Source: Patescibacteria group bacterium
GTDB lineage: Bacteria > Patescibacteriota > Patescibacteriia > SG8-24 > DYFX01
NCBI GenBank assembly: GCA_038062835.1
Contig: JBBTWH010000001.1
Coordinates: 42,982-106,981 of the forward strand
Reading direction: 5' to 3'
Length of the DNA stretch: 64,000 nt
The translations under genes and the position numbers were made by a program. The notes beneath the pieces were generated by a model. That model made no database searches and had not been told where the DNA came from. It saw only the letters and a program-made list of their open reading frames with translations. Each line of letters starts with the position of its first letter. Positions within the stretch are counted from its first letter, which is position 1. Positions 1-64,000 of the stretch are shown one piece after another.

Positions 1-357
1 TCGTCGGAGTGGTACAACCGCATCATCGACACCGCGGACGTAGAGGCCGACTGGGATTGGACCCGGCCGCTCCGTCGCAAGGACAAGATCAAGAGCCGTA
101 CTATCGTCATCGGGCTGAACGGCGCCGCCGATCCCGAGAACGATCCGCCCGTCCCAGGCGAGGGCAGCTGCGTGCTGTTCCATCTCGAACGCAAAGGCCG
201 TCCGACCGTAGGCTGCACTTCGCTCGCCGAATCCCGCCTCGACTCGCTCGTCGCGTGGCTCGTCCCGAAGTCGAAGCCGGTCTACATCCTGATGACGCGC
301 GCGCAGTACGAGGAGCTTGCGTCGCTCGATGACGCGGACCTGCCCGAGCTTCCGTAA
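1..357 (+). CDS. 3' end of hypothetical protein (partial, runs off window start)
   Basis: Frame 1 is open from nt 1 to a TAA at 355-357, and an intrinsic terminator hairpin follows. Confidence 0.4.
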   Translation, partial: SSEWYNRIIDTADVEADWDWTRPLRRKDKIKSRTIVIGLNGAADPENDPPVPGEGSCVLFHLERKGRPTVGCTSLAESRLDSLVAWLVPKSKPVYILMTRAQYEELASLDDADLPELP

Positions 358-364
358 ACGAAAC

Positions 365-394
365 GACCCCGACGTAACGTCGGGGCCGTTTTTT
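365..394 (+). terminator. rho-independent terminator (ccccgacg-taac-cgtcgggg + T6)
   Basis: A GC-rich inverted repeat followed by TTTTTT is seen in the sequence. Confidence 0.5.
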
Positions 395-431
395 CACTCG
401 CCACGTCGGACGCACCGCGTCCTTTACGTGG

Positions 432-1109
432 TTACTTCTTTTTCTTGGCGGCGGCCTTCTTGGCCGGAGCCTTGGAGGCTTTCGCGGGCTTCTCGGCGAC
501 CACGGCCTTTTCGGCCTTCGGAGCGGCGGCCTTCTCGGCCTTCACCGGTTCCGCGGCGGACGTCTTCGCCGGAGCGGAGAGGTTCATCGCCTTGATGATC
601 ATGTCGAGCTTCGCGTTGATGGCGGCGAACTGCTCCTTGGAGCGGTCCTCGGCCGGGGCCGCGCGCTTGAACTCCTTATAGTCCGTCGCGCCGGCTTTCT
701 CGTTGCCGAAGCAGGCACGGCAGTACACCGGCTTGCTGCCGTTCGGCTTGAACGGCACTTCGCAGCCGTTTCCGCACGAGGCGCACGTCGCCTTGAAGAG
801 CTGCTTCTCCTCGCGATCGAACCCGCGGTCATCGCGGCGCGGCGCGGAGTCGCGGTCGAAGCGCATCGGCGCGGACGACGTATCTCCGTCCTTCTTGAAG
901 CACTCGCGGCAGTAGATCGGCCGGCTGCCGTTCGGCTTGAACGGCACTTCGCAGCCGTTTCCGCAGGTGGCGCAGGTGGCCTGATGCATCTGCGGGCGGT
1001 CGAACCCGCGGTCGTCGCGGCGATTGAAGCTTCCGCCTCCGCCGAACTTGCGGTCATTGCCGCCCTTCCATCCGCCCCCCTGGGGTCGGGTACCATTAGA
1101 CTTGTACAT
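432..1109 (-). CDS. tandem-duplicated zinc-ribbon protein with Gly/Arg-rich N-terminus and Lys/Ala-rich histone-H1-like C-terminal tail
   Basis: ATG is preceded by AAGGAGG. Two roughly 45-aa repeats each carry a CxxC-(17)-CxxC element (CATCGNGCEVPFKPNGSRPIYCRECF). The C-terminus reads AEKAAAPKAEK...KKAAAKKKK. Confidence 0.7.
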   Translation of the reverse strand: MYKSNGTRPQGGGWKGGNDRKFGGGGSFNRRDDRGFDRPQMHQATCATCGNGCEVPFKPNGSRPIYCRECFKKDGDTSSAPMRFDRDSAPRRDDRGFDREEKQLFKATCASCGNGCEVPFKPNGSKPVYCRACFGNEKAGATDYKEFKRAAPAEDRSKEQFAAINAKLDMIIKAMNLSAPAKTSAAEPVKAEKAAAPKAEKAVVAEKPAKASKAPAKKAAAKKKK

Positions 1110-1147
1110 TTTTTCCTTTATTTTGCCTCCTTATTGAAGACATCGCA

Positions 1148-1192
1148 GTATAGCCCAAATCCGGGAAAAATGCAAGGGGGCTATGGTAGAAT
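1148..1192. promoter_or_regulatory. divergent promoter region, with TATACT (-10) for the minus-strand gene and TGgTAGAAT extended -10 for the plus-strand gene
   Basis: The minus strand reads ggGCTATACTgcg and the plus strand reads ctaTGgTAGAATcg. Both lie upstream of SD-bearing starts. Confidence 0.35.
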
Positions 1193-1215
1193 CGGGACAG
1201 ACGCCCTTTCCAAGG

Positions 1216-1569
1216 AGGAACGCCATGGATGAGCCTCAGACGCCCATCACCCTGACCGATGCGGCGGCCGCGAAACTCATCGAGTTCCGCGACGCGGATG
1301 AGAAGACGCGCGGCAAGCCGCTCCGCCTCGCCGTCCAAGGCGGCGGGTGCGCCGGCTTCAACCAGGTGCTCTACTTCGACGATCCAAAGCCGGACATCGA
1401 CCAGGTCTTCGACATCAAGGGCCTCACCGTCCTCGTCGATTCGATGAGCCTGATGTACCTCGCGGGCACCGAGCTCGACTACGTCGACGGCCTGAACGGC
1501 ACTGGCTTCACGTTCAACAACCCGAACGTGAAGTCCACCTGCGGTTGCGGCAGCTCCTTCTCGCCATAG
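1216..1569 (+). CDS. HesB/IscA-family iron-sulfur cluster insertion protein (ErpA/SufA-like)
   Basis: GGAGG lies 7 nt upstream. The protein ends in CGCGSSF, with a conserved Cys in the LAVQGGGCAGF motif. It is about 117 aa. Confidence 0.8.
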   Translation, partial: RNAMDEPQTPITLTDAAAAKLIEFRDADEKTRGKPLRLAVQGGGCAGFNQVLYFDDPKPDIDQVFDIKGLTVLVDSMSLMYLAGTELDYVDGLNGTGFTFNNPNVKSTCGCGSSFSP

Positions 1570-1571
1570 CG

Positions 1572-1602
1572 AAACCGCCACCTTACCAGTGGCGGTCTTT
1601 TC
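1572..1602 (+). terminator. intrinsic terminator after the IscA-like gene
   Basis: accgccac-cttacca-gtggcggt followed by CTTTTC. Confidence 0.5.
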
Positions 1603-1610
1603 ATCTGCCG

Positions 1611-1646
1611 AAAAAGTATCAGATACCTTAGTATCTGATACTTTCG
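1611..1646. terminator. 14-bp perfect hairpin (aaagtatcagatac/gtatctgatacttt), bidirectional terminator between convergent genes
   Basis: Perfect inverted repeat with A-run and T-run flanks, between the erpA-like stop and the minus-strand gene stop. Confidence 0.45.
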
Positions 1647-1650
1647 TTTG

Positions 1651-2553
1651 TCATCGCTTTGCGCCCTTGCAGTCGGGGCAGTCCACCTCGCGCTTCGCCT
1701 TGTAGGTCTCCTCCTTCTTGCCGTGGCACATGCAGCAGGCGAACTGGCCGTTCTTGACGGCGTCGTTCGCCTCTCCCCAATCCCGTCCGGCTCCGATCTT
1801 CTTCGTTCCGCTGCCGCCGCAGAAATCGCACGGCGGCCAACCTTCGAGTTCTTGCTCGCTCTGCGGAGGATTGGGCATCGACATCTTCCCCGTGCCGCCG
1901 CAGTGATGGCAGGGGTCCGTCCCGCTGCCCTTGCAGTGCGTGCATTTGACGGTCGCCTCGTATTCCTGCTCGATCTTGCCGCTGCCGCCGCAGCGCGCGC
2001 ACGGCTTCTTTTCCTCCGCCTTCGTCCCGCCGCCGCAGCGGCCGCACTTCCCGCTCTTCTTTTCCCGCATCCGTTTCACCCACTCCCAAAGGCCGAGGAG
2101 GGCGAGCATCGTGCCGATGGTCCAGGCGGCTGTTTCGAGTATCGGCTGAAGCGAGTCCGGGGCGTATTCGGACGTCTCTTCAAGGAATTCCTGGGCGTTC
2201 TCGAGGGGGAACTCTTCCGGTTCCGCCGCCGCGCTCGCGTCAGGCATCGGGATGTTCGGCGTCGGCGGAGCCGAGGGTGCCGGGAAGGCCGACTGCTCGG
2301 ACGGCGCAGTCGCCGTGGACGTTTCCGGCTCCGCGGCCGTATCCGACGGTTCAGTCGCGCTGATGGCGGCCGGAGTCTCTGCGTTTTCCCTGCCGCAGCC
2401 CCAGTGGTCGCCGCCGGTCGGGATGCACATCACGCCGTACCCCGTCGGACATTCGAGCGCCGGCTTGGCCTGTTCGTCGCAATTAACGGCGGCGAAAGCC
2501 GTCCCCGGGAGGAGCGCGAGCGCGAAGGAAATCGAGACGAGGAATCTCTTCAT
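1651..2553 (-). CDS. membrane-anchored DnaJ-type (CxxCxGxG x6) zinc-finger protein without J domain
   Basis: Signal peptide MKRFLVSISFALALLPGTAFA, a Cys-rich ectodomain, a TM helix (WTIGTMLALLGLWEWV), then six CxxCxGxG repeats. TGaTATAAT lies 13 nt upstream of the ATG. Alternative start at 2565. Confidence 0.6.
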   Translation of the reverse strand: MKRFLVSISFALALLPGTAFAAVNCDEQAKPALECPTGYGVMCIPTGGDHWGCGRENAETPAAISATEPSDTAAEPETSTATAPSEQSAFPAPSAPPTPNIPMPDASAAAEPEEFPLENAQEFLEETSEYAPDSLQPILETAAWTIGTMLALLGLWEWVKRMREKKSGKCGRCGGGTKAEEKKPCARCGGSGKIEQEYEATVKCTHCKGSGTDPCHHCGGTGKMSMPNPPQSEQELEGWPPCDFCGGSGTKKIGAGRDWGEANDAVKNGQFACCMCHGKKEETYKAKREVDCPDCKGAKR

Positions 2554-2628
2554 ATCAGAGGTCATTATATCAATATCAGCCGTTTCTGCTATACTGGAGG
2601 TGTTTAACTATATAGCGATACGCGAGGT

Positions 2629-2781
2629 ATGGAGAACCAGCCCGTGACCGTAAAGACGAGGACGAGCATCTCGACCAGGACGAAAGTCATCGTGGCCCTG
2701 GCGCTCATCACCGGGGCGGTCATCGCCTACGCCGTAGTGGTGGCGCGCGTTCCAGGCCGATCGATATCGATTCCGGCGTAG
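2629..2781 (+). CDS. small single-TM protein, 'MENQP' paralog 1 (50 aa)
   Basis: MENQPVTVKTRTSISTRTKVIVALALITGAVIAYAVVVARVPGRSISIPA. This is one of three paralogous mini-ORFs with conserved upstream sequence (TGcTATACTGGAGGTG). Confidence 0.5.
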   Translation: MENQPVTVKTRTSISTRTKVIVALALITGAVIAYAVVVARVPGRSISIPA

Positions 2782-2832
2782 GACTGCCTTAGACGGGACT
2801 GTAAGTATCTAACCGAAGAATCACCGCAAGGT

Positions 2833-2997
2833 ATGGAGAACCAGCCCGTGGTCACGAAGACGAAAACGCGCGTCGCGACGCGAACGAAAGTCATCGTCGC
2901 TTTGGCGCTGCTCGCCGCGGCCGTCGTCGCCTACGCCGTCGCCAGCACGGTGAGCCTGAAAGCGCGACGCCCAGGAGATTGGAGCGTCCGCGGCTGA
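2833..2997 (+). CDS. small single-TM protein, 'MENQP' paralog 2 (54 aa)
   Basis: MENQPVVTKTKTRVATRTKVIVALALLAAAVVAYAVASTVSLKARRPGDWSVRG. The N-terminal 35 aa are conserved with paralogs 1 and 3. Confidence 0.5.
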   Translation: MENQPVVTKTKTRVATRTKVIVALALLAAAVVAYAVASTVSLKARRPGDWSVRG

Positions 2998-3056
2998 CGT
3001 CCGCGCTCCAAGAACGGAAAACCCGCCGGTGCTCGGCGGGTTTTCTTCGTTAGACT

Positions 3057-3383
3057 TCAGCCGCGCATCGCCAGGACGACGAAGAGCAGGACCGTGAAGG
3101 CCGCGAGCTGGCCGATGGTGCAGACGACCATCATGACGCCCTCGCGCTTCTTGCCGTCGATATAGAGCATGAGCGGCTTGCCGAAGATGAGCATGCACAT
3201 CGTCGCGGCGGACGTCACGAGCAGCAAAAGGAATCCGACGGGGGCGAGGGCGCTATCCGGCTTACCGTCCCCATCGCCGAAGATCCTCTCGATGTTCTGC
3301 ATGACCGTCCCCACGGCCGCGACATAGAGGATTGCGCCGGCGGAATAGGGCAGGCTTCGCTTGAAGGTCTTCATGTCGAGCAT
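3057..3383 (-). CDS. small integral membrane protein (3 predicted TM segments)
   Basis: 108-aa ORF with hydrophobic segments, lying between the MENQP paralogs. Confidence 0.45.
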   Translation of the reverse strand: MLDMKTFKRSLPYSAGAILYVAAVGTVMQNIERIFGDGDGKPDSALAPVGFLLLLVTSAATMCMLIFGKPLMLYIDGKKREGVMMVVCTIGQLAAFTVLLFVVLAMRG

Positions 3384-3413
3384 AGGTCTCGGTTATCGGT
3401 GAATCATGAGGGA

Positions 3414-3731
3414 CTATTTCTTCCGCTTTCCCGATCGCCTGGCGAGCACTCCTCTCACTGAAGGACTGATCGCCTTGTCCGCGCGATGGATGCAGCCGAT
3501 CCAGCAGCAAGGCCGGCGCTTCCCCTCCTTGAGCTGATCGACCATCCGCTCGATATGTTCCTTCCTCGTCTCGTCTTTCTTGACGAAGGTGACCCAGCAG
3601 ATCCACTCGTTACGTGCGAGTGGCGTCAGATCCTCCCAGACTCCCGCCGCCGCCCTATCGGAGACGAGAGCCTTTAGCATGTCCGAAGGCATCGTATGCG
3701 CGGAGCCGCTGGAGATCGTCTTTTTGGGCAT
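3414..3731 (-). CDS. YdeI/OmdA-family protein (bacteriocin-protection family)
   Basis: The C-terminal motif NEWICWVTFVKKDETRKEHIERMVDQLKEGKR matches the OmdA-domain consensus. Confidence 0.55.
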   Translation of the reverse strand: MPKKTISSGSAHTMPSDMLKALVSDRAAAGVWEDLTPLARNEWICWVTFVKKDETRKEHIERMVDQLKEGKRRPCCWIGCIHRADKAISPSVRGVLARRSGKRKK

Positions 3732-3830
3732 AAGTCGAATTTACATCACGGAAAGCGAGATGCGCAAAGTATACCAATTTCAACCTATTACGCTATACTG
3801 AAGGTGGCTAATCAAAGAATCATCGTCAGC

Positions 3831-3989
3831 ATGGAGAATCAGCCCTTCGCGGTAAAAACGAAGACGCGCATCTCGACCAAGACGAAGGTCGTCGTCGCCC
3901 TGGCGCTCATCACCGGGGCCGTCATCGCCTACGCCGTCGCGGTCGAGATCAAGGCGCGGCGACCCGGAGATTGGTCCATCAGCTCCTGA
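3831..3989 (+). CDS. small single-TM protein, 'MENQP' paralog 3 (52 aa)
   Basis: MENQPFAVKTKTRISTKTKVVVALALITGAVIAYAVAVEIKARRPGDWSISS. cgCTATACTGAAGGTG lies 31 nt upstream. Confidence 0.5.
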   Translation: MENQPFAVKTKTRISTKTKVVVALALITGAVIAYAVAVEIKARRPGDWSISS

Positions 3990-4023
3990 ACAGACCGTGC
4001 AGATACCGCGACGTATTCATCAC

Positions 4024-4071
4024 AAAAGCCAGCCATGGGAATGGCTGGCTTTTGATCAGACGCGTGGGTCG
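4024..4071 (+). repeat. repeated terminator-like element copy 1 (aaagccagcc-loop-ggctggcttttga + ACGCGTGGGTCG)
   Basis: A hairpin plus T-run, then a conserved 12-mer. A second copy lies at 6113-6160. Confidence 0.5.
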
Positions 4072-4167
4072 TCAGGTTTGACGGATCGACCGCTCCGATG
4101 TATCTTCTAGCCGCAGTCGGAACTATACGCACGACGGTCGGGGTACGTCCCCCGGTAAGGAGGATAC

Positions 4168-4515
4168 ATGAATCCTTGGGATAACCCGGAAAACTTTTTT
4201 CAGGGGGAATACCTTGGGCTTAAGCGCCGGTACTACGAGGGGCTCAACCTGCGGTTCGAGACGCCGCCGCCGGATGATCGCATGGAATACGGAGTCCGGT
4301 ACGTCATCGAGATCGGCTCTCGATTGCCGGTCGTGAAACCGGTGAATGGAATCGTCTACGCGGAATTCGTCCCTGTCCGATTCCGTGTCCGATTACATGG
4401 AACGTGTCCGAATGAATGGGTCGATGACTGTTATCATAAGGAGGGTCATCCTGAAACAGTCGGAGAATCAACCATCGACTTCCCGGTCAAGATGTTGCCG
4501 CCGCAGAAACGATGA
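4168..4515 (+). CDS. hypothetical protein (115 aa)
   Basis: AAGGAGGA lies 4 nt upstream of the ATG. Confidence 0.5.
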   Translation: MNPWDNPENFFQGEYLGLKRRYYEGLNLRFETPPPDDRMEYGVRYVIEIGSRLPVVKPVNGIVYAEFVPVRFRVRLHGTCPNEWVDDCYHKEGHPETVGESTIDFPVKMLPPQKR

Positions 4516-4547
4516 ATCCGCGCCCGCACCGCCACAAGGAGCAAAAC

Positions 4548-4826
4548 ATGGCAACGGATGGACCAACGCCCCCTGACTGCGACCAAGACATCTACGAGAA
4601 CGGTGAACATGTATTCACCACTGACACCATCCCACCGAACGCAATGGATGGTTGGGTGAAGAAGGTCGCCAAGCTCTCCGGTCAGCGCGTCGATTGGCAC
4701 TTCGTCGGAGGGCGCGCTGTGGTCCGCGCCCTCGGTGATATCACCAAGATCAAGAAGGCGATCGCGAAGCTCATGCCAGAGCACGACCGTCTGCACCTCG
4801 ATGCTTGCCGAAAAATACGGCCTTGA
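4548..4826 (+). CDS. hypothetical protein (92 aa)
   Basis: AAGGAG lies 7 nt upstream of ATG 4548. It overlaps the end of the upstream gene, so the two look translationally coupled. Confidence 0.4.
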   Translation: MATDGPTPPDCDQDIYENGEHVFTTDTIPPNAMDGWVKKVAKLSGQRVDWHFVGGRAVVRALGDITKIKKAIAKLMPEHDRLHLDACRKIRP

Positions 4827-4872
4827 GTCATAGAGTGTTGCCTCGCAACAACTCCTCGCGCACCCGCACGGT

Positions 4873-4918
4873 AAAGAGCACGCTCGCTCATGCCGTTCTG
4901 GTGCGCTCTTTGTTTTCG
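4873..4918 (+). terminator. intrinsic terminator (aaagagcacgc...ggtgcgctcttt + GTTTTCG)
   Basis: Inverted repeat followed by a T-run after the 4826 stop. Confidence 0.4.
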
Positions 4919-5107
4919 TCCGACCTGCTGCCATCCCTTAGTTCGGTACCTGGCACCTGTGGTAAGGACCAGGCGCGGTTCCAGGGAAAACACGATGCTG
5001 TGAATCGGTACCTGGTACCAAAGGGACAGGTATCCGCCGGTGCCGCCATCCTCATGGAGAAGGCGTTCCTCGCGCTGCTCGCGCGCACCGTGACTTCAGA
5101 CCGCACA

Positions 5108-5129
5108 CCGGCGACTTCGCCGGTTTTTT
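5108..5129 (+). terminator. intrinsic terminator (ccggcga-ctt-cgccgg + T6)
   Basis: Perfect 7-bp stem followed by TTTTTT. Confidence 0.5.
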
Positions 5130-5186
5130 CGATCGGACGTTCACGTCGCTTTTACGAAGGCGGCACATGAAGTATGATGATCGTCA

Positions 5187-5630
5187 ATGACGACTCACGC
5201 CATGAAACGCCAACGCCTAGTCTGGACGGATGATAAGAACACCGGGGTCCCTGAGATCGACGGACAGCACGAATCTTTTTATGGGATCGCCAACGCGCTC
5301 TCAGACTTCGCCGAACATCCGGTCATCGACAAGAACGGAGTCCGGCAGGCTTGGGAGAAACTGGTCGATCATATCTATAAACATTTCGAGGAGGAAGAGG
5401 GCCTGCTCAAGCGCCGAGGCTACCCGAAACTGAAGGAGCACCTCGCCGAGCACGACAAGTACAGGGAGCAGATCAAGAAGTTTTTCTTCAGGCTCCACAA
5501 CAGCACGACGAACCTGGACTCTCGCCAGCAAGCGGAGGCGATCGCAGATTTCGCGAACGAGTGGGCCGTGAAGCACACGCTCGCAGCGAAACAAGAGGCA
5601 ATCATCTTTCTCAAGAAGGATCGACAGTAG
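5187..5630 (+). CDS. hemerythrin-like metal-binding domain protein
   Basis: Has W..D....G...IDxQH and H..HFxxEE plus downstream His motifs typical of bacteriohemerythrin. Alternative start at ATG 5202. Confidence 0.65.
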   Translation: MTTHAMKRQRLVWTDDKNTGVPEIDGQHESFYGIANALSDFAEHPVIDKNGVRQAWEKLVDHIYKHFEEEEGLLKRRGYPKLKEHLAEHDKYREQIKKFFFRLHNSTTNLDSRQQAEAIADFANEWAVKHTLAAKQEAIIFLKKDRQ

Positions 5631-5640
5631 TGGTTCCGAT

Positions 5641-6099
5641 ATGGCACACCCCCAGACGACTCCACCCTTCGAGTTCTCAAAGATCAGCGAGAACGTATTT
5701 ATCGGCACAAATGCGTGCTGCCGTCTGCACTTCGACGAGACCCTGACCGCGCAGGGCGTCACTGCGGACATCTCGCTCGAAGGAGAGGCCATCGATCATC
5801 CGCAGGGCGTACGCACGTTCGTCTGGCTGCCAACGCCGGACCACGCCCCGCCATCGTATGAAAACGTCCTCGTAGGCATCGCGGCTCTCAAGCAGATGCT
5901 GAAGAATGGACAGAAGGTCTATATCCACTGCAAGAACGGCCATGGTCGCGCCCCCACCTTGTATGCCGCGTACCTCATCCTTGAGGGCAGCCTGTCACCA
6001 GAGGCAGCGGTTCAAGCCATCAAGAAACGCCGTTCGGTCATCCATCTCGAAGACGGTCAAACAGCGTTCCTTCAACGACTGTCTGCGCACAAAGCGTAG
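5641..6099 (+). CDS. dual-specificity (Tyr/Ser/Thr) protein phosphatase
   Basis: Carries the HCKNGHGRAP active-site signature (HCxxGxxR). It starts 11 nt after the hemerythrin stop. Confidence 0.7.
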   Translation: MAHPQTTPPFEFSKISENVFIGTNACCRLHFDETLTAQGVTADISLEGEAIDHPQGVRTFVWLPTPDHAPPSYENVLVGIAALKQMLKNGQKVYIHCKNGHGRAPTLYAAYLILEGSLSPEAAVQAIKKRRSVIHLEDGQTAFLQRLSAHKA

Positions 6100-6112
6100 C
6101 GTTATGAGACTT

Positions 6113-6160
6113 AAAAGCCAGCCAATTTCTTGGCTGGCTTTTGACCAAGCACGTGGGTCG
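6113..6160 (+). repeat. repeated terminator-like element copy 2
   Basis: aaaagccagcc-aatttctt-ggctggcttttga + ccaagCACGTGGGTCG, homologous to 4024-4071. Confidence 0.5.
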
Positions 6161-6278
6161 CCCCACACGCTTGCTCATGGCTCCGCGTCGTGGAGGACGT
6201 GAGAACTGCTATTATGCTGCACCCTGGACTGGTGTCTATCCCAGCCATGCGCTGACGGCCCCGGCTGGTGACACGACA

Positions 6279-6986
6279 TTAGACGATCTTTCGAAGCTCG
6301 TTCTTAAAATCCTCAACTGTCCACTCCATCATCTTTTTACCGTTTTCTTTAGTTATTACCCACCTGGGGTGATTATCGGCAATGCCGTCCGCACTAAAAT
6401 CTTTGAGGTGGTTGGTGCCGAATGGATTCTCAACGAAGAATTTCGGATAGTCATCAGGCGGGACGTCTGCCAACGACTCGTGTGAAGCGAGCATCATGGA
6501 AATCTCCACGTTACCGGCATGCGCATCGGTCGGTCCACCGATCATCCGACGCATTTTCTCTTCAGTCTCATCTGATCCTATCGGGAGGTGGACGATACGA
6601 ACATCGCCGAACACAGATGCATGGTCGACAACAAAGGCATCGAGCAGCGCAAGATTCCCTCCATGGAATGAGGCAAATGCGATTGTCTTGGCGTATGGCT
6701 TTAGGGAGTTGCAGATGTCGCTTAAGACACGGTTCATCGTTTCTGCGGTTACCCAAACTGTCCCCGGAAAACCCTCATGCTCCTCTGAGCAGGTAATGCG
6801 GAGTGTCGGCAAGAAAATAACCTCTGGGTACGCGGCCTCAGCCTCCTCCATGATAGCGTCGGCAAGATACGAATCTGCTCCTAACGCAAGAAACGGTCCG
6901 TGTTGCTCCGTAGCCCCCATAGGAACAACGAATGCGTACTTTTTATTGAGATCCAGGTTTGTGGTCCGTAAGCGTTCGAGAAACAT
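6279..6986 (-). CDS. creatininase-family amidohydrolase (creatinine amidohydrolase / mycofactocin MftE-like)
   Basis: Has the GATEQHGPFL motif, with His/Asp/Glu metal ligands. The gene is about 50% GC, well below its roughly 68% GC neighbors. Confidence 0.7.
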   Translation of the reverse strand: MFLERLRTTNLDLNKKYAFVVPMGATEQHGPFLALGADSYLADAIMEEAEAAYPEVIFLPTLRITCSEEHEGFPGTVWVTAETMNRVLSDICNSLKPYAKTIAFASFHGGNLALLDAFVVDHASVFGDVRIVHLPIGSDETEEKMRRMIGGPTDAHAGNVEISMMLASHESLADVPPDDYPKFFVENPFGTNHLKDFSADGIADNHPRWVITKENGKKMMEWTVEDFKNELRKIV

Positions 6987-7030
6987 ATGGTGACAGTCTA
7001 TCAGTTCCCCTTCCCACCTGGGTATAGCAA

Positions 7031-7058
7031 AAATACCCAGAATTTACTGGGTATCTTT
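7031..7058 (-). terminator. terminator after tRNA-Asn (acccag-taaatt-ctgggt + ATTTTTGC on minus strand)
   Basis: A hairpin plus U-run sits immediately 3' of the tRNA CCA end. Confidence 0.45.
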
Positions 7059-7101
7059 GCTGGCTCCGAGGCTGGGATTCGAACCCAGGACCAATGGATT
7101 A

Positions 7102-7647
7102 CAGTGCTGGCGACTGGACTATGTCATCCCCCTTTCGGGGGTCGGGGGCTTCCGCCGAAGCGCGTGCTTCGGAGTACTCTCTTGCGAGATAGTCTCTACA
7201 CCCTCCCCACTCCGCTCTTGCGAGCTTCGCGGGGCTCGGCTCGGCGTTGGTCGGACCGACGTTCGCCGAATTCACCCGATTTTTTCACCTCCGGCATCGC
7301 CGGAGCGTGCTGCCTGATGGACTTCGGCATGACAGTTCGCGCAGAGCAAGGCGCACTTATCGAGCTCGGATCGAATCCGTGCCCATGAGCGCGTCGTGCC
7401 GTCCGCGGAAATACTGAAGTCCTTATGTGCCGGTTCAAGATGATGGAACGTCAGCGCAGCTTCGCATGAAGCGTAACCACAACGTTCGCACGCACCTCCT
7501 TTGTAGGTGAGCGCCATCCGCTTGAGCATCTTTCGTCGCCGATCGACGTGATATTTGCTCTTGCATCTGACGCCGCAGAACCGGCGCCCTGCACCCGCCT
7601 GTCGAAGGCATGTCTTCCATGCGCATCGTCCGGCGGGACCAGCTTTG
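7102..7647 (-). mobile_element. group I intron with intron-encoded HNH endonuclease
   Basis: The 5' exon ends in U and the intron ends in G (omega G). A P1 helix forms between exon GGACUGU and intron GCUGGUCC. A P7 candidate pairs GACUAU with AUAGUC, and the 3' strand AUAGUCC lies 17 nt from the 3' splice site. Confidence 0.6.
7272..7529 (-). CDS. HNH homing endonuclease (intron-encoded, 85 aa)
   Basis: MLKRMALTYKGGACERCG...HHLEPAHKDFSISADGTTRSW...LLCANCHAEVH, an HNH motif with a CxxC/CxxC zinc site. The longer track ORF (to 7781) would read through the tRNA exon, so an internal start is used. Confidence 0.6.
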   Translation of the reverse strand: MLKRMALTYKGGACERCGYASCEAALTFHHLEPAHKDFSISADGTTRSWARIRSELDKCALLCANCHAEVHQAARSGDAGGEKIG

Positions 7648-7721
7648 ACAGTCCACTGCTCTACCGCTGAGCTACCTCGGAACGAACGAATTCCTGTCAG
7701 GGCGGTTTCCTGAACGGGCAT

Positions 7722-7750
7722 ACTATACACAGGCTCAAAAGTTTCATCAA
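7722..7750 (-). promoter_or_regulatory. putative sigma70 promoter for tRNA-Asn (TTGATG-17-TATAGT)
   Basis: On the minus strand it reads TTGATGaaacttttgagcctgtgTATAGT, about 35 nt upstream of the tRNA 5' end. Confidence 0.35.
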
Positions 7751-7845
7751 GGGGCGCGAACAGTATAGGTAAATATGCCATCCTTCACGCAAGACCCTAG
7801 GGAAACCCGCATTTAAGGCGTATACTGCCCGAAAGAACCCTTCCT

Positions 7846-8832
7846 ATGCCCCAGCGGACCCGCAAACCCCTCGCCGACCTCCACAACCACTTGGGCGCTT
7901 CGGTGCGGCCGTCGATCCTCTGGTCGATCGCCCACCGCCAGGGCATCAAGCTCCCGACCAAGAGCTACTGGGAGTTCGAGGAGATGATCACGATGCGCGG
8001 AAAGGAACGGAACCGGAACCTGAGCGAGATGCATGACCGTTTCTTCCGCTGGACGGAGCTCATCCAGTCCTCGCCCGAGGCCATCGAGGAGTCGGTCAAG
8101 GCCGTCATCGACGGCGCGTATCGCCGGGGCAACATCACGCTCCACGAACTGCGCTTCAATCCGATGAAGCGCAACCGCGGCGGCGAGCGCGACCTCGATA
8201 ACATCATCATGTCGGCGGTCTGGGGCATGGACAAGGCCCTGCTCGAGTATCCGCAGGTGAAGGCCGGCCTCATCCTCATCATGGACCGCTCGTTCCCGCC
8301 GGAGCAGAACATGATCCTCGTCGAGAAGGCCATCAAGTACGCCGGGCGCGGCGTGGTCGGCGTCGACATGGCTGGACCGAACCATCCGAAGTTCTCGATG
8401 CGCAAGCACCTGCCGCACTTCAAGAAAGCCCGGTCTGCCGGACTCGGCGTCACCGTACACACCGGCGAAGAACGCCAACTCGACGAGATGCGCTTCGTCG
8501 TCGAGGAAGTCCGGCCGGACCGCATCGGCCACGGCATCCAGTGCGTGCGTTCCGCCCCGCTGATGCGCCGCGTCGCCGAGCTCGGCATCACCCTCGAGAT
8601 CTGCCCGACCTCGAACCTGAAGAACAGCATCCTGCCTGGCATCAAGGCCCTGAAAGATACCTTCGCGGCCCTCATCAAACACGACGTGCCGTTCGTGCTG
8701 TGCACCGATGGGCCGGAGATGTATCAGACCCACCTTCACCAGGAACAGGAGTTCCTGATCGAGCGCGGCATCCTGACGGAGGCCCAGGTCGAGGCGGCCC
8801 GCAAGCATGCTTTCAAAGTCAGTTTCGTGTGA
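7846..8832 (+). CDS. add: adenosine/AMP deaminase-family metallo-hydrolase
   Basis: Has the LHNHLGAS (HxHL), HTGE, RIGHG, ICPTSN and TDGPE motifs. TATACT lies 19 nt upstream. Confidence 0.8.
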   Translation: MPQRTRKPLADLHNHLGASVRPSILWSIAHRQGIKLPTKSYWEFEEMITMRGKERNRNLSEMHDRFFRWTELIQSSPEAIEESVKAVIDGAYRRGNITLHELRFNPMKRNRGGERDLDNIIMSAVWGMDKALLEYPQVKAGLILIMDRSFPPEQNMILVEKAIKYAGRGVVGVDMAGPNHPKFSMRKHLPHFKKARSAGLGVTVHTGEERQLDEMRFVVEEVRPDRIGHGIQCVRSAPLMRRVAELGITLEICPTSNLKNSILPGIKALKDTFAALIKHDVPFVLCTDGPEMYQTHLHQEQEFLIERGILTEAQVEAARKHAFKVSFV

Positions 8833-8846
8833 TAAAATCAAGGCAT

Positions 8847-10598
8847 ATGCGCATCCCCCTCAAACCCGCCGCCCTTGCCGCCATCCTGAGCCTGATGTCG
8901 GCCGCCCTGCCGGCCGCGGCCGCTCCGGGCGACCTCGTCTCGATCGCCCTCCGCGACTTCAATCATGACGGCCGCATCGACCGTGCCGTCGTCGCCGTCG
9001 CCAACCCGAGCGGCTCGTCCTGGAGCCTCCAGGACGCCTCGGGTTTCGTCGTCGCGTACGACGGCGCCGCGCTCGCGATCTCCAAGGTCGCCGTGACCTC
9101 GCCGTCGTCCGACCCCGCCCTCGTCGAGATCGTCCTCGACGCCGCGAACCTGCCGCTCACGACGTCGGCCGCGAAGTTCGAGGTCTCCTACGCCGGCGCC
9201 GGACTCGCGGCGTTCGCCCCGGACGACGCCTCCGCCGCCGTGACGGAAAAGGACGAAGCCTCCCCGATCCTCATCGCCTCGAACCCGGCCGCGGGCTCCA
9301 TCGACGTCTACCGCAGCGCGAACATCACGCTCACGTTCAGCGAAGACGTCGACCCCGCTAGCCTCGTCCCGGCCTCCGCCCGAAACCCCGGAGCCTGGTC
9401 GTTCAGCTCCGCGGCCGCCGTCGTGACCGTCGGCCACTTCCCCTACGCGAACAACGCCGACGAAAGCTTCGGCATCGCCGCCAAGGATCTCGCCGGCAAC
9501 GCCCTCGTCGCCGGTCCGTATCCGAATCCCTTCGCCTTCCGCACCACCGACGACACCACGCCCTCCACACGCGCCGACAACGTCTTCGCGCTGACCGTCC
9601 CGGGCGCCTTCGCCGCCCTCCCGGCCGCCGGCCCTGCCCACCTCGCCTGGTACACCAACCTGGCGGATATCGCCTCCGTCCGCCTTTCCTACTCGACCGA
9701 CGCCGGCGCTTCCTACGCTCCGATCGCGACCGCGCCTGTCACGCAGGGCGTCCATGTCTGGTATCCGCCGCAGATCTCCTCGGCCTTCCAGCTGCGGGCC
9801 GAGGGCCTGAACGCCGCCGGGGTCCCGGTCGCATCATCGTTCGTGGCGCCGGTCTCGACCGTCGGCGCTTGGGCGCCCGAACCCGTGACGACGGCGCCGA
9901 GCGGCGCGCCTGATACGGCCGCCCCGGCCCTGACCGCCCCGGCCGTCATCGACCGATTCGACGCGACGGCCAGGAGCGCCAAGATGACCTGGACCACCGA
10001 CGAGCCCTCGCGGTTCGAGGTGAGCTACGGCTCCGAACTGAATTTCTCCGGCCGCGCCGAAAGCGCCGCCCTCACGACGTCCCACGAGATCACGCTGACG
10101 GGCCTCACGCCCGGCGCCTTGCATCAGGCGCGCATCACCTCGTTCGACGCCAAAGGCAACGCCGCCGTCTCGCGCGACTACTGGTTCGTCTTCCTGCGCG
10201 AAGGCGACCTTATCAAGGGAGAGGGCCCGGCCGTGTACTGGTACAAGGCCGGCAAGCGCTCCGCTTTCCCCCACCTCGACGTCTACCGCTCCTGGTTCGG
10301 CGAAGACTTCTCCAAGATCGTCCGCGTCTACGACACCCAGCTCGGCACCATCCCGTTGGGCGGGAACGTGAAGATGAAGGAAGGCGTCTACCTCATCAAG
10401 ATCCAGAGTGACCCCAAGACATACGCGGTCGAGCCGAATGGCGTCCTCCGCTGGGTGCAGACCGAGGAGCACGCAAGACAGCTTTACGGAGCCGCCTGGG
10501 CCAAGCGCGTCCGCGACGTCGACGTCAGCCTGTTCACGGACTACGCCATCGGCGCAGCGCTCGTTTCCGGAGAACGCCCGGCTGGCTACGCGAACTGA
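8847..10598 (+). CDS. secreted Ig-like/fibronectin-like repeat protein with conserved C-terminal ~110-aa module
   Basis: Signal peptide MRIPLKPAALAAILSLMSAALPAAAAP, then Ala/Pro-rich beta-rich repeats. The C-terminus is homologous to the C-terminus of the 52932-54863 protein (IPLGGN...KIQSDPKTY...ARQLYG). Confidence 0.6.
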   Translation: MRIPLKPAALAAILSLMSAALPAAAAPGDLVSIALRDFNHDGRIDRAVVAVANPSGSSWSLQDASGFVVAYDGAALAISKVAVTSPSSDPALVEIVLDAANLPLTTSAAKFEVSYAGAGLAAFAPDDASAAVTEKDEASPILIASNPAAGSIDVYRSANITLTFSEDVDPASLVPASARNPGAWSFSSAAAVVTVGHFPYANNADESFGIAAKDLAGNALVAGPYPNPFAFRTTDDTTPSTRADNVFALTVPGAFAALPAAGPAHLAWYTNLADIASVRLSYSTDAGASYAPIATAPVTQGVHVWYPPQISSAFQLRAEGLNAAGVPVASSFVAPVSTVGAWAPEPVTTAPSGAPDTAAPALTAPAVIDRFDATARSAKMTWTTDEPSRFEVSYGSELNFSGRAESAALTTSHEITLTGLTPGALHQARITSFDAKGNAAVSRDYWFVFLREGDLIKGEGPAVYWYKAGKRSAFPHLDVYRSWFGEDFSKIVRVYDTQLGTIPLGGNVKMKEGVYLIKIQSDPKTYAVEPNGVLRWVQTEEHARQLYGAAWAKRVRDVDVSLFTDYAIGAALVSGERPAGYAN

Positions 10599-10612
10599 AC
10601 GATGAGACGAAA

Positions 10613-10644
10613 AGACCCCCGGCGTACGCCGGGGGTTTCGCGTT
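10613..10644. terminator. bidirectional intrinsic terminator (cccccggcg-tac-gccggggg)
   Basis: Perfect 9-bp stem flanked by an A-run and T-run, between convergent genes. Confidence 0.5.
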
Positions 10645-11224
10645 ACAGATGCGTGCGCAGGACCAGGATCTGGATCCCGAGGACGCAGAAGTTGTAGGCG
10701 GCATGGACGCAGACGTTCGAGGCGTATGCCCACGCCTTGCTCTTGGTGCCGTCGGAGCGCCGGATGGTCCGGAACCAGAGTCGGCCAAGCAGCAGTCCCA
10801 GGGAGCCCTGGATGAAGATGCTGAAGTAGCCGCCGCCGTGCAGGAGGCCGAACCCGAGGAACGAGCCGGCCAGGAGTACGAAGATGTGCTTGATGCCGCC
10901 GGTCGCGTCGTCCGTGCAGAGCTCGCAGAGCCCGGCGCGGAAAGTCTCTTCCATGAGAGGCGCCATGACGCAACTGCCAAGGAGCGCCCAGAGGAAGCTC
11001 TCGCCGAGGGAGGCGTCCGCGAAGAGGGACTTGAGCGGATACGGCAGGAGCTCGTCACGCAGTCTCGGCAGGACGTCGATACCGACGGCGCCGGTCTTGA
11101 TGGCATACAGGTTCATGACCAGCAGGACGAGGGTCACCCAGAGCCAGACCAGCATGAACGTCACGCCGATCTCTCCGAGACGGTTGCGGTTGGCCCGTAC
11201 CCAGGCCTTCATGTTCCCGAGCAT
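10643..11224 (-). CDS. CPBP-family (CAAX/Abi-like) intramembrane metalloprotease
   Basis: Has the EETFRAG (EExxxR), FLGFGLLHG (FxxxH) and HAAYN motifs, with multiple TM segments. ATG 11224 has a GGAGG 7 nt upstream. The track ORF extends to GTG 11269. Confidence 0.7.
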   Translation of the reverse strand: MLGNMKAWVRANRNRLGEIGVTFMLVWLWVTLVLLVMNLYAIKTGAVGIDVLPRLRDELLPYPLKSLFADASLGESFLWALLGSCVMAPLMEETFRAGLCELCTDDATGGIKHIFVLLAGSFLGFGLLHGGGYFSIFIQGSLGLLLGRLWFRTIRRSDGTKSKAWAYASNVCVHAAYNFCVLGIQILVLRTHL

Positions 11225-11457
11225 GGCGTACCTCCGTTGTTGGAAAGACCGGGATTGATCTGAATCCACCTTACCAAAAGGGCCAGCCTTGGCGACTGGC
11301 CCCTGTGGATAACTACGTCGCTACCGGCCACGCTCCCGCTTAGACACGCTCCGCGGTCTTCGCTCACGCATGGCCGTCGCTCCTCCTTCGCGGCTGGGCA
11401 GGCCCAGCCTTGATGGCGGTTCATGGTGTTCCGCGCCGTCGCGCGGAACGATTTCCT

Positions 11458-12705
<1,248 letters not shown>

Positions 12706-12789
12706 AGCATTCGTGGAATCGCAAAAAAATATCGTCCTGGCGGATTCCGGATATCGTTCGGCGATTCCAGGATGGTCGGCCAGGGTCGG

Positions 12790-14559
12790 TCAATTGTGCG
12801 AACGTTTGGCGACGTCTTCGAGGCGTTCGGCGATTTTCGTCGCCGTCGCGCGGTCTCCGCGCTGTTCTGCCTCGGCGAGTGCGCCCACGAGCTCCTTTTC
12901 CATCTTCTTGATCGCGGCTTTTTCGAGTTCGCGCGCGCAGATGGCGGCCTCTTCCGACAGCCGTTCCGGGGTCCATTCGGATTCCGCCATGTCGCGATCC
13001 TTCAAAAGGAGGATCGGTTCGATGGGCGGCAGACCGGGGGCGTCTTTCAGGGCCTGAAGCGACGGGGCTTTGCCGTCCTCACTATACTGCGCCTTCAGGA
13101 ATTTGGCCAGGTTGCGCATCGGACCCTCCGGGAACCGGTCATCCAGGGCTCCGATATGGGCCGTGAAGAGCTCGGATTCGCTCAGCATGAGACAGAACAA
13201 CCGGGCGGAAAGGCGTTCCTCCCGGGTCTCGATCTTCGGAGCGGGGGCCGTGGGGCCGCTGGGAGCCGGAGCCTGCTTCTTGGCGGCCGCCAAGGCTTCC
13301 CGAAGGCCGTCATCGGTCAGCAGCAGCTTCTGGGCGGTCTCGTGGATCCAGTGATCGCGCAGGACCGGGTCATCGAGCAGCTCGAAGACCGTCTTGAGCG
13401 ATTGGATGGCCTTGCGCTTGCCGTAGGCGTCATGAGGCTTCACGGAAGCGATGGCCTGTTCGATGGAATATTCGATCATGTCGCGCGCGCCGGAGATGGC
13501 CTTCACCCACAGCTGCGGATCCTTGCGGATGACCTCGTCCGGATCCTTGAAGCCGGGCGGCAGGATGACGACCATCACCTGCAGGCCGTTCTTCCAGGCG
13601 TGCGGCAGGGCGCGCGCGGCGGCGTTCTGTCCGGCGATGTCGGCGTCGAAGGCGAGCGCGATGCGCGTGCAGTAGCGCTTCAGGATGTCGATCTGGTCGG
13701 TCGAGAAGGCCGTGCCGGAGACCGCCACGACGTTCTTCACGCCGGCCTCGTGCGAGGAGACGGCGTCCATGTTGCCTTCGACCAGCACGGCGAAGTCCGC
13801 CTTCTTGATCTGGCCCTTGGCGCGGTCGAGCGCGTAGACCAGGCGGCGCTTCTTGTAGACGATGGTCTCCGGCGTGTTCACGTACTTGCCGGTCTTCTCG
13901 GCTTCGGGGCTGTCCGGCAGGATGCGGCCGGTGAAGCCGACGACCGTGCCCTTCTCGTCGCGCAGGGGGATCATGATGCGGTCGCGGAAGCGGTCGTAGT
14001 GGCTGCGGTTCTTGTCGCTCGGGATGGCGAGGCCGGCCGCCATGATGTCGTCGACGGAGTGCCCCTTGCCCCGCAGCGCCTTCACGGCGGAATCCCAGGT
14101 GGCGGGCGCGTAGCCGATGCGGAACTCGGCGATCGTTTCGGGCTTGACGCCGCGCTTCGTCAGGTACGCCTGCGCGCGCGTGCCGGCCGCGTGCTTATAG
14201 GCGGCTTCGTAGTACCGCGAGGCGTCCTCCAGCACGGCGAGCGCGGCGGCGCGTTCGGAGTCGGCTTTCGGATCGAACTCCGGCAGGGTCACGCCCGCGC
14301 GGCGCGCCAGCTCCTTGATGGCGTCGCGGAAGTCCACGTTCTCCATCTTCTGGTAGAACGTAAAGACATCGCCGCCTTCGGAACAGCCGAAGCAGTGCCA
14401 GAACTGCTTGTCGCGATGCGCGTAAAAACTGGGGGTCTTCTCCCCGTGGAAGGGGCAGAGCCCCTTCATCGACTGGCCGCCGGCCGGAGTAAGCCTGACG
14501 TACTCCCCGACCACCTCGACCAGGTCCAATTTCTGCTTGATTTCCTCGGCCGTGGTCAT
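12790..14559 (-). CDS. dnaG: DNA primase DnaG
   Basis: Has the CPFHGEKTPSF zinc ribbon, a Toprim domain (EGNMD...DxD) and a C-terminal helicase-binding domain. AAGGAGG lies upstream. Confidence 0.9.
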   Translation of the reverse strand: MTTAEEIKQKLDLVEVVGEYVRLTPAGGQSMKGLCPFHGEKTPSFYAHRDKQFWHCFGCSEGGDVFTFYQKMENVDFRDAIKELARRAGVTLPEFDPKADSERAAALAVLEDASRYYEAAYKHAAGTRAQAYLTKRGVKPETIAEFRIGYAPATWDSAVKALRGKGHSVDDIMAAGLAIPSDKNRSHYDRFRDRIMIPLRDEKGTVVGFTGRILPDSPEAEKTGKYVNTPETIVYKKRRLVYALDRAKGQIKKADFAVLVEGNMDAVSSHEAGVKNVVAVSGTAFSTDQIDILKRYCTRIALAFDADIAGQNAAARALPHAWKNGLQVMVVILPPGFKDPDEVIRKDPQLWVKAISGARDMIEYSIEQAIASVKPHDAYGKRKAIQSLKTVFELLDDPVLRDHWIHETAQKLLLTDDGLREALAAAKKQAPAPSGPTAPAPKIETREERLSARLFCLMLSESELFTAHIGALDDRFPEGPMRNLAKFLKAQYSEDGKAPSLQALKDAPGLPPIEPILLLKDRDMAESEWTPERLSEEAAICARELEKAAIKKMEKELVGALAEAEQRGDRATATKIAERLEDVAKRSHN

Positions 14560-14593
14560 ACTTCTACCTCCTTCTTAGCATATCCCCAGCATC

Positions 14594-14623
14594 TTGCCCA
14601 AAGCGGGGGTTTCGTGTAGTCTG
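14594..14623 (+). promoter_or_regulatory. putative promoter for tRNA-Ser (TTGCCC-18-TAGTCT)
   Basis: A -35-like and -10-like pair about 20 nt upstream of the tRNA. Confidence 0.3.
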
Positions 14624-14643
14624 CTCCCGTAGGCCACGCCCAC

Positions 14644-14731
14644 GGAGGGGTCGCATAGTGGTCGAGTGCGCTCGCTTGGAAAGCGAGTATACCGCAAGGT
14701 ATCGGGAGTTCGAATCTCCCCTCCTCCGCCA
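14644..14731 (+). tRNA. tRNA-Ser(GGA), type II with long variable arm
   Basis: Acceptor GGAGGGG/CTCCTCC, anticodon arm CTCGC-TTGGAAA-GCGAG, T-arm GGGAG-TTCGAAT-CTCCC, discriminator G and an encoded CCA. Confidence 0.9.
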
Positions 14732-14736
14732 AAAAA

Positions 14737-14762
14737 GCCTGGACAACGTCCGGGCTTTTTTG
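14737..14762 (+). terminator. intrinsic terminator after tRNA-Ser
   Basis: gcctggac-aac-gtccgggc followed by TTTTTT. Confidence 0.5.
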
Positions 14763-14789
14763 TATCCTGCGCGGAGAAGGAGTCCTTTC

Positions 14790-15038
14790 ATGAGCGAACG
14801 AAGCGCGTCCGGCGCGAACGCGCCGCCCGGACAGGAATGGCAGATCGGCAAGACGGCCGCCACGATCAAGTTCGTCCTCGAGGCCGAGGTCGAGATGTAT
14901 CGGCGGCCGGACATGACCAACGGCGAAGGCTACACGCTCCTCATGCTCGTCGAACGCCTCAAGAGCGGCGTGGAATCCCTCATCGACTTCGAGACCGTCG
15001 ACGACTGGCTCGAGCGGCTCCGCGACCACTACCCGTGA
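14790..15038 (+). CDS. hypothetical protein (82 aa)
   Basis: GAAGGAG lies 8 nt upstream of ATG 14790. A stop-embedded hairpin terminator follows (15031-15056). Confidence 0.5.
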   Translation: MSERSASGANAPPGQEWQIGKTAATIKFVLEAEVEMYRRPDMTNGEGYTLLMLVERLKSGVESLIDFETVDDWLERLRDHYP

Positions 15039-15071
15039 CGGGTAGTCTTTTTTTCGGACGAAAAACATCCG

Positions 15072-15320
15072 TCAGCATGAACGGATGTAGACGAAGCGCG
15101 GGCCCTTGTAGCCGTGTTCCGGACGGTCGACGACTTCCGTGAAGTCCCGGACCGTGCGATAGCAGAGCTTGTAGGGTTCGTAGTCCTGCCGGTACACGAC
15201 GAGGGGAGGATTGGGCAGTTCGCCCTCCGCGGGGTTCGTGGCGTCTTCCGCGACGCCGTAGACGGCGTACGTCTTCCCTTTGAAGTGGCGGTAAATGCCG
15301 GAAGGGATCTGTTCAGCCAT
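15072..15320 (-). CDS. DUF1653-family protein
   Basis: GIYRHFKGKTYAVYGVAEDATNPAE...LVVYRQ matches the DUF1653 core. ATG 15320 has an AAGGAG 9 nt upstream. Confidence 0.55.
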   Translation of the reverse strand: MAEQIPSGIYRHFKGKTYAVYGVAEDATNPAEGELPNPPLVVYRQDYEPYKLCYRTVRDFTEVVDRPEHGYKGPRFVYIRSC

Positions 15321-16083
15321 TCGATACGCTCCTTGGCGATTGTCGGACACGACGCAGTATGACGAAAAGTCCGACGCCGAACAAGAGCATCGATCCGTAT
15401 TGTCCCGGCGTCAGTCCGGCATAGCGGATGTCGACTGTCCTCAGGAAATCCAGACCGAAACGGGCGGGGGCGTAGGCCATCAGCAGCCAGGCGAGGTAGA
15501 AACCGTCCGGCCGCGTCGTCCGCCGCAGGGCCAGATACGCGCCGAACAGCGCGAAGTCGAGGACGCCCAGCAGCAATCCCAGGTCGTACCGCGGCGCGTC
15601 CGGATAGTTCACGGCCAGCCAGTTCCCCGCGCCGTGCGCCAGCGTTCCCGGATGGTCGTGGATCAGGAAGCAGCCGATACGTCCGCAGCCGAGACCGAGC
15701 GTGGCGGCCGGTGTCAGGACGTCAGCCGTCTTCAGGAACGGCAATCCGAGCGCGCGGCCTTTCCATAGGAAGGCGCCGAAGGCGCCGAAGAACCCGCCGA
15801 AGGAGGAGAATCCGCCTTTCCAGATGCGCACGATGTCGAGAGGGTGCGCCACGTACCAGGCCGGTTCATAAAAAGCCGCGTGAAAGACGCGCGCGCCGAC
15901 GAACGCCAGGAACACCGTCCAGAACGCCAGCGACTCTGTCTTGGCGACATCGAGGCCTTTGCGCCGGGCTTCGCGGAGCGCGAAGAGCGTTCCGGCGACG
16001 ACGCCGACGGCGGCGAAAAGGCCCCAGACCTGCAAGGTCAGCGGCCCGAGCGCGAACGTCTTCCATTCGAGATACGGGATCAC
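15313..16083 (-). CDS. lgt: prolipoprotein diacylglyceryl transferase
   Basis: Has the RIWKGGFSSFGG motif and the GRIGCFLIHDHPG Lgt signature, with multiple TM segments. GTG start. Confidence 0.85.
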   Translation of the reverse strand: MIPYLEWKTFALGPLTLQVWGLFAAVGVVAGTLFALREARRKGLDVAKTESLAFWTVFLAFVGARVFHAAFYEPAWYVAHPLDIVRIWKGGFSSFGGFFGAFGAFLWKGRALGLPFLKTADVLTPAATLGLGCGRIGCFLIHDHPGTLAHGAGNWLAVNYPDAPRYDLGLLLGVLDFALFGAYLALRRTTRPDGFYLAWLLMAYAPARFGLDFLRTVDIRYAGLTPGQYGSMLLFGVGLFVILRRVRQSPRSVSNG

Positions 16084-16538
16084 AGCACGTTCAGCAGCCG
16101 AAGGGCGCTCTTGAAATCACCGATGGCTTTGCGCGCGAACGATGGGTCCAGGTAGTAGCTCGACTCGTGGGCAAGCTGGTTGCGCAAGCGGTGCGCGTTC
16201 CAGACGTCGCGGATCTTCGGGAACTTGTAGGCGGCGAACTTGAGCCGCTCGCCGAGCGTCGCGCCGGGAATCGCCATGGCCTTGAGCGCGTGGTCGAGGA
16301 GCTTGTCCGCTTCCATGACCGCCATCTTGAGGTTCATCTCGCCGCCGGCGGAGGACATGCGCTCGATCTCGTCCCAGCGCGCCTTGATGGCGCCGCGGTC
16401 CATGCCCTGGAGCTTCGGCGCGAACAGGCGGCGGAAGAAGCGGCCGATCCCGCGCAGCAGCAAGAACGCCATCGCCAAGCCGATGACGACGGCGACGATC
16501 TTCCCGACGGAGGCGACGTCGAACGAGACGGTCAGCAT
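16080..16538 (-). CDS. hypothetical N-terminally membrane-anchored protein
   Basis: An N-terminal TM segment followed by a helical cytoplasmic domain. Overlaps the lgt start. Confidence 0.5.
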   Translation of the reverse strand: MLTVSFDVASVGKIVAVVIGLAMAFLLLRGIGRFFRRLFAPKLQGMDRGAIKARWDEIERMSSAGGEMNLKMAVMEADKLLDHALKAMAIPGATLGERLKFAAYKFPKIRDVWNAHRLRNQLAHESSYYLDPSFARKAIGDFKSALRLLNVL

Positions 16539-16547
16539 GACGGTCCG

Positions 16548-17141
16548 CTATGATTTCGATTTGCGCGTCCAATGGACGCGGGCGGGCAGGTCGTCGCTCG
16601 ACCAGGAAACGCGAAGCTTGCCGCCCTTGTGCGACGAGTCCACGGCCTTGCCGAGGATGACAGCGAGCTGGTTCTCGGTCGTGGTCACCACGACGCGCTC
16701 GCCGCGGTCGTCGATGGCGACGATGCGGTCTTCCGGATCGCGCTTCTGGGCGCGCTTGGCAGCGTTGCGGACGGTCGCGAGAATCTCGGCCTTCTCCTTC
16801 TTGTCGATCAGGCCGTCGAGCGTCAGTTCACCTTCGAAGAGGGCCGACTTCGCGTCGGCGGGACCATGGGCGGCGTAGCGGCATTCCTCGCACAGGACGT
16901 CCTTCGCGGGTTTCGAGGCCTTACGTTTGGCCTTGAGCGCGGCGGCCAGGTTCGGGGCGGTGTGCCAATGGCCGTCGTACCAGACGGCTTCGCAGCGCGC
17001 GCACAGCTTCATTCCGGACGTCTTGCGCTTCTCCTTGTCCCACCAGTCCGTACGGGCCCCGGCCACGAAGGTCTTGGTGGCGCTCATCTTGGCCTTACGG
17101 GCGGGCGCGAAAGTCTTCTTGGAAATCTTTTTCTTCGGCAT
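16548..17141 (-). CDS. hypothetical basic protein with CxxC...CxxC zinc ribbon
   Basis: Lys-rich N-terminus, with CARCE...CEEC. Confidence 0.45.
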   Translation of the reverse strand: MPKKKISKKTFAPARKAKMSATKTFVAGARTDWWDKEKRKTSGMKLCARCEAVWYDGHWHTAPNLAAALKAKRKASKPAKDVLCEECRYAAHGPADAKSALFEGELTLDGLIDKKEKAEILATVRNAAKRAQKRDPEDRIVAIDDRGERVVVTTTENQLAVILGKAVDSSHKGGKLRVSWSSDDLPARVHWTRKSKS

Positions 17142-17181
17142 ATGCCGACAGTATAGCAGAAGACGCCCCGTTTGAGGCGTC

Positions 17182-18639
17182 TTAGAGCATCGGCCGCTTC
17201 CCGTGCCAGTCGGTCGCGTCCTGATAGCGTTTGGCGGCTTCGAGGACCAGCGCGTCGTCGAACTGCCGGCCGATGAGCTGCAGGCCGACGGGCAGGTCTC
17301 GGACGAAACCGCACGGGACGGAGACGGCCGGAGCGCCGACGACGTTGACCGTGACGGTGTAGATGTCCGTCAGGTACATGGCGATCGGGTCGTCGAACTT
17401 CTCGCCCAGGTCCCAGGCGACCGAAGGGGAGGTCGGCGAAAGCAGGAGGTCGACCTCCAGCATGAGCGCGTCGAACTCGGATTTCATCTTGGCGCGCACT
17501 TTCTGCGCCTGGAGATAGTACGCCTCGTAATAGCCGGCCGAAAGCGCGTGGGCGCCGAGCATGATGCGTCGGCGCACTTCGCGGCCGAAGCCCTGTCCGC
17601 GGGTCTCGAAATACGTCTCCTTCAGGCTCGGCGACGGCACGGAAAGGCCGAAGCGCATGCCGTCGTAGCGCGAAAGGTTCGCGCTGACCTCGCAGGGCAT
17701 GAGGACGTAGTAGACGGCCAAGCCGTGGTTCGCGGAGGGCAGGCTCACCTCGACGAGCTCCGCGCCGAGCTCCTCGAGCTTCTTGGCCGCTTCCAGCACG
17801 CGCTCGCGCACGCCTTCGTCCATGCCGTCGGCGAAAAACTCCTTCGGCATGCCGACGCGCAGGCCCTTCAGGCCTTCAGCCGGCAGCTTCGCCGCGGCGT
17901 AGCGCTCGCGAGAAGCACTGGTGGAGTCGAGCGGGTCCTCGCCTTCGATCGCCTCCAGGATCATTCCGGCGTCCTCCGCCGTGCGGGCGAAGGGGCCGAT
18001 CTGATCGAGCGACGAGGCCATCGAAAGCAGGCCGTAGCGCGAGACGCGGCCGTAGGTGGGTTTGAAGCCAGTCACGCCGCACATGGCGGCGGGCTGGCGG
18101 ATGGAGCCGCCGGTATCGGAACCGAGCGCGCCGAGGCACATGCCCGCGGCGAGCGCGGCGGCCGAACCGCCCGACGACCCGCCTGGAATCTTGGTGAGGC
18201 TCCAGGGATTGCGCGTGGGACCGAAGGCCGACGTCTCCGTCGATGAACCCATCGCGAACTCGTCGAGGTTGGCCTTGCCGAGGATGACGGCGCCCGCGGC
18301 CTTCAGCTTGGCGACGGCGGTGGCGTCGAAGGGCGATTCATAGTCGCTGAGGATCTTCGAACCGGCCGTGGTGTGGCTCCCCCTCATCTGCATGTTGTCC
18401 TTCACCATGAGCGGAATGCCGTCGAGCGGACCGATGGCCGCCCCGGACGCGCGGCGCGCGTCGGAGGCCTTCGCGGCTTCTCGCGCGGACGCTTCGAGGA
18501 GCTCAAGGACGGCGTGGACCTGGCCGTCCACCTCGCGGATGCGCTCCAAACAGGCCTCGGTGAGGTCCAAGCTGGTGAATTCCTTGCCGCGCAAGCCGTC
18601 GGCCGCCTGGCGGATGGTGAGCTGATGCAGTGCCGCCAT
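17182..18639 (-). CDS. gatA: Glu/Asp-tRNA(Gln/Asn) amidotransferase subunit A
   Basis: Has the amidase signature GGSSGGSAAALAAG and the Ser-cisSer-Lys triad context. Confidence 0.9.
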   Translation of the reverse strand: MAALHQLTIRQAADGLRGKEFTSLDLTEACLERIREVDGQVHAVLELLEASAREAAKASDARRASGAAIGPLDGIPLMVKDNMQMRGSHTTAGSKILSDYESPFDATAVAKLKAAGAVILGKANLDEFAMGSSTETSAFGPTRNPWSLTKIPGGSSGGSAAALAAGMCLGALGSDTGGSIRQPAAMCGVTGFKPTYGRVSRYGLLSMASSLDQIGPFARTAEDAGMILEAIEGEDPLDSTSASRERYAAAKLPAEGLKGLRVGMPKEFFADGMDEGVRERVLEAAKKLEELGAELVEVSLPSANHGLAVYYVLMPCEVSANLSRYDGMRFGLSVPSPSLKETYFETRGQGFGREVRRRIMLGAHALSAGYYEAYYLQAQKVRAKMKSEFDALMLEVDLLLSPTSPSVAWDLGEKFDDPIAMYLTDIYTVTVNVVGAPAVSVPCGFVRDLPVGLQLIGRQFDDALVLEAAKRYQDATDWHGKRPML

Positions 18640-18641
18640 AG

Positions 18642-18935
18642 CTACTTGAAGACGGCCTTCACCTTGATGAGGTCGCCCTCGCGCTCCGGCGCTTCGGCCA
18701 GCAAGGCTTCGCGCGTCGCGCCATCCGTCGGCATCACCTTGTCGGCACGCAGGACGTTGCTGACTCCGCTGATGTGCGCCGCGGGTTCGATGCCCTTCAC
18801 GTCGACGCTCGAAAGCTGGCCGACGTACTCCAAGACCGACGACATCTGGTCGCGGAACTTCTCGATCTCGTCGTCGGCGATCTTGATGTGCGCCAGCTCC
18901 GAGATCTTCAGGATTTCTTCGCGGGAAAGACTCAT
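18642..18935 (-). CDS. gatC: Glu/Asp-tRNA amidotransferase subunit C
   Basis: 97 aa, MSLSREEILKISELAHI..., immediately upstream of gatA. The track ORF uses a TTG at 18959. Confidence 0.75.
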   Translation of the reverse strand: MSLSREEILKISELAHIKIADDEIEKFRDQMSSVLEYVGQLSSVDVKGIEPAAHISGVSNVLRADKVMPTDGATREALLAEAPEREGDLIKVKAVFK

Positions 18936-18939
18936 AGTT

Positions 18940-21018
18940 TCAGGGCTTGAGCATAGCAAGGAACTCCTTCTCGCTCAAGACGGTCGTACCGAGCTTCCGG
19001 GCCTTCTCGGCTTTCGAGCCCGGTTCATCCCCGACCACCACATAGGACGTCTCTTGTCCGACGGATGACGAGACGCGTCCTCCCCGTTCGAGGATCTTAT
19101 CCTTGGCCTCGTCGCGGGAGAGCGACGCGAGCGTCCCCGTCAGCACGAAGACCTTATCCTTGAACGGCTGCGCCGCGGCGCGCCTTGGCCTCTCGATCTC
19201 GACGCCGACTTCGAGCAAGCGCTCGACCTCCCGCGCGCGCCGGGCATCACGGAAGAACGCGTGGACGCTCTCGGCCACGACGTCGCCGATGCCGCGCGCT
19301 GATTTCAGCTCCGGCAGCGGGGCGTCGCGCAGCCTCTCAAGGCTTCTGAATTCACGCGCGAGCTCGACGGCCGTCTCCTCGCCGACATGCCGGATGCCGA
19401 GCGCGAGGATGAAGCGCGCCAGCGTGACCGTTCTGGATGACCCGATCGCTTCGACGAGATTCTTGGCGGAGAGTTCGCCGAAGCCTTCCAGCGATTCGAG
19501 GTCGCCCGGAGCCAGATCGAAGAAGTCCGCTGGCTGCGAGACGAGGCCTTCGGCCATCAGCTGTTCGACGATCTTCCCGCCCAGCCCGTCGATATCGAAG
19601 GCGCGCTTCGAGACGAACAGCAGGAGGCGTCCCAGGTCTTTCGCCGGGCACTCCCGGTTCACGCAGGTGATGGCGACCTCGCCCTCGCGGCGGACGACGC
19701 CTTCGCCGCACGAAGGGCACGTCTTCGGCGCGACGATCTTCTTCTCCTTTCCGCTCCGCAGCTTCGGCAGGGCTTCGACGATCTTCGGGATGACGTCGCC
19801 GGCCTTCTCCAGCACGACGGTGTCGCCGATCCGGACGCCGAGGCGCTCGATCTCATCCATGTTATGCAGGGTCGCGTGGCGTACGGTCGTGCCGGCCACG
19901 AAGACGGGATCCATGACGGCGACCGGCGTGATGGCACCGGTACGGCCGACCTGCCAGCGAACCTCTCGGATGAGCGTCGTGACGGACTCGGCCGGGAACT
20001 TGAACGCGATCATGCCGCGCGGCGCCTTGCCCACGACGCCGAGACGCTCGTACAGCGCGTTGTCGTCCACGCCGACGACAAGGCCGTCGATCCAGTAGTC
20101 GAGTGATTCGCGCTTCTTCGCGACGTTCTCGTAAAGCGCGAAGACGGCCTTCGCGTCCTCGCAGCGGAGGTTCCACGGGTTCGCCTTGAACCCCATGAGC
20201 TTCGCCAGTTCGTGGCCCTGCTCGTGCGTCTTCAAGCCTTCATGCGTGACGAGATCATACGCCTGGAAGGCCAGCTTGCGCGCCGCGGCGATCTTCGGGT
20301 CGAGCTGCCGGATCGAACCGGCCGCGCCGTTGCGCGGGTTCACGATCGGCGGCTCCCCTTTCTTCTTCAAAGCGGCGTTCAGGGATTCGAAGACCTTCTT
20401 CGGCATGTAGACCTCGCCGCGGACTTCCGTACGCGCGGAAAGGAGGCAGGTGACGATCTTCTTCAGCCCGGCTTCGTCCAATCCTCCGCCGAATTTTTTC
20501 AGGAAGCTCCTGAGTTCGGCGTCGGACGGGCGCCGGAGCGCGAGCGGCACCGATTCGATGGTCCGCAGGTTCATCGTGACGTCCTCCCCGACCTTGCCGT
20601 CGCCGCGCGTCGAACCGCGCTTGAAAAAGCCGCCTTCGTATTCCAAAGAGACGGCCAAGCCATCCATCTTCATCTCGGCGTACAGGTCGCTCTTGAAACC
20701 GGGAACGCGGCGCCGCAGCCTTTCGATCCACTCATCGAACTCCTCGCGGCTGAAGACGTCCTCAAGCGACAGCATCGGCCGTCCGTGCGGAACCTTGCCG
20801 AACGTATCGAGCGGCTTTCCGGCTACGCGCTGGGTCGGCGAGTCGGGCGTGACGAGTTCGGGATGCGCCTGCTCGATCTTCCAGAGCTCGTGCTTCAGGG
20901 AATCCAAAGCGCCCTCGGAGACGGGGCTCTCGTCGAGGACGTGCGCGCGATAGCGATAGTCGTCGATGAGCGCGCGCAGCTTCTTGGCGCGTTCCCCGAC
21001 GGTCTTCTTGTCCGTCAT
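18940..21018 (-). CDS. ligA: NAD-dependent DNA ligase LigA
   Basis: Has the KxDG adenylation motif (KMDGLAVSL), an OB fold, a Zn finger (CPSCGEGVVREGEVAITCVNRECPAK), HhH and a C-terminal BRCT domain. The track ORF extends to 21057. Confidence 0.9.
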   Translation of the reverse strand: MTDKKTVGERAKKLRALIDDYRYRAHVLDESPVSEGALDSLKHELWKIEQAHPELVTPDSPTQRVAGKPLDTFGKVPHGRPMLSLEDVFSREEFDEWIERLRRRVPGFKSDLYAEMKMDGLAVSLEYEGGFFKRGSTRGDGKVGEDVTMNLRTIESVPLALRRPSDAELRSFLKKFGGGLDEAGLKKIVTCLLSARTEVRGEVYMPKKVFESLNAALKKKGEPPIVNPRNGAAGSIRQLDPKIAAARKLAFQAYDLVTHEGLKTHEQGHELAKLMGFKANPWNLRCEDAKAVFALYENVAKKRESLDYWIDGLVVGVDDNALYERLGVVGKAPRGMIAFKFPAESVTTLIREVRWQVGRTGAITPVAVMDPVFVAGTTVRHATLHNMDEIERLGVRIGDTVVLEKAGDVIPKIVEALPKLRSGKEKKIVAPKTCPSCGEGVVRREGEVAITCVNRECPAKDLGRLLLFVSKRAFDIDGLGGKIVEQLMAEGLVSQPADFFDLAPGDLESLEGFGELSAKNLVEAIGSSRTVTLARFILALGIRHVGEETAVELAREFRSLERLRDAPLPELKSARGIGDVVAESVHAFFRDARRAREVERLLEVGVEIERPRRAAAQPFKDKVFVLTGTLASLSRDEAKDKILERGGRVSSSVGQETSYVVVGDEPGSKAEKARKLGTTVLSEKEFLAMLKP

Positions 21019-21866
21019 AGGCAGGGCGCTCCGGAAACGCCTTTGAGGAGCGAACATTGGCTGAAGATCACGAAATCGAAGGCGCCCGAAAGCGGCTGAA
21101 GGCGCGGGAGACGGAGCTCCATGGCCTGCCGCGCCGCGCCGTACGTGCCGACCGACTCGACGGCCAGGCGCGACGGGATCGGCACCTGCACGCCGCCGGC
21201 GTCATCGGAACTATACGCCGTGATGGCCAGGTTGAAAATATCGCAGTTCTTCGCGCGCAGTCGCACGCGATATGCCTTCGAGGCCATGAAATCGTCATCG
21301 ATGACCTGGGGCGTGACCCGCAGGAAGGTCAGCGCCGGCGAATCGCCGTGGAACGCGACGTTCGGATCGAATCCGCCCGCCGCCGCCGGGTCCCAGCCGG
21401 TCGCCAACACCTCCAAGCCGGAGGTTCCGCCGCAGACGTCGTCCCAGGCGAAGGTCAGGGACTCCGTGCCGGCGGGGCTCGCGGGCGTCTCCGGATCCCA
21501 CAGCACGACTTCATACGAACGGTCTTCGGGGATGGAGGCGAAAATCGTCGTCTCGGTCGATTCCAGGGCGCGGCTCCAGCGCGCGCCGTTGCCGAGCGGA
21601 ACGCCGGAATCGGTCACCGACGAGTCATGGTTCGGACTCGCGTTCAGCGCGGCGGAACCGGCGCCGACGCGGCGGAGCTGGTAGAGGGTCTGTTCGGCGC
21701 CGGACTCCGCCGCCGCGAAGGCGATGACGGCGTCGTCGATGACGCGAGCCTGCCGCAAGTTCAGCACCGAGATGGTGCCGAGCGAGGCGCCCACGATCAA
21801 GACGCCGCTCATCACGAGGAGCGACATGAGCAGGACGTTCCCTTCGCGGCGAGCGTCAGCGTACAT
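21015..21866 (-). CDS. PilX-like type IV pilus minor pilin/assembly protein
   Basis: N-terminal hydrophobic segment (GNVLLMSLLVMSGVLIVGASLG), PilX_N-like. It is the last gene of the pilus operon. Confidence 0.5.
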   Translation of the reverse strand: MYADARREGNVLLMSLLVMSGVLIVGASLGTISVLNLRQARVIDDAVIAFAAAESGAEQTLYQLRRVGAGSAALNASPNHDSSVTDSGVPLGNGARWSRALESTETTIFASIPEDRSYEVVLWDPETPASPAGTESLTFAWDDVCGGTSGLEVLATGWDPAAAGGFDPNVAFHGDSPALTFLRVTPQVIDDDFMASKAYRVRLRAKNCDIFNLAITAYSSDDAGGVQVPIPSRLAVESVGTYGAARQAMELRLPRLQPLSGAFDFVIFSQCSLLKGVSGAPCL

Positions 21867-22443
21867 ATGAGCGCGCGGCTATGGTCGTCTGGGCGTTCAG
21901 CGTGACGATGTCCTCCGGCCTGCGGCCCTGCGTCCGTACCTTCAACGCCAGGGTCACGGTCGGCTGGGCGTCGGCCTTATAGAGTCCGCTGTCCTCGTCG
22001 ATCGAGAACGGGTCGGCCTGCGGGGTGATGAAAAAGGCGAGGTTCTCGAGGAGGATGCCGGAGGACGTGACGCTCTGCGCGACGCCGTCGACGCGCACGG
22101 CCAGACAACCGGCGACTCCCGCCGGACAGATCGACGGATTCGTCTCCTTGTAGAACTCGAGGCGGGAGCCGGAGGCGCTGCGGATGATGAGGTTCAGGGA
22201 CGGAGCCTGGATGCCGCCGGCGGCCTCGTACGTCTCGTAGTCGATGGACCCGGCACGGACCTCGCGCACGATGCTCTCGAGCGTGAAGCGCAGGTCGGCC
22301 TGCGCCGCCGTGATAGCCAGCACGCGGCGCTGCGCCTGGTTCGAGAGCAGGAAGATGGACGACGTCAAAGCCACCGTCAGGCTGAAGATGCCCATGACGA
22401 CCAGAAGCTCCATCAGGGTGATGCCGCGCGGCGCCGTCTTCAT
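21856..22443 (-). CDS. type IV minor pilin/pseudopilin (PilW-like)
   Basis: Prepilin signal RG|ITLMELLVVMGIFS, with Glu at +5. Confidence 0.6.
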   Translation of the reverse strand: MKTAPRGITLMELLVVMGIFSLTVALTSSIFLLSNQAQRRVLAITAAQADLRFTLESIVREVRAGSIDYETYEAAGGIQAPSLNLIIRSASGSRLEFYKETNPSICPAGVAGCLAVRVDGVAQSVTSSGILLENLAFFITPQADPFSIDEDSGLYKADAQPTVTLALKVRTQGRRPEDIVTLNAQTTIAARSYVR

Positions 22444-22450
22444 AGAGGTT

Positions 22451-23074
22451 TCATCTCCAGTCATAAAGGCGTTCCTCGACGGCCAGCGTCTGCTGCTGTC
22501 CTCCCGCGCCGCGCCAACGGACGGTCGAATAGACCGCCAGGCCCGCCAGCGTCTCGGAACCGAGGCAGGTCGCGGAACTTCCGACGATGCGCTCGACGCC
22601 GGTGCCATCGTCGCGGCAGACGTGTTGGAGCGTCAGGAGGCGCGAGTACGGACTCGCGGCCCCGCCGGTCGGCGGAGTGTCGGCCTGCCGATAGACGCCG
22701 TCGCTCATCAGGTAGACGGCCGCGTTCGCCGCCCCCATCGACGTGGGCTCGAACGAAAGCGTCCAGCTCCCGTTCTCCGTATCAAGCATCGGTCGTGCCG
22801 TCTTGTTGCCGGCACCATCGACCAGTCCGACCTGGAAGCTGCGCCCCATGAGCCAGTTGGTGTCGCGAGCCGCACGTACGACTTCCAAGCCTTCGCGCGC
22901 GAGGTTGGCGGCGATGACCTGCATGCCTCCGACGCGCGTCGCCGTGATGGAGGATTGGATGAGCGCCAGCGAACTCGAAATCGCGGTGATGATCACGGTA
23001 ATCGCCACCATCGCCTCGATGAAGGACTGTCCGCGCCGTGCGCCGTGCGGTGAACGGACGTGCCGCTCAATCAT
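22451..23074 (-). CDS. type IV minor pilin (PilV-like)
   Basis: Prepilin signal RRG|QSFIEAMVAITVI. Confidence 0.6.
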   Translation of the reverse strand: MIERHVRSPHGARRGQSFIEAMVAITVIITAISSSLALIQSSITATRVGGMQVIAANLAREGLEVVRAARDTNWLMGRSFQVGLVDGAGNKTARPMLDTENGSWTLSFEPTSMGAANAAVYLMSDGVYRQADTPPTGGAASPYSRLLTLQHVCRDDGTGVERIVGSSATCLGSETLAGLAVYSTVRWRGAGGQQQTLAVEERLYDWR

Positions 23075-23708
23075 GCTCGATTTTTCCGGAAAGGCGGTAG
23101 ATGGTGACATGGCGGGTCATGTTTCCGAATTGATGGCCGAGCGTCAGCGAAACCGTGGTCGGGCCGGAGTCCGAACCGTTGACGTACAGCTTCCCGAACG
23201 GCGGCGCGTAGACGATATCGAGCGGGTCACCGGAGGGGCTGCCCTGGAAACGCGCCGCCGCAGTCGAAACGTACGGCGCCGCCGCGTACTCCTCGCCCGC
23301 GTCGTACCGCTGGTCGTCGTCGGTGTCGTAGAAGAGAACGTACTCGCTGCTCGCGAGCGTCGAGAAACGGATGCCGTAGCCCGCCGGGACTCGCTTCTGG
23401 CATGATCCTCCGGAGCACGTGACTGCCGGCTGCTTCGGTTCGCACGCGTCGAGATCTTCCGCCCCGCCGCTGCAGACCGCCGCCAACCGGCCGGTCAATG
23501 ACGACGTCTGCACGGCCCGGAGCTGACCGACAAGGATGTCCGCCGCGAGACGCACTTCGGCCGCCTGCTGGCCGCCGCGGAAGTTCGCCATCATCATCCC
23601 CGTCAGCACGCCGATGATGGAAATCGAGACGAGCAGTTCGACCAGCGTGAACCCCCCTGCGCCGACGGCTCGGGGGGCAGGTCCCTTAGAGCGAGAGGAG
23701 CGAAGCAT
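23067..23708 (-). CDS. type IV minor pilin (prepilin-type N-terminal cleavage/methylation domain)
   Basis: GG|FTLVELLVSISIIGVL, the classic GFTLxE motif. Confidence 0.65.
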   Translation of the reverse strand: MLRSSRSKGPAPRAVGAGGFTLVELLVSISIIGVLTGMMMANFRGGQQAAEVRLAADILVGQLRAVQTSSLTGRLAAVCSGGAEDLDACEPKQPAVTCSGGSCQKRVPAGYGIRFSTLASSEYVLFYDTDDDQRYDAGEEYAAAPYVSTAAARFQGSPSGDPLDIVYAPPFGKLYVNGSDSGPTTVSLTLGHQFGNMTRHVTIYRLSGKIEHD

Positions 23709-24456
23709 ACCAGGCCATGATGGACTGGCCGAAGAACAGGGCCAGGAGCGTGCCGACGCTGAGGAAGGTCCCGAACGCCATTTGGCCGCTCCAACGCGCC
23801 TTGCCGGCGGCCAGGAGCCCGAGCGCCGCGACGGCCCCGATGACGTATGACGCGAACAGCGCCAGGATGACGCCGGGGAATCCAAGCATCGCGCCCATCA
23901 TGCCGCCGATGCGGATATCGCCGCCGCCTATCCAGCGTCCGCGCGAGATGACGTACTGGAAAAGGAAGAAGCCCGCCCCCGCGGCGGCGGCCAGGAACAG
24001 ATCGAGCGCGTCGGCCCCCGCCGCCAAGTTGAACAGGAACGCGATGGCGATCATCGGCAGCGTCACCGAATCGAAGACGACCATGTCGCGCAGATCGATG
24101 ACGAAGACGACCGTCAGCGCGGCGATGAAGATCCAATCGCGCAACACGAGCAGGGCGCCGCCGCCCAGTACGCCGGCGTCGCCGCCGCGCAGCCAGAAGG
24201 CGCTCAAGAAGAGAAGCGCCGTCGACAGCTCGACCATCGGATACTGCCAGGATATCGGCTTGCTGCAGGAACGGCAGCGGCCGCGGAGCGCCAGGAAACT
24301 GAAAAGCGGCACGAGCTCGCTCGGGCGCAGGACCGCGTGGCAGTCCGGGCAGCGCGATCGGCTCCGCCAGCCCGTCTCGCCGGACCGCAGCCTTCCGATG
24401 ACGACGTTCAGGAAGCTGCCGATCGCGAGACCGATGAATAAGGCTACGAAGGTCAT
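23686..24456 (-). CDS. pilD: prepilin peptidase (A24 family)
   Basis: Has the GSFLNVVI motif, a CxxC...CxxC zinc site, Asp active sites and eight TM segments. Confidence 0.85.
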   Translation of the reverse strand: MTFVALFIGLAIGSFLNVVIGRLRSGETGWRSRSRCPDCHAVLRPSELVPLFSFLALRGRCRSCSKPISWQYPMVELSTALLFLSAFWLRGGDAGVLGGGALLVLRDWIFIAALTVVFVIDLRDMVVFDSVTLPMIAIAFLFNLAAGADALDLFLAAAAGAGFFLFQYVISRGRWIGGGDIRIGGMMGAMLGFPGVILALFASYVIGAVAALGLLAAGKARWSGQMAFGTFLSVGTLLALFFGQSIMAWYASLLSL

Positions 24457-24459
24457 GCG

Positions 24460-24987
24460 TCAGGGACAAGTTCCGTTCCGAAGCGACGACTGGTCTACCA
24501 TCACCGCTCCGGCTGCCAGTTCGATTTGCGGCAAGCCGCGCTCCAGTGAGGATTGGACGCAATAGCCGAGGCACGGCGCCGTCGTGCAGGTCGAAATGAT
24601 GCCGTTCGTGCTGCGGTACGCATAGGCGGCGCCGTTCGGGGTCGGATTCGCCGGTACGAGGCCCATGTAGACCCTGCCAAGGTCGCAGTTCCCGACGCCC
24701 TGATCCGCGGCGAACGATGCGACGGCGCCCTTCGCGCACAAGACGTCGGTCGTACCGGCGCCGAGCGTCAGAGGAGAAGCCACGACCGGATAACCTGAAC
24801 CCGGCTCGAACGACAGCTCGAGCGCTTTTTGGATCTGCTTCAGGTCAGTCACCCGCTTCTCGTCACGCGCCTTCGCGCGCGCGCCGCCGACTGCGGCGAT
24901 GGTGATAGTGGCCGTGAGGCCGATGATGGCGATGACGATGAGGAGTTCTATGAGCGTGAATCCCCGAAAGCGCTGATGGATCGGCAT
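24460..24987 (-). CDS. type IV pilin (PilA-like paralog 1)
   Basis: RG|FTLIELLIVIAIIG, with a C-terminal Cys pair. Confidence 0.8.
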   Translation of the reverse strand: MPIHQRFRGFTLIELLIVIAIIGLTATITIAAVGGARAKARDEKRVTDLKQIQKALELSFEPGSGYPVVASPLTLGAGTTDVLCAKGAVASFAADQGVGNCDLGRVYMGLVPANPTPNGAAYAYRSTNGIISTCTTAPCLGYCVQSSLERGLPQIELAAGAVMVDQSSLRNGTCP

Positions 24988-25021
24988 GCTTCGCAGTCTA
25001 TGAACAATGCCTACATTATAA

Positions 25022-25054
25022 CACGAAAAGCCCGTCCATGATGGACGGGCTTTC
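25022..25054 (-). terminator. intrinsic terminator after the upstream pilin gene (aaagcccgtccat-c-atggacgggcttt + TCGTGT)
   Basis: A strong hairpin sits immediately downstream of the pilA paralog 2 stop. This is typical of major-pilin attenuation. Confidence 0.5.
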
Positions 25055-25071
25055 CCCGAGTCGACCGAGGC

Positions 25072-25554
25072 TTAGCAGCCCGGGGTCGCATCGTCGGCCT
25101 GAATGCCGTTCTGGTTGGCGCAGTTGGCGCCGGCGCCGAGCTGGCCGGTGGCTCCTTCCAGGCTGAAGGTGATCCAGTACGTGCCCGAGCCGGTGGCGCT
25201 GTTGTAGGTGTACGGCAGGCCGGCGGGGGTCGGGTTCGAGGGGACGAGACCCATGTAGATCGTCGTGCAGTTCGACGTGTCGCCCTGGAACACGGCTCCG
25301 CTGTTGTTGCAGAGGACGTCATCCGCAGCGCCGCCGAGGACGGTGGACGTCTCAGTCGGGTAGTTGTTCGACTCTGAGAACGCGAGCTCGAGGGCGGTCT
25401 GGATCTGGCGGATGTCCGAGACGCGCTTGGCGTCGCGGGAACGCTGGCGGGCGCTGTTAAGGGCGACGACGGCCAGGGTGGAGAGCAGACCGATGATGGC
25501 GATGACCACCAGCAGTTCGATAAGGGTGAAACCCTTGGACTGTGAGCGCTTCAT
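25072..25554 (-). CDS. pilA: type IV pilin (PilA-like paralog 2, probable major pilin)
   Basis: KG|FTLIELLVVIAIIGLLSTLAV. It has its own terminator and an AT-rich upstream region. Confidence 0.8.
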   Translation of the reverse strand: MKRSQSKGFTLIELLVVIAIIGLLSTLAVVALNSARQRSRDAKRVSDIRQIQTALELAFSESNNYPTETSTVLGGAADDVLCNNSGAVFQGDTSNCTTIYMGLVPSNPTPAGLPYTYNSATGSGTYWITFSLEGATGQLGAGANCANQNGIQADDATPGC

Positions 25555-25679
25555 ACCGTTGGAACGAAAGTTTCTAAATGACTAATTAGCATGGGTTCAA
25601 TCGCCTCGTGTCGGCACACGGATATGATGGACTCTTTTCAGAGATTCTTCAAAGCTGATTATCCACAGTCTACCATCTT

Positions 25680-26072
25680 TCAGCGCCTGACGCACGTGAT
25701 GCCGCCTGCTGGACGGACTTCGCACGCGCCTCCCGGCAGGGTGCCGACGCGCCCCTCGAGCGTGAAGCGCAGTACGTAGGAACGGCATGTCTCTGAGGCA
25801 TCCGGCGCGCAGCCTGCCGGTTCCGCCCGGTATTCGAACGCTTCCGCGAGTCCCGCGTCGTCGGCCGGCAGATCCGCGGCGGCGCCGGGGTACGAAGCCG
25901 TCATCGCACGGTATGTCTCGACGGCCGCCTGCGCCTGCCGCGCCGCGGAGACGACCGCGCCGTCGCGCTCGCGGCGCCGTGCGTCGAGGACGCCGAGCAG
26001 CATCGGGACTCCGAGAAGCAGGATGACTCCGGCAGCCACCAGGATTTCCGCGAGCGTCATGCCTTTGCGCAT
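25680..26072 (-). CDS. pseudopilin / minor pilin
   Basis: KG|MTLAEILVAAGVILLL prepilin-like N-terminus. Confidence 0.5.
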   Translation of the reverse strand: MRKGMTLAEILVAAGVILLLGVPMLLGVLDARRRERDGAVVSAARQAQAAVETYRAMTASYPGAAADLPADDAGLAEAFEYRAEPAGCAPDASETCRSYVLRFTLEGRVGTLPGGACEVRPAGGITCVRR

Positions 26073-26077
26073 ATGGT

Positions 26078-27286
26078 TCACATCTGTTGAGCGAGGCTGT
26101 ACATCGGAAGGATGATGGCCATCACGAGCGCGCCGACGGCGACGCCCATCACGATCATGATGATAGGCTCGATGGCGGTAGAGAGCGTCGAGACGGCGGC
26201 GTTCACCTCGCGCGTGTAGAAATCGGTCAGTCGGGAAAGCACCTGCTGCAATTTTCCGGTTTCCTCCCCGATCGAGATCATCTGGGTGACCATGTCCGGG
26301 AATTCCTTGCGGCCCTTCAGCGAGCCGGCCATGGTGTTGCCCGCCGAGACTTCCTGGACCGTCAGGACGAGGCCTTCGCGATAGGTCTCGTTGCCGACCA
26401 CGCCGGCGACGACCTTGAGGCTCGTAACCAGGTCGACGCCGCCTTCGATGAGCGTCGAGAGGCTGTGCGTGATGCGCGTGATATAGATCTTGCGGAAAAG
26501 CGCGCCGAATACCGGGATACGGAGCAGGACCCCGTCGAGGAATCGCTTGCCTCCGGGCGTACGATAGGCAGTCCTCACTCCGACGACGGCACCGAGCGCG
26601 CCGCCGACGATGACGTACCAGTATTTCACGAAGAAATCGCTCACGTTCACCAGGATCCTGGTGGCGAGCGGCAGATCGGCGCCGCTCTCGCGCAGGACTG
26701 CCGTCAGCTTCGGCACCACGAAAATCATCATCACGGTTCCTACGATGAAGAGCATGATGACGACGATGATCGGATACGTCATGGCGCCCTTCACGCGGCG
26801 ACGCAGATCGAGATCCTTTTCCTGCTGGTCGGCCAGATAGTGCAGGACCTCGTCGAGCTTGCCTGAAGTCTCGCCCGAACGGAGCATGTTCACGTAGAAC
26901 GACCCGAAGACGTGGGGGTATTTGGCGAACGCGTCGGAGAGCCTGACTCCGCCTTCGACCTCGTTGGCGATATCAAGGACGATGCCATGGAGCTTCGGAC
27001 TCACGGTCTGCCGCGCGGCGGTGCGCAGCGACCGCACGATGGAGATCGAAGCGCCGACCATCACCGAAAGCTGGCGCGAGAAGATGACGATGTCCTCGAC
27101 CTTGACCCGCTGGAGGAACGTGAATCTGAGGTTGCCGATCGAGGTCGCCTCGCGCTCATCGACGCCCATGACCTGATAACCGCGCTCACGAAGCACGTCG
27201 CCGGCCTGTCCGGCGTCGGCCGCTTCCACAGCGCCTTCAAGATCGCGGCCCCGGGAGTCCTTGACCTTGTAGCTGAAGATCGGCAT
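26078..27286 (-). CDS. pilC: type IV pilus inner-membrane platform protein (GspF family)
   Basis: Two T2SSF domains and three TM segments. Confidence 0.9.
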   Translation of the reverse strand: MPIFSYKVKDSRGRDLEGAVEAADAGQAGDVLRERGYQVMGVDEREATSIGNLRFTFLQRVKVEDIVIFSRQLSVMVGASISIVRSLRTAARQTVSPKLHGIVLDIANEVEGGVRLSDAFAKYPHVFGSFYVNMLRSGETSGKLDEVLHYLADQQEKDLDLRRRVKGAMTYPIIVVIMLFIVGTVMMIFVVPKLTAVLRESGADLPLATRILVNVSDFFVKYWYVIVGGALGAVVGVRTAYRTPGGKRFLDGVLLRIPVFGALFRKIYITRITHSLSTLIEGGVDLVTSLKVVAGVVGNETYREGLVLTVQEVSAGNTMAGSLKGRKEFPDMVTQMISIGEETGKLQQVLSRLTDFYTREVNAAVSTLSTAIEPIIMIVMGVAVGALVMAIILPMYSLAQQM

Positions 27287-27345
27287 GGGGAGGTCTGAGC
27301 GTTGAGGTTTGAGGTCTGACGTTAACCCTCAGACCTCAAACCTTA

Positions 27346-27744
27346 TTACTTCAGGTTGAGGATCTTCTTCACTTTCTTGACCGCTTCTCCGGGGACGAAG
27401 TGCGCCTTGATGAGGTAATCGACCGCGCCTTCCTTGAGGCAGCGCTCGACGTCTTCCTTCTGGCCGAGGTTCGTGAGCATCACGACGGGAATCTGCATCA
27501 GTTTCGGATCGAGCTTGAGGCGGTGCAGCATCTCGAAACCGTCCATTTTCGGCATGAGGATGTCGAGCAGGATGATATGGGGCGAGTGCTTCTCGGCCAG
27601 CTTCAAGCCCTGCTCGCCGTCGGCGCCGTGCAGGACGGTGAAACCTTCCAATTCAAATTTCGTGGCGTAGACGCTCGCCAGGAAGGAGTCGTCTTCGACC
27701 AGCAGTATCTTGACCTCGCTCAGGTTCGTCGGCATATGCATCAT
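27346..27744 (-). CDS. single-domain response regulator (CheY-like receiver, PilH-like)
   Basis: Has KILLVEDD, the phospho-acceptor Asp (ILLDILMP) and a conserved Lys. Confidence 0.8.
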   Translation of the reverse strand: MMHMPTNLSEVKILLVEDDSFLASVYATKFELEGFTVLHGADGEQGLKLAEKHSPHIILLDILMPKMDGFEMLHRLKLDPKLMQIPVVMLTNLGQKEDVERCLKEGAVDYLIKAHFVPGEAVKKVKKILNLK

Positions 27745-29495
27745 TCTCTCGCGAGACGGAGCACTTCGTCAACCGTCGTGGCGCCTTCGATGACCTTGAG
27801 CATCGCGTCCTGGCGCATGGTGATCCAGCCCTGCCTCCTCACTTCCTCCCTGACCTTATCGACAGGAAAGCCCTCGTTCATCATCTTCTGGATTTCCGCG
27901 TTGACGCTGATGAGCTCGGCGATGACCGTGCGGCCGGCGTAGCCCGTGTCGCTGCAGCGCAGGCAGCCCTTGCCCTTCTTGAACGGCAGCGGTCCTTCAA
28001 GCGTGAAGCCTTTCGGCAAGTATTCAGCGGGGACGTCCTTGAGGGCGTCGCGGACCATCAGGGCCGCGTTCTCCGGGACTTCCGCGTCCGTCTTGCAGTG
28101 CTCGCAGATCTTGCGGGCCAAGCGCTGGGCGATGATGAGATTGAGCGTCGCCGAAAGGAGGAACGGCTCGACGCCGAGATCGGTCAGGCGCGGGATGACG
28201 CCGATGGCGTCGTTGGTATGGATGGTGGTCAGGATCAGGTGGCCGGTAAGAGCCGCATGGACGCCGAGTTCGCCGGTCTCCTGGTCGCGGATCTCGCCGA
28301 CCATGATGACGTTCGGGTCCTGGCGCAGAAGGGCGCGCAAGCCGTTGGCGAAGGTGAACTTGATCTCCGGCTTGATCTGCGACTGGTTGATGCCGGGCAG
28401 GAAGTATTCGACGGGGTCCTCGAGCGTCGAGATGTTGACGCCCTCGTCGTTGATCATGCCGAGCATGGTGAGAAGCGTCGTCGACTTTCCCGAACCGGTC
28501 GGACCGGTGATCAGGATCATGCCGTGCGGTTTCTTGATCTCGGACTGCACGGCGTCGCGATACTTCTTGCGGAACCCAAGGCCTTCGAGCGTCGGCACGC
28601 CGGTGGAAGTGTCAAGCACGCGCATGACGACTTTCTCGTTGTCGACGACGGGGAGCGTCGAGATGCGGAAGTCGATGTTCTTGCCGTTGATGACCTGGGT
28701 GATGCGGCCGTCCTGAGGGACGCGCGTCTCGTCGAGCTTCAGGTTCGCCAGGACCTTCACGCGCGAAACGACCGCCGAGTGCAGGTAGGCCGGCAGGGTC
28801 AGCAGGGTGCGGAGCACGCCGTCGATACGGTAGCGCACGCGCGTCTCCTTGCCCTTCGGTTCGATGTGAATGTCGGAAGCCTTGGATTCCACCGCGTAGC
28901 GCATCACCACCGAGACGATGCGCGATACCGGCGCGCCCTTGATGACTTCCTCGATCTTGGATTCCTCGCCTTTCAGGTCCTCATCCTCCGCCTCTTCCTG
29001 CTCCTGCTCGGCCGTCACCAGGGCTTCGCCGACCTCCTTCTTGAACGCGCCGTATTGCTTGATGATGGCGATGGCCGCGTTCTGGGTGGTCACGGATGGC
29101 ACGGCCGTCATGTTGCGCTCGGCCATCAGGAACCCGACGGCTTCGGCGGCGGCGGAGTTGAGCGGGTCGACGTATGCGACCTTCAGCGTCGTCCCCTGCT
29201 GTTCGTAGGAGATCACCTGGTACGTTTCGGCGACCGTCTTCGGGATGATGTTAAGCGTGTCCTGATCGATCTGGCGGCCGGCCAGGTCCACGAACTCAAG
29301 ACCGAGGCCCTCGGCTTTCGCGCGCGCGAGGTCCTCTTCCTGCACCAGGCGCCGCTCCAATAGGACGCGTTCGAGCGCCTCGGCGTCCTGTCCGGCGAAC
29401 TCCGTAGCCAGCGCCACGAAGGTCTCCTTGCTGAGTTTTCCTTGACCCGCCAGCAGTTCGAGAAGGCCGGCAGCGGTCTTGAGGGCGACGGCCAT
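27741..29495 (-). CDS. pilB: type IV pilus assembly ATPase (GspE family)
   Basis: Has an N-terminal GSPII_E domain, Walker A (GPTGSGKST), Asp and His boxes, and a tetracysteine. Confidence 0.9.
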   Translation of the reverse strand: MAVALKTAAGLLELLAGQGKLSKETFVALATEFAGQDAEALERVLLERRLVQEEDLARAKAEGLGLEFVDLAGRQIDQDTLNIIPKTVAETYQVISYEQQGTTLKVAYVDPLNSAAAEAVGFLMAERNMTAVPSVTTQNAAIAIIKQYGAFKKEVGEALVTAEQEQEEAEDEDLKGEESKIEEVIKGAPVSRIVSVVMRYAVESKASDIHIEPKGKETRVRYRIDGVLRTLLTLPAYLHSAVVSRVKVLANLKLDETRVPQDGRITQVINGKNIDFRISTLPVVDNEKVVMRVLDTSTGVPTLEGLGFRKKYRDAVQSEIKKPHGMILITGPTGSGKSTTLLTMLGMINDEGVNISTLEDPVEYFLPGINQSQIKPEIKFTFANGLRALLRQDPNVIMVGEIRDQETGELGVHAALTGHLILTTIHTNDAIGVIPRLTDLGVEPFLLSATLNLIIAQRLARKICEHCKTDAEVPENAALMVRDALKDVPAEYLPKGFTLEGPLPFKKGKGCLRCSDTGYAGRTVIAELISVNAEIQKMMNEGFPVDKVREEVRRQGWITMRQDAMLKVIEGATTVDEVLRLARE

Positions 29496-29503
29496 GAGTA
29501 TCG

Positions 29504-29755
29504 TCAGTATGGTTCAAAAGGATTGTCGCGTCCCGTGCGCCCTGGGACGAGCGGGAGCTCGACCGGCAAGCGTAGCCGCGCATATTCCGGATGTTCCATG
29601 ACGGCCCTGGGGATGGAGGCGTCGACCGCCTTGGGCTGGTACGGAACCACGGTCAGTTTTTCCGGCGAAAAGACGAAAATGCCGAGCACGATGACGATGG
29701 CCGCCACGATGCCGCCGAGCAGGATCATCTGTTTCTGGCTTTTCTTCAGGTTCAT
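29504..29755 (-). CDS. small membrane-anchored pilus-operon protein
   Basis: 83 aa with a single N-terminal TM segment. It lies between pilO and pilB and overlaps the pilO stop. Confidence 0.45.
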   Translation of the reverse strand: MNLKKSQKQMILLGGIVAAIVIVLGIFVFSPEKLTVVPYQPKAVDASIPRAVMEHPEYARLRLPVELPLVPGRTGRDNPFEPY

Positions 29756-30339
29756 AGGCGTGCCGTCGGTTTGCCCGCAGTCCAGACGTAGGCGCGGATC
29801 GTCAGGCCGTAGCTCGCGCCCAGCGGATTGATGCTGGCGCTGCGGACGTCGAACAATCGGAGGTTGGATTCGAGGCCTTCGAGGAACAGCTTGAAGCGCT
29901 GATAGTTGCCGTGCTGGAGCGAGACGGCGATATTAAGCGCCCCGAGCCCTTGCACCCCCGGCAGACCCGTCATGTCGCCGGCGGCGAAGTTGATGGACGT
30001 AAGCTGAAGGTCGCTGGAGCGCGCGGCGGCCTCGAATATCGCCAAGAGACCCGGCGTGTCCTCCTCTGTCGGTATCATCGCGCGGATGCGTTCGACGTCC
30101 TCGGCGTCATACGAGTCGTACGCCGCCTTCAGCTCGTCCAGCTTCTTGAGATACGCCTCCTTAGCGAGACGCTCTTCCTGCAGCCGCATCGTGCGATCCG
30201 CTTGTCGGATACGCGCGAATTCCGGACGGAAGACGAACAGGAAACCGAGGCCAAGGAGGACGGCGACGAGCGCTGAGCCGGCCGGCAGGAGATTCTTGCC
30301 GATCCAGACGAGCGCCTTGCTTTGAGAAAATGAAGCCAT
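29752..30339 (-). CDS. pilO: PilO-like pilus assembly protein
   Basis: N-terminal TM segment, a coiled coil and a periplasmic domain. Sits between pilN and pilB. Confidence 0.6.
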   Translation of the reverse strand: MASFSQSKALVWIGKNLLPAGSALVAVLLGLGFLFVFRPEFARIRQADRTMRLQEERLAKEAYLKKLDELKAAYDSYDAEDVERIRAMIPTEEDTPGLLAIFEAAARSSDLQLTSINFAAGDMTGLPGVQGLGALNIAVSLQHGNYQRFKLFLEGLESNLRLFDVRSASINPLGASYGLTIRAYVWTAGKPTARL

Positions 30340-30340
30340 A

Positions 30341-31282
30341 TCAAGGCGCAGTTTCAGACGCGGCCGCTTCCGCCTTGAAATCGAAGATGGCGGGATCGAC
30401 CGTCAGCGTCATCGACGTGCGCGCGCCCTTCAGGAGGTCGTTCTCCGCGAAATCAGCGGAGGCCGTTCCGGCCGTGACCTTCCGCACGCGGGGGTCTTCG
30501 CGGAAGGCGATGATCTGCTTGGCCAGGGTCGTGTAATCGCTGGCGCGCACCTCGAAGCTTAGCGTGCCCGTATCGGCGCCGGCCAAGCTTCCGAACTGTA
30601 CGTTGGGAAGCGCGCGCTCTTCCATGAGCTTCAGGACCTGCGTCCAATGTTCGTGGTTCTCGAGCACGACGGCGGCGGTCTTGACGAGTCCCTGGAAATC
30701 GCGCACGGGCACGAGCGCGGATTCGCGGGCGGAAATCTGCGCGTCCATGTCGCGGACCGAGAGCTCGGCCTGCGCGTCGCGCTTCTCGACGACGGAGCGG
30801 TAGTACGCCAGGCCGCCATAGATCAGGCCGTCGAGCACGATGCCGAGCAGTCCGATCAGCGCGAAGGTCCTGAGCCGGCGGCGCAGGGCGACCTCGGACA
30901 TGCCGGCGCCGCCGCCCGAGGTGATGAGGCTGACGCGCAGCGTGTCGCTCCCCTTCTCTTCCTGAGGTTTAGGAGAAGGCGGCAGAGGCGATTTCGGAGG
31001 TGGCGTCGCGGCTGGCTTCGGCGGCGGGGGGAGCGGGGGCGTGGGCGGCTTCGGAGCCGCCGGTTTCGGCGGGAGCGCAGGGACCTTCTGGCTCAAGAGA
31101 GACGCTGCGGGGGCAGCGGCAAGCTTCGGCGGCGGAGCGGGGGCGGCGACTTTCGGTTCCGGGACGTCCGGGAGAGGCTCCGGTACGTGCAACGCCAACT
31201 CATCGGCGAGCGGCTTCGCGCCGCCCGCGGACTTTTCATCCTTGCGGGCGCCCGGCTCCGATAGGAAGTTGATGTCGCTCAT
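30341..31282 (-). CDS. pilN: PilN-like pilus assembly protein with Pro-rich N-terminal region
   Basis: Pro/Ala/Lys-rich low-complexity region, then a TM segment and a PilN-like domain. Immediately downstream of pilM. Confidence 0.6.
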   Translation of the reverse strand: MSDINFLSEPGARKDEKSAGGAKPLADELALHVPEPLPDVPEPKVAAPAPPPKLAAAPAASLLSQKVPALPPKPAAPKPPTPPLPPPPKPAATPPPKSPLPPSPKPQEEKGSDTLRVSLITSGGGAGMSEVALRRRLRTFALIGLLGIVLDGLIYGGLAYYRSVVEKRDAQAELSVRDMDAQISARESALVPVRDFQGLVKTAAVVLENHEHWTQVLKLMEERALPNVQFGSLAGADTGTLSFEVRASDYTTLAKQIIAFREDPRVRKVTAGTASADFAENDLLKGARTSMTLTVDPAIFDFKAEAAASETAP

Positions 31283-31291
31283 AGCGTCGCG

Positions 31292-32350
31292 CTAATCGAT
31301 GTCGCGCATGGCGAGCCCGACGGACACGCCGAACCGCGATCCGATCTGGTTGAGGACGGGACGCAGGGCCTCCGGATAGACCACGCGCGCCCAGGGATCT
31401 CCGACGTAGACGCGGAGGCTCATCGCTTTCGCGAGATAGTCGGCGAGCTGCGGCAGGAGCGCTCCGCCGCCGGTCAGGATGATCTTGTCGAGACGCTTGT
31501 CCTGGTTGGTCTTCTGGCCGAGGAACAGGTTCGTGGAATACGTGAGCTCCGTCAGGATCGGCGCGAAAACCTTCTCGAAGAGCTTGGGGAAACCGGCGTT
31601 ATACATCGACGCCATGGAAGCCGCGTCGATCTTCATGCTCTCGGCCTGGTCCACCGGCACGCCGAGGGCGGCGGACATCTCCTTGGTGACCGTCAGTCCT
31701 CCGAGCGAGACGGAGCGGCTGACGAACGGGATGCCGTGTTCGACGATCATGATGTTGGTGCGGAGCGTGCCGATGTCCAGGACCAGCGTCGGCGACTTGT
31801 CGCGCCCGATGAGAGAACGGATCATCGCCAGGGCCTCCGTCTCGAGGCTCGTCAGCTCGAGCCCGGCCGCGTTGAAGATGTCGGAATACTTCTTGATGAG
31901 GGACTTGGCGGCGCCCGTCAGCAGGATCTGGACGTATTTATCGTCAGGGCTCTGAGGGCCGACGGTGACCGGCTTCCAATCGACGGTCATCTCCTCGATC
32001 GGAAGCGGGATGAGCTTCTTGGCCTGCCACATGACCGCCTGCTCGAGATCCTCGCGCTTGGCGGTCTTCTGCACGCTGATGATGGAGCTGAATACCGAAG
32101 AAATCGGAAGGGCCGAGACGGCCTTGCGGCTGGTCGTCTTGGCCTTCTTGAGCATCTTTTTAAGGAGGTCGGCGGTGCCGGCAGCGTCGTCGATGTAGTT
32201 GCGCGTCATCTCGTCTACAGGACGGTCGACGAACGCGTAGGTCATGAGGCGCGCACGCCCCTTCTCGTTCAAGAGCTCGACGAGCTTCACGCCGCCGCCG
32301 CCGAAATCGATTCCGAGATAGCTGGGTCTTGATTGGCCGAACAATGCCAT
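31292..32350 (-). CDS. pilM: type IV pilus assembly protein PilM (actin-like ATPase fold)
   Basis: Has YLGIDFGGGGVKLVEL. GAGGAGG SD lies upstream. Confidence 0.85.
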   Translation of the reverse strand: MALFGQSRPSYLGIDFGGGGVKLVELLNEKGRARLMTYAFVDRPVDEMTRNYIDDAAGTADLLKKMLKKAKTTSRKAVSALPISSVFSSIISVQKTAKREDLEQAVMWQAKKLIPLPIEEMTVDWKPVTVGPQSPDDKYVQILLTGAAKSLIKKYSDIFNAAGLELTSLETEALAMIRSLIGRDKSPTLVLDIGTLRTNIMIVEHGIPFVSRSVSLGGLTVTKEMSAALGVPVDQAESMKIDAASMASMYNAGFPKLFEKVFAPILTELTYSTNLFLGQKTNQDKRLDKIILTGGGALLPQLADYLAKAMSLRVYVGDPWARVVYPEALRPVLNQIGSRFGVSVGLAMRDID

Positions 32351-32378
32351 ATCCTCCTCAGTGAATAGGTTCCTTCTC

Positions 32379-32393
32379 AGTATACCACACCGG
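32379..32393 (-). promoter_or_regulatory. extended -10 promoter TGgTATACT for the pilM operon
   Basis: On the minus strand it reads gtgTGGTATACTgagaagg, 35 nt upstream of ATG with an SD between. Confidence 0.4.
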
Positions 32394-32433
32394 CCTAAAC
32401 CCGCCTTACCGCGTCGTTCGCGAACGACGCGGC

Positions 32434-35400
32434 TTATCGCCCGGCGGTCGAACGGAAGCCTGGGAGCGAGCGGGTGGCGTCCGAAAGGCCCGGCGGGGGG
32501 TTCAGGATGACGCGGGCATCGAAGATGACGCGCTCGGAGCCTGAGGTGCGCGAGGCGTATTCCCGCTTGAACTCGAACTTCTTGGCGACGAACACGCCGG
32601 TGGCCTCGAACGGCGTCGTGCCGCCTCCGGTGTCGATCGTCTCCTCCGCGAAGAACGCGCCGACGGAACGATTGACCGTGGGGCCGACGTAGACATTGCC
32701 GCCGCCGGCGCCGTCTCTGAGCACGATCCAGCCGATCGAGGCCAGGTTCTTCAGGTCGCTCTCGTTGCGGTCCTGGTAGGTCAGGTCGCCGTCGATGACG
32801 AGGTCGCCTTTCACGATCACGAGGCCGTTGGCTCGCGCCGCTCCGGACGAGTTCTTGAACTCGATCGGCGCGCCGATCGTCAGCCCGGACGGGAAGTAAT
32901 AGATCTTGCCGTCGAGCCGGTCAGGCAACGAGCCTGGCTGCAGCAGCGCGCCGTACTTGCCGTTCAGGATGCCGTTCACGTCGATCGCGCCGAAGGAACC
33001 GACGTAGTTCTTCTCCGGCTTGGGAATCTCGTAGACGGTGGATCCTGACAATGCGCAGCCGAGCTCGCTCGTGAAGTTGGTGATGAGGCCGCCCGACTGC
33101 AGACAGTAGGTGGCGTTGTAGATGGGCGGCGCCTCCCCCGCCTGGATCTCGCCGCCGGAATAGACCTGTCCGGAAACGGTCTCGACGAACGGTTTCACGA
33201 GCGCCTTGCATTCGTTCGAGAGGCAGTCCGCGTTCGAGAAGCAGCAGCTGCCCTCGTCCGGAGCGCCTGCGCCGCAGGCGCCCCAGTCGAGACTGCAGAC
33301 GCCGATGGCGGAAGTGACCGGCGGCGAGCAGTCCGCATCGACGGCGCAGTTCACGGTGCACATCGGCTGGTCGACGATCACGCACAGGTCATCGCCCGCG
33401 CAGTCCGTATCCGCGGAACAGACGCCGCCGGGGGTGAGGTCGTCAGGAGATTCGCCGCAGTACTTGTATTTGCAGCGTCCGACGAGCCCGGCTTCGCAGG
33501 AATCTCCGATGCCGTTGGCGTTCTCGTCGCGCTGATTGGGATTATGGAAGTTGATGCAGTTGTCGCAGGCGCGCGGGAACGGCGCCCCGAAATACGTCGG
33601 CGTCGGCGGCGAGGCGTAGCCCGTCGGGGTGAAGCGTCCCTCGGGCGTCCCATCGACATCGACGTCGGCGTCCGCGCACGCGCCGGTGCCGACGTCGGCG
33701 TTCTCGCACTTCAGGAACGACTGCGCGTTGGAACGCACGATGTCGCCGCTCGAGTCGGTCGCCTCGACGAAAATCCAATAGCGGCCAGCCGCCAGGGCTG
33801 CCGGCACCGCGTAGACGCCCTGGCATGTCAGGGTCGTGCCGAGCGCGGTCGGGATCATCGTGGCCGTGCCTGCGATGCCGCCGACCCAATCCTGGTCGTA
33901 GACGTAGACGCGGCAGGTCGCGACGACCGGGAAGGTGCTGAGCGTGTCGGTGCGGAACTTGGTCGTCAGGCTGACGTCCTCGGTCCCGCGGTAGGTGAGG
34001 ACGGTCGAGCCGTTGACGTCCGTGCCGAGCACGAGGTTCTCGTCGACCGACGGGACGACGTTGACGTCGATCGTCTGCGTCGAAGTCGCGCTCACGTTGG
34101 CGGCGCCGTCGAGCGCCGCGGCGGCGATGTCGTACGCGGCGTTGTCGTTGGCGAACGGTCCGACCGTCGCGACGCAGTTGCCGTCCGGCGAGGTATAGCC
34201 CGCGCCTTCGAGATCGAACTCGCAACGGCAGATGCCGGACGGGTCGGCGTTCGGCGTCGCCTGGAGGCGGACGGTGGCGCCGACGGGCACGCTGACCTTG
34301 CCCGCCACGATGCCCTCGACCTCGACCGCCGGAGCCGGCAGGGTCGGGGCAGAATGTTCAAAGACCTGCACCGACGGCGTCGCCTCGCCGAACTCGACGG
34401 AGCCGGAGCGGTTCGCGACGGTCGAGATCTTGTAGTCCTCAGGGCCGAGCGGTACGGCCGAAGAGCTTGCGCAGCTCAGCGTCACGTCGAATCCGGCGAC
34501 CGTCTCTCCGTATTTCTCCGTGATGACGCCCACGCCGGAAGAAGGGCTGGCGTACTGCAGTTGCGAAGCGCCCGCGCCGGAAAGCGAACAGTTGCCGGCG
34601 CCGGCGTCGAACGGGAATGCGTTGGCGGCCACGGCACCGTCGCCGATGACGATGGTGAGCGAGGTGTAGCTGCCCGAGCCGGTGAAGCGGATGCGGTAGG
34701 CGGAACTCGCGTAGATACGGTCGTCATGGGCATAAAGCGTGTTGCCGCCGGAGACGATCGGCGCGAGCGCGGTCGTATGCGGCACGTCGGGACAGCTCGC
34801 CGCCAGGGTCCAGCCGCCGGCGCCCGGACGCTGCTTGCACTGGACGCCGTCCTGACAAGCCGCGTCGAAGCAATCGGCGCCGGCGTCCGAATCGTTGTTC
34901 GCTCCGTCGTGACAGGTGACCGCGCCGGACTCCGCGCCGCAGAAATAGGGGCTGGACGCGACGGAGCCTACGGTCGGCCCGTGCCGCTGGGCCGGAGCCG
35001 TGCAGCCGACGTCGGCGCAGTCTATCTGGCCGTCGCCGTCGTTATCGATGCCGTCGCCGCAATAGTCCGCGTCGTTCTCGGAGGCGGAGCAGATGGCGAC
35101 GTCGGTGGCGAGCGTCGCGTACTGGGATCCGCAGGCGGACGTCGTGCAGCCCGAGCGTCCGATCTTGCGGTTCGCGCGGCATTCTGCGTCCGCGCAGTCG
35201 ATCACGGTATCGAGATCGTCGTCCACGGCGTCGCTGCATGAAAGGAACGTGTAGTCCTCCTGGCCGGGACTTGGTCCGCACTGGCCGAAAACGTTCCGGC
35301 AGTCTGGATCGAACTCGTCGATCAGCGCGTTGCCGTCGTTGTCGATGCCGTCGTCGCAGAGATTGAAATAGAAGGCGGGCAGGACCGTGCCGTCGCCGAG

Positions 35401-36633
35401 AGGGCTGGGCGGCAGATACGCCTCGAAGCTCGCGCAGGAACTGGCGCCGAAGGAAGCGCCGAGACAGTCGATGTCGGCGCAGTCGACGTCCTCGTCGAGG
35501 TCGTCGTCGAGTCCGTCGAAGCACTGCGCCGGCGCATCGACGAACGTGCCTGAACCGATATCCCAGCGCATGCGCTCGTCGACCGTGCAATTCCCCTGGC
35601 CTTCGCAATCGTAATCGCGGCAGTCGATGCCTGTGCCTGCGCTCGTATCGACGGCGGAGCCGTAGTCCTGATCGCGGTCGTTGTCGATGTCGTCGACGCA
35701 GGATATCTCGACGGCGGCGCAATCCTGGAAGCCGCTCTTCCAGCAGCCGGTGCCTGGATCGTCGTCGGCGCAGTCGAGCTCGCCGTTGCCGTCGTTGTCG
35801 AACGCGTCGGCGCAGTTCGCGTGCGCGGCGCCGGCGTTCTCGGAACCGCAGAACTTCGTGCCTGCGAGGTTGCCTGGGCGGCCGTTGCAGAGCGGGTCGG
35901 CGCAGTCGAGCTCGCCGTTGCCGTCGTTGTCGAGGCCGTCGTTGCAGGTCTGCTCCGGAGACTCGCAGACCTGCGTCGGGCTGATGCTTTCACCCGTGCA
36001 ATCCGAATCGGCGCAGTCCAGGCGATAGTCCAGGTCGTTGTCGACGCCGTCGTAGCACTGCCGGTGCGACGGCCCGAATAGCGCGGAGAGCGAGGCGCCC
36101 TCGTCGCGGTTCGAGGGAGAAGACGCGTCGAGGTACACGCTGAACGGACCGACGATCTGCGTCGCTCCGTATTGCGAGAGCTCAAGCGTGATGGAAATCG
36201 TGCCCGGTACCGGCGAGACGTAGCGGAGGTCCTGCGTGAAATCATACGTCACGCCGGCCGCGCTGGAACCAGACGATCGTTCGATGATGGTCTTGGGGAT
36301 GTTGACGGCCTGGTCGGGCGGCAGGCTGGCGACAGGGCTCGGATTCTTCAGCGAAGCGTTGCCGGAAAAGGCCTTGTCGACGGTGATCTTGAAGCGCACA
36401 GGGTCGGCGTCCGCGGAGTACGGACCGCTCGTGAAACGGACCTTGAGGCTGGCGTCGCCCTCCTCATGGTTCTGCGTCCAGGCGTATGCGACGACCTGAC
36501 CGCCGACCGAGACGTTCCCCGCGCATACGTTTCCCGCGCATGAAGGATTCATGACCGCCTGGGCCGGCAGGAACTCGCGCCAGAACAGTCCGGCGGCGAC
36601 GGCGAGCGCGATGATCCAAAAACGGGTCTTCAT
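32434..36633 (-). CDS. giant (1399 aa) secreted Cys/Asp-rich repeat protein, putative Ca2+-binding adhesin
   Basis: Signal peptide, then about 8 copies of C.DG.DND.(N)G..DC.D motifs resembling thrombospondin-type-3/dockerin Ca-binding loops. The N-terminal region is beta-rich and the C-terminal region is rich in Gly, Asn and Tyr. Confidence 0.7.
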   Translation of the reverse strand: MKTRFWIIALAVAAGLFWREFLPAQAVMNPSCAGNVCAGNVSVGGQVVAYAWTQNHEEGDASLKVRFTSGPYSADADPVRFKITVDKAFSGNASLKNPSPVASLPPDQAVNIPKTIIERSSGSSAAGVTYDFTQDLRYVSPVPGTISITLELSQYGATQIVGPFSVYLDASSPSNRDEGASLSALFGPSHRQCYDGVDNDLDYRLDCADSDCTGESISPTQVCESPEQTCNDGLDNDGNGELDCADPLCNGRPGNLAGTKFCGSENAGAAHANCADAFDNDGNGELDCADDDPGTGCWKSGFQDCAAVEISCVDDIDNDRDQDYGSAVDTSAGTGIDCRDYDCEGQGNCTVDERMRWDIGSGTFVDAPAQCFDGLDDDLDEDVDCADIDCLGASFGASSCASFEAYLPPSPLGDGTVLPAFYFNLCDDGIDNDGNALIDEFDPDCRNVFGQCGPSPGQEDYTFLSCSDAVDDDLDTVIDCADAECRANRKIGRSGCTTSACGSQYATLATDVAICSASENDADYCGDGIDNDGDGQIDCADVGCTAPAQRHGPTVGSVASSPYFCGAESGAVTCHDGANNDSDAGADCFDAACQDGVQCKQRPGAGGWTLAASCPDVPHTTALAPIVSGGNTLYAHDDRIYASSAYRIRFTGSGSYTSLTIVIGDGAVAANAFPFDAGAGNCSLSGAGASQLQYASPSSGVGVITEKYGETVAGFDVTLSCASSSAVPLGPEDYKISTVANRSGSVEFGEATPSVQVFEHSAPTLPAPAVEVEGIVAGKVSVPVGATVRLQATPNADPSGICRCEFDLEGAGYTSPDGNCVATVGPFANDNAAYDIAAAALDGAANVSATSTQTIDVNVVPSVDENLVLGTDVNGSTVLTYRGTEDVSLTTKFRTDTLSTFPVVATCRVYVYDQDWVGGIAGTATMIPTALGTTLTCQGVYAVPAALAAGRYWIFVEATDSSGDIVRSNAQSFLKCENADVGTGACADADVDVDGTPEGRFTPTGYASPPTPTYFGAPFPRACDNCINFHNPNQRDENANGIGDSCEAGLVGRCKYKYCGESPDDLTPGGVCSADTDCAGDDLCVIVDQPMCTVNCAVDADCSPPVTSAIGVCSLDWGACGAGAPDEGSCCFSNADCLSNECKALVKPFVETVSGQVYSGGEIQAGEAPPIYNATYCLQSGGLITNFTSELGCALSGSTVYEIPKPEKNYVGSFGAIDVNGILNGKYGALLQPGSLPDRLDGKIYYFPSGLTIGAPIEFKNSSGAARANGLVIVKGDLVIDGDLTYQDRNESDLKNLASIGWIVLRDGAGGGNVYVGPTVNRSVGAFFAEETIDTGGGTTPFEATGVFVAKKFEFKREYASRTSGSERVIFDARVILNPPPGLSDATRSLPGFRSTAGR

Positions 36634-38051
36634 GGGCGAGGAGGCTGAGGCGAGGACGCGGGCGGGTGCGTGATGCAGAGATACGTGATGCCGCGGCAGT
36701 TACGGTCCGGTACGGTCGCAGGAGTGCCCCCGGCGCAGTCGCGCTGGAGGTTGGCGTCGTCGTCGACGCCGTCGTAGCAGCGGATCTCTACGGGAATGCC
36801 GCGCGCCCTCAGCAGGGTGAAAGCGAGGTCGCCCTCGGTGTCGCACTGCGCGACGTTCGCGTCCGGGTCGGTGTTCTCGAAATAAGCCCTCGACGGATCG
36901 GTGTCGGCGTTGCCGTCCAGGCAGTATTTCGCGCGCACGGAGTCGACTGAATTCGCGCCCGCGGCGCCGGCGAACGTCCACGTCGAAGGATGGACCGCGA
37001 CGTTGCGCGAGACGGCCTTCACCTCCGGCGGCGTCGCCTGGATCTCGCAGCCGAACGGCGGATCAGGCAACTGCGAGCTGAACGACCAGAGAACCGGGTT
37101 TCCCGAGCCGTCCACGACGGCATCGCCGCCAGTCATGGCGTATGAGATCGAATACGTCGGGACCAGCGCCTGACGCGTCGTGACGGTATGCAAAAGTTCG
37201 CGATGCGTCCCGTTTGACATCTGGAAGACGCAGCGGATGATCGCGCCTGCCGGCGCGGAGAATCCGTTGAAGACGACGGGAATGTCGGTCAGCGCCGACG
37301 TGCTGGGCGCCGGCGAGTAGACGCCTTCGATAGGATCGATGTCGTCGGTCCAGCCGGTGTCGACGAACGTGCTTCGAGCGCCCCAAGCCCCGGGCGCCGC
37401 GCAGGAGGAGAACGGCGTACCGCAGCCGAACTTGATCCAGCCTGAACCGCTGGCGTCGCCGTTGCCGTTCCAGGCGTAGCCGTTGAACTCGCCGGCGGGC
37501 TGAGTGGCGTCCTCGTCGTACTCGACGGCGTAGTCGGAGCTCGGGCAGGAATGCGGCGATGCGGTGTTCGTGCCGACATCGGTGCAGTTGAGGGAAATCC
37601 AGCCGCGGTAGTTCGCGCCGTCCGTCATGCTGATGACGTAAGCCCAGCCGTGGATCTCCTGGTCGGTGGTGTCGTAATACGCGCACGGGACGAATCCGGG
37701 GCAATAATGGTCCGCCGCGCTGACCGGACTCGAAGGCGTACCGCCAGGAGGCGCCCCGGCCGCGCCGTCGCATGTCGCGCCGAAACAGATCCAGCCCGCA
37801 GTGGTCGACCAGGCCCAGCCCGAAAGGTTGTTGTCGTCATCGAAATCAAGGCCGTAATCCCCTCCTGCGCCGACGCATCCGGTGCCGGGATTGTTGCAGT
37901 CCATCGAGATCCAGCCGAGCGAACCGGACCACGCCCAGCCGCTGACGTTATGGACGGCGGCCTCCGCGGAGCGCGGGATGAGCAGTAATACGAAGACGCC
38001 CACGCCGAAAACGAGGGAGGTCAGTCTGGCGGAAAGCCCGGACGTTCCCAT
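36630..38051 (-). CDS. secreted 'GWAWS...GWIxxxC' repeat protein
   Basis: Signal peptide plus TM. Four repeats follow: NVSGWAWSGSLGWISMDC, NLSGWAWSTTAGWICFGATC, GWAYVISMTDGANYRGWISLNC and NGYAWNGNG..GWIKFGC. The C-terminus has a CYDGVDDDANLQRDC motif like the giant protein. There is a 4-nt overlap with the downstream giant gene. Confidence 0.6.
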   Translation of the reverse strand: MGTSGLSARLTSLVFGVGVFVLLLIPRSAEAAVHNVSGWAWSGSLGWISMDCNNPGTGCVGAGGDYGLDFDDDNNLSGWAWSTTAGWICFGATCDGAAGAPPGGTPSSPVSAADHYCPGFVPCAYYDTTDQEIHGWAYVISMTDGANYRGWISLNCTDVGTNTASPHSCPSSDYAVEYDEDATQPAGEFNGYAWNGNGDASGSGWIKFGCGTPFSSCAAPGAWGARSTFVDTGWTDDIDPIEGVYSPAPSTSALTDIPVVFNGFSAPAGAIIRCVFQMSNGTHRELLHTVTTRQALVPTYSISYAMTGGDAVVDGSGNPVLWSFSSQLPDPPFGCEIQATPPEVKAVSRNVAVHPSTWTFAGAAGANSVDSVRAKYCLDGNADTDPSRAYFENTDPDANVAQCDTEGDLAFTLLRARGIPVEIRCYDGVDDDANLQRDCAGGTPATVPDRNCRGITYLCITHPPASSPQPPRP

Positions 38052-38071
38052 ACGGCCTTATTCTACAGGAA

Positions 38072-38100
38072 TTGACGCTCCCTCGCACGGCCCTCACAAT
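38072..38100 (+). promoter_or_regulatory. sigma70-like promoter for pepF (TTGACG-17-CACAAT)
   Basis: aaTTGACGctccctcgcacggccctCACAATgggg, about 35 nt upstream of ATG 38135. Confidence 0.4.
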
Positions 38101-38134
38101 GGGGACATCTGCCTTAATCGAGTAGCGCCGTATC

Positions 38135-39949
38135 ATGCCTTCCAAGACCGAAAAAACCGGGGCCGAAAACGTCCGCTGGGACCTCTCGTTCCTCTATAAA
38201 GGGATCGATGACCCGAGGCTCACGACCGACCTCGACGAGGTCGTGAAGCACTGCCGTTCGTTCAACAAGCGCTTCCGCGGCAAGCTCGGGACCGACCTGG
38301 GCGACGCTCTGCGCGCCTACGCCGACATCTCGGCCCAGAGCATGAAGATCGGCGTCTACCTCTTCCTCTCGAAGAGCGTCGACCTCTCGAACGCGAAGTT
38401 GAACGCCAAGCGCGCCGAGGTCGACCGCGTCATGAACGACGCCTCGGGGGAGCACCTGACGTTCTTCACGCTCGAGCTCGTCGACATTCCGGAGGCCGAC
38501 ATCGCGCGCCAGGCCAAGTCCGACGCCTTCGTCGCGAAGCACCGCCCCTGGATCGATCACGCGCGCCTCTTCAAGCCGCATCTGCTCAGCGAGCAGGTCG
38601 AGGGCGCGCTCACCAAGCGCGAGAGCTTCGGTCCCGGCGCCTGGAGCGACTTCTTCGACGAGGTCGAGGCCGACCTGAGCTTCAAGCTCGGGAACGACAA
38701 GATGACGCTGACGGAGATCCTGCACGTCGTGAACGACGACGCGAGCGCCGTGCGTCGCGCCAGGACCCTCAAGGTCCTGAACGACGGCCTGGGCGGACCC
38801 TTCGCCAAGTACGCCGCGCAGACGCTCTGGCAGACGGCCGGCGGCAACGACCTGGAAAACAAGGAGCGGGGCTACAAGCACCCGATGCAGGGCCGCAACA
38901 TGGGTAACCGCATCCCGGACAAGGTCGTCGAGGCCTTGCACGAAGCGGTCACCGATGTCGCCGGACCCTTGGCCCGCCGCTGGTACCGCTTGAAAGCCAA
39001 GCTTTTGGGCCTCAAACGCCTCCGGTGGAGCGATCGCAATGCGCATCTGCCTTTCGAGGACAAGAGCCTCGTGCCGTTCGACGTCGCCCAGCGCGAGATC
39101 GTCCTTCCGGCCTACCGGAGCTTCAGCCCGACGCTCGCCAAGCTCATCGAAGAGATGGTGAAGGAGCGGCGCATCGACGCGCCGGCCGGGCCGAACCGCG
39201 AGAGCGGCGCCTACTGCTACTCGATCGTGCTCCCCGACGGCAAACCGATCTCGTTCAACTTCCTGAACTACAAAGGATCGAAGCGCGACGTGATGACGAT
39301 CGCGCACGAGGAAGGCCACGCCGTCCATGGCCTCCTGGCCGGAGAGTCGCAGGGCGTCCTCCAGCAGCACGCGCCGATGGCCTACGCCGAGACGGCCAGC
39401 GTCTTCGGCGAGATGACGACCTTCGAGTTCCTCCGCGCCCGCATGCCGAAGGACGACCCGAAGGCCTCGCTGGCGCTGGTCGCCGGCAAGATCGACGATA
39501 TGCTGAACACCGTCGTGCGGCAGATAAGCTTCTCGAACTTCGAGCGCGCGCTCCATGGCGCGGGCAAGAAGCTGGCGGCCTCGGACCTCGACGCGCTCTG
39601 GATGGAGGCCACGCGCAAGATGTACGGCAAGGACGGCGATGTCTTCGACTACGCCGACATGTCGCACCTCTGGGCGTACATCTCGCACTTCCACCGGCCG
39701 TTCTACGTCTACAGCTACGCATTCGGCGAACTGCTGACGCAGAGCCTCTACGCCAAGCGGGAGGCCTACGGCAAGAAGTTCGAGCCGTTGTACCTCGACC
39801 TCCTGCGCGCCGGCTCCACCAAGGACGCCGTCGGCCTGCTCAAGCCCTTCGGGCTCGATCCGACCGACCCGACGTTCTTCGCGGATGGCGTCACGGGCAG
39901 CCTCGGCAAGCTCGTGGCCGAGGCGGAAAAGCTGGCGAAGAAAATCTAG
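38135..39949 (+). CDS. pepF: oligoendopeptidase F (M3B family)
   Basis: Has the HEEGHAVHG zinc-binding motif plus a downstream Glu. Confidence 0.9.
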   Translation: MPSKTEKTGAENVRWDLSFLYKGIDDPRLTTDLDEVVKHCRSFNKRFRGKLGTDLGDALRAYADISAQSMKIGVYLFLSKSVDLSNAKLNAKRAEVDRVMNDASGEHLTFFTLELVDIPEADIARQAKSDAFVAKHRPWIDHARLFKPHLLSEQVEGALTKRESFGPGAWSDFFDEVEADLSFKLGNDKMTLTEILHVVNDDASAVRRARTLKVLNDGLGGPFAKYAAQTLWQTAGGNDLENKERGYKHPMQGRNMGNRIPDKVVEALHEAVTDVAGPLARRWYRLKAKLLGLKRLRWSDRNAHLPFEDKSLVPFDVAQREIVLPAYRSFSPTLAKLIEEMVKERRIDAPAGPNRESGAYCYSIVLPDGKPISFNFLNYKGSKRDVMTIAHEEGHAVHGLLAGESQGVLQQHAPMAYAETASVFGEMTTFEFLRARMPKDDPKASLALVAGKIDDMLNTVVRQISFSNFERALHGAGKKLAASDLDALWMEATRKMYGKDGDVFDYADMSHLWAYISHFHRPFYVYSYAFGELLTQSLYAKREAYGKKFEPLYLDLLRAGSTKDAVGLLKPFGLDPTDPTFFADGVTGSLGKLVAEAEKLAKKI

Positions 39950-39954
39950 GACGA

Positions 39955-39990
39955 AAAATCCCGACGGCCTCCGTCGGGATTTTCATTTTG
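39955..39990 (+). terminator. intrinsic terminator after pepF (tcccgacgg-cctc-cgtcggga + TTTTCATTTT)
   Basis: Perfect 9-bp stem followed by a T-run. Confidence 0.55.
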
Positions 39991-40116
39991 CATATACCAC
40001 CCCGGCGAAGGATGGAGCCCACGCGCTTCGTCATCAGATACAAACTCACCTGATGAAAAAGTATCAGATGAAAATCCTTCTTGAAATCAAGGGAGGGGCA
40101 GGCGCGTGTTTGACGT

Positions 40117-40410
40117 TCAGACGTGGCCGAACATCCACTCGCGGGTGTCCGGGTCGCCGAATTTCTCGTCGTACTGCCTGGCCATCTCTTCGCTCGTGAG
40201 CTTGGCGGCGCCGGCGGCGTAGATTTCGACGGCCAGTTTCTGCCAGGCGACCGCATCGGCTTCGCCGAGCTTGGCCATGGCCGCGTCCAAGCGGCCGAAG
40301 AACGCCTCCATGTTTCCTTCCGCCAACGCCGCTTTCGCTTCTTCGAAGGCCAGATCCTGCTCGTTCCGTTCGGTCCGTTCGATCGGGGCTTCGGGCATGC
40401 GTTCAGACAT
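40117..40410 (-). CDS. hypothetical acidic protein (97 aa)
   Basis: ORF with conserved-looking helical composition. It ends in FGHV. Confidence 0.4.
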   Translation of the reverse strand: MSERMPEAPIERTERNEQDLAFEEAKAALAEGNMEAFFGRLDAAMAKLGEADAVAWQKLAVEIYAAGAAKLTSEEMARQYDEKFGDPDTREWMFGHV

Positions 40411-40421
40411 GGGGGGCGGTC

Positions 40422-40841
40422 CTATTTCTTAAGATGCCGGTCGAGCGCCTTGTTGACCTGCGCGTCGGCTTCCGTGTTGTACTCGCGACGGACGTGCTTG
40501 AAGGTGACTTTCTTGAAGGCGATGCGCTCGTTGTGGATCAGCATGTAGATCGAGGCGAGCCCGGCGTCCTTCACCTTGTACTCCCCCGTCAGCTGTTTCA
40601 CCGCGAGTTCGGAGTCCATGCGCATCTCGAGCGTCTCCGCGCCGAGTTCGCGCGCCTTGCGGATGGCGGCGAGGATGCCCTTGTACTCGGCTTGGTTGTT
40701 GGTGGTGATGCCGACGTATTCGCCGTGCCCCGCGATCGATTCGCCGTCGGGCGTCTTGATGACGTAGCCGTACGCCGAAGGACCGGGGTTCCCGCGGGAA
40801 CCGCCGTCGCTATACGAAATCAGGTGCTTGTGGACGGCCAT
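40422..40841 (-). CDS. rnhA: ribonuclease HI
   Basis: Has SDGGSRGNPGPSAYG, TNNQAEY and a D/E catalytic tetrad with C-terminal D..N..AD. TATACT lies 15 nt upstream. Confidence 0.8.
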   Translation of the reverse strand: MAVHKHLISYSDGGSRGNPGPSAYGYVIKTPDGESIAGHGEYVGITTNNQAEYKGILAAIRKARELGAETLEMRMDSELAVKQLTGEYKVKDAGLASIYMLIHNERIAFKKVTFKHVRREYNTEADAQVNKALDRHLKK

Positions 40842-40915
40842 AAATACAGGGGGAAGTATAACATAAGGCCTACTCCTCCGTGGCCTTACCCCCCCCAGCC
40901 TACCCTTTCAAATCT

Positions 40916-40943
40916 CCAATAACGCACGGCCGTGCGTTATTGG
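40916..40943. promoter_or_regulatory. 28-bp perfect loop-less palindrome CCAATAACGCACGG|CCGTGCGTTATTGG, operator-like
   Basis: Perfect 14-bp inverted repeat between the recJ terminator and the rnhA promoter. Confidence 0.35.
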
Positions 40944-40977
40944 AGAAAAGAAAGCCCCTCTTTGGAAGAGAGGGGCT
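40942..40977 (-). terminator. intrinsic terminator after recJ
   Basis: agcccctct-cttccaa-agaggggct followed by TTCTTTTCTCC on the minus strand. Confidence 0.5.
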
Positions 40978-40992
40978 GGAGTGAGTGGGGAT

Positions 40993-42789
40993 TTAGGACT
41001 GGATCTCCGAAGTCCGAATATCGACGACCCTCCCTTGCGGCTCGACGCGGCCTTGCCATTCGTTGAGATCGAGCTCGACGACGGCGTCGATTGGACCGCC
41101 GATCGGGAGATCGACCAGCCTCGGACCGAACCCGAAGCCGATGAGCTTCAGGCGTCCGCCTTTGTCGTCGACGACGGTCAGCTGGAGGTGCTTACCCTCT
41201 GCGCCGACTTGCCGCGACGAGGCGACGCGTCCTCCGCGCAGGAGGAAGCGCGGACGAGGGTTGCCCTCGCCGTGCGGTTCGAGCGCCTTCAGTTCCCTGA
41301 TGAGCCCGACGGAGACCTCGTGCACCGCCGCCTCTTCCTCGATCTCGATCGAGGGCGTGAGGTCGGCGGAACCGAGCGTGGCGTCGGCGTGAGCGACGAA
41401 GGCCCTCTTGAAGGCCTCGAAGTTCTCGTCGCCGACGATGGTCATCCCGCAGGCGGCCGGGTGGCCGCCGAACTTCTGGATATGTTCGGAACACGCGCGC
41501 AGGGCACCCGTGACGTCGAAGCCTGGGATGCTACGGCCGGAACCGACGTATCTCGCAGCGGAAGGAACTCCCCCTGCCCCCTCTTGCTCCAAGAGGGGGG
41601 AAAGTCGAGTCTGACGTCCTAGGGCGATGACGGGGCGGTAGTGCTCGTCGACGAGCTTGGAGGCGACCAGGCCGCACAGCGCGGCCGGCCAGCCCTGTCC
41701 CGCCACGACGATAGCGCTCTGCGTCGCTTGCGCGGCGCCCATCACGAAGGCCTCTTCCATGATGTTTGCGGTCGCTTTCTGGCGGTCCGTGTTGTGGCCG
41801 TGCAGGACTTCGGCGCGGACTTCCGCGTCCTCCGACGTTTCCGCCGTCAGCAGCCCGAAGGCGGCATCGGCGTGCTCCATGCGTCCGGCCGCGTTGATGC
41901 GGGGCGCGATGCGGAAGCCGATGGACATGGCATCGAGAACCTCGTCGTCGCGGCGCACGCCGTCGATGAGGGTCTTGAGGCCGAGGCGTTTCGTCTTGTT
42001 GAGGACCACGAGCCCGTAGTGCACGAGCGCGCGGTTCTCGCCGACGAGCTTGCCCATGTCGGCGACGGTGGAGATGGAGACCATATCGAGCAGCCACTTC
42101 TCGTGGCCCTCGGGGAGATGCGCTTCTTTCCAGAGCGCCTGGCAGAGCTTGAAGGCCACGCCGCCGCCCGTGAGGTGGCGGAACGGATACGTCTCGCCTT
42201 CGCGCAGCGGATGCAGGATGGCGTAGGCGGGCGGAAGCTCGGGCGGCAGGGTGTGGTGATCGGTGACGATGACGTCGATGCCGAGCGAGACCGCCAGCGT
42301 GATTTCCTTGCCGCTCGAGATGCCGCAGTCGCAGGTGATGATGACCTTGGTTCCCTCCGCGGCCATCTTCTCGATCGACGGGGAGTTCATGCCGTAGCCG
42401 TCCTTCTCGCGATGCGGCAGGTACACCGACACGTCGGCGCCGATGGCCTTGAGCGTCGAGTGGAGCACGACCGAACCGGAGACGCCGTCGGCGTCATAGT
42501 CGCCGTGGACGACGATCTTCTCGCCGGTCTTCGCTGCCTTCATCAGACGGTCGACGGCCTTGCGCATATCAAGGAACAGGAACGGATCGTGGACATCACG
42601 ATCCCAGGAAGGATGCAAGAACCCGTCGGCCTCGGCGGCCGTGCGGATGCCTCTTCTCCACAGGAGCGCGGCGATGAGCCGCGAATGTCCCGCCAGCGCC
42701 GTGAAGGCTTCCTGCGGGACCGCTTCGGCCATCTTCCAGCGTTTTTGACCCATGGGCCTATTAGTACCCGTAGAAGGCCGTGGAGACAA
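40993..42789 (-). CDS. recJ: single-stranded-DNA-specific exonuclease RecJ
   Basis: Has the DHH motifs (HGDYDADGVSG, DHH) and the DHHA1 domain. Confidence 0.9.
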   Translation of the reverse strand: MSPRPSTGTNRPMGQKRWKMAEAVPQEAFTALAGHSRLIAALLWRRGIRTAAEADGFLHPSWDRDVHDPFLFLDMRKAVDRLMKAAKTGEKIVVHGDYDADGVSGSVVLHSTLKAIGADVSVYLPHREKDGYGMNSPSIEKMAAEGTKVIITCDCGISSGKEITLAVSLGIDVIVTDHHTLPPELPPAYAILHPLREGETYPFRHLTGGGVAFKLCQALWKEAHLPEGHEKWLLDMVSISTVADMGKLVGENRALVHYGLVVLNKTKRLGLKTLIDGVRRDDEVLDAMSIGFRIAPRINAAGRMEHADAAFGLLTAETSEDAEVRAEVLHGHNTDRQKATANIMEEAFVMGAAQATQSAIVVAGQGWPAALCGLVASKLVDEHYRPVIALGRQTRLSPLLEQEGAGGVPSAARYVGSGRSIPGFDVTGALRACSEHIQKFGGHPAACGMTIVGDENFEAFKRAFVAHADATLGSADLTPSIEIEEEAAVHEVSVGLIRELKALEPHGEGNPRPRFLLRGGRVASSRQVGAEGKHLQLTVVDDKGGRLKLIGFGFGPRLVDLPIGGPIDAVVELDLNEWQGRVEPQGRVVDIRTSEIQS

Positions 42790-42889
42790 GCATGCTGGTC
42801 AGGACGAGCAGGCAGAGCAACGCCCAGCCCTTCTTGACCCAGTCGCGCCGACGCCACTTTTTCTTCTTGATGATCTTGTCGTCATTCAT
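42761..42889 (-). CDS. possible small membrane protein (42 aa, MNDDKIIKKKKWRRRDWVKKGWALLCLLVLTSMLVSTAFYGY)
   Basis: ATG-initiated mini-ORF filling the gap between lepA and recJ. It has a basic N-terminus and a C-terminal TM segment, and is not in the track because it is under 60 aa. Confidence 0.3.
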   Translation of the reverse strand: MNDDKIIKKKKWRRRDWVKKGWALLCLLVLTSMLVSTAFYGY

Positions 42890-42893
42890 ATGA

Positions 42894-44744
42894 TCATTTC
42901 CCTTCGTCACGTCGTTTCAGGACCGCGATGAACGCCTCGGGCGGGATGTCGACGCCGCCGGCCGCGAGACCCATCATCTTCTTCTTGCCCTTCTTCTGCT
43001 TCTCGAGGAGCTTCTTCTTGCGCGTCACGTCGCCGCCGTAGAGGTAGCCGGTGACGTCCTTGCTGAACGGCTTGATGCGCTCGGAGGCCACGATCTTGCC
43101 GCCGATGGCGGCCTGGATCTTGATCTCGAACTGCGTCCGCTCGATCTCCTCCTTCAGGATCTCGCAGACGCGCCGACCGATGCGCGTGGCGTCGTCCTCG
43201 TAGACCATCATCGAGAGCGCCTCGACGGGGTCTTCCGCCACCAGGATGGACATCTTCACGACCTCGGCCGGGCGATATTCGGTGAACTCGTAGTTCATCG
43301 AGGCGTAACCGGAAGACACGCTCTTCAATTTATCATAAAAGTCGACCAGGATGGCCGAGAGCGGCATCTCGAAATGCATGATGACGCGCGCGCCGACCAC
43401 GTCGTCGACGGCGGCGGCCGACTCGACGCCCGTCAGGTATTCCATCGTCTTGTAGATGCCGCGCTTGTCGACGACCATGCCCATCACGCCGCCGATGTAC
43501 TGCTTAGGCGTGACGATGTCGAGCTTGACCCACGGCTCGTGGATGCGGTCGACCTTGCTCATGTCGGGAAGTTCCGACGGCGACTTGATCATGATCGAGC
43601 CGCCGTGCTTGAGGTCGACCTGGTAGGCGACGCTCGGGACCGTGACGATGAGATCGAGATTATATTCGCGCGTCAGGCGCTCCTGCAGGATTTCGAGATG
43701 TAGCAATCCGAGCAATCCACAGCGGAAGCCGAAGCCGAGCGCCGAGGATTGTTCGGGCTCGAAGGCGAGCGAGGCGTCGGAGAGTTTCAGCTTCAAAAGC
43801 CCTTCGCGCAGGCGGTTGAATTCGTCGCCCTCCTTCGGGAAGACGCCAGCGAAGACCATCGGCTTGATCTCCTTATAACCTGGCAGAGGCTGGAGGCCGC
43901 GCGCTTTCCAATCCGAGACGGTGATGGTGTCGCCAACGCGGCAGGCGGAGATGTCCTTGTGTCCCGTCACGATGTAACCGATCTCGCCGGCGGAGAGCGC
44001 GGCGGACTGCATCAGCTTGGGACGGAACCAGCCGACTTCCAAGACTTCGTTCTGCGCGAGCGTGGCGGTGAGCTGGGCCTGGACGCCGCGCTTCACGGAG
44101 CCTTCGACGATGCGCACGAAGGCGACGACGCCTTTGTATTCGTCGTAGATGGAATCGAAGATGAGCGCGCGGAGCGGCTTCTCGTTCTCGATCTTGGGAG
44201 GAGGCACGCGCGCGATGACGGCGTCGACGATTTCCTGGATGCCCTGTCCCGTCTTGCCGGAGGCCAGGATGATCTCCTCGCGCCTGCAACCGAGGAGCTG
44301 CATGAATTCCGCGGCGGTCTTCTCGACGTCGGCCGCGGGCATGTCGATCTTGTTGATGACCGGGATGATCTCGAGACCCTGCTCGATGGCGAGGTAGAGG
44401 TTGCCGATGGTCTGCGCCTGGACGCCCTGCGTGGCGTCGACGAGCAGGATGGCGCCTTCGACGGCGGCCAGCGAACGCGAAACCTCGTAGGTGAAGTCCA
44501 CGTGTCCCGGCGTGTCGATGAGGTTCAGGATGTAGTCCTTGTCCCCTGCCTTGTAGTCCATGCGGACCGGCTGGAGCTTGATGGTGATGCCGCGCTCGCG
44601 CTCGAGGTCCATCGTGTCGAGCAGCTGGGCCTTCATCTCGCGCTTTTCGACGGTGCCGGTGAATTCCAAGAAGCGGTCGGCCAGGGTGGATTTCCCGTGG
44701 TCGATGTGCGCGATGATGCAGAAATTGCGGATCTCGGCGGGCAT
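42894..44744 (-). CDS. lepA: elongation factor 4 (LepA)
   Basis: Has IRNFCIIAHIDHGKSTLADR G1, the G2-G5 motifs and the LepA C-terminal domain. Confidence 0.95.
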   Translation of the reverse strand: MPAEIRNFCIIAHIDHGKSTLADRFLEFTGTVEKREMKAQLLDTMDLERERGITIKLQPVRMDYKAGDKDYILNLIDTPGHVDFTYEVSRSLAAVEGAILLVDATQGVQAQTIGNLYLAIEQGLEIIPVINKIDMPAADVEKTAAEFMQLLGCRREEIILASGKTGQGIQEIVDAVIARVPPPKIENEKPLRALIFDSIYDEYKGVVAFVRIVEGSVKRGVQAQLTATLAQNEVLEVGWFRPKLMQSAALSAGEIGYIVTGHKDISACRVGDTITVSDWKARGLQPLPGYKEIKPMVFAGVFPKEGDEFNRLREGLLKLKLSDASLAFEPEQSSALGFGFRCGLLGLLHLEILQERLTREYNLDLIVTVPSVAYQVDLKHGGSIMIKSPSELPDMSKVDRIHEPWVKLDIVTPKQYIGGVMGMVVDKRGIYKTMEYLTGVESAAAVDDVVGARVIMHFEMPLSAILVDFYDKLKSVSSGYASMNYEFTEYRPAEVVKMSILVAEDPVEALSMMVYEDDATRIGRRVCEILKEEIERTQFEIKIQAAIGGKIVASERIKPFSKDVTGYLYGGDVTRKKKLLEKQKKGKKKMMGLAAGGVDIPPEAFIAVLKRRDEGK

Positions 44745-44797
44745 GTCGCGTCTACGCTATCAAAAAACCCCGACCGTTTCAAGGGTCGGGGGGTCGG

Positions 44798-45397
44798 TCA
44801 CATATGAGCGACCAGGAAACGACGAAGGGCGTACGGTTTGATCGGGACCAGATCGAAGCACCAGGAGTGCGCACCATGGAAGGCCCAGGGCGCGAACCAC
44901 ACGTGGCTCTGGTCGCGCCACGGCGATCCGAGCGCGACGATCGGGTAGAAGTGGATGAGATCCCGATACCGGTCTGAGAACGCCTCCATCTCGTGGAGAG
45001 TCACCGGGCGGTAGCGATAACGCGCCAACCGCTCGGTCGCGTCCGTCAGCGAGACCGGCCGCTTGAAGTCGACGAACTTGAGGCCGAGCGTGGCCGAGAC
45101 GAGGCCGGGCTGGCAAGGGAAGTACTTCGCCTTCAGGAAGCAGGCGACATGTTCGACGCGTCGTTCCTTGGTGATGCGCGCGAACAGGTCCTCGATCGGC
45201 ACGGCGTAGTCGACCGTCACGGTCCAATCGCGATCCTCCGGCACGGGCCGGTCTTCGTCCTCGTCTTCGATGGCGCACTGGATGCGCTCCATCGTCGCAT
45301 CGAACGGGAGCGTCCCTTCTTCGAGCCGTCGTTCCAGGTCCTTCAGCCTCTTGTGCAACTTCCGATACTGTTCGTCGGTGACACCTTTACGCGTCAT
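44798..45397 (-). CDS. hypothetical protein (about 199 aa)
   Basis: ATG 45397 has AAGGAGG 6 nt upstream and a TTGACG-17-CATACT promoter (about 45427-45455). The track ORF extends to 45685. Confidence 0.5.
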   Translation of the reverse strand: MTRKGVTDEQYRKLHKRLKDLERRLEEGTLPFDATMERIQCAIEDEDEDRPVPEDRDWTVTVDYAVPIEDLFARITKERRVEHVACFLKAKYFPCQPGLVSATLGLKFVDFKRPVSLTDATERLARYRYRPVTLHEMEAFSDRYRDLIHFYPIVALGSPWRDQSHVWFAPWAFHGAHSWCFDLVPIKPYALRRFLVAHM

Positions 45398-45461
45398 GAC
45401 AAACCTCCTTGGTGCGGGAAATTCCGCGCGCGAAGTATGCAGTCGTATGGATGGCGCGTCA

Positions 45462-45499
45462 AGCGGAAAAGAAAGCCGCCCCTGCGAGGAGGGGCGGAC
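45462..45499 (-). terminator. intrinsic terminator (ccgcccct-cctcgc-aggggcgg + CTTTCTTTTCC)
   Basis: Strong hairpin plus U-run on the minus strand, ending the structured RNA region downstream of murJ. Confidence 0.55.
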
Positions 45500-45513
45500 T
45501 AAGATAACAAAGC

Positions 45514-45834
45514 GGTTGGTTTCCTTTAGCCCCAGGATGCTGACGGCACGAGGCCATTTGTGTACCCGACTGCTGGAGCCGCTGCGGTGGTCACGTCCTC
45601 GCGGACTTCTTCCACCGGTCGCCTGTCGCTGCGACCTTGGCGGTCCCTTAACCCCCGACGGCGCAATGCGCGACCGCTTCTGCACGCCGCCGGTTTTGGG
45701 CTAGCTCCCCGTCCTCCGACGGGTGTCGGAGGAGCTCCGCCCGGCTTACGCCGGTTCTGCTTAGAGGCGACTTATCATCCCGAAGGAAATGCGCCCCGAA
45801 AGGGAATCCCGATTTGGTTTCTTGGAACCCAACC
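45514..45834 (-). ncRNA. candidate structured ncRNA (about 320 nt) closed by an 11-bp terminal helix; possible divergent RNase P RNA
   Basis: The ends GGUUGGGUUCC and GGAAACCAACC pair 10 of 11. Internally there is a P4-like pairing, GAUAAGUCGCCUC with CGACAGGCGACCGG, resembling GGAAAGUCCGGGC with CGACAGAACCCGGC of bacterial RNase P. A GGGGUUAAGGGACC stretch resembles AGGGUGAAAGGGUG. The region is intergenic and followed by a terminator. Confidence 0.4.
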
Positions 45835-45846
45835 GTTCCCAGCGTA

Positions 45847-47523
45847 TCACAGGTCCTGCGTGTCCGAAACCGCCAAGGGCTTCTCGAACTTCAAGAAGCG
45901 TCGATGCATGGCGCCGGCGATCGCCATCAGCTCTTCCGACTTCAGCAGATAGAGGACGAGCACATACGCCACGATGCCCAACAGGCTGGCGACGGACGCT
46001 TCCTTGAGCACCGAGAGGCTGCCGCGTGTGTCGAGAGTGACCATCCGCGGTTGGACGACCTGCCAGGCGACCCACGCGCACGCCGCCGCGCCGAGGAAGA
46101 ATTTCCCGAAGGCGCGCAGGATGCCGGCGCCGCCGATGCGGCCGAATTTTTTTCTGAGGACGAAGGCGAGGACGATCACCTGCAAGGCCGACGCGACCGA
46201 GAAGGCGGCGGCGAGCGCCAGGACGCGGACGTCATCCACGCCGAAGAGGCCGAGCCAGAGCCAGACGGTGGCCGCGCCCGGACCCGTCGAGAGCCAGGCC
46301 TTGCACGCGAGCGTCACGGCGATGTTGACCGCCATGGCGGCGAACGAGACCAGGACCGGGATGAAGGTGTTCTTGAGGGCGTAGAAAGCGCGGGCCAGGA
46401 GCGGCGCGAGGCCCTGGAACGCGAGCGAGACCGCGAAGACACCGAGCGAGGCGGCCGCGAGGCGCGTGTCGTTCCAGTCGAGCCCGCGCGCGCCGATCAG
46501 CACGCGGACGATGTGCACGCGGAGCACGACGGCCATAGCCGAGAGCGGGATCAGGAAGAACAGGATCTGCCGGAAGGTGGCGGCGAAGATGTCGCGGAAG
46601 CCGTCGCGATCGCCGCGGGCAGAAGCCTCCGAGAGCGCCGGGAAGGCCGCGATCGAGAACGGGATGGCGAAGGCGCCGAGCGGCACCGCCGAGATGTTCA
46701 TCGCCAGGTTGAAGAGAGCCGGGGCGCCGACGCCGAAGGTCGTGCCGATGGCCGTGCCGATGAACTGGCTGATCTGCGAGATGTCGACGCCGAGGACGCG
46801 CGGCAGGAAGAGCCGCCCGACCTCGCGCACGCCCTCGTGCTTCGCGTCGAGCGCGAAACGCAGCCGCCAGCCGAGCGCCATGGCCGGCGGGACCTGCACC
46901 AGGAGGTGCAGCACGGTGCCGATGATGGCGCCATACGCCACGCCCATGACACCGAACGGCTTCGAGAGGAAGACGATGCCGAAGATGATGGCGGCGTTGT
47001 AGATCGGCGGCGCGAAGGCCACCGCCAGGAAACGCCGGTTGGAGTTCAGGACGCTGGAGAAGACCGCCGAGAGCGCCAGGACGAACGGCGAGAGCATCAT
47101 CACCCGCGTCAGCATGATCGTCAGCTGGAGCTTCTCGCCGGTGAACCCGGGAGCGATGTGCGGCACCAGCCAGTGCGCGCCGAGCGAGAGCGCCAGGCTC
47201 AAGACGCCCATCACCACGGCCACGATCGAAAGGATGCGGTCCGTCATCCGCCAGGCTTCTTCGCGCCGGCCCTTCGCCAGGTATTCGGTGAAGACCGGGA
47301 TGAAGGCCGCCGCGAAGACGCCCAGGATGAGGAGCGCGAACAGGAAGTTCGGCACCTGGAACGAGGCGTAATAGGCGTCGAGCTCGTCGCCCACGCCGAA
47401 ACGCCCGACCAGCATGCGGTCGCGGAACAACCCGAGGATGCGCGACAGGATCGAACTGACGCCGATCAGGAGCGCGGCGCCGGCGATGGTCTTGGATTCC
47501 TGGTTGAAGAGCTTGGAGATCAT
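45847..47523 (-). CDS. murJ: lipid II flippase MurJ (MviN)
   Basis: MISKLFNQ...GVSSILSRILGLFRDRMLVGRFG, with 14 TM segments. The track ORF extends to 47616. Confidence 0.85.
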   Translation of the reverse strand: MISKLFNQESKTIAGAALLIGVSSILSRILGLFRDRMLVGRFGVGDELDAYYASFQVPNFLFALLILGVFAAAFIPVFTEYLAKGRREEAWRMTDRILSIVAVVMGVLSLALSLGAHWLVPHIAPGFTGEKLQLTIMLTRVMMLSPFVLALSAVFSSVLNSNRRFLAVAFAPPIYNAAIIFGIVFLSKPFGVMGVAYGAIIGTVLHLLVQVPPAMALGWRLRFALDAKHEGVREVGRLFLPRVLGVDISQISQFIGTAIGTTFGVGAPALFNLAMNISAVPLGAFAIPFSIAAFPALSEASARGDRDGFRDIFAATFRQILFFLIPLSAMAVVLRVHIVRVLIGARGLDWNDTRLAAASLGVFAVSLAFQGLAPLLARAFYALKNTFIPVLVSFAAMAVNIAVTLACKAWLSTGPGAATVWLWLGLFGVDDVRVLALAAAFSVASALQVIVLAFVLRKKFGRIGGAGILRAFGKFFLGAAACAWVAWQVVQPRMVTLDTRGSLSVLKEASVASLLGIVAYVLVLYLLKSEELMAIAGAMHRRFLKFEKPLAVSDTQDL

Positions 47524-48629
47524 TTCAGCTTGAGGAGCTTGGCCGCCTGCCGCGCGATGGAGCCCTCCTCGTCGGTCGGTACCACCAGGTGCTTCAGCTT
47601 GAACGGCGCGAACCATCTCATGATCAGCACACGCATCTTGTCCGAGCGCTCGCCGATGCCGGCGGTGAAGACGACCGCGTCGCAGCCGCCCATGACGGCC
47701 ATGAACTGGCCGACGTAGCGCACGACGTCGTAGACGAACATCTCAAGCGCGAGCTTGGAACGCTTGTCCCCTCTCGAAGCGCCCTCCATCACGTCGCGCA
47801 TGTCCTTATGGCCGGAGATGCCGAGCGTGCCGGACTTCTTGTTCATCAGCTCATCGACCTGGTCCGGGGTCATCTTCAGTTCGCGGATGAGCCAGATGGG
47901 GATCTCCGAGTCGATGTCGCCGCAGCGCGTGGACATGGTGAGGCCTTCGAGCGGCGTGAAGCCCATCGAGGTGTCGACGGCCTTGCCGCCCTTCACCGCG
48001 GAGATGGAAGCGCCGCTGCCGAGATGGCAGGTGACGAGCTTCAGCTTGGAAAGAGGCTTCTTGAGTTTCTTGGCGGCTTCGGCCGCGACATATTCGTGCG
48101 AGATGCCATGGAAGCCGTACTTGCGCACGCCGTGCTTCTCGTAGAGCTCGTACGGCAGCGCGTACATGTAGGCGTAGTCCGGGATCTTCGTGTAGAAAGC
48201 CGTGTCGAAGACGGCGACGTTCGGCACGCTCGGCATCAGCTTCATGACGGCCTCGATACCCATCACGTTCGGCGGATTATGGAGCGGCGCGAGCTTGTAG
48301 TATTCCTTCAGCTGGGCGATGACCTTCGCGTCGATCTTCGTCGGCACCGTGAGCGCCGTGCCGCCGTGGACGACGCGGTGCCCGAACGCCTTCACTTTCT
48401 TCACGTCGAGACCGGCCTTCGCCAAGGCGGCGAAGGTCTTGGAAAGCGCGTCGGCGTGGTCGGGCACGGAAGCGAACGTCTCCCTGATCTCCTCGCCGCC
48501 GTTCTTGAACTTCAGGAACGGCTTGTCGAGGCCGATGCGTTCGACGATGCCCGAAGCCAGCGTCTTCATCTTGAGGTCGAAGACCTTGAACTTGAACGAG
48601 GAGGAGCCGGAGTTGATGACGAAGATCAT
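47520..48629 (-). CDS. ackA: acetate (propionate) kinase
   Basis: MIFVINSGSSSFKFKVF, with GHRVVHGG, CHLGSGASI and EGSIARQ motifs. Confidence 0.9.
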   Translation of the reverse strand: MIFVINSGSSSFKFKVFDLKMKTLASGIVERIGLDKPFLKFKNGGEEIRETFASVPDHADALSKTFAALAKAGLDVKKVKAFGHRVVHGGTALTVPTKIDAKVIAQLKEYYKLAPLHNPPNVMGIEAVMKLMPSVPNVAVFDTAFYTKIPDYAYMYALPYELYEKHGVRKYGFHGISHEYVAAEAAKKLKKPLSKLKLVTCHLGSGASISAVKGGKAVDTSMGFTPLEGLTMSTRCGDIDSEIPIWLIRELKMTPDQVDELMNKKSGTLGISGHKDMRDVMEGASRGDKRSKLALEMFVYDVVRYVGQFMAVMGGCDAVVFTAGIGERSDKMRVLIMRWFAPFKLKHLVVPTDEEGSIARQAAKLLKLK

Positions 48630-49213
48630 GGCAGTTCAGCTATGGCGTCTGATGATTTACCCATCGGTCCGTGGCCGGGGACGATCCAGGCGGAGAGGCC
48701 GATGATCCTGCGGCGGCTGGCTTCGAGCGCGTCCTTGTCGCGGACGACCTTGAGGCGCGGGTCGGAGGGGCTGCGCACCCAGAGATCGCCCGCCATCGCC
48801 ACGACGCCTTCGGGCGCGTTCACGACGACCGCGCAATCGTGGTCGCTGTGGCCGCCGAGCTTCAGCACGTAGACGTCGTCGGTGATCGGCAGCGCCTCTT
48901 CCGGCCAATACGCGTGGATGGAGCCCTTCCAGCGCGATCCGGCGCCGACGTATTCGGCGTTCGGGAAGAGATGCAAGAGACCGGTGTGGTCAGGATGGAA
49001 ATGCGTGAGCACCACGACGTCCACCTTCAAGGGATCGACGTCGGCGGCTTCGAGCGCGGCGAGATAGGCCTCTTCCTCGCCGGCGTTGGCGACGTCGACG
49101 ACGATGCGGCGGCTGCCGTCCTCGATATACGTCGAGGTGCAGGTCACGTCGAAACGGGTGCCGCGCTCGATCCAGCGCCACCAGCCTTCGCGAATGACGC
49201 GGACGGAAGCCAT
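48626..49213 (-). CDS. MBL-fold metallo-hydrolase
   Basis: Has THFHPDHTG (HxHxDH) and downstream His/Asp ligands. The ATG at 49213 is 3 nt after the pduL stop. Confidence 0.7.
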   Translation of the reverse strand: MASVRVIREGWWRWIERGTRFDVTCTSTYIEDGSRRIVVDVANAGEEEAYLAALEAADVDPLKVDVVVLTHFHPDHTGLLHLFPNAEYVGAGSRWKGSIHAYWPEEALPITDDVYVLKLGGHSDHDCAVVVNAPEGVVAMAGDLWVRSPSDPRLKVVRDKDALEASRRRIIGLSAWIVPGHGPMGKSSDAIAELP

Positions 49214-49215
49214 AT

Positions 49216-49869
49216 CTACTTCTGCGTCCAGTGCGCTTCGCCTTTCTGCACCGCGATGATCTCCCCCGTCGCCCCTTGCGCGGAGAGCGAAGCGGCGTTG
49301 GCTTCGTCGGTGTCGAGATGGATGTTCATGCGGAAGCTCGGATGCACGCGCACCGCCACGTTGTGGACGGTGATCGGCGTCTCGCCCGGCACGCGGACCG
49401 AGATCAGGTCGCCGTTCTTCAGGCCGAGCGTCTCCGCCTCCTTGTCGGAGCAATGCAAATGCCGCTCGTCGTTGATGACGCCTTCGGCAAGCTCGACGGA
49501 ACCTTTCGGACCGACCAGCTCGCACGCGGCGGTCCCGGCGAGGTCGCCGGAGATGCGCACTGGCGTCATGATGCCCAAGCGATAGCCGTCGGAGAACGCC
49601 AGTTCGACCTGTGACTGCTTGCGGCACGGTCCGAGCACGCGCGCCTCGAACTGCCCCTTCGTCCCTTTGACGACGACTTTTTCCTCATACGCGTATTGCC
49701 CCGTCTGCGAGAGCTCCTTCAGGACCTTCATCTGGTAGCCGGAGCCGAAAAGGACGTCCTGGTGCTCCCGGGAAAGATGGACGTGGCGGGCGGAATATTC
49801 GATGCGCACCGAGACGCCGACGGCCGGATGCCCGGCGACGGAATCGAGCGGCAGGGGTTCATTCGTCAT
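49216..49869 (-). CDS. pduL: phosphate acyltransferase PduL-family (phosphotransacetylase/propanoyltransferase)
   Basis: Two PduL repeats, with the ARHVHLS motif. Pairs with ackA. Confidence 0.75.
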   Translation of the reverse strand: MTNEPLPLDSVAGHPAVGVSVRIEYSARHVHLSREHQDVLFGSGYQMKVLKELSQTGQYAYEEKVVVKGTKGQFEARVLGPCRKQSQVELAFSDGYRLGIMTPVRISGDLAGTAACELVGPKGSVELAEGVINDERHLHCSDKEAETLGLKNGDLISVRVPGETPITVHNVAVRVHPSFRMNIHLDTDEANAASLSAQGATGEIIAVQKGEAHWTQK

Positions 49870-50335
49870 AATGCTTCACGATGGGCGTTTCGTCGTAACG
49901 GAGGAAGAAGCGTACCACGCGGGCGATGAGCGTCTTCTCCTTGGTGATGCCGAACTTCTTGAGACGCGAGGCCGGCGCGCGGAAGGTCGTCACGGCCCAT
50001 TCGATCAGGCGCGCGTTCGACTTCACGACCATGCCGAGGATGCCGGTCTTCCACTTCGGCGCCGACAACCGCTTGTTCACGATCTTGATGGCGGAATCGG
50101 GACAGACGCGCTCGCAGGTCTCGCAGCCGATGCACTTGTCGAGGTCGATGACGATGGCCGGCTCGCCGAGCATGCCGAGCTTCTTGGTGTCCCAGCTGAT
50201 GGCGTTCACGGGGCACTTCATCACGCACTCGCCGCAGGATTTGCAAAGCCCGGTGAACCGCGTGACGCGGACCTTGGCGTTCTCCTCGGTGTGCGGTTCG
50301 AGGCGCTTGAGCTCTTCGGGCGTGTTGCGGTCCAT
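49859..50335 (-). CDS. porD: 2-oxoacid:ferredoxin oxidoreductase delta subunit (2x[4Fe-4S] ferredoxin)
   Basis: Has two clusters, CKSCGECVMKCP and CIGCETCERVCP. Confidence 0.75.
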   Translation of the reverse strand: MDRNTPEELKRLEPHTEENAKVRVTRFTGLCKSCGECVMKCPVNAISWDTKKLGMLGEPAIVIDLDKCIGCETCERVCPDSAIKIVNKRLSAPKWKTGILGMVVKSNARLIEWAVTTFRAPASRLKKFGITKEKTLIARVVRFFLRYDETPIVKHYDE

Positions 50336-50336
50336 A

Positions 50337-50888
50337 TCAGGCGTGGGAATAGCCGATGTCGAAGGCCTTCTCGTTCAGTTCCTTGAGCGCAGGGTCCACC
50401 TCGTACTTGGACTTGAACTGCTTCTCGATGCCAGCCAGGAAGCTGTCGCGGTCGAGCCCGGGAATCGTCTTCACCATCGCGCCCATCATGATCATGTTGA
50501 AGACGCGCGGCTTCTTCAGCTCCTCTTTGGCGATGCGGCCGGCGTCGATCTGCCTCGGATTCCAGCGCGTGATCTGCGCGACGTCCTTCACCAGGAAGCT
50601 GTTCACGATAATCTTCGTGTCGTCCTTGAGGTAGTTGAAGATACGCGGCACAGCGCGCTGGGAGAGCGCGACCCATAGGTCCGCCTTGGCGAACTTCGGA
50701 TACGCGAGATCCGTGTCGCTGATTTGCGCCCAGGCTTCGGTCACGCCGCCGCGCTTCTCGGTCGAGAAGTACGGCACGTAGACCGCCTTCTTCCCCTGAA
50801 GGAAGGCGGTGTAGGCGATGATCTTGGCGATGGACTGCACGCCCTGCCCCCCCTCGCCGCTGATGATGATCTTGTACGGCTGGCTCAT
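50337..50888 (-). CDS. porG: 2-oxoacid:ferredoxin oxidoreductase gamma subunit
   Basis: IIISGEGGQGV motif, POR_gamma domain. Confidence 0.8.
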   Translation of the reverse strand: MSQPYKIIISGEGGQGVQSIAKIIAYTAFLQGKKAVYVPYFSTEKRGGVTEAWAQISDTDLAYPKFAKADLWVALSQRAVPRIFNYLKDDTKIIVNSFLVKDVAQITRWNPRQIDAGRIAKEELKKPRVFNMIMMGAMVKTIPGLDRDSFLAGIEKQFKSKYEVDPALKELNEKAFDIGYSHA

Positions 50889-50889
50889 A

Positions 50890-51621
50890 TCAGAAATATC
50901 CCAGCTTGAACGCCTTCGCGAGCTTCCCTTCGAGGATCTCGAAGGTCTTGTCGGGATGCTCGACGGTGCCCCAGTTCAGCGTGCAGGGCGAAAGCACTTC
51001 GAGGAAGGCGAAGCCCTTGCCGTCGATGACGTGCCGGAGGCCTTCCTTCATCAGGTCGCGGAGCGCGAGCTGCCGCGTGGTGATGCCGCGCGCGATCCAG
51101 GCGCTCGGGTTCACGTGGCGGATGAGGTCGGGACCTTTGATGAAATGATCGTCCGCGCCGTACGGCGTGGTGGCCGTCTTCATGCCGGGGAGCGTCGTGG
51201 GCGCTTCCTGTCCGCCCGTCATCCCGTAGACGGCGTTGTTCACGACGATGACGAGGACGTCCTCATCGCGGATGGCGGCGCTCAGGAGTCCGCCCATTCC
51301 TATGGCGTAGGCGCCGCCGTCGCCGACGTACGCGACCGCGACGGCGTCGGGGTTGCCGCGCTTGAGTCCGCACATCGTCGGGACGGTGCGGCCGTGATGC
51401 GTCTCGATGGTGTCGATGTTGAAATAATCGTAGGCCAGGAGCGAACAGCCGATGTCGACGCCGAAGGCCACGCGCCGCTGGATGCCGAGATCGTCGATGG
51501 CGAAACCGAAGGCCTTGAGGACCTCGGGATGTCCGCAGCCGGGACAGAAAAGATGCGGCTTCGATTCAAGCCGTACGCACTTGGGATAGGCGAGATGAAT
51601 GCTGGGGGCATTCATAAGCAA
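50890..51621 (-). CDS. porB: 2-oxoacid:ferredoxin oxidoreductase beta subunit (TPP-binding)
   Basis: CPGCGH, GDGG and a TPP-binding fold. Confidence 0.85.
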   Translation of the reverse strand: MLMNAPSIHLAYPKCVRLESKPHLFCPGCGHPEVLKAFGFAIDDLGIQRRVAFGVDIGCSLLAYDYFNIDTIETHHGRTVPTMCGLKRGNPDAVAVAYVGDGGAYAIGMGGLLSAAIRDEDVLVIVVNNAVYGMTGGQEAPTTLPGMKTATTPYGADDHFIKGPDLIRHVNPSAWIARGITTRQLALRDLMKEGLRHVIDGKGFAFLEVLSPCTLNWGTVEHPDKTFEILEGKLAKAFKLGYF

Positions 51622-51745
51622 AAAGCCAAAAGTTCAAAGCAAGAAGCTGGAAGCCAAAGGTCAAAATTCAAAAGCCCGAGCTTTTTTCTTGCAGCTTCTG
51701 ACTTCCCGCTTTTGGCCTTTGACTTTTGGCTTTTTGCTTTCATAT
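51622..51745. repeat. AT-rich about 120-nt imperfect long hairpin between porA and porB (encodes K-rich mini-ORF MKAKSQKSKAKSGKSEAARKK... on minus strand)
   Basis: Left arm gcaaaaagccaaaagttcaaag... and right arm ...ctttgacttttggctttttgc. Local GC is far below its surroundings. Confidence 0.45.
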
Positions 51746-52864
51746 TCAGGCGTTCTTGATGAGTTCCACGATCTCCTCGGGATAGATGCCGATGGAGGGG
51801 CGGAAGTGTTCGATCATCTTCGGGCCGGGCATGTCGTACAAACCGTCGCGCACGATGCGGGCGAGCTGGTTGATGGCGGACTCGGCGAGAATGATGGTGT
51901 CGGCGCCCTTCGCCGCTTCGAGCAGGGCCTTCCGCGGGAACGGATTGATGGTGATGGGACGGAAGAGGCGCGCCTTGCCGCCGGTGGCGTCGATGGCGGC
52001 CTTGGCGGCCTGCGAGACGATGCCGTGCGCGACGACGAGCACCTTGGCGTTCGGGTCGCCGTACGACTCGTGCTCCTCGATGTCCGGCGCCATCTTGTCC
52101 CAAGCGGCCTTGATCTCCATGTTCACCTGGAGCGTCTCCTCTTCGAGGTTCAGGCAGTTGCGGTAACAGGAATATTCCACGCCGTCCTGGACGCGGATGT
52201 GCACTTCGGGTTTCGGCACGACTTCGTTGATGGGCCGATCGCGCTTTTCTTCGAGCAAGTAGCGTTCCGTCGGCACCGTCTCGATGCCGCGCGAAGCGGG
52301 ATCGTACAGCTCGACCTCGCCCATCATCTTGGCCTGGTAGCCGTCGGAAAGCAGGAAGGTCGGGAAACGATATTTCCAGGCGATGTTGAAGACCTTGATG
52401 CCGTAGTCGTAGAGCTCCTGCAGGGTCGCCGTCGAATAGACGATGCGGTAGCCGTTGCCGTTGCCGCCGTAGGCGGTGAGGTTCACTTCGGATTGCGAAT
52501 AGATGACGGTGGAGGTGGACGGGCCGCCGCGCATGTTGATGTAGGCGACGGTCGGCGTGCGCATCGCCTCCGCCATCGAGAAAGCGTCCTGCATCAGGAT
52601 GTTGCCGGGACCGGCGGTGACGGTGAAGGAGCGGCGCCCGGCCAAGGTGGAGCCGAGCAGCATGAACGACGCGCCGATCTCATCCTCGGCCTGTACGAAC
52701 ACCATGTCGTCCTTCTTCCCCTGCTCCGAACCGGCCTCCTTCGCCCACCAAAGCAAAATCTCCGACCCTGGCGTGATCGGATACCCATACATGGCCGTCG
52801 CCCCGGCAGCGCGCGCCGCCCGAGCCAGGACCTCGTTGCCCATCATGAACTGTTTTTCGGGCAT
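51746..52864 (-). CDS. porA: 2-oxoacid (pyruvate/2-ketoisovalerate):ferredoxin oxidoreductase alpha subunit
   Basis: MPEKQFMMGNEVLARAARAAGATAMYGYPITPGSEI, POR_N domain. The -10 TGcTATACT lies 6 nt before ATG. Confidence 0.85.
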   Translation of the reverse strand: MPEKQFMMGNEVLARAARAAGATAMYGYPITPGSEILLWWAKEAGSEQGKKDDMVFVQAEDEIGASFMLLGSTLAGRRSFTVTAGPGNILMQDAFSMAEAMRTPTVAYINMRGGPSTSTVIYSQSEVNLTAYGGNGNGYRIVYSTATLQELYDYGIKVFNIAWKYRFPTFLLSDGYQAKMMGEVELYDPASRGIETVPTERYLLEEKRDRPINEVVPKPEVHIRVQDGVEYSCYRNCLNLEEETLQVNMEIKAAWDKMAPDIEEHESYGDPNAKVLVVAHGIVSQAAKAAIDATGGKARLFRPITINPFPRKALLEAAKGADTIILAESAINQLARIVRDGLYDMPGPKMIEHFRPSIGIYPEEIVELIKNA

Positions 52865-52881
52865 GCCCGCAGTATAGCAAA
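52799..52881 (-). repeat. 83-bp direct repeat copy A (porA promoter + codons 1-22)
   Basis: Matches 54798-54880 at 80 of 83 positions. Confidence 0.85.
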
Positions 52882-52900
52882 CAAGGCCCCGAAGGGCCTT
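52877..52900 (-). terminator. hairpin (aaggccc-cgaa-gggcctt) after beta-helix gene / before porA promoter
   Basis: Perfect 7-bp stem. Confidence 0.4.
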
Positions 52901-52931
52901 GTGGGGACTGTGGAGACATTTGACGGCCGCA

Positions 52932-54863
52932 TCATCCAGACAACGGGGTACCGACCGTGTAATTCACCCAGAAAGCGTCAGAGACGTCGTCGATCATGCG
53001 ATTCCATCCGTCGCCGTACAGCTGACGCGCCGCCGCCTCCGACGGCACCAAGCGGAGGATGCCCGCGCGCGAAACCACGTAGACTTTAGGGTCGCTCTGG
53101 ACCTTGATCATGCGAGCGCCTGGCCGGTAGGTGATGTTGCCGCCAAGGGGGATGCCCGCCAGCGTCGCGTCAGAAACAGTCGCGATGCCGTTGAAGTCGG
53201 CGTACCAGGTGAAATAGGCCCTGTCGTTCACGAAGACGTAGCGTTTACCGTCGGCGCCGCAGTAATAGACCGCCGGCAACGTTCCCCTGACGCGCGATCC
53301 GGAGACGCAGGGCGGCGAGGAAGCGGTGGTGAGGCGCTTGTCCGTATTGATGTCCCACGTCGAAGCCATCGCGACCATCGCCGTGTAGTCGCCCGCCACG
53401 GTCGGATCGGTCGCCGGCGGAATGGATCTTCCCGAACCATCGGGGTCATAGCCGTTACGCGCTTCGTCGCCGTCCTTGAATCCATCGCCGTCCGTGTCAG
53501 GATTCGACGGGTTCGTATTGAAATGCCCGGTCTCCTCGGCATCGGAAAGCCCGTCGCCGTCGGTATCCGCCGGCAACAGTGCGGATGGTGGCGCGGGTGT
53601 GGGTGTGGGTGTGGGTGTGGGTGTGGGTGTGGGTGTGGAACCCGGCGCCGTGCAGGCCAGCGGCGCATGGGCCTTGGCAGACTGACAGATGTTGCCGCCG
53701 CCGTCGACGACCATGCTTTGGGGACCGAAGAGGAGCCCGTTTCCCGTAACGCCGAAATCGTTGGCAGTAAAGACGTTGTTCGAAAGGATAAAATCGCCGG
53801 AGCCGATATCGTGGCCGTCCTGTGGGATGTTCGCCACGGCGACGCTCGAGAAATCGAACTCGGCGTTGAAATCGGCGGGACTCGCGGCATTCAATACGCG
53901 ATTGCCGCGGAACGTGTTATCCGTGAAATAGACCTTGCTTTCCGACGGCTTGAAACGGTACGCCCGGAAGAAATAGAACATCCGCGCCGAACCGCCCTCG
54001 ACCGTATTATCGGAGACGGTGTTCGATTTCCAGCTGTTGAAGTACCAGCCGCCGATGCCGCAGACCAGCGAGCGGTGGATCCGATTGCGGTCGAAGATCG
54101 TCCGTTCAATGAGGCCTACCGTCTCGATCCCGCAATCGTAGTTTCCCGCGGTATCGTTATCCCGGACCACGTCATCGCTCTCGTCGATCAGCACGATGCC
54201 GTCATCGAGCCCGAGATGATCCGCAGGCGCGTCCCTGCCAGTCAGGGTATTGGCCGTAATCGCGTTCCGGCGGCCGTTCGAGACGCTGATGAGCGCGGGA
54301 ACGTCGAACGTGGCCGTCCGCATCGAGAGCGTGTTGCGCTCGATCTTGCTGTCAGACGAGCCGTTGAAGGTGAGCGCCGCCGCCATGGTGTTGTCGTGGA
54401 CATCGATGAACGATGAGTCATTGATGCTCGCGTCGATGTACGCATCGGACGAAGATGTCGTCAGGGTATTGCCGGTGATCTCGCCGCGCGTGCCTCGGAC
54501 GACGTAGAGGAAGGAGCGGTGCTGAGCGCCATCATCCTTGGTATTGAACCTGCAATTCTTGAGCGTGAAATCGCTGACGTCGGTGAACTCGAACGCCCGG
54601 TAGAAGTCGTTGATCGTGTTGTTCTGGCAATCGATGACGACATCGTGCGTGTCGTGGATGCTGAAACACGGCGTTCCGACGTTCGTCGACAAGGTCTGTT
54701 CGAGGACGTATGTGCCGCTTGCAGTGATTTCCCGGCAACTGGAAAGCACCATCGGGGCATCCGCCGCCGCCGTGAAGGGAACGAGCAGCATCAGGACCGC
54801 CCCGGCAGCGCGCGCCGCCCGAGCCAGGACCTCGTTGCCCATCATGAACTGCTTTTCGGCCAT
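52932..54863 (-). CDS. secreted right-handed parallel beta-helix repeat protein with TSP3-like Asp-rich repeats, (PT)7 linker and conserved C-terminal module
   Basis: The N-terminal 22 aa are copied from PorA and continue into an h-region and AxA site (AVLMLLVPFTAAADA). Has NTxT beta-helix repeats, DTDGDGLSD...DTDGDGFKDGDE and PTPTPTPTPTPTPT. The C-terminus is homologous to the C-terminus of 8847-10598. Confidence 0.65.
   Translation of the reverse strand: MAEKQFMMGNEVLARAARAAGAVLMLLVPFTAAADAPMVLSSCREITASGTYVLEQTLSTNVGTPCFSIHDTHDVVIDCQNNTINDFYRAFEFTDVSDFTLKNCRFNTKDDGAQHRSFLYVVRGTRGEITGNTLTTSSSDAYIDASINDSSFIDVHDNTMAAALTFNGSSDSKIERNTLSMRTATFDVPALISVSNGRRNAITANTLTGRDAPADHLGLDDGIVLIDESDDVVRDNDTAGNYDCGIETVGLIERTIFDRNRIHRSLVCGIGGWYFNSWKSNTVSDNTVEGGSARMFYFFRAYRFKPSESKVYFTDNTFRGNRVLNAASPADFNAEFDFSSVAVANIPQDGHDIGSGDFILSNNVFTANDFGVTGNGLLFGPQSMVVDGGGNICQSAKAHAPLACTAPGSTPTPTPTPTPTPTPAPPSALLPADTDGDGLSDAEETGHFNTNPSNPDTDGDGFKDGDEARNGYDPDGSGRSIPPATDPTVAGDYTAMVAMASTWDINTDKRLTTASSPPCVSGSRVRGTLPAVYYCGADGKRYVFVNDRAYFTWYADFNGIATVSDATLAGIPLGGNITYRPGARMIKVQSDPKVYVVSRAGILRLVPSEAAARQLYGDGWNRMIDDVSDAFWVNYTVGTPLSG
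53595..53638. repeat. (GGGTGT)7 hexanucleotide microsatellite encoding the (PT)7 linker
   Basis: Seven perfect tandem copies inside the CDS. Confidence 0.85.
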
Positions 54864-54880
54864 GCCCGCAGTATATCAAA
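54798..54880 (-). repeat. 83-bp direct repeat copy B (promoter TGaTATACT + start + 22 codons of beta-helix protein)
   Basis: See 52799-52881. Confidence 0.85.
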
Positions 54881-55073
54881 AAAGAGGGGCGGCGGCGTCA
54901 TCGGTCGCGAGCTGGCGCCGGGAAGAGGTATGTCGCTGTTGGAACGGACGCTGCGCTCGCGACCGCTGCCGCCGCCTTGGTGGGGACAAGAACCACACTG
55001 ATTCGAGGCTTGACATTTCGCCTCCGAGGTGGTAGACCGGCGCGGTACGCAACCCGTGAAAGGAGTTCATTCG

Positions 55074-55961
55074 ATGCGCAAAGGTCTCATGATCGCCGGT
55101 ATCGCCGTCTTCGTCCTCGTCTGCGGCAGTTTCCTAACTTGGTGCGGCTTCGCCCGCAACCCGGAATCGCCGGCCGGCTACGTCGGCTACTGCACGCAGG
55201 GCTCGATGTTCGGCAAGGCCGAGTTCTACGGCATGCAGAAGGGTCCGACCTCCCCCGGCCGGACCTGGATGCTCGAGTGCGTGAATATCAGCATCACGCC
55301 GTACACCTTCACCGAGACGTTCACCGCCGAGGATTCGGTGCTCTCGAGCGACCAGCTCAAGCTCTCGGTGAACATGCACGTCACCTTCAAGATCGACGAG
55401 GCCAAGGTGCGCGCCTTCGTCGAGGAGTACAGCACCCTCCACGAAGGCGCGAAGGACCCGAACAAGGTCGTCCAGGTCGCCTACGACAACTACCTGAAGC
55501 CAAAGATGCGGGCGTTCGTCCGCAGCGAGATCCAGGAGCGCGTGTGGGGACAAGCCGTCAAGGAGATGCTGTTGATCGGCACCAGCGTCCAGGATGACCT
55601 CGTGGCGTCCACCAAGGACACGCCCTTCGTGGTGATGAGCGTCGTCATCGACAGCATCCAGCCGCCCAAAGAGGTGGCCGACGCGGTCTCGATGAAGCTG
55701 GCCACCGATCAGATCCTGGCCCGCAAGGACGCCGAGGTCGAGATTGCCAAGAAGGACGCCGCCAAGCGCGAGGAGGAAGCCCGCGGCATCGCCAAAGCCA
55801 TGGAGATCATCAACGGCAAGCTGTCGCCGATGTACCTCCAGCACGAGGCCATCGAAGCGCAGAAGATGATGGTCGGTTCGCCGAACCACACCACCATCTA
55901 CATCCCGGTCGGCACGAACGGCGTGCCTCTGACAGGCACCTTCGACGCCTCCGGCAAGTGA
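55074..55961 (+). CDS. SPFH/band-7 (stomatin/prohibitin/HflC-like) membrane protein
   Basis: N-terminal TM segment, an SPFH domain and a coiled coil (EVEIAKKDAAKREEEARGIAKA). AAAGGAG SD lies upstream. Confidence 0.75.
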   Translation: MRKGLMIAGIAVFVLVCGSFLTWCGFARNPESPAGYVGYCTQGSMFGKAEFYGMQKGPTSPGRTWMLECVNISITPYTFTETFTAEDSVLSSDQLKLSVNMHVTFKIDEAKVRAFVEEYSTLHEGAKDPNKVVQVAYDNYLKPKMRAFVRSEIQERVWGQAVKEMLLIGTSVQDDLVASTKDTPFVVMSVVIDSIQPPKEVADAVSMKLATDQILARKDAEVEIAKKDAAKREEEARGIAKAMEIINGKLSPMYLQHEAIEAQKMMVGSPNHTTIYIPVGTNGVPLTGTFDASGK

Positions 55962-56057
55962 CCCCTCCGTGAGGGGTCTTTTTCTTTACTCCAACGCCCA
56001 AGGAGATTTTTTAGGCGTATACAAATACACGATATCCTCGGTACCGATGTACGTATC

Positions 56058-56615
56058 TCATTCGCTCGGTTTGCAGTTCTTGAAATCAACGGTCACCTCG
56101 AAACTCTTTCCAGACGGCGCGGACTGGGCATTTTCCAGCTGACACTCCGCGCGCAGCGACCCGGACCAATACTCCTGCCCACGGTCTCTTGAGACCCTTC
56201 TTCCGGAAAACAGGTTGATGCTCAGGTATGCGCCCAAAGGATAACCATTCTCGATATTCGAAACAGGAAATGTGCATGGACGTCCGTAAAAACGGCCGCC
56301 GGTAGGCGGTTGATAGTACTCAACCATCGGCCTAAGCGCGATGCTGACCAGATTCCTCTTCTCGATATCCCGCGCGAACCCGACACCCTCATTGTCCTTG
56401 GTATAGAATTGCGGACCGAAAACCGTGCCGAGGCATGAGGTGATCGGTGCGCTGGAAATCGTCTCGCCGTTTTCCTTGATGACAAGCTGCCCGTGCACTT
56501 CCGTCGGCAAAAAGTACGACTGGTTCGTTCCCCGCATGACGTAAAACACCGCGACACCAACGAGCATGAGCGCTAGTGCGAGATGTTTCAGGGTGTCACG
56601 CGTGATACGGGGCAT
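56058..56615 (-). CDS. hypothetical N-terminally anchored protein (185 aa)
   Basis: N-terminal TM segment, with Cys residues in the C-terminal domain. Confidence 0.45.
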   Translation of the reverse strand: MPRITRDTLKHLALALMLVGVAVFYVMRGTNQSYFLPTEVHGQLVIKENGETISSAPITSCLGTVFGPQFYTKDNEGVGFARDIEKRNLVSIALRPMVEYYQPPTGGRFYGRPCTFPVSNIENGYPLGAYLSINLFSGRRVSRDRGQEYWSGSLRAECQLENAQSAPSGKSFEVTVDFKNCKPSE

Positions 56616-56624
56616 ATACAGGTA

Positions 56625-56966
56625 TCATTCTAACGCCCAAGGACTCTTTTTGGGAGTGTACAGGTACACGATCTCCTCCCCCTCCACGACGATCTCGATT
56701 TTTTCCAAATTGGCTCCCTCCGGCGCCGCCGTGTCGGGGACGGCTTGGCCCGTCGTGCATTCGTAGCGGGCGCCGTGCCAGTCGCATTCGAAATGCTCGC
56801 CGACGCAGCGGAGCTTGCCGCCCATGTGCATGCACCAGTCGACGTAGCCACGCAAAGAATCTCCGGTGTTGACGATAATCAAATCGCGCCCCATGGCGCG
56901 GTAGCTTTTGGCGCGGCCGACGGGGACGTCGGAAACTTTACCAAGGGTGATCCTTTGCGTCGTCAT
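56625..56966 (-). CDS. Rieske [2Fe-2S] domain protein
   Basis: CMHMGGKL(x)...CDWHGARY, the CxH-CxxH Rieske ligands. Confidence 0.7.
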   Translation of the reverse strand: MTTQRITLGKVSDVPVGRAKSYRAMGRDLIIVNTGDSLRGYVDWCMHMGGKLRCVGEHFECDWHGARYECTTGQAVPDTAAPEGANLEKIEIVVEGEEIVYLYTPKKSPWALE

Positions 56967-57669
56967 GATGCTTGCGGTGTCCGAAGGTGTAATTGAAGCC
57001 GTCGTGGCGGATGGGGCCGCGCGCGAGGATGTGGAGTTCGGCCAGGAGGAACTTGGCGTAGATCGGGAAGCGGCCGTCGCGGTCGAAGCGGCGGACGGAG
57101 ACGCGGATGCGCGAACCCGTCATGACGCGGAACTTGCCGATCTTACCGGCACGTTCGACGTAGTCGTGATCCTCGGCGAGCGTGATGGATTCGTCGAAGC
57201 CGCCGATGGCCTCGTGCAGCGCCTTGGTCGCGAAGATGCAGAAGCCCGGCGCGTGCGCCATCAGGAACTGCGTGGCCATCATGTGAGCGTTGAAGACGTT
57301 GTGCGTGACGGAGTCGAGCAGGTTGCCGCCGAGCGGCTTGATCATGCAGGTCGCGGCATCGAGCTTGCGGCGCGCGAACTGCGCGACCTTGTGATCGAGC
57401 CAGTCGGTCTCCGGCAGGACGACGTCGGCGTCCAGGAACAAAAGAAGGTCGCCTTGCGCGGCGCGGGCGCCCAGGTTCCTTCCGGGACCGGGCATGCCGC
57501 CGTCGACGACCTTCGCTCCGAACCGCGCCGCGATCTCTCGCGTGCGGTCGGTGGATTTGGCGTCCGCCACGATGATCTCATACCCCTCAAAGCGCTGGCT
57601 CCGGATGGAAGCCAGCAGGCGCGGGAGGTAGTCCTCCTCATTATAGGTAGGGATGATGATGCTGAGCAT
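56938..57669 (-). CDS. family-2 glycosyltransferase
   Basis: MLSIIIPTYNEEDYLPRLL..., DAD and DxD (FLDADV), a GT-A fold. Confidence 0.8.
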   Translation of the reverse strand: MLSIIIPTYNEEDYLPRLLASIRSQRFEGYEIIVADAKSTDRTREIAARFGAKVVDGGMPGPGRNLGARAAQGDLLLFLDADVVLPETDWLDHKVAQFARRKLDAATCMIKPLGGNLLDSVTHNVFNAHMMATQFLMAHAPGFCIFATKALHEAIGGFDESITLAEDHDYVERAGKIGKFRVMTGSRIRVSVRRFDRDGRFPIYAKFLLAELHILARGPIRHDGFNYTFGHRKHHDDAKDHPW

Positions 57670-57736
57670 AACGGGGTTTCAGACCGTTTTCACGGGCTAA
57701 AACCCTATCGAGAGACACGATACCACGCCGGAGGGC

Positions 57737-58891
57737 TTACTGGAAGAGGCGGGGGTTCACCCGGACGATCTTGTCGTCGCCATCCCTCGGCGCCCCGCGT
57801 CCGTCCATGTTCGAGGTCGTGAAGTACAGCAGCTTGTCCGGGCCGATCGCGACCGCGCGGATGCGGCCGAACTCCTTCTCGAAGTGCGAGATGACGGTGA
57901 CCGGACTCTCGTCGATCTTGGCCTGATAGAGCGCTTCGCCGCGCAGGCCGCCGAAGAAGAGGCTGTCGGCGTGGAACGCCATGCCTCCGGGCGCCCAGGT
58001 GTCAGTCGCTCCGGAATGTACGACCGGCTTGCGCATGCCGTCGGCTTCCCTGTCGCCCTCGATGGAGGGCCAGCCGTAGTTCTGCCCTGGCTCGATGACG
58101 TTCAGCTCGTCAAGGCCGGACTTCACGCCGGAGCGTCCGTGCTCGACAGCCCATAGCCGGCCTTGGCCGTCCCAGGCGAGGCCTTGCGGATTGCGGTGGC
58201 CGTACGACCAGACCGCCGTGCCGAACGGATTGTCGCTCGGGATCGTCCCGTCGTCGTTCAGGCGAAGGATCTTGCCCGCCAGCGAATTCAGGTCTTGCGC
58301 GAGCGCGCCCTGCGTGGCGTCGCCGGTCGTGACGTAAAGCTTTCCGTCGCGTCCGAATGCGAGCTCTCCCCCGTCGTGATAGATGGCGCCCGGGATGTTC
58401 TGGAGGATCGTCGTGCGTTCGACGAGCGAAGCGGCTTCAAGACGATACCGATCGACGCGGTTCCTGGCGGCGCCCGAGGCCGTGACGGTCCGATACAGGT
58501 AGACAAACCCGTTCTCTTCGAACTTCGGATGGACGGCCACTCCCAGCAGTCCGCCCTCGCCGCCGTCGCGCACGTCGTCGATGCCGTAAATTTCCGCCGC
58601 CCTGCCATCGGGAGCGACGCGCTTGAGCCGCCCCGGACGCTCCGTCACGAGCATGCCGCCGTCCGGCAGGAAGGCGATCTCCCACGGGATCTCAAGGCCG
58701 CTCGCGACCACCTTGAAGTCGGCTTCCTGCATATCCTGGCGCAGCACGCCCTCGGCGACGATGCTCGGGCCTTCCGGCAGCATCGATTCGACGGTGTATA
58801 GGACGCGGCCGCGGTAGGCGTAGAATCCAAATGCCGCGACCGCGACAGCCACGCAGGCGAGAATCGACCTGATTCCTTTAGGGAACTTCAT
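57737..58891 (-). CDS. PQQ-dependent/soluble sugar (glucose-sorbosone) dehydrogenase-family beta-propeller protein, membrane anchored
   Basis: Has GGLLGVAVHP, YGHRNPQGLAWD and GWP motifs. TGaTATACT lies 7 nt before ATG 58891. Alternative start at 58918. Confidence 0.65.
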   Translation of the reverse strand: MKFPKGIRSILACVAVAVAAFGFYAYRGRVLYTVESMLPEGPSIVAEGVLRQDMQEADFKVVASGLEIPWEIAFLPDGGMLVTERPGRLKRVAPDGRAAEIYGIDDVRDGGEGGLLGVAVHPKFEENGFVYLYRTVTASGAARNRVDRYRLEAASLVERTTILQNIPGAIYHDGGELAFGRDGKLYVTTGDATQGALAQDLNSLAGKILRLNDDGTIPSDNPFGTAVWSYGHRNPQGLAWDGQGRLWAVEHGRSGVKSGLDELNVIEPGQNYGWPSIEGDREADGMRKPVVHSGATDTWAPGGMAFHADSLFFGGLRGEALYQAKIDESPVTVISHFEKEFGRIRAVAIGPDKLLYFTTSNMDGRGAPRDGDDKIVRVNPRLFQ

Positions 58892-58967
58892 GGCCTTCAG
58901 TATATCACGGGTCGACATGCGGGAGATTCGCCAATAATAAAAATCCCCCGTGGTGCGAGGGATACGC

Positions 58968-59732
58968 CTACTTGGAAGGCGGCGGGATGCTGATCGTGAC
59001 GCGTTCGAGCTGCGAAGTGCCGTCACCGACCGCGACGGGACCTTGGCCTGGAAAGGACGTGAGGTAGCCGATATTGGCGCCATCGAGGAACTTCCGGATG
59101 GTGTCGATGCGGATGGCCACGCGGACGACGATCTGCCGGCCGTCGTTCGGACCGGTCGGGATCAGCGCCCTCATCAGGCCGATGAGCTTGCCGTTGCGGG
59201 CGAGAAAGATGCCGGAACCGGACGTGCCGGGGACGCCGTCGAGTTCTATGAGCAGGGCGTCCTCGTCCCCTTCAAGTAGGTCGTAGTCGACCGTCTTGAC
59301 GGCGCCCTTGGAGCCGAGCTCCCCGAGGTCGTACGGGAACCCGATGTTGTAGACGTCGTCGAGCAGGTGTACCTCGGAGAGATCGGCCAGGACGACCGCG
59401 CGCGTGAAGCGGCGTTCGACCTTGATGACCGCGAGGTCGTGCACCTCGTCCCAGCCGACCACCTTGGCGGGGTACGCCACGGCGGCGGCGTCGCCCTCGG
59501 CGATGTTGATGATCAGCTCGCGCCGACCATCGCCCGCCACATGGTGGCACGTCAGGAGCAGGCCGTTCTCGGCGTCGATGACGACGGCGGAACCGTGGCC
59601 CATCGGCAGGATATCGACGCGGTGCGTCGCCTCCTCGTTGTCGTCGATCTTCGGCGTTTCCGGGCCCCTCGTGCGCGACGCGCACGCGGCCAGGAACACG
59701 CACCCCACGATCGTCATTTTCGTTCCGCGCAT
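58968..59732 (-). CDS. trypsin-like serine protease (S1 family, no PDZ), probable lipoprotein
   Basis: Has the catalytic triad, with His in LLTCHHVAG, Asp in DLAVIK and Ser in GTSGSGIF. The N-terminal signal has a Cys (VFLAAC). The track ORF extends to 59777. Confidence 0.65.
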   Translation of the reverse strand: MRGTKMTIVGCVFLAACASRTRGPETPKIDDNEEATHRVDILPMGHGSAVVIDAENGLLLTCHHVAGDGRRELIINIAEGDAAAVAYPAKVVGWDEVHDLAVIKVERRFTRAVVLADLSEVHLLDDVYNIGFPYDLGELGSKGAVKTVDYDLLEGDEDALLIELDGVPGTSGSGIFLARNGKLIGLMRALIPTGPNDGRQIVVRVAIRIDTIRKFLDGANIGYLTSFPGQGPVAVGDGTSQLERVTISIPPPSK

Positions 59733-59842
59733 CGCATCCTCCTGTTTGGTTCGTCGACAAAGATCTCCTGGAAACACTCTATCACAGGCGAATGAACGGG
59801 CAACTCCGGCACATCCACAGTTTCTGATATACTGTCTGCGAT

Positions 59843-61015
59843 ATGCGCTACGCCTTCGCCGCCATCCTCATCGCCTTCAGCCTCGCGGCCGCGCCGGTCC
59901 AGGCCAAGGCTCCCGCCGATTTCTTCAAGTCCATCCCCCACGACTTCGCGACGGGAGCGAGGTTCTACTTCGAGACGGTCGGCGGCTGGCTATCGGACCT
60001 GTTCGACCTGCTCGGCCTATCCGGCAAGCTGACCTACGTGACCGAAGGCGGAGATTGCGTGCAGGCCACGCGCTGCTCCCTCGGACTGGTCTGCGTGAAC
60101 GACTGCGAGGGCGGCGACTGCGACGTCTACGCCAAACGCTGCCTGAAAGGACCCGATCGCGTCGACGTCCTTGGCGAGTATTCCACGTGCGGCGAGAGCG
60201 GGGAGATCTGTTCCGACGGCACGTTTTGCGCGCGCGTCTGCCCCAGAGGGGCGGACTGCGGCGGCGTCACGCATCGCTGCATGCGCCCCATCGAACTCGA
60301 CGAGGCCTGCGCGCCCGCCGCCGATTGCCGCGCGGCGTGCGCGAAATACCCGTTCGCTCCCATCGGCCCATCCGCGTACGTCGCGAGGTGCGGCGGCGGA
60401 TCATGCGCCTGCGAGCCTGTCGTGATCGCGCCCGAGGCTGAGCGCGTCGAATGCCCGCCCGGGCTGGAAACGGAAATCGCCTGTCCGGCAGGCACCCACC
60501 CCGCCTGCACGCCCGCCGCCTGCCCGTCCGGCATCTGCCAGCCGTATCTGACGTGCCTCTCCGACCCCGCCTACGGCGGCATCTGTCTCGACGCCTCCGA
60601 GTGCGCGGATTCGGAGTGCGCGGAAGGCGCGTCCCCGTTCTGTGACGGTTCAGACCGACGCTGCAAGTGCCGCTCCTCCGAAATCAAGACCATCGCCTGC
60701 GCTTCCCCTTCCGATTGTGAAGCCTCGCTTGCCTGCGGCGCGAACGAAGTCCACGCCTGCGTCGAAGGCGCCTGCGCCTGCGCCCCGGCAGGAGTCGTCA
60801 CGTCCTGCTCGTCCGCCTCCGAATGCTCTTCCGACTGCCCCGAAGGATATGGACCGGCCTGCGTCGAAGGCGCCTGCGCCTGCCAGCGCGTCACTGAGAA
60901 CGTGCCGGTCGCCTGCCAGGACGTCGACCAATGCGGCGGCGTCTCCTGCCCCGCCGGCTTCGACAAGGCCTGCATCGACGCGAAGTGCGCCTGCACCCGC
61001 ACGGTCCAGCAGTAA
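59843..61015 (+). CDS. secreted cysteine-rich repeat protein (about 60 Cys; repeated C.EGACAC units)
   Basis: Signal peptide MRYAFAAILIAFSLAAAPVQA. Repeats include CVEGACACAPAG and CVEGACACQRV. Confidence 0.6.
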   Translation: MRYAFAAILIAFSLAAAPVQAKAPADFFKSIPHDFATGARFYFETVGGWLSDLFDLLGLSGKLTYVTEGGDCVQATRCSLGLVCVNDCEGGDCDVYAKRCLKGPDRVDVLGEYSTCGESGEICSDGTFCARVCPRGADCGGVTHRCMRPIELDEACAPAADCRAACAKYPFAPIGPSAYVARCGGGSCACEPVVIAPEAERVECPPGLETEIACPAGTHPACTPAACPSGICQPYLTCLSDPAYGGICLDASECADSECAEGASPFCDGSDRRCKCRSSEIKTIACASPSDCEASLACGANEVHACVEGACACAPAGVVTSCSSASECSSDCPEGYGPACVEGACACQRVTENVPVACQDVDQCGGVSCPAGFDKACIDAKCACTRTVQQ

Positions 61016-61058
61016 TAAGGTTGACGGAACCCCCGAAAAAGGCTAGCCTTGGCCGGAC

Positions 61059-62375
61059 ATGAAGTACGGACAAGCGCTCACGATGAAGGTCGATGGATTC
61101 GACGAACGCGGCCGCGGCATCGGGAAGACCGATGCGAAAGCGACGGCCGCGTATTTCGTCATTCCCGGCGAGACCGTCGAGGGTATCTTCGTCGGCCGCA
61201 AGCAGGGCACGGCGCGCCTCGGCGATGCCGTCGTCACCCAGGCCTCGCCGGACCGCGTGAAGCCCGAATGTCCGCACGCCGGCTCATGCGGCGGCTGCGC
61301 CTGGCAGCATGTCGCGTATGAGCGCCAGCTCAAGGAGAAGATCGCGATGATCGACGTGGCCTTCAAGGCCGCCGGCGTACCGCTCTCCGTCGGCCGCGCC
61401 ATCCCGGCTGGCGAACTCTTCCATCACCGCAACCGGATGGATTACGTCTTCGGCCCGAAGGGCGAGCTCGGACTCAAGGAACCAGGCCGCTGGGACAAGC
61501 ATCTCGATCTCGCCACCTGCTTAATGCTTTCCGCCGACGGCTTCGAGGTCGTGAGGCGCGTGAAGGCATGGGTGAAGACCACATCGCACATGCCGTGGGA
61601 CAACCGCTGCCATCAAGGCTTCCTGCGCTACCTCGTGGTGCGCGAAGGCAAGTTCAGCGGCGAGAGGCTCGCCACGCTCGTGACATCGGCAGGCGAGCTC
61701 GAGAACGAGGAGGGGCTGATGGAAGCGCTCGATCCGCTCTGTACCTCGATCGTGCACGGCGTGAACCACACGATCACCGACATCTCGACCGCCGCGACGC
61801 TCCGTCCGCTGAAGGGCGAGGCGCTCCTCCGCGAGAAGATCGGCGGCGTGAGCTACCGCATCCATCCCAACGCCTTCTTCCAGACCAACAGCCGCATGGC
61901 CGAGGTCCTGCTCCAGGAAGTGAAGGCCTTCGTGAAGTCCGGCACGCATGCGAAGCTCCTCGACCTGTATTGCGGCGGCGGATTCTTCTCCCTCGGCCTC
62001 GCCGGGGACGTCGAGTCCGCGCTGGGCGTGGAGCTCGACGCGCCCGCCATCGAGCAGGCTAAGATGACCGCCGACGAGAACGGCATCAAGAACGTCCGCT
62101 TCCTCGCCGAAGCCGCCGAGAAGCTTTCCTGGGAGACCGAGGCGCCGGACGTCGTCATCGTCGATCCGCCGAGGAGCGGACTCCACCCCGCCGTGCGCCG
62201 CACGCTGATGGAGCGACGGCCTGAACGCATCGTCTACGTCTCCTGCAACTTCCGCACGCTGGCGACCGATCTCAAGGACTTGTTGCGCGCCTACAAGGCC
62301 GAACCTGCCGTCGCCGTCGACCTCTTCCCGCATACGCCGCATATCGAAACTCTGGTACACTTGACCCGCATATGA
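61059..62375 (+). CDS. rlmD: 23S rRNA (uracil-C5)-methyltransferase RlmD/RumA family
   Basis: TRAM domain, an Fe-S Cys cluster (CPHAGSCGGCAWQH), the FFQTN, DLYCGGG and DPPRSG SAM-MTase motifs, and a catalytic Cys. Confidence 0.85.
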   Translation: MKYGQALTMKVDGFDERGRGIGKTDAKATAAYFVIPGETVEGIFVGRKQGTARLGDAVVTQASPDRVKPECPHAGSCGGCAWQHVAYERQLKEKIAMIDVAFKAAGVPLSVGRAIPAGELFHHRNRMDYVFGPKGELGLKEPGRWDKHLDLATCLMLSADGFEVVRRVKAWVKTTSHMPWDNRCHQGFLRYLVVREGKFSGERLATLVTSAGELENEEGLMEALDPLCTSIVHGVNHTITDISTAATLRPLKGEALLREKIGGVSYRIHPNAFFQTNSRMAEVLLQEVKAFVKSGTHAKLLDLYCGGGFFSLGLAGDVESALGVELDAPAIEQAKMTADENGIKNVRFLAEAAEKLSWETEAPDVVIVDPPRSGLHPAVRRTLMERRPERIVYVSCNFRTLATDLKDLLRAYKAEPAVAVDLFPHTPHIETLVHLTRI

Positions 62376-63262
62376 AAGTCGGATTCGTCGCCCTCGTCGG
62401 GCGCTCCAACACCGGAAAATCCACCCTGCTGAACGCGCTGGTCGGCACGAAGGTCGCCATCACCACGCCGAAGCCGCAGACCACCCGCCAGGCCATCCAG
62501 GGCGTGCTTCACGGCGCCGAGGGCCAGATCATCTTCGTCGACACGCCAGGCATCTTCCGCAAGCGCCGTGACGCCGTCACCAACCGCATGAACGCGGCCG
62601 CCAAGGGCGCGCTCGAGGACGTCGACCTGGTGCTCTACGTCGTCGATCCGACCCGCGCCATCGGAGAAGAGGAGGAGGACATCCTGAAACTCATCGCCGA
62701 CGTGAAGTCGCGGAAGCTCCTCGTCATCAACAAGATCGACGAGCCGCGTCCGCGCTATCTCGAGGACTATCGCGCCCTCGCGCCGGACTTCGACGGAAAG
62801 GTCGAGGTATCCGCGCTCAAGCTCACGCACCTGAAGTCGCTCCTCAAGGAGATTTACGCGCGCCTGCCGGAAGGCGAGCCGGTCTACCCCGAGCACCAGA
62901 TCACCAACATCGACAACAAGACCTGGTACGGCGAGCTGATCCGCGAGAAGGTCTTCATGGCGCTCTACCAGGAAGTCCCCTACACGATCGCCGTCGAGGT
63001 CGACGAGATCGAGATGCGACCGTCGAAAGGCGGCCGCGTAAAGCCTGACGGCCACGCGGCAGGCAATGAGATCCTCTACATCAAGGCGCGCATCCTGACC
63101 GACTCCGACCAGCACAAGCGCATGATCATCGGCGCCGGCGGCATGATGATCCGCAAGATCGGCATGAACGTCCGCAAGGAGCTCGAGCATATCCAGGGCA
63201 AGAAAGCCTTCCTGGACCTCGAAGTCGTCACGGATCCCCATTGGCCCGAGCGGATGCAGTAA
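62372..63262 (+). CDS. era: GTPase Era
   Basis: Has GRSNTGKSTLLNAL G1, DTPG, NKID and a C-terminal KH domain. Overlaps rlmD by 4 nt. Confidence 0.9.
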   Translation: MKVGFVALVGRSNTGKSTLLNALVGTKVAITTPKPQTTRQAIQGVLHGAEGQIIFVDTPGIFRKRRDAVTNRMNAAAKGALEDVDLVLYVVDPTRAIGEEEEDILKLIADVKSRKLLVINKIDEPRPRYLEDYRALAPDFDGKVEVSALKLTHLKSLLKEIYARLPEGEPVYPEHQITNIDNKTWYGELIREKVFMALYQEVPYTIAVEVDEIEMRPSKGGRVKPDGHAAGNEILYIKARILTDSDQHKRMIIGAGGMMIRKIGMNVRKELEHIQGKKAFLDLEVVTDPHWPERMQ

Positions 63263-63327
63263 GCTCATCCATCAATCGTCTGGCAAACCGACGCGGATCG
63301 GTGCCTGGCACCTAGGTGCCACGAAAG

Positions 63328-63359
63328 ATGCCCGGCGCCTTTTCGGGCGCCGGGCATCA
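63328..63359. terminator. bidirectional intrinsic terminator (gatgcccggcgcc-ttttc-gggcgccgggcatc)
   Basis: Perfect 13-bp stem between convergent genes. Confidence 0.55.
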
Positions 63360-63401
63360 ACCGGACAAAGGACTAAGTGTCCAAGTGCACGAGCTATAGG
63401 C

Positions 63402-64000
63402 CTAAGTAACCGAGGACTGCTTGCGGGGAACGAACACGAACGAATCGTCCGGATGCCACCCACCGCCGGGCCTCCCGCTAATCGCGTCCAGCCACGACCC
63501 GCCGCCGCTGCGCCCCACGAAGAACACGCTCGGGCCGACGTAGCGGTCCGCCAATGGTTCCATCGCCACGATGACATCATCGTTCATAACTTGCTCCTTC
63601 ATCGATAGGCGTAGTGCCGGACCGGCCTCGGCAGGAGCGTGGTCGAGGCCGAGTTCCTTGGCCCTTTTCAGGATTTCGTCATAGCGCGTGTAGGCGGTGA
63701 AGCCAAGCGCCTCGACCGTAAGGCGGATGAGTTCGGTTTCCTGTTTTTCCTTCGAGGTCGACGTCTTGCGAAGGATGTCCTTCGCCCGATCCGTGATCTC
63801 GAAGCTTTCCATGGCGAGTTCCGCCTCATATTCCTCCGGCGTCTTGCCGCCGAGTTCGAGCTTGAAGCGCTCGATGCGGCCTTCGGGAAAGGAGGTGTAG
63901 AGGTGTTCCAGATGCGAGAGCGCGTCAAAGACGCCGGGGAAGAGGGGTCCGACGTAGGCTTTGGTGGAGGATGTGATTTCGTCCTGGTTCCAGGCGATCT
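63402..64000 (-). CDS. hypothetical protein, partial (N-terminus beyond window end)
   Basis: The frame stays open upstream of M63812 to the window edge (…IAWNQDEITSSTKAYVGPLFPGVFDALSHLEH…AMESFEITD…). Confidence 0.45.
   Translation of the reverse strand, partial: IAWNQDEITSSTKAYVGPLFPGVFDALSHLEHLYTSFPEGRIERFKLELGGKTPEEYEAELAMESFEITDRAKDILRKTSTSKEKQETELIRLTVEALGFTAYTRYDEILKRAKELGLDHAPAEAGPALRLSMKEQVMNDDVIVAMEPLADRYVGPSVFFVGRSGGGSWLDAISGRPGGGWHPDDSFVFVPRKQSSVT

Follow-up and report, generated by a model that had tools for sequence, protein, structure and literature searches.

Rhs C-terminal displacement, CDI orphan modules and the effector-immunity arrays of the Vibrio cholerae T6SS are gene-end displacement arrays of polymorphic toxin loci (PMC5361080, where Jackson 2009 and Poole 2011 are among the works cited for such arrays). 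The locus described here lies in a 64-kb stretch of DNA from an uncultured groundwater member of the Patescibacteria, which we call the window. It resembles these arrays in its likely workings: a conserved gene would serve as the homology anchor, the incoming module would bring its own version of the gene end, and the old end would be shifted aside and persist as a direct-orientation remnant, with alleles of different lineages side by side. Two conserved anchors, a Rieske gene and porA, enclose strain-variable content, and each has a displaced end kept in direct orientation (a Rieske remnant at 55986-56039 and a copy of the porA 5' end at 54798-54884). The working and displaced Rieske ends are alleles that diverged while functional; the porA pair has just 4 differences. 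The locus is nevertheless not a member of this group, even if it works like one: the cargo is not a polymorphic toxin tip with its immunity gene, and the anchoring is done by a Rieske gene on one side and a 2-oxoacid oxidoreductase operon on the other. Moreover, displacement seems to have affected not only a 3' end but also a 5' end that carries a promoter. This 5' end differs from the known orphans in that the incoming gene appears to use it again, as promoter, start codon and n-region of the signal peptide.

Two recombination processes are relevant. Homology-facilitated illegitimate recombination occurs in natural transformation (de Vries & Wackernagel 2002; Prudhomme et al. 2002; Meier & Wackernagel 2003; all as cited in PMC5361080). 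When a circular molecule integrates by a single crossover, the homologous segment is duplicated, over 109-950 bp (PMC3240628). One-sided homology with a single illegitimate joint, or one crossover, leaves the foreign DNA between two copies of part of the anchor, and the size range and geometry fit our locus. Those events were produced in the laboratory in Acinetobacter, Streptococcus, Pseudomonas and E. coli, whereas ours is a natural product in uncultured Patescibacteria whose route we infer. There is also some likeness to integrative elements that have an attachment site overlapping the end of a gene and bring a replacement for that end (typically tRNA 3' ends); direct repeats of the gene end then lie on both sides of the insert, and the target gene remains whole. 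However, our insert is a single gene with no integrase in or beside it, and one repeat consists of a promoter and 5' coding region; we rejected an integrase-mediated element, there being no recombinase domain in the island ORFs and no sequence common to the two repeats. Transposon target-site duplications likewise place direct repeats right beside the inserted DNA, but they are 2-15 bp long. The repeats here are 87 nt and about 54 nt, with no inverted repeats at the insert ends and no transposase, and the transposon model was rejected too.

The duplicated 5' end of porA

The gene porA is the first of a porA-B-G-D cluster (extending to 49859), and its product is identical to MEK7545541.1. By repeat search, we found that its 5' end lies in an 87-nt direct repeat (52799-52885 and 54798-54884; 83 of 87 positions identical; spacing 1999 nt). 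The first 54 nt match perfectly, and the mismatches are at 52853/54852, 52861/54860, 52877/54876 and 52882/54881. An 83-bp repeat with 80 identical positions had been noticed in the original prediction, and the search recovers it and extends it. Also as predicted, the repeats bracket a beta-helix gene (a 643-aa ORF, 54863 to 52932) together with its terminator hairpin, which has a 9-bp stem and lies at 52881-52902. Both porA and the beta-helix gene are on the minus strand, and copy U is in frame with the latter, the fusion junction being 54798|54797. The features are:

51746-52864, minus strand: porA, 2-oxoacid:ferredoxin oxidoreductase alpha subunit (Pfam POR_N and PFOR_II; NCBIfam)
52799-52885, minus strand: downstream repeat copy (copy D), with a T-run, an extended -10 TGCTATACT (52871-52879), 6 nt, an ATG at 52864, and porA codons 1-22 (MPEKQF...)
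52881-52902, minus strand: intrinsic-terminator-like hairpin found by folding, with a UUCG loop and a U-rich tail extending into the porA -10
52932-54863, minus strand: 643-aa chimeric ORF; residues 1-22 are porA-derived, and 23-36 are the native hydrophobic and cleavage regions of a signal peptide
54798-54884, minus strand: upstream repeat copy (copy U), with a T-run, an extended -10 TGATATACT (54870-54878), 6 nt, an ATG at 54863, and 22 porA-type codons (MAEKQF...)
54888-54976, minus strand: long hairpin (-52 kcal/mol, z = -3.7), then CCCCUCUUUUUU, directly upstream of copy U

Each copy reads TG(C/A)TATACT, GCGGGC, then ATG and 22 codons, M(P/A)EKQFMMGNEVLARAARAAGA. The motif TGnTATACT has 9 matches in the window against 0.15 expected, and usually stands 6-9 nt ahead of an ATG; this spacing is seen at five genes, both repeat copies included. 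A TGnTATAAT-like extended -10 element at such a distance, with no Shine-Dalgarno sequence, is the mark of a leaderless gene. Leaderless starts are therefore normal in the window, and the earlier reading of each copy as such a promoter, with an ATG 6 nt on and 22 codons, holds. The -10 of copy U is the same as that of two other genes in the window, and copy U is predicted to express the beta-helix gene as a leaderless promoter. These promoters and hairpins were found by motif enrichment and folding; a generic promoter and terminator scan missed both promoters and both hairpins.

The chimeric ORF encodes a right-handed beta-helix (residues ~37-430; Pfam Beta_helix and NosD), TSP3 calcium-binding repeats (~430-480; Pfam TSP3_bac) that follow a Pro-Thr linker (DNA 53595-53638), and a widespread C-terminal domain (480-643). 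AlphaFold modelled the beta-helix core with pLDDT 80-98, and Foldseek matched the model to polysaccharide lyases, glycosidases and tailspikes; a sequence search of solved structures with the protein gave no significant match. Homologues have classical leaders right before a conserved PINSC/ITSC motif (for example, MKKILVIGLLSFVIPLTMTADTAMPINSC in P0215 and MKRILTGAIGLFLLSGVWVSPSAWAASPINSC in P0269). Because HMMER alignments to the homologues start at query residues 21-30, the fusion point coincides with the start of the family homology; the native hydrophobic and cleavage regions were retained, and the charged start alone was replaced.

The resulting leader has the Sec-type arrangement of a positive n-region followed by an uncharged hydrophobic core of 10-20 aa. 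The porA-derived part contributes R15 and R18, which give the n-region a net charge of +1, and four residues of the 16-aa core AAGAVLMLLVPFTAAA, whose mean hydropathy (2.32) is comparable to that of homologues P0002 and P0006. Cleavage sites have small residues at -3 and -1, and signal peptidase I disfavours Pro at position +1. The original prediction of a borrowed n-region joined to a hydrophobic region is thus borne out by the homologues' leaders and the core analysis, but its AxA site (ADA|P) would place Pro at +1, which makes cleavage there less likely. Cleavage at TAA|A or AAA|D, or an uncleaved anchor, seems more likely. Homologues have similar sites, TADTA|MP or AWA|AS. We suggest that the fusion protein is exported by means of this chimeric signal peptide.

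A variable gap between the Rieske gene and porA

In relatives, the Rieske gene lies directly ahead of porA, and only ~32 nt separate the two in L071, L072, L020 and L011. L071 is the closest relative with a long contig: its gap is 32 nt, its porA identity is 95%, and it is otherwise fully syntenic. The gap in the window is a 3.76-kb island, and unrelated inserts of 0.6-4.3 kb occupy it in eight other loci (L010, L012-L017 and L068). We take the Rieske-porA gap of this lineage of Paceibacter-like Patescibacteria to be a hotspot of cassette exchange. All the island-bearing relatives have a hairpin, CTTTTTTGnTATACT, N6 and ATG before porA, a layout that is absent in island-free relatives. The island cargo comprises the beta-helix/TSP3 protein, an SPFH protein and a 185-aa membrane protein, and a Pfam domain search found no transposase or integrase domain in these three genes. 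Since the GC content and skew of the insert are without anomaly, a foreign origin cannot be argued from composition. The remaining features are:

55007-55983, plus strand: self-contained SPFH/Band 7 module (promoter, gene 55074-55961, terminator)
55986-56039, minus strand: displaced Rieske 3' remnant, encoding EDIVYLYTPKKSPWALE and a stop codon; 12 of 54 nt and 1 amino acid differ from the working end
56058-56615, minus strand: gene for a 185-aa membrane-anchored protein, no family assigned, bracketed by the two Rieske 3' ends
56625-56678, minus strand: working Rieske 3' end, encoding EEIVYLYTPKKSPWALE and a stop codon (gene 56625-56966)

The SPFH module has a boundary that is reused. It is 92% identical to a module in L073 and L074 that adjoins different genes (an acyltransferase-porA pair in the case of L073). 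Its left boundary is also the point at which population variants L006 and L009 depart from the window, with a variant head that reads ACCCATCAATTTCATC...GTCCAGC|GGCTTGACA; three different left neighbours abut 55005-55007. The 60-nt variant head of L006 had no match among the sequences compared in this analysis. The comparison of orthologous loci that the original prediction had proposed therefore confirms that the gap varies among relatives, but its idea of a cassette present or absent by recombination between the repeats fared less well, because the within-population variant diverges at 55005, outside the repeat, and a single-copy deletion genotype was not found.

A second scar lies at the other end of the island. 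The last 18 Rieske codons recur in direct orientation past the 185-aa gene, and this 50-nt repeat is the sole other gene-bracketing repeat with a duplicated gene end in the window. Repeated 31-mers in the island are confined to the identical 54 nt of the 87-nt repeat and the Pro-Thr hexamer run (53595-53638), and we found no further gene-end remnants in the loci of 60 relatives. To assess the divergence of the Rieske pair, we asked how often random change at 12 of the 54 nt would alter at most one amino acid; none of 200,000 simulations did so. The two copies therefore evolved as working gene ends in separate lineages and, by this pattern of substitution, the pair consists of alleles from different lineages.

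Origin of the duplicated gene ends

We propose, with moderate confidence, that homology-anchored cassette acquisition displaced gene ends in this island and that one displaced end was reused as a promoter and leader. DNA of a related strain would have entered the cell, one end pairing with a conserved flanking gene and the other joining illegitimately; alternatively, a circularised fragment may have integrated by a single crossover. Both routes have been experimentally documented or proposed for similar arrays (PMC5361080, PMC3240628), and the one behind this repeat is our reconstruction from its sequence. The resident and incoming versions of the gene end would both be retained, and would enclose the new gene as direct repeats. 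For porA, this would mean that one 5' end (T-run, extended -10, leaderless ATG and 22 codons) stayed upstream and was joined in frame to a beta-helix gene truncated at its 5' end, at the point where the charged start of that gene's signal peptide gives way to the hydrophobic core. Copy U would now give the beta-helix gene its promoter, start codon and charged leader, and copy D, behind the beta-helix terminator, would still drive porA. On the Rieske side, the same process would have set the 185-aa gene between two 3' ends. We found no donor allele with the native beta-helix 5' end, and the closest homologues share ~50% identity across part of the domain.

Over 63 nt (54912-54974), the flank of copy U agrees with the DNA ahead of porA in relative L068 at 58 positions (z = 38), which places copy U in the true, ancestral porA-upstream context. 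The original prediction had the porA promoter and leader duplicated to create the beta-helix start, and this is probably the wrong direction. Given the context of copy U and the diverged alleles of the sister Rieske scar, displacement by recombination between island alleles fits better than copying in place. At both codons where copies U and D differ (Ala/Pro at codon 2; AAG/AAA at codon 4), the porA genes of relatives show the same polymorphisms, but with 4 differing sites the porA pair is too similar to prove an allelic origin and carries no statistical weight. Sliding identity against L010, L020, L068 and L071 showed no breakpoint; because these relatives are about equally distant from the window, neither copy is assignable to a lineage, and we dropped the labels 'type a' and 'type b' for them.

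The main alternative, which we consider unlikely but worth weighing, is an event in place: a 5'-truncated beta-helix fragment was inserted at porA codon 22/23, a staggered break or replication slippage doubled the 87 nt, and the four differences arose later. The 95% identity of the copies, their direct orientation and their exact bracketing of the insert suit this model, which would also leave copy U in its ancestral context, and the four differences do not suffice as proof of separate alleles. However, the sister Rieske repeat cannot be explained by duplication in place and decay, since its 12 changes alter 1 amino acid and none of the 200,000 simulations gave so few, and both porA coding differences are standing polymorphisms in relatives. 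We know of no enzymatic basis for an 87-nt target duplication, and there is neither a transposase nor terminal inverted repeats.

Very unlikely, in our view, is that a recombinase encoded elsewhere moves the modules (the 185-aa gene, SPFH, beta-helix and the relatives' acyltransferase) as site-specific cassettes, with the repeats as attachment-site duplications that rebuild the target gene ends. Such a system would account for the discrete and reused SPFH boundary, with its three left neighbours, for two gene-end duplications in one island, and for repeated insertion at one junction across lineages. Against it, the island genes lack an integrase or recombinase domain, and the two repeats have no core in common and are ordinary coding sequence of the flanking genes with no conserved att motif; homologous pairing alone accounts for the diverged-allele pattern. 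We hold out only a slim chance that the Rieske|porA junction is a dedicated, integron-like site without a nearby integrase, at which promoter-gene-terminator modules with fixed, reused boundaries (e.g. SPFH, 55007-55983) are exchanged by a guided mechanism and the hairpin/T-run/TATACT layout forms the module joint.

We give little credence to the idea that the scar is inert, the beta-helix gene being silent, decaying or started internally (at Met25 or Met38). The n-region is unusually long (18 aa) and its net charge is only +1, but homologue P0006 also has an n-region of 18 aa. The 643-codon frame is intact, the -10 of copy U (TGATATACT) is identical to those of two other genes, and the internal starts would have no charged n-region (Met25) or no leader at all, yet the whole family is secreted.

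An assembly artefact, in which the contig is chimeric or mis-joined through a repeat common to co-occurring strains, seems to us extremely improbable, even though the source is a metagenome-assembled genome, the population is heterogeneous here (variant heads at 55005 and a common contig break at 54930), and no independent contig among the ENA assemblies and Logan contigs crosses the fusion point 54797/54798: a graph assembler cannot produce the porA-to-beta-helix junction without reads that hold it, the join keeps the frame and lies among the few codons at which a working hydrophobic core is preserved (chance estimated at ~0.5%), and the remaining junctions are independently reproduced. The downstream junction (beta-helix 3' end, hairpin, porA) recurs in two independent ENA assemblies (L001 and L002, 99.9-100% identity), and Logan contig L007 joins copy U, with its U-specific SNPs, to the SPFH side, stopping at 54822, the first unique 31-mer. 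The NCBI numbering also has a single protein, MEK7545542, between porA (..541) and SPFH (..543) on a 115-kb contig, although the window itself probably derives from this contig. When the beta-helix product was looked up as an exact protein, with seven possible starts and with cut forms predicted from k=31 contig ends, every result was negative; so was that for a control 3' fragment, and the look-ups therefore carry no weight either way.

Proposed gene gain in a reduced genome

Read as homology-anchored displacement, the locus would be a clean natural case of a 5'-truncated arrival that obtained its promoter, its start codon and the charged portion of its export signal from one recombination scar, with the essential neighbour retaining a copy for itself. 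Gene-end displacement is a pattern known from toxin loci; here it would involve a 5' end and the promoter that goes with it, and would occur in uncultured Patescibacteria, in whose reduced genomes the mechanisms of gene gain are poorly documented. With its perfect 54-nt core, the repeat also makes the beta-helix gene deletable by ordinary homologous recombination. The Rieske-porA junction is a strain-variable slot for cell-envelope genes, and may be useful as a marker for following strains and for work on how cell surfaces vary within groundwater populations.

The repeated porA start and its assembly support

A repeat search of the window identified an 87-nt direct repeat with 83 of 87 bases identical (the first 54 nt completely so) and a spacing of 1999 nt. 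The downstream copy (copy D) begins porA and the upstream copy (copy U) begins a beta-helix gene; both genes and both copies are on the minus strand:

52799-52885, minus strand: copy D, start of porA
54798-54884, minus strand: copy U, start of the 643-aa beta-helix ORF
52864 to 51746, minus strand: porA (Pfam POR_N and PFOR_II)
54863 to 52932, minus strand: 643-aa ORF (Pfam Beta_helix/NosD and TSP3_bac repeats)

In the sense direction each copy reads CTT(G/T)TTTG(C/A)TATACT-GCGGGC-ATG and continues with 22 codons, M(P/A)EKQFMMGNEVLARAARAAGA. The original prediction had described this arrangement of -10 element, ATG and 22 porA codons over an 83-nt span; we see it in both copies, and its 80/83 identity was reproduced. 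Downstream of porA are porB, porG and porD (Pfam), and the porA label itself is only generic in NCBIfam (2-oxoacid:acceptor oxidoreductase alpha subunit). By folding, a hairpin with a 9-bp stem and UUCG loop lies between the beta-helix stop and copy D, its U-rich tail extending into the porA -10, and upstream of copy U is a long hairpin (-52 kcal/mol, z = -3.7) with a six-U run after it. The AT-rich porA/porB spacer (51622-51745) likewise folds as a single long hairpin (-58 kcal/mol, z = -4.0); it is 124 nt long, versus only 2-60 nt in relatives, occurs once in the window, and is also found in L001 and L002, two independent contigs.

PorA is identical to MEK7545541.1, from an NCBI Patescibacteria metagenome-assembled genome that is probably the window's own source. 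There the SPFH protein is MEK7545543 and the 185-aa protein is MEK7545544, so that just one annotated protein separates porA from SPFH. The stretch from the 3' end of the beta-helix gene through the hairpin into porA recurs at 99.9-100% in two ENA assemblies from Hainich well H41. A Logan contig contains copy U, recognisable by SNPs of its own, together with the adjoining SPFH side; this contig ends at 54822, where the first unique 31-mer lies. Within the island between the Rieske gene and porA, 31-mers are repeated only in the 87-nt repeat and in a Pro-Thr hexamer run within the beta-helix gene. This run (GTGTGG on the plus strand, 53595-53638) codes for a Thr-Pro linker that connects the beta-helix part to the TSP3 part; longer than k=31, it probably breaks short-read contigs, and it may vary in length. 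No independent ENA or Logan contig crosses the junction at 54797/54798, and exact-product look-ups of the beta-helix protein gave no match, nor did a control 3' fragment. A chimeric or mis-joined contig is nevertheless the less likely explanation, because an assembler without supporting reads could not build the junction, and a join that by accident falls in frame, inside the few codons compatible with a working leader, is unlikely (about 0.5%, by our own estimate). We therefore still regard the junction as real.

The chimeric leader and its promoter

The nearest homologues of the beta-helix domain share 35-51% identity over the domain, and a homologue search shows that the C-terminal 160 aa are a separate, widespread domain. 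AlphaFold models residues 35-330 confidently as a beta-helix and residues 12-26 as a detached helix of low confidence, and Foldseek identifies a pectate-lyase-type fold, common to polysaccharide lyases, glycosidases and tailspikes. All the homologues have their own N-terminal leader right ahead of a conserved PINSC/ITSC motif (for example MKKILVIGLLSFVIPLTMTADTAMPINSC in P0215). Residues 23-43 of the window protein (VLMLLVPFTAAADAPMVLSSC) resemble the hydrophobic and cleavage parts of these leaders, and HMMER alignments to the homologues begin at query residues 21-30, the fusion point. The chimeric leader has R15 and R18 and then a 16-aa uncharged core spanning the junction; Met25 as start would leave no charged n-region. 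The proposal that the borrowed porA part serves as the charged n-region is thus probably right, judging from R15, R18 and the core, and a silent scar is a less likely reading of copy U. The proposed cleavage at ADA/P fared less well: it would put Pro, a residue disfavoured by signal peptidase I, at +1, so that cleavage 1-3 residues further upstream or an anchor left uncleaved is more likely.

The window has nine TGnTATACT elements, against 0.15 expected:

2587, 3768, 17150, 32379, 40855, 52871, 54870, 58899, 59825: TGnTATACT sites (motif enrichment)

At five genes the element stands 6-9 nt ahead of the ATG without a ribosome-binding site, and two other genes in the window use the exact 9-mer of copy U. 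This excess and spacing indicate that leaderless transcription from an extended -10 is probably widespread and normal in this organism. The site at 58899 implies that a GSDH-family gene starts at MKFPKG..., well within its longest ORF. Near two sites is a 113-nt repeat in three copies (2629-2741, 2833-2945 and 3831-3943; 76-87% identical) with no family match in Rfam. Two copies of a 48-nt unit (4024-4071 and 6113-6160; 79% identical, 2089 nt apart), each a hairpin resembling a terminator, AAAAGCCAGCC...GGCTGGCTTTT, whose tail is conserved, might bracket another cassette.

Variation in the Rieske-porA gap

The organism is a member of the GC-rich Paceibacter-like Patescibacteria. In its closest relative with a long contig (L071; porA 95% identical, otherwise fully syntenic), as in L072, L020 and L011, porA follows the Rieske gene after ~32 nt, without a TATACT element. 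The gap in the window is 3.76 kb, comprising the 185-aa membrane protein gene, the opposite-strand SPFH gene and the beta-helix gene. Other relatives have unrelated inserts of 0.6-4.3 kb in this gap; that of L010 contains a probable restriction-modification pair, a candidate from its methyltransferase motif, and that of L015 a secreted protein. Several have an acyltransferase-3 gene just upstream of porA. A hairpin, CTTTTTTGnTATACT, six bases and ATG precede porA in every island-bearing relative, and none of the relatives compared has a duplicated porA start.

55007-55983, plus strand: SPFH module (promoter, gene, terminator)

The SPFH module is 92% identical to that of L073/L074, where the gene it faces encodes an acyltransferase and after that gene come a hairpin, TATACT and porA (boundary at L073:9934). 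L073 also has, at 1-1250, a few kb past the por/acetate-kinase cluster, a reverse transcriptase beside a bAvd-family protein, the pairing that marks a diversity-generating retroelement. Two contigs from the Hainich population, L006 and L009, have essentially the window sequence rightwards from ~55005-55007 and are unrelated to its left (L006:1-60, L009:1-29); the 55005-55007 boundary, abutted by three different neighbours, is a reused junction. Four Logan contigs from four runs all end at 54930, within the loop of the long hairpin and at no 31-mer repeated within the window, which implies another haplotype or sequence shared with other DNA. Together, the left-side variants and the common stop indicate that the island is polymorphic within the Hainich population. 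Variability had been predicted in the form of a presence/absence cassette; L006 and L009 vary in another form, and the expected single-copy deletion was not observed.

Origin of the island

A second scar brackets the 185-aa gene:

56678 to 56625, minus strand: working Rieske 3' end, last 18 codons, EEIVYLYTPKKSPWALE and stop
56039 to 55986, minus strand: Rieske 3' remnant, last 18 codons again, EDIVYLYTPKKSPWALE and stop

The remnant is in frame with the 185-aa ORF, just beyond that ORF's TGA stop. Of the 54 bases, 12 differ between the two Rieske ends, among them a TCT/AGT serine switch, yet the encoded residues differ at a single position, and 0/200,000 simulations of 12 random changes gave one amino-acid change or fewer. 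In-place duplication followed by decay is therefore rejected for this pair, and from the near-only synonymous differences we infer that the remnant is the end of a working Rieske gene of another lineage, brought beside the resident copy by recombination.

A 63-nt stretch close upstream of copy U (54912-54974) matches the porA-upstream region of the relative L068 at 58 positions (z = 38), and for the copy D flank no match was significant, which places copy U in a genuine porA promoter context. The copies have two coding differences, Ala/Pro at codon 2 and AAG/AAA at codon 4, and the porA genes of relatives are polymorphic at both. These differences are compatible with two alleles, at too few sites for proof; sliding identity against relatives shows no breakpoint, so neither copy is assignable to a lineage. 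In-place duplicative insertion, for the porA pair alone, is unlikely. The claim that the porA start was "duplicated to create" the beta-helix start holds for the anatomy, but with the L068-like flank and the Rieske allele pair displacement during cassette exchange seems to describe the origin better than a purpose-made duplication does.

Homology-anchored acquisition is the simplest account of the island. Incoming DNA would pair with a conserved flank (porA or Rieske) and be joined illegitimately at its other end, or a circularised fragment would integrate by one crossover; by either route, both versions of the gene end would be kept as a direct repeat. The same model has been put forward for the T6SS immunity arrays of Vibrio cholerae and for Rhs C-terminal displacement (PMC5361080), and single crossovers yielding duplications of 109-950 bp have been recovered experimentally (PMC3240628). 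Transposon and integrase models are rejected because their defining parts are absent (no transposase or terminal inverted repeats; no recombinase domain in the island genes). The original prediction is right on the anatomy and probably right on the function, and the process would be a known one in a new form: unlike in the T6SS and Rhs arrays, a 5' end has here been displaced together with its promoter and has probably been reused, which is unusual.
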